NCBI GenBank assembly: GCA_045576135.1
Contig: JAZNFU010000272.1
Location: forward strand, 1 to 26,291
Direction of reading: 5' to 3'
Length of the DNA stretch: 26,291 nt
Source: Eubacteriales bacterium
GTDB lineage: Bacteria; Bacillota; Clostridia; Oscillospirales; CAG-272
In this document: positions 1 to 26,291 of the stretch, in pieces
Layout of the letters: each line of letters begins with the position of its first letter
Numbering within the stretch: position 1 is the first letter of the stretch
Translations under genes and position numbers: made by a program
Notes under the pieces: generated by a model
What the model was told of the DNA's origin: nothing
Database searches by the model: none
The model's input: the letters and a program-made list of their open reading frames with translations, nothing else

Positions 1-1611
1 GGAAAGAATATGACCGTCCTCGAATACGGCGAGGATATGATAGTAATAGATGCGGGTATGGGCTTTCCCGACGAGGATATGCTCGGCATAGACCTCGTTA
101 TACCCGATATATCCTATCTTGTGAAAAACGCTCACAAGATACGCGGAATACTTATAACACACGGACACGAGGACCACATAGGTGCTATATCCTACGTTCT
201 TGCACAGATAAGCGTACCGATTTACGCAACCAGACTTTCTCTTGGAATTATCGCGGGAAAGCTTGAGGAAAATCCGCCGCCCATTACCCCTGAGCTTTAT
301 ACGGTTGAGGCGGGCGACGTTATAAATCTCGGCGTTTTCCGCGCGGAATTCATACACGTCAACCATTCGATTGCCGACGCTTGCGCGATAGCGGTGAAGA
401 CTCCGCACGGAACGGTTTTCCATACGGGTGACTTCAAGCTTGACGTGTCGCCGCTTGACGGAAAAATTATGGATATCACGAGAATCGGCGAGATAGGCAA
501 GGAGGGTGTAAGGCTTCTTCTTTGTGAGTCCACGAACGCCGAGCGGTCGGGATTTACGCCCTCGGAGCGAACGGTCGGCTCGTCGCTTGAGCGCGTTTTC
601 GCGCAGTATGAAAAGCGCAGAATTATCGTAGCCACCTTCTCGTCGAACATACACCGCGTTCAGCAGATAATAGATTGCAGTATAAAGCACGGCAGGCGCG
701 TTGTCGTTCTCGGAAGAAGTATGGTCAACGTAATAGGTGCGGCATCCGAGCTTGGATATATAAATCTGCCCGAGGGAGTTCTCATAGACGTCAGTGAGAT
801 GAAAAAATACAGACCCGAGGACTTAACGCTGATAACCACGGGAAGCCAGGGAGAGCCTATGTCCGCGCTTTACCGAATAGCCTTTGCCGAGCACGATAAG
901 GTTAAAATTTCGCCGAGCGACGTCGTTCTTTTAAGCTCGAGCGCCATTCCCGGAAACGAGAAGCTGATAGGAAAGATTATAAACGCGCTCGTTAAGTGCG
1001 GTGTAAAGGTTATCAACGATTCGTCAGAGGAAATACACGTTTCGGGCCACGCCTGCAAGGAAGAATTGAAGCTGATGATGGCTCTTACCAAGCCGCAGTA
1101 TCTGATGCCCGTGCACGGTGAATACCGCCACCTTTACGCCAACCGCGATATAGGTGAGTTTATGGGAATACCCGCGCCGAATATATTTATCAGCGAGCCC
1201 GGACGCGTGCTTGAGATAGACGGCGCGGGTGCTAAATTTGCCGAAACCGTGCCCGCGGGAAACGTGCTCGTTGACGGTTCGAGCGTTGGTGATATCGGAA
1301 GCGTCGTGCTTCGCGAAAGACGGCATCTTGCCGAGGACGGACTCGTTATCGTCGTGGCGACCCTTGATTTTTACACGAGGGATATAGCCACGGGGCCGGA
1401 TATCGTTTCGCGCGGCTTCGTATACGTCAAGGAGTCCGAGTCGCTTATGGAAAATGCAAAGGCTATTGCCGAACGCGCTATACGGCGCAGCTTTGGCGGC
1501 AAGCGCGATTACGCTCTTATGAAAAACGCCATAAAAGAGGAGCTTGCCAAATATATTTACGCGCAGACTAAGCGCAGACCTATGATTTTGCCGATAATTA
1601 TGGAGCTTTGA
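1..1611 (+). CDS. rnj: Ribonuclease J (5'-truncated by window edge)
   Basis: Frame is open from base 1 (GKN-MTVLEYGEDMIVIDAG, the usual RNase J N-terminal stretch), so the true start lies upstream. Metallo-beta-lactamase motif THGHEDHIGA, HTGDFK, HVSGHA, PVHGEYRH; C-terminal RRPMILPIIME. Confidence 0.95.
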   Translation, partial: GKNMTVLEYGEDMIVIDAGMGFPDEDMLGIDLVIPDISYLVKNAHKIRGILITHGHEDHIGAISYVLAQISVPIYATRLSLGIIAGKLEENPPPITPELYTVEAGDVINLGVFRAEFIHVNHSIADACAIAVKTPHGTVFHTGDFKLDVSPLDGKIMDITRIGEIGKEGVRLLLCESTNAERSGFTPSERTVGSSLERVFAQYEKRRIIVATFSSNIHRVQQIIDCSIKHGRRVVVLGRSMVNVIGAASELGYINLPEGVLIDVSEMKKYRPEDLTLITTGSQGEPMSALYRIAFAEHDKVKISPSDVVLLSSSAIPGNEKLIGKIINALVKCGVKVINDSSEEIHVSGHACKEELKLMMALTKPQYLMPVHGEYRHLYANRDIGEFMGIPAPNIFISEPGRVLEIDGAGAKFAETVPAGNVLVDGSSVGDIGSVVLRERRHLAEDGLVIVVATLDFYTRDIATGPDIVSRGFVYVKESESLMENAKAIAERAIRRSFGGKRDYALMKNAIKEELAKYIYAQTKRRPMILPIIMEL

Positions 1612-1790
1612 GAAGCTGCCCCGAAGGCGCGAAAGCGTTAAAATTCATCGCCGAAGGCTTGCTTGCCGAAGCCGCGTCTTCGCTTTTGAAAACGGTGATG
1701 GGCGAGCGGGGAATTTCCGAAAGCGTTTGGTAAAGGTCGGGTTTTGCAAACGATGATTGTCAAAAGATGTGCTTGATGGAGGTGAGAGGC

Positions 1791-2441
1791 GTGGTATATA
1801 CCGCCGTTTCGTATATAGAAGCTTTGCCGAGCGAGCCGTTTATGCCCGCCGACGCCGCGGCAAGAGAACGAATTTGCGAGGCAAGGAGTGCCAAGCTTCG
1901 CGAAAGCCGCGCTTGCGCTTATAATCTATTGGAGCGCGCGTATACCGATATTTTCACCTCCCCGATGCCACCGCTTTTGTTTGACAGCCACGGTAAGCCG
2001 TCGCTCGACGGTGGCAAAATCAAAATCAGCATCAGTCACACCGAGGGTGTTTGTGCCGTCGCGTTCGCAGATGGCGAGGTCGGAGTAGACGTTCAAAGCT
2101 GCGAAAAAATGCTTGGAAAAGAGCGGGTTTTGCAAAGATTTGTAAATGATAATTTGCAAAAGCTTATAAAAAACGCAAAAAAGTGCGAGGTCGAGCATCT
2201 TTTTTATAAGACTTTTAAAGAGGGGATTCTGCCGATGGGTGACGCCGGGCGCAGCTTCATCGACTGTGAAAAAGAGGATAGCAAGCAAAAAGAGGCTGCT
2301 GCCTTGTGGTCCTCTCTTGAAGCCGTTTTAAAATGTCGGGGCGGCTTTTGCGCTTATAAAAACGCCGAGGAGCTTTTGCGCGCGTGTAGGATTGATACCC
2401 GTTATCTTTGCGGCGCGGCTCTTTCGGTTGCTTTGATATAA
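1791..2441 (+). CDS. Sfp-type 4'-phosphopantetheinyl transferase family protein (degenerate motifs)
   Basis: GKP, ISISH, GVDVQ and WSSLEAVLKCRG resemble Sfp motifs GKP / FSxSH / GxDxE / WxxKEAxxKxxG. GTG at 1791 chosen for GGAGGTG RBS at 1778-1784 (ORF track starts at 1767). Confidence 0.7.
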   Translation: MVYTAVSYIEALPSEPFMPADAAARERICEARSAKLRESRACAYNLLERAYTDIFTSPMPPLLFDSHGKPSLDGGKIKISISHTEGVCAVAFADGEVGVDVQSCEKMLGKERVLQRFVNDNLQKLIKNAKKCEVEHLFYKTFKEGILPMGDAGRSFIDCEKEDSKQKEAAALWSSLEAVLKCRGGFCAYKNAEELLRACRIDTRYLCGAALSVALI

Positions 2442-2464
2442 GAATAATTTACGTAAAAATTAAA

Positions 2465-2506
2465 GGCTGCAGGGCGGGGTGTTTGGCTCCCTCTTGCAGC
2501 CGTTTT
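2465..2506. terminator. Probable intrinsic terminator between convergent PPTase and AraC genes
   Basis: GGCTGCA (2465-2471) / TGCAGCC (2495-2501) stem with inner G-rich/C-rich pairing, followed by GTTTT and preceded by AAA. Confidence 0.6.
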
Positions 2507-2516
2507 ATTATCATTT

Positions 2517-3275
2517 TTATTGTTGGAGAGCATTTTTCCACCTGCTCGGCGGGATGCCGCAGACCTCTTTAAAAACCTTACTGAAGTAATATACGTCGCA
2601 AAAGCCGCTCCGCAATGCCGCCTCGTTTACCGTGATGCTCCCCGTTTCGAGCAAGCCCTTGGCGTAGGTTATTCTTTTCGTAACTATATATTTGTTTGGA
2701 GTCGTGCCGTAGTGTGCCCTGAAAAGATCGGTGAATCGCCGCGAGGAAAGTCCGCTTTGCTCCGTGGACAAACGAAGGCAATCCGCTTTTTGAAAATTGA
2801 TATCAATATACGTTTTGGCTTGCGAAATTCGCGAGTCGGTCGGAAAATAAGTGCGTCGGCGAATGCCGGATATAACCGAGCAAATTTTATAGACGACCGA
2901 CAAAAGCGAGAGGTCGCCCTCCCCCGAAAGCTTGCTTTTCATTTCAGCCTTTTGCAAAAGTGAGATTAGCTCGTCCGGGTTTTCTATCGGTATACAGAAG
3001 CTATCCGTGTCGATATCAGCAAACGTCGTGAAGTGAACCGAAAACGCCTCGCCCGGCTCAATTACCTCGACGTGATAGTCGTCGCGCATATTGAAAAAAT
3101 ATATACAGCTTTGCGAGAGTGTGAAGCTCTTATATCCGAGCTCGTGAAAAGCCGAGCCGGAAAGCTTTATTCCTATTATATGAAATTTTCTGTTTTTTGC
3201 ATCCCAACGCTTTAAATCCGCATCGAAATGAAGAACCGTGCAAACGTCCTTTATTCTTAAATTCTCAAAATCCAT
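2517..3275 (-). CDS. AraC-family transcriptional regulator
   Basis: C-terminal AraC double HTH (LSSRRFTDLFRAHYGTTPNKYI...AKGLL...ALRSGFCDVYYFSKVFKEVCGIPPSRWK), cupin-like N-terminus, AGGAGG RBS. Confidence 0.92.
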   Translation of the reverse strand: MDFENLRIKDVCTVLHFDADLKRWDAKNRKFHIIGIKLSGSAFHELGYKSFTLSQSCIYFFNMRDDYHVEVIEPGEAFSVHFTTFADIDTDSFCIPIENPDELISLLQKAEMKSKLSGEGDLSLLSVVYKICSVISGIRRRTYFPTDSRISQAKTYIDINFQKADCLRLSTEQSGLSSRRFTDLFRAHYGTTPNKYIVTKRITYAKGLLETGSITVNEAALRSGFCDVYYFSKVFKEVCGIPPSRWKNALQQ

Positions 3276-3315
3276 AGCTTCCTCCTTTGAAAAAAGCGGT
3301 GATTTTTACAATATT

Positions 3316-3344
3316 ATTGTACAACAATAAAAAGCTCTTGTAAA
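3316..3344 (-). promoter_or_regulatory. Putative sigmaA promoter of the AraC gene
   Basis: Minus strand TTTACA-N17-TACAAT. Confidence 0.5.
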
Positions 3345-3440
3345 TATAAATTTCCGTATTTTACAAATTTTCTTTCTTTTACATTGAATTTCGAGTGAAA
3401 GAGAATATACTAAAAGAAAGTGCTTTTTTGGAGGAAGATT

Positions 3441-5684
3441 ATGTTTGATAAATTAAGGGAGGAGCTGTATTCCTTTTATCTTCGGGGGGACGAGGAGCGC
3501 TCGCGGAGCTTTGCCGAGCGATGCTTCGCCATTATGGACTCGCGCTACCGTGAGGGGATGAGCGTAGTCGAGCAAAAGCTGCTACAGTACGACGTAATAA
3601 CCGAGGAGTTTGAGCCGATTTTGTTTCCGCACGCGCCGTATTTTTACGAAACGGGATTTTTGACCTCTCTTTCCGACGGAGCGAGGGAGGCGAAGGGCTT
3701 CGGCTTCGCGCAGGCGAACGGTTGGGTCTTTTATAAAAACGAGCATCTGTTTCGCGACCGGGATCCGAAGCTTTACGAGCGGAAGCTTGCACAGGCGGAG
3801 GAAAACCTATACCTTATATGCGGTGCTTATAACGACACGCATCAGCACTTTAATTTTAATTGCCGTCCGTTTTTGGAAATCGGCGCGTGCGGCGTTTACC
3901 GTAGGGCAAAGGCGGAGCTTGAAAACGCCGAAAACGAAGAAGAAAGAGAGTTTCTTTCAGCTGTCTGCTACGGTATGGAAAGCTTGCGCCGTATGGCAAA
4001 GAAGTTTTCCGAAAAAGCCGAGCAAATGCTCACGCGGGAGCTTGATGCCGAGGAAAGAGAAAATCTTACGCTGATTGCCAAAACCGCAGCCGAGCTTCCT
4101 TGGCGCGCACCGGAAAGCTTTTACGAGGCGCTTGCCACGCTTGCGTTTTTGCGTACGGCGTTCGGCTCGCTTGAGGGTGTCGGACCGAATACCTTCGGCA
4201 GACTTGATTTTGACCTGATTCGCTTTTACAAGAGCGATATAGAGCGCGGGGCAATAACGCCTGCGGACGCATACCGTCTTATCTGTCAGTTTTTGCTTAT
4301 TTGGGATTGCCACTACGACCACGATATGCTGATGACGGGGTATGCCGACCACGAGCTTGAAAACACTTATACGCTCGGTGGCTGTGACGAGCGCGGCGAG
4401 CCTCTTTACAACGAGCTTACCGAGATGTTTTTGCGCGCTACGCGTGAGCAGAAAATAATTTTCCCCAAGATAAAATGCCGCTTTTCGAAAAATTCGCCGA
4501 AGGAATATCTCGACGCCGTCACCTCCCCGATAATAAAGGGGACGAGCACCGTTCTTTTGCAAAACGACGACGCAACGATACCCGCGCTCGTGCGCGCGGG
4601 ACGTCCGCTATGCGAGGCGCGCGACTATTATATAGCGGGCTGTTGGGACCTCGTGGGCATAAACGAAAAGGCTGACAGAGGAAGCTATCTGAACCTGTTG
4701 AAGTCGATGGAGCTTGCCTTGCACGGAAAGACCGACGTGATGGAGAAGGTGGGGATAACCTTTTTGGGATACGATAATTGTCGGGATTTTGAGGATTTTT
4801 ATAACGTTACTTTACAAAATTCGGAAAAATTGCTCCGCGAAAAGCTTGACGTGGCTCGCGCGGGCGGACAAATATTTCACAAGGTTGATAGGTTCCCGAT
4901 ATTCTCATCGACTCTCGGCGACTGTATAGAAAGCCGTGCCGATTTCACGATGGGCGGCGGTAGATACCGTGACGACTATCAGCTCGTATTCGGCTTTCCG
5001 AACATCGTAGACTCACTGCTCGCCGTGAAAACGCTCGTCTTTGATAAGCAGCTTTACACCCTTGACGAGCTTCTTCGCGCGGTGCGCGCGAACTGGGTGG
5101 GATACGAGGATATGCGTATGCGCGCCGTCGGCTGTGCGGGGTGGGGTGACGGAAGTGCCGAATCCTGCGAGCTTGCCAACCGATTTAACAGCGACCTTTA
5201 TAAAATTTGTTCGGGGTGCGTCGGTACCTACGGAGGCCGCGTGCATTTGGGATATCTTACCTATACCGAGATAAGATGGTGGGGAGAGCGAACCTTGGCG
5301 ACACCCGACGGACGCCGAGCGGGAGAGTGTTTTGCCCAGGGGTTAACTCCGTCGCGCCTAAAGCGCATACCCTGCGTCAACGACGTTATAAACAGCCTTG
5401 CGACGCTTGACGGCTCTCTTATGGCTGCCAATTCGGTGGTGAATATAATTTTGCCGTCGGGTATTTCCAAGGAGCGTGCGGAGTGGTTCTTGCGTGCCGC
5501 CGCATCGAGTGCAATACAGTCCTTACAGCTGAACTGTACGACGAGGGAGGAGCTTTTGGACGCCAAGGCTCACCCTGAAAAATATCCCGACCTTATCGTC
5601 AGGGTGACGGGCTTTTCGGCTAAATTTACGAGTCTTTCGCCGGGGTGGCAGGACGAGGTAATTTCGAGGAATTTTTATGAGTGA
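3441..5684 (+). CDS. Glycyl radical enzyme (PFL-like superfamily), substrate unknown
   Basis: C-terminal glycyl radical motif HPEKYPDLIVRVTGFSAKF, Cys loop IAGCWD, ATPDGRRAGE motif. ATG 3441 follows GGAGG RBS (ORF track starts at 3420). Confidence 0.92.
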   Translation: MFDKLREELYSFYLRGDEERSRSFAERCFAIMDSRYREGMSVVEQKLLQYDVITEEFEPILFPHAPYFYETGFLTSLSDGAREAKGFGFAQANGWVFYKNEHLFRDRDPKLYERKLAQAEENLYLICGAYNDTHQHFNFNCRPFLEIGACGVYRRAKAELENAENEEEREFLSAVCYGMESLRRMAKKFSEKAEQMLTRELDAEERENLTLIAKTAAELPWRAPESFYEALATLAFLRTAFGSLEGVGPNTFGRLDFDLIRFYKSDIERGAITPADAYRLICQFLLIWDCHYDHDMLMTGYADHELENTYTLGGCDERGEPLYNELTEMFLRATREQKIIFPKIKCRFSKNSPKEYLDAVTSPIIKGTSTVLLQNDDATIPALVRAGRPLCEARDYYIAGCWDLVGINEKADRGSYLNLLKSMELALHGKTDVMEKVGITFLGYDNCRDFEDFYNVTLQNSEKLLREKLDVARAGGQIFHKVDRFPIFSSTLGDCIESRADFTMGGGRYRDDYQLVFGFPNIVDSLLAVKTLVFDKQLYTLDELLRAVRANWVGYEDMRMRAVGCAGWGDGSAESCELANRFNSDLYKICSGCVGTYGGRVHLGYLTYTEIRWWGERTLATPDGRRAGECFAQGLTPSRLKRIPCVNDVINSLATLDGSLMAANSVVNIILPSGISKERAEWFLRAAASSAIQSLQLNCTTREELLDAKAHPEKYPDLIVRVTGFSAKFTSLSPGWQDEVISRNFYE

Positions 5685-6528
5685 TTTAAAGGCTACCGTA
5701 TTCGATATAGAGCGTAATTCCTTCGTCGACGGACCGGGTATTCGTACGACCGTGTTTTTTAAGGGGTGCAATCTTTCTTGCGCCTGGTGCCACAATCCTG
5801 AAAGTCGGAATAAAGCCCCTGAGCTGATGCTCTATAAAGATAAATGCACGGGGTGCGGTGCCTGTCGCGCGGTGTGTAAAAATGGCGAAGCCGACTGTAC
5901 GCGATGTGCCCTCTGTGCCGCCGTCTGTAAAAGCGGAGCGAGGATTTTGTGCGGCAGAGAATACACGGTGGGTGAGCTTATGCGCGAATGTATAAAGGAT
6001 GAAATTTTCTTTCGTGCGTCGGGGGGCGGCGTGAGCTTTTCGGGTGGTGAATGTATGCTCCAAATCGACTTTCTTGAACAAATGCTCAAGGAGTGCCAAA
6101 GCCGCGATATTCACACCGCGGTGGATACAGCCGGTGCCGTACCCTTTTCATACTTCGAGCGAATTATACCCTACACCGACCTTTTTCTTTACGATATAAA
6201 ATGTATGGACAGAGAAATACATAAGCGGTACACCGGTGTTTCAAACGAGTTGATTTTGGAGAATTTGCGCAAGCTTATCGCGCGTAATGTAAATATAACT
6301 TTGCGAATTCCTATCATTTTGGGCGTGAACGATAGGATGGAGGAGATGTTAGCCGTGAAGAATTTTTTATTCGAGTCCCGCAAAAAAATAAAGGTGGAAT
6401 TGCTTCCGTATCATTCTATGGGCGAGTATAAATATTCTGCGCTCGGCAGGGCGGTGCCCGCCTTTTGCGCTCCCGCCGATGAGAAAATGCGCGAGCTGAG
6501 AGCCGTTTTTGACGCGTGCGGCGGCTGA
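5677..6528 (+). CDS. Glycyl radical enzyme activating enzyme (radical SAM, ferredoxin-like insert)
   Basis: DGPGIRTTVFFKGCNLSCAWCHNPES (CxxxCxxC), two CxxCxxCxxxC motifs, GGVSFSGGEC; overlaps the GRE stop by 8 bp (translational coupling). Confidence 0.95.
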   Translation: MSDLKATVFDIERNSFVDGPGIRTTVFFKGCNLSCAWCHNPESRNKAPELMLYKDKCTGCGACRAVCKNGEADCTRCALCAAVCKSGARILCGREYTVGELMRECIKDEIFFRASGGGVSFSGGECMLQIDFLEQMLKECQSRDIHTAVDTAGAVPFSYFERIIPYTDLFLYDIKCMDREIHKRYTGVSNELILENLRKLIARNVNITLRIPIILGVNDRMEEMLAVKNFLFESRKKIKVELLPYHSMGEYKYSALGRAVPAFCAPADEKMRELRAVFDACGG

Positions 6529-6614
6529 TTTTGCCGCTGTGGAAGGTGCGCGGTTTTTGAAAAAAGGAATTGCTGCCATATCAAAAGGGGCGAGGGGATT
6601 TGCTCAGCCTCCGC

Positions 6615-6709
6615 GGTTGTGGAAAACTCGGCTAAGCTTGCTTTTTTCCGTGGCGCACGATAGGGAGCTGCTTTGCTTTTGGGGTTGTGGAAAACTCGGT
6701 TAAGATTGC
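6615..6709 (+). repeat. Two 27-bp direct repeats, each containing a consensus DnaA box
   Basis: GGTTGTGGAAAACTCGGCTAAGCTTGC (6615-6641) and GGTTGTGGAAAACTCGGTTAAGATTGC (6683-6709), 25/27 identical. TGTGGAAAA is the reverse complement of TTTTCCACA, matching TTWTNCACA. Confidence 0.7.
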
Positions 6710-6966
6710 GGTTTTTTCTGTGATTTATCGGTTCGTTTTGTACCTTTGCTTGTCCGAGAGATGTGACAGTATGCCCCACGAAAAAGTACAAAATGTCCCG
6801 GAATAATAAAGAGATAGTATAATAAACATACATATATGTATATATACCATATAGCGCACGCGCGCGAAGAAAAAACGATTGAAAAAACGAGAGTTGATAA
6901 GTCGGTACTAACCTTGCGGGTCGGTATTACCAATCAATTCTCGTTTCTTTTTCGATTATTAATTCT

Positions 6967-7542
6967 TTATTTGATTATTGATGAATTTATGAAGGAAAGA
7001 AGCTCCGGCATAAGCAGAGTCAGTCCCACGAATATTATCACGAACATAAATGAAAATACCGCGGTTTTAATCAGCGAGGACGAGTAGTTTTGCTCGATAT
7101 CGCGCGCCTCGGAGAGCCTTTGGGGATTTACGTAAAATCTCGCGACGGCAAAGTCGGGCGTATCTGGGGCCATCTTCTTCTTTTCTTTTTTGAGCTTTTT
7201 CGAAAGGGCGATATATTCCTCGTAGGTGTATTCGACCTCACCCACTCTTTTTACGATTTTCGAAAGCCGCGTATCGTGCGAAAGCGCCCACTTGACAGAG
7301 CGGGACTTGTCAATGCCAAGCTCACCGAGAGTCTTCGCGCTCTGCTCGTCAAGAGCTTCGTGGCGGAAAAGCTTTTTAACCGCGAGGAGCATATAGCCTC
7401 TGTGCCAGTCTATGACGAAGAATGAAATGCAAAGACCGACGAGCACGATAAGTAAAAATTTTGAAATTTCGAAATCAACGCCTATATTTTCGTAATCCGA
7501 AAGATTCAGCGACAGATAATCGTTAATATATTTTTTAATCAT
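6967..7542 (-). CDS. Hypothetical membrane protein (two predicted TM segments)
   Basis: 191-aa ORF with hydrophobic segments near both ends (FLLIVLVGLCISFFVI; TAVFSFMFVIIFVGLTLLM) around a charged soluble region; AAGGA upstream. Confidence 0.75.
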   Translation of the reverse strand: MIKKYINDYLSLNLSDYENIGVDFEISKFLLIVLVGLCISFFVIDWHRGYMLLAVKKLFRHEALDEQSAKTLGELGIDKSRSVKWALSHDTRLSKIVKRVGEVEYTYEEYIALSKKLKKEKKKMAPDTPDFAVARFYVNPQRLSEARDIEQNYSSSLIKTAVFSFMFVIIFVGLTLLMPELLSFINSSIIK

Positions 7543-7818
7543 AAAAATTCCTTTTGAAGTGTTTTCTGAAATTCCCGGTGCGGTGGTGTCGCGGACGCCG
7601 TCACGGCTTTGCGTCCCAAAATAATAATATAATAAACGCCGCGCTTTTTCAATAGCAAAAATTCAAAGTTTACAAGTGCGATTACAATTATTTAAAATAC
7701 TTTAACAAATTCGTATTCACACGCCCGAGCGGCGAAGCCGAAAACGCACCGAGGGAGGCTTGGCTTATCGCGCGAGCGTCAGCGAATCGCGCCGCATTAA
7801 CCGAATGGAGATTTTTTG

Positions 7819-7845
7819 TTAGCACTCTTTTGCGTAGAGTGCTAA
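7819..7845. promoter_or_regulatory. CIRCE element (HrcA operator) upstream of clpB
   Basis: Perfect TTAGCACTC-TTTTGCGTA-GAGTGCTAA (9-9-9). Confidence 0.95.
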
Positions 7846-7977
7846 TGTTTACGAAAAGTTCATAAAATGTGGTTAGTTTATTAACAAAAAGCGGGTAAAC
7901 TATAAGCAGAAAGGGGTGCGCGGTGCGAATTTTGGCGACTCTTGCCACACCGCCGCACGAACGTGAGGAGGGTTTAT

Positions 7978-10581
7978 ATGAATAACGAGAAGTTTACACA
8001 AAAGAGTATGGAGGTGCTTGGGACCTCGCTCTCCTTGGCAAACGAGAGGGGAAACAACGCGGTGGAGCCGTCGCATATATTTGCCGCGCTCGTGTCGGAT
8101 AAGGAGGGCTTGATTTATCAGCTTTTTGATAGGCTGCTCGGAGTAGGTGCCGCCGAATCGATTCACGCCGACGCTATCGCTCTTGTCGATGCGCTTCCGA
8201 GAATCAGCGGAGCTAAGGGAGAGGTGTATACGTCAGCGGGGGCAAACGCTCTTTTGACGCTTGCCGACGCCGAGCGCGGCAAAATGGGTGACGACTATAT
8301 ATCGGTCGAGCATATCGCGCTCGCCATCTTTGAAGCAAAGGATGAAAAATGCCGCGATATATTGAAGAAAAGAGGCATAACCCGACAGAAATTCCTTGAG
8401 GCGCTTCGGGCGGTACGCGGAAATACGCGCGTGTCGAGTGAAAACCCCGAGGCTACCTACGACAGCCTTAAAAAGTACGGACAGGACCTCGTGGAGCTTG
8501 CCAGGGCGCAGAAGCTTGACCCGGTAATCGGGCGCGACGAGGAAATTCGAAACGTAATAAGAATACTGTCAAGAAAATCCAAAAACAACCCCTGCCTTAT
8601 CGGTGAGCCGGGTGTCGGAAAAACCGCGATTGCCGAGGGGCTTGCACACAGAATAGTAAAGGGCGACGTGCCCGACAACCTGAAGGACAGAAGCGTATTC
8701 TCGCTTGATATGGGAGCTTTGGTTGCCGGTGCGAAATACCGCGGCGAGTTTGAGGAGCGCTTAAAGGCGGTGCTTTCTGAGGTAAAGGCGTCCGAGGGAA
8801 AAATCATTCTCTTTATCGACGAGCTTCACACCATCGTCGGAGCGGGAAAGACCGACGGAGCTATGGATGCGGGAAATCTTCTCAAGCCTATGCTTGCAAG
8901 AGGAGAGCTGCACTGTATCGGAGCGACCACGCTCAACGAATACCGCGCGTATATAGAAAAGGACGCGGCGCTTGAGAGAAGATTTCAGCCGGTGCTCGTG
9001 CCCGAGCCGACGGTCGAGGATACGGTTGCGATACTCCGCGGACTTAAGGAGCGCTACGAGGTGTTCCACGGCGTTAAAATTCACGACGGCGCCTTGATTG
9101 CCGCGGCTAATCTTTCAAACAGATACATCAGCGACAGATTCCTGCCGGACAAGGCGATAGACCTCGTTGACGAGGCGTGCGCGCTGATAAAAACCGAGCT
9201 TAATTCGATGCCCACCGAGATGGACGACATATCACGCAAAATAATGCAATGCGAGATTGAGGAGGCGGCACTCGCCAAGGAAACCGACAAGCTTTCGATA
9301 GGCAGACGCGAGGACGTGCGCCGTGAGCTTGCGGCACTTCGCGAGAGCTTTGCCGAGATGCGCGCAAGGTGGGAAAACGAGAAGGAAACGATAGGAAAGG
9401 CGCAGAAAATAAGAGAAGAAATAGAAAGAGTAAATGCGAAAATCGAAAAGGCTGAGAGCGAATACGACCTGTCCCTTGCCGCCGAGCTTAAATACGGAAG
9501 ACTTCCCGAATTACGCACGCAGCTTGAGGAGGCTGAGCGCGCCGAGGGCGCGGGGGCGAGCCTTTTGCGCGACGCGGTTACAGAGGAGGAGATTGCAAAA
9601 ACCGTGTCCCGATGGACGAAAATCCCGGTGGCGAAGCTTATGGAGGGCGAGCGCGAGAAGCTGCTTTCTCTGGCAGAAACCTTACATTTGCGCGTCGTAG
9701 GTCAAAACGAGGGCGTAGAAAAGGTTAGCAACGCAATTCTTCGCTCGCGGGCGGGAATACGCGACCCGAAGCGTCCGATAGGCTCGTTTATGTTCCTCGG
9801 TCCGACCGGTGTCGGAAAGACCGAGCTTGCAAAGGCTCTTGCCGAGGCGCTGTTTGACGACGAGCACAACATCGTAAGAATAGATATGTCCGAGTATATG
9901 GAAAAGCACAGCACCTCGCGGCTTATCGGAGCGCCTCCCGGATACGTCGGCTACGACGAGGGTGGTCAGCTTACCGAGGCTGTGAGAAGCCGGCCGTAAT
10001 CGGTGGAGCTGCCCGACGAGATAGAAAAGGCGCACCCCGACGTATTCAACCTGCTCCTGCAGGTGCTTGACGACGGAAGGGTAACCGACAGCCACGGCAG
10101 AACGGTTGATTTCAAAAACACCATAATTATAATGACGAGCAATCTCGGCTCTGATATAATACTTGAGGGAATTTCCGACGGCGCCGTAAGCGACGAGGCG
10201 CGCCGCAGCGTAAACGAAATACTTTCGCGCTCCTTCCGTCCGGAATTTCTCAACCGTCTTGACGAGGTGATATTCTTCACGCCGCTTTCACGCGAGCATA
10301 TCGGTAAAATAGTCAAGCTTTCGCTTCGCTCGCTTGAGGGGCGTCTTGCCGAGCGCCGTATCAGCGTGTCGGTCAGCGAGGCTGCCGAGGCGAAAATCGC
10401 CGACGAGGCTTACAGCCCCGCCTTTGGAGCAAGACCGTTGAAAAGATATTTGCAGTCGCATATAGAAACGCTTATCGCAAAGCGCCTGATAGCCGACGAC
10501 CCCGCACCCGACAGCACGGCACGGGTCGATTTGGAGGACGGCGGCTTCACGGTGCGGATAATACCGCCAAAGGAGGACTGA
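7978..10581 (+). pseudogene. clpB: ClpB disaggregase interrupted by an in-frame TAA at 9997-9999 (true pseudogene or sequence error)
   Basis: ORFs 7942..9999 and 10003..10581 are in one frame and together give a full-length ClpB of about 867 codons: [13 protein letters not shown], coiled-coil middle domain, [46 protein letters not shown] 7978 follows GAGGAGG. Confidence 0.9.
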
Positions 10582-10647
10582 AATTAGCACCCGACGGGTG
10601 TATGCGATAAATTTTACCGACAAACCGAAAAATATTTTCAAAATCTA

Positions 10648-10676
10648 TTGACATTTCAAGATATTTAGGGTATATT
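10648..10676 (+). promoter_or_regulatory. SigmaA promoter of hrcA-grpE-dnaK-dnaJ
   Basis: TTGACA-N17-TATATT immediately upstream of a CIRCE. Confidence 0.8.
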
Positions 10677-10689
10677 ATATGTGCGCTTG

Positions 10690-10716
10690 TTAGCACTCTG
10701 TGCTGTGTAGTGCTAA
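10690..10716. promoter_or_regulatory. CIRCE element upstream of hrcA
   Basis: TTAGCACTC-TGTGCTGTG-TAGTGCTAA, one mismatch to consensus. Confidence 0.92.
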
Positions 10717-10737
10717 AACATCAAAAAGGAGTATGGA

Positions 10738-11811
10738 ATGGACGACAACAGACTTTCGGCGAGAAAACGCCAGATTTTGAAGGCAATAGTTGACGCACAT
10801 ATTGCCGGCGGAGAGCCGGTAGGCTCAAAATTCCTCTCCAAAGACGTTAAAATAACCTGCTCCCCCGCAACCATCAGAAACGAGATGGCGGAGCTTGAGG
10901 CGATGGGATATCTCATACAGCCGCACACCTCCGCGGGAAGAATTCCCTCAGAGCTCGGTTATAGGTATTACGTTGATTCGCTCGTGCGGCAGTACAACGA
11001 AACCAAGTACGAGATAGACGAGATGAACGAGCGTCTTCGCTACAAGCTCACCGAGATGGACGAGATACTCTCCGAGGCGTCGCGCCTTGCGGCAACCTTC
11101 ACCGACTATATGGGAATAGCCTTTAAATCCGGAGAGGGAAAGGTGAGGATATCGAGATTCAATACGGTATTCCTTTCGCCGAGAGATTTCCTGCTCGTTA
11201 TGACCTTTTCGGGAAACACGGTGAAGACGAAGACGGTGCGCTCTCCCATCACTCTTGACGAGTCGGCGCTCGCGCGCTTTACCGATGCGGCGAATATGTA
11301 TCTTTCAAACCTTACGAGCGACGAGATTACGATGCCTATCATCGTTAAGCTTGAGGCTTTGATGGGCGGCTTTGGCAGTATGGTGCATCCGACGGTAAAG
11401 CTCATTTACGAAACGATGAGCGAAATGGATACCGCGGACGTCGTGCTCGACGGTGCGACGAAGCTTCTTGAGTACCCCGAATATTCGGACGTTTCAAAGT
11501 TCAAGGGTCTTCTCGGAATGCTTGAGGAAAAGGATAAGCTGCTTGACGTTATATCCGCATCAGAGGGCAGCGACGGCGGCGTACACGTCTACATCGGAAA
11601 AGAGGACGGCGACGATATAATGGCGGGAACGACGCTTATATACAAGAATATCAAGGTTGGCGCAAAGCAGGTTGCCGTCGGCGTTATCGGACCGAAGCGT
11701 ATGAACTACTCAAAGGTTATCGGAATGATAAACAAGCTTGCCACCGGTATGGATATGATGTTCCGCGAGGAGCTTTTGCTTCCCACGAACGATTCGGATA
11801 ATGAAGATTAA
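10738..11811 (+). CDS. hrcA: Heat-inducible transcription repressor HrcA
   Basis: RKRQILKAIV...GEPVGSK...SPATIRNEMAELEAMGYLIQPHTSAGRIPSELGYRYYVD; VIGPKRMNY; position before grpE-dnaK. Confidence 0.97.
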   Translation: MDDNRLSARKRQILKAIVDAHIAGGEPVGSKFLSKDVKITCSPATIRNEMAELEAMGYLIQPHTSAGRIPSELGYRYYVDSLVRQYNETKYEIDEMNERLRYKLTEMDEILSEASRLAATFTDYMGIAFKSGEGKVRISRFNTVFLSPRDFLLVMTFSGNTVKTKTVRSPITLDESALARFTDAANMYLSNLTSDEITMPIIVKLEALMGGFGSMVHPTVKLIYETMSEMDTADVVLDGATKLLEYPEYSDVSKFKGLLGMLEEKDKLLDVISASEGSDGGVHVYIGKEDGDDIMAGTTLIYKNIKVGAKQVAVGVIGPKRMNYSKVIGMINKLATGMDMMFREELLLPTNDSDNED

Positions 11812-11825
11812 GAAAGGTTTTCGGT

Positions 11826-12341
11826 ATGCAGGACGAAAAGAAGATAGAAAATGTGGAAAACGAGGTAAAAGAGGAGTCGGCAGAGGCGGTGAAGGAGCCG
11901 AGCGCCGAGGAAAGAATTGCCGAGCTTGAGAAAAAAATCGCCGAGTACGACGACAAGTATCTGCGTATGGCTGCTGAATACGATAATTTCAGACGCCGCG
12001 CAAGAGAAGAGCGCGAGGCGGTTTACGAGTCGGCTGCTTCGGATACTGTGGCTCAGCTTTTGCCTGTTATAGATAACCTTGAGCGCGCCGCGCTTTATCA
12101 GGGTGATAAGGTCAGCGAGGGACTCGCTATGATAACGAAGTCTGTGTCCGAGGTGCTCGCAGGACTTGGTGTAGAGAGCTTCGGTGCACCCGGCGATATA
12201 TTCGACCCCAACCTTCACAACGCCGTTATGCACGAGGAAAGCGACACGGCTAAGGAGGGCGAAATAACCGAGGTATTCCAAAAGGGATACAAAAAGGGAA
12301 AGCGCATAATTCGCTTTGCTATGGTTAAAAGTGCAAACTAA
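11826..12341 (+). CDS. grpE: Nucleotide exchange factor GrpE
   Basis: YLRMAAEYDNFRRR, LLPVIDNLERA, FDPNLHNAV, VFQKGY...IRFAMVK. Confidence 0.97.
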   Translation: MQDEKKIENVENEVKEESAEAVKEPSAEERIAELEKKIAEYDDKYLRMAAEYDNFRRRAREEREAVYESAASDTVAQLLPVIDNLERAALYQGDKVSEGLAMITKSVSEVLAGLGVESFGAPGDIFDPNLHNAVMHEESDTAKEGEITEVFQKGYKKGKRIIRFAMVKSAN

Positions 12342-12381
12342 AATTTACAAAAAATAATAAAAAATAACATAAACATAATAA

Positions 12382-14226
<1,845 letters not shown>

Positions 14227-14290
14227 TCAAAACAAAACTTTACATTCTTTGCAAAAAAGATGTAAGAAATGACAACCTGCGGAGATTTGT

Positions 14291-15424
14291 ATGGCAGAAA
14301 AAAGAGATTATTATGAGGTGCTCGGAGTAGCAAAGAGCGCCGGCGATGATGAGATAAAGCGGTCGTACCGCAGCCTTGCAAAAAAATATCACCCCGATAT
14401 GAATCCGGGTGACGCTGAGGCAGAGGCTAAGTTCAAAGAGGTAAACGAGGCGTACGCCGTTCTCTCGGATTCGGAAAAGCGTCAGAAATACGACCAGTTC
14501 GGTCACGCGGCGTTTGACCCCGCATCGGGCGGCTCCGGCTTTGGCGGCTTCGGCGGCTTTGGTGATTTTGATTTCGGCGATATATTCTCCTCGTTCTTCG
14601 GCGGTGGCGGCGGCTCCTCGCGGCGCAGACAGATGGCGCAGGACGGCGACGATATAGGAACGCGCCTGACGATTTCCTTTGAGGAAGCGGCGTTCGGCTG
14701 TAAAAAAGAGGTATCCTTTGCCAGAATTGAGGAGTGCTCGGACTGTCAAGGCTCGGGTGCGGCAAAGGGAACTAAGGCTGAAACCTGCCCCGAATGTCAG
14801 GGCACAGGAAGCGTTACCGTAAGACAGCAGACGATGCTCGGCTATATGCAGACTCAGCGTCCGTGTCAGAATTGTCGCGGTACGGGTAAGATAATAAAAA
14901 CCCCCTGCAAAAACTGTAACGGCAAGGGCTTCGTTAAGATAAACAAGAAGCTTGACGTGACTATCCCTGCGGGAATTGATTCTATGCAGAGAATAGTTTT
15001 GCGCGGTCAAGGCTCTGCCGGACGAAACGGCGGTGCGGCGGGCGACCTTATAATAGAGGTCAAGGTTAAGCCGCATAAGATATTCACCCGTGACGGCAAC
15101 GACGTCTACTGCGAGGTGCCGATAAGCTTCTCCGAGGCGGCGCTCGGTGCGGAGATTGAGATTCCGACCATCGACGGCAAAACGAGAAAGCACACGATTC
15201 CCGAGGGAACTCAGACCGGAACGAGCTTCACTCTGCGCGGTGAGGGCATCGCCGACATCAATTCGAAGCGGCGCGGCAATCTTATCGTGACGGTTAACGT
15301 TGAAACGCCGACCAACCTGAACGCCGAGCAGAAGAAGCTGTTTGAGGAGCTTGCAAAATCGCTCGGAGATGAATCGGGCGAGGGCGGCAGACAAAGCTTT
15401 TTCAAGAATTTATTTAAAAAATAA
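14291..15424 (+). CDS. dnaJ: Chaperone DnaJ
   Basis: J domain with HPD, G/F-rich region, four CxxCxGxG repeats, C-terminal peptide-binding domain. Confidence 0.98.
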   Translation: MAEKRDYYEVLGVAKSAGDDEIKRSYRSLAKKYHPDMNPGDAEAEAKFKEVNEAYAVLSDSEKRQKYDQFGHAAFDPASGGSGFGGFGGFGDFDFGDIFSSFFGGGGGSSRRRQMAQDGDDIGTRLTISFEEAAFGCKKEVSFARIEECSDCQGSGAAKGTKAETCPECQGTGSVTVRQQTMLGYMQTQRPCQNCRGTGKIIKTPCKNCNGKGFVKINKKLDVTIPAGIDSMQRIVLRGQGSAGRNGGAAGDLIIEVKVKPHKIFTRDGNDVYCEVPISFSEAALGAEIEIPTIDGKTRKHTIPEGTQTGTSFTLRGEGIADINSKRRGNLIVTVNVETPTNLNAEQKKLFEELAKSLGDESGEGGRQSFFKNLFKK

Positions 15425-15438
15425 AATGATTTAAGACA

Positions 15439-15478
15439 GAGGACGCTTGGGCGAGGTAAGCTCAGCGTCTTCTTTTTT
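15439..15478 (+). terminator. Intrinsic terminator after dnaJ
   Basis: GAGGACGCT-TGGGC ... GCTCA-GCGTCTTC stem followed by TTTTTT. Confidence 0.75.
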
Positions 15479-15560
15479 AAAATTCATTGAAATTTTCAAA
15501 GCTTTGTGTTAAAATATTTAAAAGTGGGACGAATAACTACGGTAAAGGCAGGTGTGCGTG

Positions 15561-16451
15561 ATGAGAAGCGGCGTTGTAATTTTGAATAAAGAGGGCGGTA
15601 TGACCTCGCACACGGCGGTAAGGCGCTGCTCGGCGCTTCTCGGCGCTGATAAGGCGGGACACACCGGCACGCTCGACCCGATGGCAGAGGGTGTTTTGCC
15701 CGTGCTTATCAACCGCGGGGTAAAGGCGAGCGAGTTTATGCTCTCGGAGGACAAGCACTATCGGGCGACCTTGACGCTCGGCGTGACTACCGATACCGAG
15801 GATTCAAGCGGCGCGGTATTAACGAGATGCGACGCTATACCCGACGAGAGCGCGGTGCTTTCGGCTATCGGCTCGTTCGTCGGAAAAATACGGCAAACGC
15901 CGCCGATGTACTCGGCAATCAAGGTGGGCGGCAAAAAGCTGTGCGACTTGGCGCGCGAGGGTATCAGCATAGAAAGAGAGCCGAGAGAAATCACGGTTTA
16001 TTCGATAGACGCTCGGCGTATTGACGAAAGGAATTACACGCTCGACGTTCATTGCTCGGGCGGCACTTATATAAGAACGCTGTGCGCGGATATAGGCGCG
16101 GCGCTCGGCGTCGGCGGAATAATGAGCACTCTTACGCGCACCGAGGCGTCGGGCTTTTCGCTCGGTGAGGCACACACGCTTGGTGAGATTGAGGCGATGA
16201 GCGCGGAGCAAAGGGAGGCTATCGTATACCCGGTTGAATATATTTTCCGCGATATGCCGAAAATCAGGCTTTCCGAGTTTTTCGCGCGGCTTGCGAAATC
16301 CGGGCTTGAAATATACCTCAAAAAAATCGGCATCCGAGCCGAGCTTGGCGACAGATTTACGCTCTACGACGCAGAGGATAATTTTTTTGCCGTCGGTGAG
16401 GTGCGCGAGTTTGAGAGCGGCGTTGCCGTAAAGCCGATAAGACAGTTTTGA
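15561..16451 (+). CDS. truB: tRNA pseudouridine(55) synthase TruB
   Basis: LNKEGGMTSH, KAGHTGTLDPMAEGVL, QTPPMYSAIKVGGK, CSGGTYIRTL. ATG 15561 chosen for AGGTG RBS spacing. Confidence 0.97.
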   Translation: MRSGVVILNKEGGMTSHTAVRRCSALLGADKAGHTGTLDPMAEGVLPVLINRGVKASEFMLSEDKHYRATLTLGVTTDTEDSSGAVLTRCDAIPDESAVLSAIGSFVGKIRQTPPMYSAIKVGGKKLCDLAREGISIEREPREITVYSIDARRIDERNYTLDVHCSGGTYIRTLCADIGAALGVGGIMSTLTRTEASGFSLGEAHTLGEIEAMSAEQREAIVYPVEYIFRDMPKIRLSEFFARLAKSGLEIYLKKIGIRAELGDRFTLYDAEDNFFAVGEVREFESGVAVKPIRQF

Positions 16452-16511
16452 AATTTTTATATAACGGTTCGCTTGGGCGGACGAAATCATAAAAAGGGAG
16501 GAGTGTGCGTT

Positions 16512-19500
16512 ATGTCCGAAAGAAAATTTACAGCGGTACAGCGTCTTGCAATTGATACGAAGGATAAGACGCTTTTGGTGTCCGCGGCGGCGGGAAGCGG
16601 AAAAACCGCAACGCTTACGGAGCGCATAATATCCTCGCTTTTAGACGAAAAAAATCCCAAGGATATAAGCTCGATTCTGGTCGTTACCTTTACTAACGCG
16701 GCGGCGGGCGAGCTTCGCGAGCGAATAGCGGCGGCACTCTCGGGGGCTGTGCGCGCCGGAAACACGCGGCTCGTGCGTCAGCTTCATATGCTACCCGCGG
16801 CGTCTATATGCACCATCGACTCGTTTTGCGCGAGTCTTCTTCGCGAGAACGCCGAGCGCGTGGGTATAAATCCGAGCTTCAGAATAGCCGACGAGGCGGA
16901 GGCGGAGCTTCTTTTGCTTTCGGTGCTTGAGGGACTCGTGAACTCAATATACGACGGTCAAAGACCGGATATCGCCACGCCCGAGCAGTTTGCCGAGCTT
17001 TGCTATGCTTTGACCGATGCCAAAAATCCGTCGGGAATTTACGAGGTTTTTGAGCATATATACGAGAAGCTTATATCCAACGAGGACGGTGTAAAATCGC
17101 TAATTCCGCTAACTAATATTTACAAAAACGAGGCTGACCTGCCCCCCGAGGAGAGAAAATACGGAAAATATATAATGGAGCTTACCCGCTCGTATGCGGA
17201 GCATTATTTGCGTTGTATAGCGGATATAGTCGACCCCTCTCCCGATATGAAGGGACAGCCGAGGCTTTCGGCGCTTATCGAATCGGACGGAGAATTTTTG
17301 AACTCGCTTCGTACGGCAGAGAGCTACGAGTCGGCGCGGAAAATACTGTCAGATATGAGGTTTTCACCAAAGCCGCAGCTTAAGGATGCGCCGAGTGCGT
17401 GCGACGATTACTTCTTTATGCGCGAGAAGCTAAAGGATGAGGCGCGCTCGATTTACAACAAATTTTTCCTTTATACCGGGGACGCTTGGCGCACACTTTA
17501 TCTCGGTCTTTACGAAAAGCTTTCGGTGTTTTACAGATTTCTTATCGCCTTTGACGAGGCGTTTGCTACCGAGAAGAAAAGGCGGGGAATTTGCAGATAT
17601 TCGGATATTGAGCGTTACGCTTACGAGTGTCTTTGGCAGTCGGGTGAGCGCACCGAGGTTGCCGCCGCCGTTGCACAAAGATACACCGACGTTTATATAG
17701 ACGAATATCAGGACGTAAACAATCTGCAAAACAAGATTTTCGAGGCTATATCAAGGCCCGACAATCGCTTTATGGTCGGTGATATAAAGCAGAGTATTTA
17801 CGGCTTCCGCAGCGCGAGGCCCGAAATTTTCGCGGGTATGCGTGCCGAGTTTACCCCGATAGAAAAAGCGGAGGGTGAGCAGCGAGCTACGATATTTATG
17901 TCGCAAAACTTCCGTTCGGACAGCGGAATTATAGATTTTACAAACCGAGTTTTTGATAAAATCTTTTCGACCTTCGGCAAGAGCATCGGATACGAAAGTG
18001 CCGATAGACTCGCTTACGCTAAGCTTTCTTTCGACGCCAAGGTTTATCCGACGCTTACCGTTTTTGAAAAGGGTGAAATGGCGTCGGGTACGGACGATTC
18101 CGACGCTGACGGGCAGCAGATGGGGCGCGCAGAGCCAAGGGCGGTTGCGAAAAAAATAAGCGAGCTTTTATCAAGCGGAACGCTTGCCGACGGCTCCCCG
18201 ATAAAGCCCTCTGATATCGCAATCGTTATGCGCTCGATAAGAGGACGGGCGGACGCATACTCCGAGGCGCTCGCCGAGCTTTCCGTGCCCGCCGAGGTCG
18301 TTGAAAGCAAAAACTTCTTCCTTAATTCAGAGGTGCTTTTGGCGCTTTGTCTTTTGAATTCGATAGACAATCCGAGGCGAGATATTTATCTTGCCGGACT
18401 TATGCGCTCTCCGATTTTCGATTTCAGCGCGGACGAGCTTGTGAGGATAAGGCATCGGTCGGGCGAGCATACGCTTTACGACAGCCTGAAAAAATACGTT
18501 CGGGAAAACCCCGATTACGAGCGCGGTGTGAAATTTTTGAAGACTCTTTCGGGCTACCGAGATATTGCCGAGGGTATGAACGTCCATTCGCTCATAGCGA
18601 AGCTTTTCCGCGAAACCTCGCTTTTGTCGCTCGCGGGCGACGGCAGCCGTGAAAATCTGGTCTTGCTTTACGATATGGCGCGTCGCTACGAGGGCTCGGA
18701 GTTCAAGGGTCTTTACAGCTTTATCAGCTATATAAATAACGTAATCAACAAGAAAACGCGGTTTGACGACGGCGGCTCGCGAGAGCTGGGCGATGCGGTT
18801 AAAATAGTTACCGTGCACGGCTCAAAGGGTCTTGAATATCCGATAGTATTCTACGTCGACACCGGCAGAAAAATATCCGACAAGGACGCACGCGCGCGCG
18901 CCGTATATTCCGAGGACTTCGGAATTGCTATGTATTTGCGCTCCTGTGACGGACTTGCACTCGTTAAAAATCCGATACGCGAGGTCATAAACGCCGAGAA
19001 TTCACGAAAGAATTTTGAGGAGGAGCTTCGCGTGCTTTACGTCGCCTTGACCCGTGCGCGTGAGAGGCTTTATATCAGCGGTGAGCGTGAGCGCGGCAGT
19101 GACGGGTACGACGCTGATATCGCCCTTACCCGACGCTCGCTCGACGCCTATTGTGCCTCACATATCAAATCGCATCTTTCCGTAATGCTTGCATCGGGTG
19201 TTGAATACGACGAGTACGTCGGGAACGATGAAAGCGAGTGTTGTAGCCAAAAACCCACGGAAAGCAAAGAAAAGGTTACAAAAAACGAAAAAATCATAGA
19301 GCAAACTCTTGAAGATGATGCGCTTTACGACGAGCTCACGGCGCGGTTTAGGTTCGTTTACCCCGACAAATATCTTACCGAGATTCCCGAAAAACTCTCC
19401 GTGTCCTCGCTTTATCCCGAGGTGCTTGACGGTGCTGACGACAGAGCCGCCACGCTTGACGGCTACGATACCGAGGACGAGCCATTGCATAAAAAGAAGA

Positions 19501-20108
19501 TAGTACCGCGCTTTATCGGCGGAAGAAGCCGCGCCGAGCTTTCAGCGCTTTCGGGTATAGCGACTCACCTTTATATGCAGTTTTGCGATATCGAGAGGCT
19601 GGTAGCACTCGGTGCCGAGGCTGAGCTTGGAAGACTCGTTGAAAAGGAATTTTTATCCGAGGAGCAAGCGTCGGCGGTACGGCTTGACGAAATAGAAGCT
19701 TTCAGACGCTCCGAGCTCGTTTCAAGAATGAGGGGAGCGAAAAATCTATGGCGCGAGCTTCGCTTTAATATACGCCTGCCCGCCGAGAGCTTTACTCGCT
19801 CGCCCGAGCGCGCCGAGGCGATTTCGGGCAAAAAAATACTCGTTCAGGGTGTCATAGACTGTATCATAGAAAACGCCGACGGGGAGCTTTGCCTTTTGGA
19901 CTATAAGACGGATAGGCTCACGGAGGCGGAGCTTGCCGATAAAAATTCGGCGCGTGAAAAGCTCACCCGCCGCCACGCAAGACAGCTTTCTTACTACAAG
20001 AGTGCGGTTGCACAAATATTCGGAAAAGCTCCCGCGAGCGTCGAGATTTATTCGCTACCGCTCGGCGACACCGTGCCGATTGACACCGAGTCGATTTTTG
20101 CCGAGTGA
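16512..20108 (+). CDS. addA: AddA-type SF1 helicase/nuclease
   Basis: AAAGSGKT, VVTFTNAAAGELRERI, IDEYQDVN, VGDIKQSIYGFRSA, NFRS, TVHGSKGLEYP, LYVALTRARE, C-terminal RecB-like nuclease QGVIDCI...LLDYKTD. ATG 16512 follows GGGAGG. Confidence 0.88.
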   Translation: MSERKFTAVQRLAIDTKDKTLLVSAAAGSGKTATLTERIISSLLDEKNPKDISSILVVTFTNAAAGELRERIAAALSGAVRAGNTRLVRQLHMLPAASICTIDSFCASLLRENAERVGINPSFRIADEAEAELLLLSVLEGLVNSIYDGQRPDIATPEQFAELCYALTDAKNPSGIYEVFEHIYEKLISNEDGVKSLIPLTNIYKNEADLPPEERKYGKYIMELTRSYAEHYLRCIADIVDPSPDMKGQPRLSALIESDGEFLNSLRTAESYESARKILSDMRFSPKPQLKDAPSACDDYFFMREKLKDEARSIYNKFFLYTGDAWRTLYLGLYEKLSVFYRFLIAFDEAFATEKKRRGICRYSDIERYAYECLWQSGERTEVAAAVAQRYTDVYIDEYQDVNNLQNKIFEAISRPDNRFMVGDIKQSIYGFRSARPEIFAGMRAEFTPIEKAEGEQRATIFMSQNFRSDSGIIDFTNRVFDKIFSTFGKSIGYESADRLAYAKLSFDAKVYPTLTVFEKGEMASGTDDSDADGQQMGRAEPRAVAKKISELLSSGTLADGSPIKPSDIAIVMRSIRGRADAYSEALAELSVPAEVVESKNFFLNSEVLLALCLLNSIDNPRRDIYLAGLMRSPIFDFSADELVRIRHRSGEHTLYDSLKKYVRENPDYERGVKFLKTLSGYRDIAEGMNVHSLIAKLFRETSLLSLAGDGSRENLVLLYDMARRYEGSEFKGLYSFISYINNVINKKTRFDDGGSRELGDAVKIVTVHGSKGLEYPIVFYVDTGRKISDKDARARAVYSEDFGIAMYLRSCDGLALVKNPIREVINAENSRKNFEEELRVLYVALTRARERLYISGERERGSDGYDADIALTRRSLDAYCASHIKSHLSVMLASGVEYDEYVGNDESECCSQKPTESKEKVTKNEKIIEQTLEDDALYDELTARFRFVYPDKYLTEIPEKLSVSSLYPEVLDGADDRAATLDGYDTEDEPLHKKKIVPRFIGGRSRAELSALSGIATHLYMQFCDIERLVALGAEAELGRLVEKEFLSEEQASAVRLDEIEAFRRSELVSRMRGAKNLWRELRFNIRLPAESFTRSPERAEAISGKKILVQGVIDCIIENADGELCLLDYKTDRLTEAELADKNSAREKLTRRHARQLSYYKSAVAQIFGKAPASVEIYSLPLGDTVPIDTESIFAE

Positions 20109-20217
20109 GCCTTGCGCCTCGGCGCAAATTATTGAGGCTCGTACCGAATTACCGCGCGAGCCTTACGCCTTGTCACCGAATACCGCTCCGGCTTTACCTC
20201 TTGCAAATATCAAACGA

Positions 20218-20261
20218 AAAGCACACAACACCAAAATTTTTTAAAAGGTGCTGTGTGCTTT
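20218..20261. terminator. Bidirectional terminator between convergent addA and glycoside hydrolase genes
   Basis: AAAGCACACA-A-CACC / GGTG-C-TGTGTGCTTT stem with A/T tails on both sides. Confidence 0.7.
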
Positions 20262-20289
20262 ATCATTTAAAGATAACGCTTTTTCGTAC

Positions 20290-21543
20290 TTAAAATTCCT
20301 TTACGGCAGGCTTGCCGTCAAGATACGCTATCATATTGTTTACAAGAAGATTCCAGGATTGGAAGCCGGGATTATTGAGTCCCTCGCCGGTGTCGGCGTG
20401 GTAGTATTCGTGCATTTGTCCGCACTCCGCGATATCCCTGCCGAGTGTATAAATAAGCGCTTCGGCAAGCTCCCGCGCCTCTTTTTCGTAACCGTATTTT
20501 ATCAGTGATATGAAGCACATATAGTTTGCGACGCCCCAAACCGGACCGAGCCAGCAGGACGGGTTGCCCGAGGGGATATTTACAAACATTTTTTCAAGCT
20601 TTGATAGCGAGCGAATGCCGTATTTGCCGAGGAAGGTGTCGGGGTTCAACATATTTTCCTCAATGACTCTTTTCGCTCTGTCGGGCGGTGCAATTCCCGT
20701 CCACAGCGCCGTAAAGCCCGACCAGGAGTCGATTCTCATTATCAGCGAGTGCCAATGCCTCGGGCATCCGCTGTGCAGAAATTTGTCGGGGTCCACGGGT
20801 AAGAGATTTATGTCGGCGCTGTAATACGTTCCGCATTTTTCGTCGTAAAGATGCTCGTTTATCGCATCACGCAATTCGCGAGAGCGCAGCTCGTAATTTT
20901 TCGCCTTTTCCTCCGCTCCCGCAAGCCGCCATATATACGCCATAGCCAAAAGCTCACGGTACATAAGCGCGTTCAGATATATCGACGCGGTGCTGCCTTC
21001 GGGTCGGTAAAAAATCGCGGGGTCGTTGTCAACTCCGATAGCGGTGTCGTCGAGGAAGAAATAAAGTCCGGTCGGCTCGTGGCGGCTCGTTTTATCATAC
21101 CATTCGATGAATTTGTCCAGCTTTGGCAGGGCGTGTGAAATTCGGGAAATATCCTCACCCGTGCTTTTCAAAACAAACGCCAAATGCTGTGCAAGGCAGG
21201 GCTTGTGCGCATTTTTCGATTCGGTGATAAATATCGGCTCGCGCTGTCCGTTTATCATAATGGGAATTTTGCCCGAGTCGTCCATATGCTCGAGGAAATT
21301 GAATATACAGCCCCACTCGCACGCCGAAAATTCGGACTCCCTCTCGCCGCCGTTATCGGCAATAATCTGCCTTACGGCAACGTCCGTAAGCCAGCTGTCC
21401 CAGTCCCAAAGGTCGTATTCGTATACCGCCCCGGGAACGATAAACGGATAATTCAGCCGTCCCATAGGCTCGCGGATAAGCTTCGGGTATGACTTTTTTG
21501 AGTATTCTTTTATAATTTTTTTATATGCGGTCAGATCTTTCAT
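20290..21543 (-). CDS. (alpha/alpha)6 glycoside hydrolase, GH63 (MGH1-like) / GH37 trehalase-like
   Basis: LWDWDSW, GVDNDP (candidate acid Asp), WLGPVWGVANY, MHEYYH (candidate base Glu); no signal peptide visible. Confidence 0.75.
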   Translation of the reverse strand: MKDLTAYKKIIKEYSKKSYPKLIREPMGRLNYPFIVPGAVYEYDLWDWDSWLTDVAVRQIIADNGGERESEFSACEWGCIFNFLEHMDDSGKIPIMINGQREPIFITESKNAHKPCLAQHLAFVLKSTGEDISRISHALPKLDKFIEWYDKTSRHEPTGLYFFLDDTAIGVDNDPAIFYRPEGSTASIYLNALMYRELLAMAYIWRLAGAEEKAKNYELRSRELRDAINEHLYDEKCGTYYSADINLLPVDPDKFLHSGCPRHWHSLIMRIDSWSGFTALWTGIAPPDRAKRVIEENMLNPDTFLGKYGIRSLSKLEKMFVNIPSGNPSCWLGPVWGVANYMCFISLIKYGYEKEARELAEALIYTLGRDIAECGQMHEYYHADTGEGLNNPGFQSWNLLVNNMIAYLDGKPAVKEF

Positions 21544-21575
21544 CGGTTCCTCACACGGTTATTTCTTTCTCATTT

Positions 21576-21604
21576 ATTATAGCACAGACCGACGAATACT
21601 TCAA
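21576..21604 (-). promoter_or_regulatory. Putative sigmaA promoter of the glycoside hydrolase
   Basis: Minus strand TTGAAG-N17-TATAAT with TGn extended -10. Confidence 0.65.
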
Positions 21605-21646
21605 TAACCGAGCTGCGAAAATATTTACGTTTTTTTCGTTACACAC

Positions 21647-21675
21647 TTGTAATTCGAATTTCTTCGTGCTACAAT
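21647..21675 (+). promoter_or_regulatory. Putative sigmaA promoter of the lyase-like gene
   Basis: TTGTAA-N17-TACAAT with TGn extended -10. Confidence 0.6.
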
Positions 21676-21779
21676 GGTAGTAACGTATTTAGAGGAAAAT
21701 TTTTGACGGCGTACCGTACGAAAATGCCTTTTAAAGCGTATTCGATTAAACGACGTTGACTTGGTAAATAACGGAGGTT

Positions 21780-22889
21780 ATGAAAATGACGACAATCACT
21801 TATCCTTACGAGGAGCTTTTGAAGCTTAAGGGAAAGGTTTCGGATGCCGCTATTGCAAGGCTTTCGAAAAAAGCGGACGATATTCTCGCTCTGCCGACTC
21901 TGAAGATGACCGACAAAAAGCTTCACGCCCCCTCGGGTAATATACACGATTATATGTCCTGCGGACTTTATTGGTGGCCGAACCCCAACACCCCCGACGG
22001 ACTTCCTTATATAAATAAGGACGGTATAGTCAATCCCGACTCGCACGACGGAATATCGCTCGGTGCTGTTGGCGCAAGAATCAACACGCTCGCCCTTACC
22101 GCCTTTTATATCGACGAGCGCGCGGCGGAGTGCGCTGAGTATGCTGAGCGTCAGCTTTACGACTGGTTTATAAATCCCGAAACCTATATGGCGCCAAACG
22201 CCCGCTACGCACAGGCTATACCCGGTATTTGCGAGGGAAGAAGCACCGGACTTATCGATTTTGCGGTAACCTATCAGCTTATGGACGGTATCGGCATTTT
22301 CCGGGAGCTTGGACTTCTCGGCGCGGAAACGGTAGCGGCGGTAAAGGCTTGGTTCGTTGAGTTTACCAACTGGATGCTCACGCACGAGAACGGTATTGAG
22401 ATGGATAACGGAAATCAGAATATCGGCGCGTGGCACGATTCGCAGATTCTTTCGATGGCTCTTTTCACCGATAGACCTCAGCTTGCGAAAAACATCTGCC
22501 TCACCTCATACCATCGCCGTCTTGAAACGCTTATACGCCCCGACGGCTCGATGCCGACCGAGCTTGCGCGCACGAAGGCTATCGGATATTCCTTCTACGC
22601 CTTCAACGCTATGATGATGATTTCCGCAATGGCGGAGCGTCTCGGCTACAATTATTGGGCGCCCGACGAGAAGCGCGGTGTGAGCATTCTCATATCCGCC
22701 ATAGAGTTTCTTGACCCCTACGTTCGTGACCCCGACAGCTGTCCTTACCCCGATCTTCACCGTGGCACTCACAGACCCGCGCTCAAAAAGGCGCTTCTTG
22801 CCGCAGCCAAAAGATATCCCGACGGCGGATATGCCGAGCGCGCCGAGGCTCTTGGCGTGAATGACGAATATCTTGAGCCTATCCGCTGA
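21780..22889 (+). CDS. Alginate lyase family (PL5-like) protein
   Basis: HDYMSCGLYWWPNP..PDGLPYINKDG.VNPD, WFINPET.MAPN.RYAQ, ELARTKAIGYSFY resemble the alginate-lyase-domain family; GGAGG RBS; no signal peptide. Confidence 0.8.
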   Translation: MKMTTITYPYEELLKLKGKVSDAAIARLSKKADDILALPTLKMTDKKLHAPSGNIHDYMSCGLYWWPNPNTPDGLPYINKDGIVNPDSHDGISLGAVGARINTLALTAFYIDERAAECAEYAERQLYDWFINPETYMAPNARYAQAIPGICEGRSTGLIDFAVTYQLMDGIGIFRELGLLGAETVAAVKAWFVEFTNWMLTHENGIEMDNGNQNIGAWHDSQILSMALFTDRPQLAKNICLTSYHRRLETLIRPDGSMPTELARTKAIGYSFYAFNAMMMISAMAERLGYNYWAPDEKRGVSILISAIEFLDPYVRDPDSCPYPDLHRGTHRPALKKALLAAAKRYPDGGYAERAEALGVNDEYLEPIR

Positions 22890-22965
22890 TTTTGACAACT
22901 AAAATTTGCATATATAGCAAAAATCCGCACAATTTGGCGCATAAGACTTAGTAAAAAACAAATCA

Positions 22966-23005
22966 AAAGCGAAGATGCCACCGCATTTTACGGCATCTTC
23001 GCTTT
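22966..23005. terminator. Bidirectional terminator, perfect 14-bp stem
   Basis: AAAGCGAAGATGCC-N12-GGCATCTTCGCTTT between convergent genes. Confidence 0.8.
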
Positions 23006-23150
23006 GAAATTTTGCGGAAAATCCACCCCCTCGTTGAAAGATTAAAATATCGGGAGGATTTAATTCTTTTTCGTTAAAGTGGTGATAAAGTGCTCCGCGC
23101 ATTTTGTAAAACGCATACACGCGGCTAAAGCTTTGAGTATACTTGAAAGC

Positions 23151-23501
23151 TTATTGATTTTTCAGCGTTGAAACCGAAGAAACAAGCATACGGCGGAGCT
23201 CGATGCATTTGCTGTGAAAATCTTTAAATTCCGCTTCCGAAATAGAGTTCGTATCATAGAGCAGCACAAGCCAATACTCGCTCTCGTTGCATTCCTTGAG
23301 TGCGATTTCAAACTTGGAAATAAAGTCCTTTGTTCCTTGAGCGTATTGCGCTTCGTAAACGTTTGCACCAACGGAAGTTCCACTGCGAAGGAGTTGGTTT
23401 GTCAAAGCGGCTTCAACGCCGTTTTGTTTTAAGGTTCGGCAAAGAAAAACAATATCTTTGGCAAAGTCTTTAGATTTGTTTCTCAAAATACTGTCCGACA
23501 T
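23151..23501 (-). CDS. Four helix bundle protein (23S rRNA IVP / Avd-like family)
   Basis: 116 aa, KSKDFAKDIVFLC...LTNQLLRSGTSVGANVYEAQYAQGTKDFISKFEIALKECNESEYWLVLL, the family pattern (QxxRSxxSxxANxxE...DFxxKxxIAxKExxETxYWL); GAGG RBS. Confidence 0.9.
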   Translation of the reverse strand: MSDSILRNKSKDFAKDIVFLCRTLKQNGVEAALTNQLLRSGTSVGANVYEAQYAQGTKDFISKFEIALKECNESEYWLVLLYDTNSISEAEFKDFHSKCIELRRMLVSSVSTLKNQ

Positions 23502-23514
23502 AATAAACCTCGAA

Positions 23515-23712
23515 GTTTTAAGTTTAGAGTTATGAGTTTGGCGATGCCAAACGTTATGAATTCACTGCGTGAAAGTTATGAGAGTGCTTTGCACTCGTTA
23601 TGATATGATTGCCTGTCTAACTTCAAACGCGGCGAAGCCGCTCATAACTGCGAGCTTTGCGAGCATCATAACTACGCGCAGCGTATCATAACTTGCCGTC
23701 AGGCAATCATAG
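23515..23712. repeat. Inverted array of GTTATGA/TCATAAC heptamers separated by short variable hairpins
   Basis: GTTATGA at 23529, 23553, 23575, 23597; TCATAAC at 23642, 23666, 23686 and TCATAG at 23707; preceded by GTTTTAA-GTTTAGA (23515-23528). The intervening segments are hairpins (see findings). Confidence 0.92.
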
Positions 23713-23721
23713 TTGATTGAA

Positions 23722-23748
23722 TGGGAATAAGCCGCAGGCTTATTCCCA
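23722..23748. repeat. Perfect 12-bp hairpin with GCA loop flanking the array
   Basis: TGGGAATAAGCC-GCA-GGCTTATTCCCA. Confidence 0.85.
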
Positions 23749-23854
23749 CTCGCTTAAATCAGCATTATTCTGAGTGAAATTAGGTATTTTAACGTGCTTT
23801 TTTCAGATAATTCGACCTTCTTTTTCCCCATAATCTATGGAGTCTTTGAAAAAA

Positions 23855-23882
23855 CGGTATCAAAATGGTATCAACGATACCG
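23855..23882 (-). terminator. Probable terminator of the membrane-protein gene, containing GGTATC repeats
   Basis: CGGTATC / GATACCG stem followed on the minus strand by TTTTTT; GGTATCAA repeated at 23856 and 23867. Confidence 0.55.
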
Positions 23883-23955
23883 CCTAAAAACATATTTTTT
23901 CTGTTGTAACTATTGTACCATAACAGTAGAATAAATACAAGAGGTTTGCTGAAAA

Positions 23956-25305
23956 TTAGCGCAATCCTTTCTTTGCCTTTTTGCTTACGAGCGTTACGAG
24001 TAAAGCAAAATAAGAAAGCACGATTATTTCCACGATGAAATGATAGATGTTGACTTGCAAGATATCTACTTGTGTGCGTAAAAAGAGTTCAACACCGCAG
24101 AGAACAGTGAAGGCACCTACCGCAAAACGATGAGCTTTGTGGATGAGATTATCTTTCACAAGAGCAAAGATGATGAGCACAAATCCTACAATGTTCGCAA
24201 GGCTTGAAACATCCTCAATGGAAACATTTATCGTAGAGAAAAGCTGATTGATGACATACGCATCTTGACTCATTATCTCAGGCATAAATACGAATATTAG
24301 ACTACCAGAGATCTGACCTATAAATATTGACAGAGTTTCGCTTAAGAGAATTGTTACACAAGCAGCCGAGAGAAGCTTATTTTTACGTACTCTTTGATAT
24401 TCATATCCGAAATATGTGAGGAAAATCAGAAGCGCAAATTTGATATAAGTATCAAGTGTAGACATTATCGAAACAAGCTGTACGGCAGTTGCCTGCGATA
24501 TTGCCGTGGAGTCAACAAAAATTACACCGGCGGTGTAAACAGCATATATGAAGATTGTAATTACTAAAGAGATAATAGTAGATTTTGATATTGAGTTTTC
24601 GCTATTGTAACTACATTTTTCAAGGAATGAATAAAGGAGATACAGAAGTGCAACCTCTATGAAAGCTCCAACATAATATGCCAACGTATCCAAGAGGATC
24701 TTAAGAACATGTGCGGAATCCGGCGTTTTTATTGCAATGACTCCTATAAAAGATATTGCAGATATGCCGAGGAAAGCCAATGCGTAAAGAGAAAGTTTGC
24801 CTATATTCTTAAAAACGCCTTTATAATAATGGTCGTTATCCATAATGGAATAATTGAAATAAATATCATTCTTTCTAAAACTGTAAACTACGTATATTCC
24901 TATAACGAAAAGCAATGTATAAATAATGCCACTTGGCCCATTGTCTGCAAAATTAAGAGGTTTACCAAGATACAGAACAATAGGCAAATCAAAAGCGAAA
25001 GCCCCCAAAGCTATTTTAATTAGTATTGAAGCAGCTCTGCTATAAAACCTATCTTCTTCCAATTCCGTTCGTTCGTCTTTGTAATATATAAAATGGCGAA
25101 CAAATCCAATTATTAAAGTGATAATCGTACTAATATAAATAGCCACATCGGGAAGCGCAAACCAATAATAGCGGACATTAGATGCATTTCTCAATAAATT
25201 TGCGCAGTGAATTTGTGCAAGTACAAATGTGACAATAAAAGTTATCAGAATAGCTCTTTTTGCTATTTTCCCTTTCACATTTTCAATTCTTTCATCGTAA
25301 AACAT
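23956..25305 (-). CDS. Polytopic membrane protein of unknown function
   Basis: About 449 aa with roughly a dozen hydrophobic segments and a DER motif repeated in the N-terminal part (YDERIE, KDERTE). ATG 25305 follows GGAGGG, 1 nt after the HTH stop (ORF track starts at 25329). Confidence 0.8.
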   Translation of the reverse strand: MFYDERIENVKGKIAKRAILITFIVTFVLAQIHCANLLRNASNVRYYWFALPDVAIYISTIITLIIGFVRHFIYYKDERTELEEDRFYSRAASILIKIALGAFAFDLPIVLYLGKPLNFADNGPSGIIYTLLFVIGIYVVYSFRKNDIYFNYSIMDNDHYYKGVFKNIGKLSLYALAFLGISAISFIGVIAIKTPDSAHVLKILLDTLAYYVGAFIEVALLYLLYSFLEKCSYNSENSISKSTIISLVITIFIYAVYTAGVIFVDSTAISQATAVQLVSIMSTLDTYIKFALLIFLTYFGYEYQRVRKNKLLSAACVTILLSETLSIFIGQISGSLIFVFMPEIMSQDAYVINQLFSTINVSIEDVSSLANIVGFVLIIFALVKDNLIHKAHRFAVGAFTVLCGVELFLRTQVDILQVNIYHFIVEIIVLSYFALLVTLVSKKAKKGLR

Positions 25306-25306
25306 T

Positions 25307-25498
25307 TTATTCCCTCCAAAATAAATCATTGAGCGTAACGCCCAACTCTTTGCATATACGAATACATAATTCTATCGTGGGATTATATACCCCGTTTTCG
25401 ATCATATTGATCGTCTGTCGTGAAACTCCAATGTTTTTTGCAAGATCTGTTTGAGATAAATTTTTCTCAATTCGTGCTTGCTTCATCTTTTCGTTCAT
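25307..25498 (-). CDS. Small XRE-family HTH transcriptional regulator
   Basis: MKQARIEKNLSQTDLAKNIGVSRQTINMIENGVYNPTIELCIRICKELGVTLNDLF; AGGAGG RBS before ATG 25498. Confidence 0.93.
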   Translation of the reverse strand: MNEKMKQARIEKNLSQTDLAKNIGVSRQTINMIENGVYNPTIELCIRICKELGVTLNDLFWRE

Positions 25499-25508
25499 CA
25501 AATCCTCC

Positions 25509-25573
25509 TGTCAAATATATTAGACAATCGGTATTATATCACAAAAAAATGATATTGTCAATTATATTTGACA
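25509..25573. promoter_or_regulatory. Two 18-bp palindromic operators (25509-25526, 25556-25573)
   Basis: TGTCAAATATATTAGACA and TGTCAATTATATTTGACA; one covers the -35, the other lies between the start site and the RBS. Confidence 0.75.
25533..25561 (-). promoter_or_regulatory. Consensus sigmaA promoter of the XRE-membrane protein operon
   Basis: Minus strand TTGACA-N17-TATAAT with TGn extension. Confidence 0.85.
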
Positions 25574-25687
25574 AAAAACAATAAAAACTCACCCACAATA
25601 TTCCTATACTAAATCAATGTTTATACAATTCACATTTGCATATAATAATAGTAGCATTTAAATTGCCAAAAAAGTTTTTGAAATCTA

Positions 25688-25716
25688 TTGACTTCTCACA
25701 ACTTTTTTGATATAAT
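25688..25716 (+). promoter_or_regulatory. Strong sigmaA promoter
   Basis: TTGACT-N17-TATAAT with TGn extended -10 and AT-rich upstream region. Confidence 0.85.
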
Positions 25717-25721
25717 TAAGA

Positions 25722-25890
25722 TGCTAGATGACAGCGTGACTGTTCGTCGTTGCGTTGAAGCATATTTCCGGTTCGGTTTTCGGTTATATGTGGAGCATCG
25801 TATCGGGCGGGTACTGCCGCAGACCGAATAGGTATCTACCGAAATAAAGTACCGACCAAGCCACACGAAAGTGTGGCTTTCTCATTTGTT
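25722..25890 (+). ncRNA. Candidate structured RNA (leader or antitoxin) between promoter and terminator
   Basis: About 165 nt, GC-richer than its flanks, bounded by a promoter and a terminator, with several complementary segments (see findings). No known family recognised. Confidence 0.55.
25858..25890 (+). terminator. Intrinsic terminator-like hairpin upstream of the PBECR4-like gene
   Basis: AAGCCACAC-GAAA-GTGTGGCTT followed by TCTCATTTGTT; ends just before the AGGAG RBS. Confidence 0.75.
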
Positions 25891-25902
25891 AGGAGTGTCG
25901 AA

Positions 25903-26291
25903 ATGTGTCTATTTTTACAAGCTACAACCGCATGGACGGATTTAATGACAACAGAATATATCTTTATCCTTGGTTATAAGAACAAAGAATACAATCTCCA
26001 TTTGATTTTTGAAAAGGCTAATTTTTATCATTTATCTGGTATGCACTATGCCAAAGATGTTGATTTTAAAATTACCCCCAACAAAATGTATGGTGAAAAA
26101 CTAATTGATTTGATAGCTTCAAATAAAATTAATGCATGTGACATTGAAAAATCGAAAAATTGGGAGAAAATAAAGGGGCGGCTGGAAGGCATCATTACTT
26201 TGAAAAAAATTTTAGAGTCGAATTTTTTAATTTATCGATTCGCCCCAAACAAACTTGGATTCAACTCTGAAATTTCAGCAAAGTACTTAAT
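25903..26291 (+). CDS. PBECR4-like putative endoribonuclease (3'-truncated by window edge; absent from ORF track)
   Basis: AGGAG RBS, then an uninterrupted frame MCLFLQATTAWTDLMTTEYIFILGYKNKEYNLHLIFEKANFYHLSGMHYAKDV...NWEKIKGRLEGIITLKKILESNFLIYRF...FNSEISAKYL. The Y-x-I-x-LG-x-K...F-x-K-x-x-F-x-HL-x-G-x-H pattern is what I recall for PBECR4 (BECR-fold) proteins; not confirmed by search. Confidence 0.68.
   Translation, partial: MCLFLQATTAWTDLMTTEYIFILGYKNKEYNLHLIFEKANFYHLSGMHYAKDVDFKITPNKMYGEKLIDLIASNKINACDIEKSKNWEKIKGRLEGIITLKKILESNFLIYRFAPNKLGFNSEISAKYL

Follow-up and report, generated by a model that had tools for sequence, protein, structure and literature searches.

Glycyl radical enzymes (GREs) of the gut microbiome underlie the formation of trimethylamine, H2S precursors, p-cresol and skatole and the use of hydroxyproline, which are among the most consequential anaerobic reactions. 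In the GRE 1,2-eliminases and isomerases a CXE motif places a Glu two residues after the catalytic Cys (Cys+2), where it hydrogen-bonds the substrate (PMC13450708). His164 of glycerol dehydratase (GD) has been proposed to protonate the leaving group, and the C441/E443 pair of Escherichia coli YbiW is named catalytic in a 2026 review. YbiW and PflD of E. coli act on sugar-derived substrates, opening the ring of 1,5-anhydrohexitol-6-phosphate, and are encoded within PTS, aldolase and phosphatase operons. We analyzed a 26,291-nucleotide stretch of DNA from an Eubacteriales bacterium (the window) and we argue, tentatively and with a confidence just short of calling it probable, that its positions 3441-6528 constitute an AraC-controlled two-gene unit which encodes a functional, oxygen-sensitive GRE and its dedicated activase, belongs to a clade of short (~750 aa) GREs which is uncharacterised and whose hosts are uncultured gut Clostridia, and combines eliminase- or isomerase-like chemistry with a relocated acid/base function and AraC sensing.

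Gene organization and regulator of the locus

The GRE gene (3441..5684, + strand) encodes 747 aa, a length within the range shown by nearly all homologues (746-749 aa), and its ATG at 3441 is preceded by a GGAGGA ribosome-binding site at 3430-3435. The longer reading frame from a GTG at 3420 was rejected as the start, as this codon lies upstream of the ribosome-binding site and has no site of its own, and the homologues start at the ATG. The stop of the GRE gene and the start of the activase gene (5677..6528, + strand; 283 aa) share 8 nt, which predicts translational coupling. On the opposite strand an AraC/XylS-family regulator of 252 aa (2517..3275, - strand) is divergently encoded, and the 165-bp AT-rich region between the two genes (3276..3440) presumably carries both promoters and the AraC operator besides the GRE ribosome-binding site; sigma-70-like hexamers were found on both of its strands (consensus matches only). 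The flanking genes are those for RNase J, a weak PPTase-like protein, a 191-aa ORF with no family match, clpB and hrcA-grpE-dnaK-dnaJ, and no transporter, microcompartment or dehydrogenase genes adjoin the GRE/activase pair in the window. The clpB gene is apparently broken, and the metagenome-assembled genome is fragmentary. The preliminary description of this DNA had reported a protein of about 747 aa with a Cys loop reading YYIAGCWDLV (translated from 4626-4655), a coupled activase, a divergent AraC gene and the absence of adjoining genes of the above three kinds, and it was accurate in all of these respects.

The activase scored 318 bits against TIGR02494 (cut-off 174), while every equivalog model stayed below its own cut-off. 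Its C31, C35 and C38 form the CX3CX2C motif (5767-5790, + strand), and eight further Cys are available for two auxiliary clusters, in a 2x[4Fe-4S] ferredoxin-like insert at 5845-5928 (+ strand); activases of the GRE eliminases are of this same type with two auxiliary clusters.

The C-terminal part of the regulator matched Pfam HTH_18 (E 2.8e-17) as well as HTH_AraC, and its N-terminal domain gave no Pfam match even at E = 10. Its AF2 model (pLDDT 93.5) shows nine beta strands followed by helices, and Foldseek matched it to ToxT and Rns over the full length and to the regulatory domains of AraC, BgaR and RhaR. The regulator has both the double helix-turn-helix and the N-terminal beta-barrel of the AraC/XylS cupin regulators, in line with the cupin-type AraC named in the preliminary description. 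A sugar-derived inducer, which that description also suggested, is unproven: fatty acids are the ligands of ToxT and Rns, the proteins that resemble the regulator best in structure, and a cupin-like fold does not imply a sugar-derived inducer, though glycoside-hydrolase-rich neighbourhoods at related loci speak for one indirectly. In our model the regulator would turn the operon on upon sensing the substrate or a compound related to it.

We also carried out the comparison of homologue neighbourhoods that had been proposed, covering 80 GTDB loci and the window with our own ORF calling and blastp clustering, which together hold 95 GRE copies. In 71 of these copies the gene directly upstream is a divergent AraC gene; the activase, the only other recurrent neighbour, is found less often, adjoining the GRE in 43 and lying within the locus in 55 of the 95. 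SDR, ABC sugar permeases, GH2, GH20, EamA and a beta-lactamase-fold protein are each limited to 11 loci at most, and neighbouring paralogues account for several of them. Across the 80 loci and the window no conserved pathway partner (dehydrogenase, aldolase, transporter or microcompartment) stands beside the GRE and no pathway could be read, and therefore gene context leaves the reaction class unconstrained.

Relationship to characterised glycyl radical enzymes

The GRE matched the PFL-like (PF02901, E 4e-81) and Gly_radical (PF01228, E 3e-12) families of Pfam, values at which a chance assignment is not an issue. Its AF2 model (pLDDT 95.4, pTM 0.94) adopts the standard GRE barrel fold, with Foldseek TM scores of 0.83-0.87 to CutC, PD, HypD and GD at a PDB identity of just 20-23%. 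The parts of the radical relay can all be recognized as intact in the aligned sequences, namely the radical-SAM activase, Gly724 as storage site (5610-5612, within the Gly loop RVTGF at 5601..5615, + strand) and Cys401 as thiyl radical site (4641-4643, within the Cys loop at 4626..4655, + strand). In phmmer and hmmsearch alignments Cys401 falls on the catalytic Cys of HpyG (8ID1), HypD and GD, with WD on their VE, and stands opposite HypD chain residue 454 (native C434), GD C433 and YbiW C441; MAFFT likewise paired C401/D403 with YbiW C441/E443. Gly724 does not vary among 175 orthologues or across 83 diverse GREs and is aligned with YbiW G786 and PflB G735, so the protein keeps the residue which aminoacyl radical enzymes (AARE) replace by Ala, Ser or Thr. 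The stretches RVTG724F and GC401W are invariant in all 175 orthologues.

The best sequence and fold matches are the eliminases HypD (6VXC), HpyG (8ID1), CutC (5FAU), GD (1R8W) and propanediol dehydratase (5I2G), at 190-286 bits, and with the 1,2-eliminases the protein shares a barrel of 10 strands, the Gly loop, a Cys loop whose single Cys is preceded by Gly, and a His at the position of GD His164. On the other hand, it is ~40-100 residues shorter than the eliminases, its N-terminal ~130 residues lie outside the Pfam model, Trp replaces their Val/Ile at Cys+1, and the CXE Glu is absent, Asp403 occupying its place. Substrate contacts also appear to be swapped, GD Y339/HypD F340 for Glu307 and GD Y640 for Leu606, and the locus lacks the microcompartment or aldehyde dehydrogenase context of the GRE 1,2-eliminases. 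YbiW and PflD are alike in size (PflD 765 aa) and in their GRE-then-activase order, and their catalytic Cys and Gly align exactly, but they keep the CXE Glu (E421, E443) and belong to the GCVE half of the tree, whereas our GRE lies in the short-GRE clade with nothing comparable to their operons beside it. PflB has the superfamily fold and radical relay in common, its radical-receiving Cys standing opposite Cys401 and its G735 (counting Met1) opposite Gly724; its Cys-Cys pair is absent here, and its R177 and R436 (counting Met1), which bind pyruvate, align with His136 and Tyr416.

The GRE of the window is the orthologue of no characterised GRE. TIGR01774 gave 259 bits against a cut-off of 678, the HpsG, HypD and CutC equivalogs 209-223 bits against 1000-1100, and the eliminase/isomerase models together (HypD, CutC, HpsG, HpfG, PflD and TIGR01774) 186-259 bits against 678-1109. 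TIGR01255 (PFL) gave 54 bits against 994, and in place of the adjacent Cys pair of the formate lyases PFL and TdcE the loop reads GCWD. The X-succinate synthases BSS and MASS rank near the bottom of the PDB matches (84-107 bits), and no small accessory subunit gene of the BSS, MASS or HPAD type adjoins the GRE gene. The decarboxylase equivalogs (HPAD, IAD, PAD and AAD) score worst, at 113-133 bits against 1100-1150, and Cys+2 holds no Cys-loop Glu of the HPAD E505 type. In searches of NCBIfam and PDB sequences for an orthologue all matches were far below threshold, ESM Atlas returned generic names only, and our literature search found no paper on the short-GRE clade. No such enzyme appears in the 2026 review, where whole GRE clades are called uncharacterised. 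In the tree, for which E. coli PflD, YbiW and PflB were taken by accession, PflD and YbiW fell in the other, 57-row half. The preliminary description had named two findings that would tell against it, clustering with a characterised GRE and a different residue as the aligned catalytic Cys, and neither turned up: the sub-cut-off NCBIfam scores, PDB identity and tree position speak against the former, and the alignment of Cys401 with the catalytic Cys of HpyG, HypD, GD and YbiW against the latter.

The clade is large: its short (~750 aa) GREs come from 112 GTDB species of uncultured Oscillospiraceae and other Clostridia living in gut and rumen, and its host genomes hold 5-14 GRE-like matches apiece. 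None of its sister short-GRE lineages, whose loops read GCWE or GCQE, has been characterised. Full-length identity to them is 30-42% and extends to the distinctive N-terminus. Size (~750 aa) and gut Clostridia hosts are shared, and the genes often occur within one genome or as tandem copies, every copy having an AraC gene to itself. These lineages keep the Cys-loop Glu and are without the H-E-x-E loop described below. Among 18 orthologues at 65-74% identity ~200 positions are invariant, including Gly724, Cys401 and the whole set of pocket residues. Synonymous sites were saturated at ~70% amino-acid identity.

The Cys loop and the HExE loop

Trp at Cys+1 is invariant in the 175 orthologues and throughout a clade of 23 representative clusters. 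Cys+2 varies: among the 175 orthologues, which are 52-74% identical to the window protein, it is Gly in 118, Asp in 49, Cys in three, and Ser and Ala in two each. Since Gly, Asp, Cys, Ser and Ala all occur there, this position offers no essential replacement for the eliminase Glu, and on the alignment residue 403 can be dismissed as a catalytic base. The GCWD motif, on which the preliminary description had placed its emphasis, therefore holds for its Trp and fails for its Asp, which is Gly in about two thirds of the orthologues; as read from the aligned sequences, the signature of the family is GCW[G/D] together with an invariant GYADHELEN loop, absent from that description.

This loop (residues 300-308; 4338..4364, + strand) precedes barrel strand beta3, and its H304, E305 and E307 are invariant both in alignment A1 and in 120 unselected best homologues. 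We mapped the pocket residues by sequence alignment to solved enzymes. Glu307 stands opposite GD Tyr339 and YbiW Tyr344 in the alignments and opposite HypD Phe340 after gapless re-anchoring on the GG that follows; two HMM alignments lay three residues apart around 300-308 and were settled by anchoring on this GG, and the model is at its least certain in loop 300-310 (pLDDT 79-86). On this mapping Glu307 would take the position of a substrate-contacting aromatic residue of GD, HypD, YbiW and PFL. His136 (3846..3848, + strand), which is equivalent to GD His164, HypD His160 and YbiW His165, is likewise invariant in the 175 orthologues, but its position is near-universal in the same half of the superfamily and therefore does not discriminate between reaction classes.

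In an IQ-TREE analysis of 29 representatives ExE was present in all 11 clusters with Asp, Gly or Ser at Cys+2 as against one of the 12 GCWE clusters. Cys+2 has switched three times independently; on two of these occasions ExE made the opposite switch, while one contrast (P0148) keeps both features, and the sign test gave p = 0.5, so that a coupling between Cys+2 and ExE is suggestive, not significant. Because Glu307 lies at the aromatic position and the GCWE lineages are without the loop, we infer that acid/base function may have been relocated from the Cys loop to the HExE loop. The loop would then present a carboxylate in place of the aromatic substrate contact and substitute for the Cys-loop Glu, with acid/base help coming from His136 and the invariant His304-Glu305-x-Glu307. 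The chemistry would most likely be an eliminase- or isomerase-like C-X cleavage of a small polar molecule, sugar- or amine-derived.

Alternative readings and implications

The absence of the CXE Glu, which every characterised eliminase and isomerase keeps, could instead mean that the GRE belongs to another reaction class that needs no Cys-loop base, such as a decarboxylase, a C-C lyase, a hydroalkylase or an enzyme of undescribed chemistry, and that HExE and the other polar invariants only bind the substrate. PFL and the X-succinate synthases indeed function without this Glu, almost none of the mapped pocket sites matches GD, HypD, YbiW and PFL, and the surroundings hold no conserved gene for aldehyde or ketone processing. 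Yet the clade falls within a group of GCQE and GCWE lineages in which the Glu is kept, the decarboxylase models fit worst, no structures are more distant than those of BSS and HPAD, and the small accessory-subunit genes that accompany BSS, MASS and HPAD are missing next to it; we therefore consider another reaction class unlikely, though it deserves to be kept in mind. An ordinary 1,2-eliminase in which Asp403 plays the part of the CXE Glu, as the preliminary description implied by its reading of GCWD, appears quite improbable. Asp is chemically similar to Glu, it is present in the window protein itself, and GCWD is the commonest loop of the wider HExE clade (8 of 11 representative clusters), but an essential base would not be replaced by Gly, the residue of most orthologues, where hundreds of other positions are invariant. 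Loss of the canonical Glu, in a fragmentary genome whose housekeeping genes include at least one, clpB in the window, that looks broken, might also suggest a decayed, non-catalytic homologue, a pseudo-enzyme or spare radical carrier whose catalytic base is gone. Such decay is scarcely credible in view of the open 747-codon frame, the ~200 positions held invariant in 18 orthologues, radical Gly, thiyl Cys and pocket set included, and the retention of the coupled activase and dedicated regulator in most of the 112 species.

Combined together, these comparisons lead us to prefer an active enzyme with a relocated acid/base function, and they leave the interpretation given in the preliminary description partly supported. 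We would go further only with considerable reserve: it is possible, albeit doubtful, that acid/base catalysis on the HExE loop serves an undescribed GRE reaction type or substrate class, for example radical cleavage of an amino sugar, an amino alcohol or another cationic or polyhydroxylated gut metabolite, and that this GRE is one of a 5-14-fold expansion, with an AraC sensor for each, which forms a battery of anaerobic radical catabolic enzymes in uncultured Oscillospiraceae. The short-GRE clade occurs widely among Clostridia of rumen, caecum and human gut and is multiplied within their genomes, and the clade of the window departs from the CXE Glu, the sole rule obeyed by all characterised eliminases and isomerases. 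Its compact three-gene unit of sensor, enzyme and activase provides a handle for de-orphaning inducer and substrate, and setting His304, Glu305 and Glu307 against residue 403 makes a specific mutational hypothesis. If the relocated base proves true, motif-based prediction of GRE function, which relies on CXE, would need revision.

Gene unit and its relation to characterised enzymes

The glycyl radical enzyme (GRE) gene (3441-5684, +) encodes a protein of 747 aa with Pfam matches to PFL-like (E 4e-81) and Gly_radical (E 3e-12). We placed its start at ATG 3441 because GGAGGA (3430-3435) lies 5 nt ahead of it and the homologues are almost all 746-749 aa long, both of which rule against the upstream GTG 3420 in the ORF finder's list. 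Translation gave the Cys loop YYIAGCWDLV (4626-4655, +) and the Gly loop RVTGF (5601-5615, +). The gene of the radical-SAM activase (5677-6528, +) shares 8 nt with the end of the GRE gene, and its product scored 318 bits with TIGR02494 (cut-off 174) and carries the Cys motif C31-x3-C35-x2-C38 with eight more Cys for two auxiliary clusters. A Pfam-assigned AraC-family gene of 252 aa is divergent (2517-3275, -). Every element seen in the preliminary description, namely the loop, the length of about 747 aa, the coupled activase, the divergent AraC and a neighbourhood free of adjacent transporter, microcompartment or dehydrogenase genes, was borne out, and the unit is a real, intact and strongly conserved GRE-activase-AraC set from an uncharacterised clade. 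It is flanked by housekeeping genes (RNase J, a weak PPTase-like gene, a 191-aa ORF without family match, clpB, hrcA-grpE-dnaK-dnaJ, truB) in a window of about 50% GC, from a MAG of 1.8 Mb that is 63% complete in 410 contigs.

All curated NCBIfam models stayed far below cut-off for the query GRE: the PFL2/glycerol dehydratase (GD) subfamily model gave 259 bits (cut-off 678), the HpsG, HypD, CutC, HpfG and PflD equivalogs 186-223 bits (cut-offs 1000-1109) and the decarboxylase models 113-133 bits (cut-offs 1100-1150). Searched exhaustively, a set of 1.84 billion representative proteins yielded 4895 relatives, and in a tree of 114 full-length representatives the query fell, with strong support, among the 60 clusters that make up one half; nearly all of these are 720-765 aa long and match the query from the N-terminus. 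The other half comprises 54 clusters, mostly of about 800 aa with GCVE-type loops, and when E. coli PflD and YbiW were included they joined this half (57 rows, support 100). HypD, CutC and GD were compared by phmmer score and at 182-191 bits fell below the full-length short-clade members in the tree (246 bits or more). Among the enzymes in a 2026 Biochemistry review (PMC13450708) none is of the query's kind, and full-text literature search found no papers on the short-GRE clade. The query GRE clusters with no characterised GRE, and the core of the preliminary description, a non-canonical Cys loop with probably uncharacterised chemistry, is upheld.

Elsewhere in the window, clpB (7942-10581, +) is split by an in-frame TAA at 9997-9999, between AVRSRP and SVELPDEIEK, into ORFs 7942-9999 and 10003-10581 of the same frame, which jointly span Clp_N, AAA, AAA_lid_9, AAA_2 and ClpB_D2-small. 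The stop occupies the site of a conserved-motif Tyr in normal ClpB; it may be a genuine nonsense mutation or else an error in the sequencing or assembly of the MAG. A 224-aa ORF (1767-2441, +) between the RNase J and AraC genes gave only sub-threshold matches (E ~1e-4) to 4'-phosphopantetheinyl transferase domains. The stretch 23000-26291, after the alginate-lyase-family gene, has a GC content of 34-40% vs about 50% and may be foreign DNA; its 457-aa ORF (23956-25329, -) has no Pfam match.

Catalytic Cys and a putative relocated carboxylate

In phmmer and hmmsearch alignments with solved structures, GCWD aligned with the GCVE of HpyG (8ID1), HypD and GD, and in a MAFFT alignment with E. coli proteins C401/D403 coincided with YbiW C441/E443, the catalytic pair named in the 2026 Biochemistry review (PMC13450708), and G724 with YbiW G786 and PflB G735 (Met1 counted). 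By these alignments C401 is the catalytic Cys. The AlphaFold2 model (83 input sequences; mean pLDDT 95.4, pTM 0.94) superposes on CutC, propanediol dehydratase, HypD and GD with TM 0.83-0.87 at 20-23% identity.

Gly400, Cys401 and Trp402 are invariant in 175/175 distinct orthologues; at residue 403, 118 of them carry Gly, 49 Asp, 3 Cys, 2 Ser and 2 Ala. Since Gly freely replaces residue 403 while about 200 other positions stay invariant, this residue is not an essential base; the Cys loop is indeed non-canonical with an invariant Trp, but the emphasis given earlier to Asp is not justified. More telling are the Trp, the Cys+2 residue, which is dispensable, and the HExE loop (His304-Glu305-x-Glu307). 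The wider clade shows the series GCQE, then GCWE, then GCW[D/G/S], and therefore Glu was ancestral and was lost on the way to the query group. Among representative clusters with Trp at Cys+1, Glu occupies both 305 and 307 ([H/Y]-E-x-E) in 11/11 with D, G or S at Cys+2 but in only 1/12 with GCWE. An IQ-TREE phylogeny of 29 representatives, with its root placed on GCQE clusters, shows the HExE/GCWD state as the mark of a clade of 17 clusters (support 100), with GCWE lineages lacking HExE nested inside. Three independent Cys+2 changes were counted, two with the opposite ExE change and one (representative P0148) without, and the sign test (p = 0.5) cannot reach significance with so few events; model confidence is also lowest in the 300-308 loop (pLDDT 79-86). 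That a carboxylate was relocated to the HExE loop is the best-supported inference, not a result.

Substrate-contact positions were mapped by profile alignments, the HypD paper and the MAFFT alignment. Two HMM alignments of residues 300-308 lay three residues apart, and the register was set by gapless anchoring on the next invariant GG, which agrees with the equivalence of HypD S334 to GD F333 (HypD paper) and with MAFFT. The invariant positions are His136 (GD H164, HypD H160, YbiW H165), Tyr301 (GD F333, HypD S334), Glu307 (GD Y339, HypD F340, YbiW Y344, PflB W334) within the invariant segment GYADHELEN (300-308), Tyr416 (HypD Y450) and Tyr608 (HypD T645), while Leu606 (GD Y640) is near-invariant. 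PflB R176, F327, W333 and R435 (mature numbering), which belong to the classic active site of PFL, fall on query 136, 301, 307 and 416, which supports this register. The polar and carboxylate pocket set comprises E245, D303, E305, E307, E409, D412, E610, N250, Y301, Y416 and Y608; speculatively, such a carboxylate-rich pocket could accommodate a polyol or else a cationic substrate that bears an amine.

The AraC regulator and the substrate class

A divergent AraC gene lies directly upstream in 71 of 95 GRE copies of related loci, and the activase directly downstream in 43; as it occurs anywhere in the locus for only 55/95, it is in many cases shared, or encoded at another place. The regulators have diverged together with the GRE (38-59% identity) and conserve their N-terminal domain. 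No Pfam domain was found in the first 140 residues of the window's regulator, and its AlphaFold2 model (pLDDT 93.5) has a barrel of nine strands with helices after it. Foldseek matched this model along its full length to ToxT and Rns, and also to the AraC, BgaR and RhaR regulatory domains, so that the cupin type assigned earlier is correct. The ligand class does not follow from this fold, because both fatty acids and sugars are ligands of the matched sensors. Other recurrent neighbours, each in at most 11 loci, are SDR, ABC sugar permeases, GH2, GH20, EamA and a beta-lactamase-fold protein. These sugar permease and glycoside-hydrolase neighbours, the repeated AraC and glycoside-hydrolase pairs in related loci, and the GH63/MGH1-like (20290-21543, -) and alginate-lyase-family (21780-22889, +) genes of the window make a glycan-derived substrate plausible.

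Hosts and copy number

By word-indexed search, hundreds of orthologues came up with 65-74% identity, every one under a hypothetical or generic name, and relatives occur in 112 GTDB species (one genome scanned per species). The hosts of the 80 loci examined are all uncultured Oscillospiraceae, Acutalibacteraceae, Eubacteriales or Clostridia MAGs; for a number of them the record titles name the gut of deer, sheep, goat, buffalo or cattle, or Hadza human gut samples. One relative of about 793 aa (P0264) has RVATY instead of RVxGY; Thr at the radical-Gly position is a signature of recently described aminoacyl radical enzymes. The window's own MAG holds at least four other GRE genes (contig positions C343:1351-3159, C175:1527-3323, C208:3-1058 and C252:11320-12819; loci L085-L088) at about 29% identity to the query, two with a readable CXE loop (GCYE, TCAE) and one PFL-type (RVSGYAV). 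At loci L011, L054, L064/L067, L069, L072, L047, L049 and L063, two or three paralogous short GREs stand in tandem or back to back, every copy with a divergent AraC of its own, and some copies adjoin SDR and beta-lactamase-fold genes. Five related genomes of 1.6-2.9 Mb (G001-G005, reached via L057, L079, L076, L074 and L013) carry 5-14 GRE-like matches each, mostly short forms of about 700-770 aa. The GRE superfamily is markedly expanded in these uncultured gut Clostridia. This analysis adds the hypothesis on the HExE loop and sets the family in one tree with E. coli PflD and YbiW.

Follow-up and report, generated by a model that had tools for sequence, protein, structure and literature searches.

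What is the array of short repeated words and hairpins that stands directly upstream of a small four-helix-bundle gene in this DNA, and is it connected with the gene? The window (the whole stretch analysed, 26,291 nucleotides of a CAG-272 genome, a metagenome assembly that is 62.8% complete) holds, by our reading of positions 23515-23712, four GTTATGA words, a 25-nt core, three TCATAAC words and one TCATAG. The words are spaced by hairpins of 13 to 17 nt, each with a different sequence, and all loops are 3 to 4 nt long and closed by C-G. The earlier note had described the array in these terms, and both the words and the hairpins were recovered where it had placed them. GTTATGA or TCATAAC occurs nine times in the window, seven times within 164 nt, when 2.3 occurrences are expected and none of 100 shuffled sequences reaches nine; chance can therefore be excluded as the origin of the array.

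The end nearest the gene is formed by two degenerate words, GTTTTAA and GTTTAGA (23515-23528, TCTAAACTAAAA), a block that is near-invariant across 11 cassettes and includes, on the gene strand, the -10-like hexamer TAAACT (23526-23521). The gene-side half (23529-23603) then consists of GTTATGA words at 23529, 23553, 23575 and 23597 and three perfect hairpins (23536-23552, 23561-23573 and 23582-23596). Within the core (23604-23628), TATGATTGCC is complementary to the far end of the array and is followed by the degenerate words GTCTAAC and TTCAAAC; the first positions of the core, TATGATTGCCTG (23604-23615), are the exact complement of CAGGCAATCATA at the far end (23700-23711). The far half (23629-23712) carries four hairpins (23629-23641, 23649-23665, 23673-23685 and 23693-23706), with TCATAAC at 23642, 23666 and 23686 and the terminal TCATAG at 23707. 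The second of these hairpins, which is imperfect, is really a direct repeat, GCGAGC-N3-GCGAGC, that can fold only with mismatches. This module (GCTCGC-N3-GCTCGC on the other strand) was found again in several word families and is the sole spacer of conserved sequence. Beyond the array lies a long hairpin with a GCA loop and 15-nt arms that are 93% complementary (23719-23751).

The gene (23151-23501, minus strand) encodes a 116-aa four-helix-bundle protein that matches PF05635, the 23S rRNA intervening-sequence protein family, with 92 bits against a cut-off of 33.8 bits (Pfam E 3.4e-26). Its nearest solved relative is PDB 2RLD (E 6e-26), which was deposited with five chains. A model of the protein bound to itself scored 0.80, with 0.00 for the best control; of proteins whose state is known, 21 of 30 homo-pairs but none of 23 single chains passed the same mark, the pass may reflect memory of solved relatives, and the score is silent on nucleic-acid binding. 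PF05635 proteins and Avd are homologous according to a review (PMC10053308). Orthologues of 77-84% identity are present in 12 other genomes of the genus. An in-frame TAA stop was seen in two of the 13 genes of the clade that uses GTTATGA (G025:C144 and G077:C51), and G025 is among the array-richest genomes, with 50 matches. Only 13 nt separate the array from the start codon (leader 23502-23514, minus strand), and this leader contains a ribosome-binding site read as GAGG (23508-23511). The cassette is closed by an intrinsic terminator (22966-23005, minus strand) with a 16-pair stem and a T run, which could also be used by the convergent alginate lyase gene.

On the gene strand, the array edge contains a promoter-like site, with TTGGCA (23550-23545) lying in the first hairpin and TAAACT in the degenerate words. 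The pattern TTGGCR-18-TAAACT occurs in 8 of 12 gene-linked arrays versus 1 of 24 gene-less ones (Fisher p 1.3e-4), although the site is a weak one in the GTTATGA clade, agreeing at 9 of 12 positions. Four sister clades have a near-consensus promoter immediately next to the last word, its -10 box ending 18-24 nt before the ATG, and a terminator at the far side of the array, which in these clades is thus located upstream of where transcription begins. The arrangement is different in the tandem-heptamer clade, where the repeats stand between the promoter and the ribosome-binding site, i.e., in the 5' leader, and are thus transcribed.

Is the neighbourhood of gene and array systematic? PF05635 genes are present in 108 of the 121 genomes of the genus, and we sampled the 30 best-scoring loci, picked blind to repeats, plus the second copy in the same genome as the window. 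A repeated 7-nt word was found no more than 330 nt upstream in all 31 loci, as a two-half inverted array of words and hairpins in 18 of them and as plain tandem heptamers in the other 13. The words of the two-half arrays differ by clade: GTTATGA; GTTATAT or GTGATAT; GTGAAGT; ATGATGC; GTGATGT; ATGAATT; and ATGAAGC. The six to eight copies of the word within one array are all identical. Mapped onto the protein tree, on which the GTTATGA clade has a support of 100/99, the word changes 11 times, the minimum being 10 and the mean of shuffled assignments 26.5, an agreement that is also expected from plain co-descent. The array keeps its distance and orientation across PF05635 clades that are just 45-50% identical, and the order of modules (edge words, core, far end) is constant across cassettes. 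Gene, array and the 15-bp hairpin (about 23141-23751) form a contiguous block that was found again, 71-81% identical, in at least 10 further genomes whose left flanks are unrelated. Array and gene are co-inherited as one unit, and the pairing with an Avd-like gene that the earlier note had seen at this one locus is a systematic one. No published description of this link was found in the literature searched. The second PF05635 gene of the same genome (on contig C283, with its upstream region at ~1900-2200) is 51% identical to the first and has a two-half array of ATGAATT and AATTCAT; with its different word, this cassette offers a natural specificity control for binding.

In most of the further genomes that have this block, the cassette is located just downstream of guaA, and at four loci (L163, L164, L166 and L168) the long hairpin overlaps the stop codon of a gene ending in ...PKPIGTIEWE, which is GMP synthase. 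The hairpin in the window still holds these last guaA codons (E-W-E-stop), and guaA itself is absent at the site, which indicates that this copy descends from a guaA-linked one and was moved together with the hairpin. Homology of the window with the guaA-linked loci ends at the base of the hairpin. The neighbours in the window are the alginate lyase gene and a membrane-protein gene. No clean empty site was found: G077, the closest genome for the membrane-protein gene, is not syntenic in this neighbourhood, and the 3' end of guaA in the genome analysed is unassembled. At L160 (G077:C107) and L161 (G013:C40), the orthologue of the membrane-protein gene faces a small convergent ORF composed almost throughout of N and Q. 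The stretch beyond the hairpin, upstream of the cassette (23752-23955, minus strand), is non-coding and conserved, being 72-91% identical in G013, G070, G008, G094 and G115. It has a promoter-like TTGTAT-17-TGgTACAAT and a small terminator-like GGTATC hairpin (23881-23867) with a T run. It may represent a leftover leader or a small RNA transcript, and may or may not belong to the cassette. It matched no Rfam family, and an LhrC-like match at 23847-23964 was dismissed as chance, with 29 bits against a cut-off of 110. Elsewhere in the window, a drum RNA (RF02958) was detected at 25750-25857 on the plus strand (58.3 bits, cut-off 43), directly upstream of a PBECR4-type nuclease gene (25873-26289, plus strand) that runs off the window.

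The arrays are far more widespread than the genes that share their word. Pairs of GTTATGA words spaced by a hairpin occur in 71 of the 121 genomes of the genus, with 0 to 64 per genome and practically none in a reversed control, whereas the GTTATGA gene clade is present in just 13. The earlier note had named two findings that would refute it, namely homologous genes lacking arrays, or arrays of a known repeat family that occur throughout the genome independently of the gene and are not bound by its protein. Arrays independent of the gene do exist, as 58 genomes have GTTATGA arrays and no GTTATGA-clade gene; genes lacking a repeat were not seen among the 31 sampled. The richest of the genomes lacking a gene of this clade, G034, is 99% complete and has 64 matches, and both of its PF05635 genes use another word. 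Copy number was not significantly related to gene presence once the cassette's own words were removed (p 0.075). Single genomes representing 24 other families of the order had no GTTATGA array, and the named records that contain the array family come from uncultured Clostridia living in the guts of ruminants and other animals. The majority of arrays have no gene and are placed at gene ends, some adjoining terminator hairpins. The genome of the window itself uses at least seven different array words and has two further GTTATGA arrays, one of them short and beside a terminator. The other (C85:1045-1160, L002) is one-directional and has five hairpins; it begins 3 nt beyond the stop codon of a gene for a small acid-soluble spore protein, and two terminator-like hairpins come after it. 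One-directional arrays were also found at L017 and L027. Several near-identical three-unit composites were observed in G139 (C13, C16, C20, C33, C63 and C73), and in G114 at least 18 scattered copies of one hairpin, TTGCCC-N3-GGGCAA, each between two GTTATGA words; both sets look like recent bursts of copying.

Outside this family, a scan for triple GTTATGA recovered mostly plain tandem heptamers of Bacteroidota and cyanobacteria. These are unrelated; of 105 GTTATGA tandem-heptamer loci beyond the Clostridia, only 2 lie within 400 nt of a four-helix-bundle gene. At two Bacteroidales loci, L057 and L094, plain tandem GTTATGA heptamers are separated from a four-helix-bundle ORF by 11 and 43 nt and apparently lie 3' of it, which differs from the upstream placement in the Clostridia genus.

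Throughout the family, the hairpins keep their shape and not their sequence. Among 115 distinct segments between words, 69 (60%) are perfect hairpins over their full span, compared with 0.65 (0.6%) in shuffles, and these 69 use 43 distinct stems, bearing out what the earlier note had suspected from the window's few hairpins. Template-switch correction, rather than selection, could maintain such perfect palindromes. Loops and stems carry a signature of single-stranded DNA, one of the forms that the earlier note had considered: the triloops are often of the GNA type and G·T pairs are scarce. Across 1083 stem pairs of 13 word families, G·T amounts to 0.55% and A·C to 0.74%, when G·U reaches 8.9% in the tRNAs of the same genome. 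An A·C on one strand is a G·T on its complement, so that either strand of the array stems has wobble pairs at roughly one-fifteenth of their frequency in these tRNAs. Mismatches counted on the gene sense strand have no strand bias (40 G·T versus 38 A·C); the GCTCGC-N3-GCTCGC module is the apparent source of most of the 50 C·T mismatch pairs in the stem count. Of 140 triloops, 75 read as C-G-closed GNA on the TCATAAC-type strand versus four on the other strand, and the favoured strand flips at the core. The mini-hairpin d(GC-GNA-GC) is unusually stable in single-stranded DNA. The scarcity of wobble pairs, the GNA triloops and the position of the promoter downstream of the array in the sister clades together favour a DNA element over an RNA. 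The complementarity of core and far end, a feature that the earlier note had missed, gives an 11-pair helix that all 11 aligned cassettes retain, L170 with a double change from T-A to C-G, and similar complementary pairs are also present in other word families; this helix could form in RNA or in single-stranded DNA. The nested rod of stacked junctions that the earlier note had envisaged does not extend to the whole family, given the one-directional arrays and a consensus fold that favours local hairpins plus the far-end/core helix.

The earlier note could assign the array to no named class, a statement that has to be revised. Gut-1 (RF01706) was published in 2010 by Weinberg et al. as a candidate non-coding RNA from human-gut metagenomes only, with no partner (PMC2864571), and Rfam lists it as RNA. 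It matches more than 1100 times in 86 of 101 genomes of the genus. Other arrays in the genome of the window score 50.3, 48.0 and 46.4 bits, the gathering cut-off being 50; the Gut-1 matches in this genome are two-half arrays with the words GCGATAT, GTGAAGT, ATGAAGT, TTGAAAT and GATGATA, and at least seven of the Gut-1 matches listed lie 150-250 nt upstream of a PF05635 gene on the same strand. The array in the window has the Gut-1 architecture, with three to four short GC-closed hairpins strung on a constant 7-nt linker. It differs from Gut-1 as described in having another word, DNA-like stems and an evident partner gene, and Rfam returned nothing for it at gathering or E-value thresholds, nor any Gut-1 match in 23450-23800 at E up to 10. 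Judged by architecture, the element in the window is best classed as a word variant of Gut-1 that the RF01706 model does not see.

Other known systems resemble the array in part. REP, BIME and REPIN sequences are also palindromes dispersed between genes, frequently at gene ends; they, too, form clusters in which the orientation alternates, and their copy numbers differ widely among relatives. However, REP elements have a conserved hairpin sequence and a GTAG tag, whereas the present family has differing stems and a constant 7-nt word. Membership in REP/RAYT was rejected on these grounds, the 69 perfect hairpins having 43 stems and the tag being a word that varies by sub-family. Y1 transposases of the IS200/IS605 type (PF01797), present in 36 of the 121 genomes overall, are absent from the genome of the window and from the ten array-richest genomes. 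With 23S rRNA intervening sequences and Avd, the cassette shares the PF05635 family and the plan of a small gene amid hairpin-rich non-coding DNA. It is not such an intervening sequence, since it lies between protein-coding genes and Rfam finds no rRNA in the window, nor was a diversity-generating retroelement (DGR) recognised, there being no RVT_1 match in the assembled part (62.8%) of the genome and no template or variable repeats seen. Compared with MITEs and insertion sequences, the array has inverted halves and a copy number of 0 to 64; no end duplication was recognised, and neither a clean empty site nor a transposase was found. The TAACTGA heptamer repeats of Beggiatoaceae are likewise 7-nt words upstream of genes but have no hairpin spacers, and their description leaves PF05635 unmentioned (PMC4679880). 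One PF05635 clade of the genus, with its plain tandem heptamers in the 5' leader, resembles such intergenic heptamer repeats. Integron attC sites were rejected because each hairpin is flanked by heptamers in direct orientation, which do not match GTTRRRY/RYYYAAC; CRISPR, because the repeats are just 7 nt long; and a coding repeat, because none of the periods (24, 22 and 22 nt) was taken to suit a reading frame, the set not being divisible by three throughout. Like the array, the BOX elements of Streptococcus pneumoniae are modular and non-coding, with end modules that are fixed and internal units that vary in number; their units are conserved in sequence, and no partner gene is known to be linked to them. 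BOX and the present array are not known to be related in sequence.

What, then, could the array be for? We give about even credence to the proposal of a small selfish cassette, of which the array would be the non-coding arm as well as the control region, and whose encoded oligomeric protein probably reads the word. The cassette would consist, in order, of the distal hairpin, the array of words and hairpins, the promoter, the PF05635 four-helix-bundle gene and the terminator, and it would belong to a large family within one genus of uncultured gut and rumen Clostridia. The element would act mainly as DNA, its hairpins forming on an unpaired strand or by cruciform extrusion, as they are of the hyperstable d(GC-GNA-GC) type and intolerant of wobble. 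The Avd-like protein would then read the repeated word displayed between the hairpins. Three features point to the protein as the reader: identical words stand beside diverging hairpins; whole sets of words switch between clades; and at least seven words coexist in one genome, more than a single host factor could read. Binding would first regulate the gene itself, given that the last words and the last hairpin overlap its promoter-like site. The same contacts may also mark the element for copying or maintenance, in which case gene-less arrays would be non-autonomous relics. The main weakness of the proposal lies in the gene-less arrays of the 58 genomes that lack the matching gene, which fit relics of a lost autonomous copy and fit an independent repeat equally well. 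Against the idea of a selfish cassette stands the fact that the 116-aa helical bundle has no obvious catalytic site for moving DNA.

An independent repeat is the core of an alternative that we consider possible but doubtful, in which the array is a self-sufficient palindromic repeat of the REP/BIME kind, working as a terminator, an insulator or a protector of mRNA ends and spread by host recombination or replication slippage. The gene would then be a passenger that uses the array edge as its promoter, and its protein would not read the word. This would account well for the many gene-less arrays at gene ends, such as the one that follows the spore protein gene and adjoins terminator-like hairpins, and for the 58 genomes that have arrays and no matching gene. 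Adjacent identical units at G023:C4 and G076:C39 show that units are duplicated, as this alternative expects, and recombination between words could produce the identity of the words within an array. It does not explain why every one of the 31 sampled PF05635 genes has its array at a fixed distance and orientation, why constant words stand beside freely diverging hairpins, or why words switch as a set between clades. A further alternative, very improbable, is that the array is the footprint of repeated insertions of mobile mini-hairpins that target and duplicate the word, so that arrays would grow with no need of a reader protein. The G114 hairpin, scattered in at least 18 copies flanked by GTTATGA on both sides, is what such insertion would leave behind. 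No candidate enzyme was found, however, with Y1 transposases missing from the ten array-richest genomes, and neither the non-palindromic loops nor the fixed order of modules across cassettes agrees with it.

The array might instead be a structured RNA, either a leader or a non-coding RNA, in which the far-end/core helix closes a multiloop that displays GUUAUGA, or in which the two halves zip into a rod, and which is bound by the Avd-like protein as Avd binds DGR RNA. The folding energy is very low on both strands (z-scores of -7.7 and -7.3 against shuffles), the far-end/core helix is conserved and has its compensatory change, the repeats of the tandem-heptamer clade are transcribed, and window-type loci have a -10-like box immediately before the hairpin at 23719-23751, on its upstream side; the curation of Gut-1 as RNA by Rfam points the same way. 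These observations have to be set against wobble pairs some 15-fold below the tRNA level on either strand, mismatches unbiased by strand, loops that are mostly DNA mini-hairpin triloops with a polarity that flips at the core, and four sister clades whose arrays have a terminator upstream and the strong promoter downstream. We therefore hold an RNA to be decidedly unlikely.

If the selfish-cassette proposal is extended as far as it will go, PF05635 proteins in general, those of 23S rRNA intervening sequences among them, would recognise specific 7-nt words exposed on unpaired DNA between hyperstable GNA mini-hairpins; gene and array would form a new autonomous class of selfish element, with the gene-less arrays as its non-autonomous members; and Gut-1, although named an RNA, would in truth be a DNA element. 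We think this general form unlikely. The clade-specific word of each protein clade provides a simple test of reading by the protein, as two cassettes that differ in their word are available within one genome.

The link between gene and array bears on two families at once. Since its publication in 2010, Gut-1 has lacked any assigned organism, gene or function, and the scarce wobble pairs and GNA triloops raise doubt whether a family curated as RNA works as one. PF05635 proteins abound, and their role is understood solely for Avd in DGRs. With the two brought together, both of these orphans would gain a partner.
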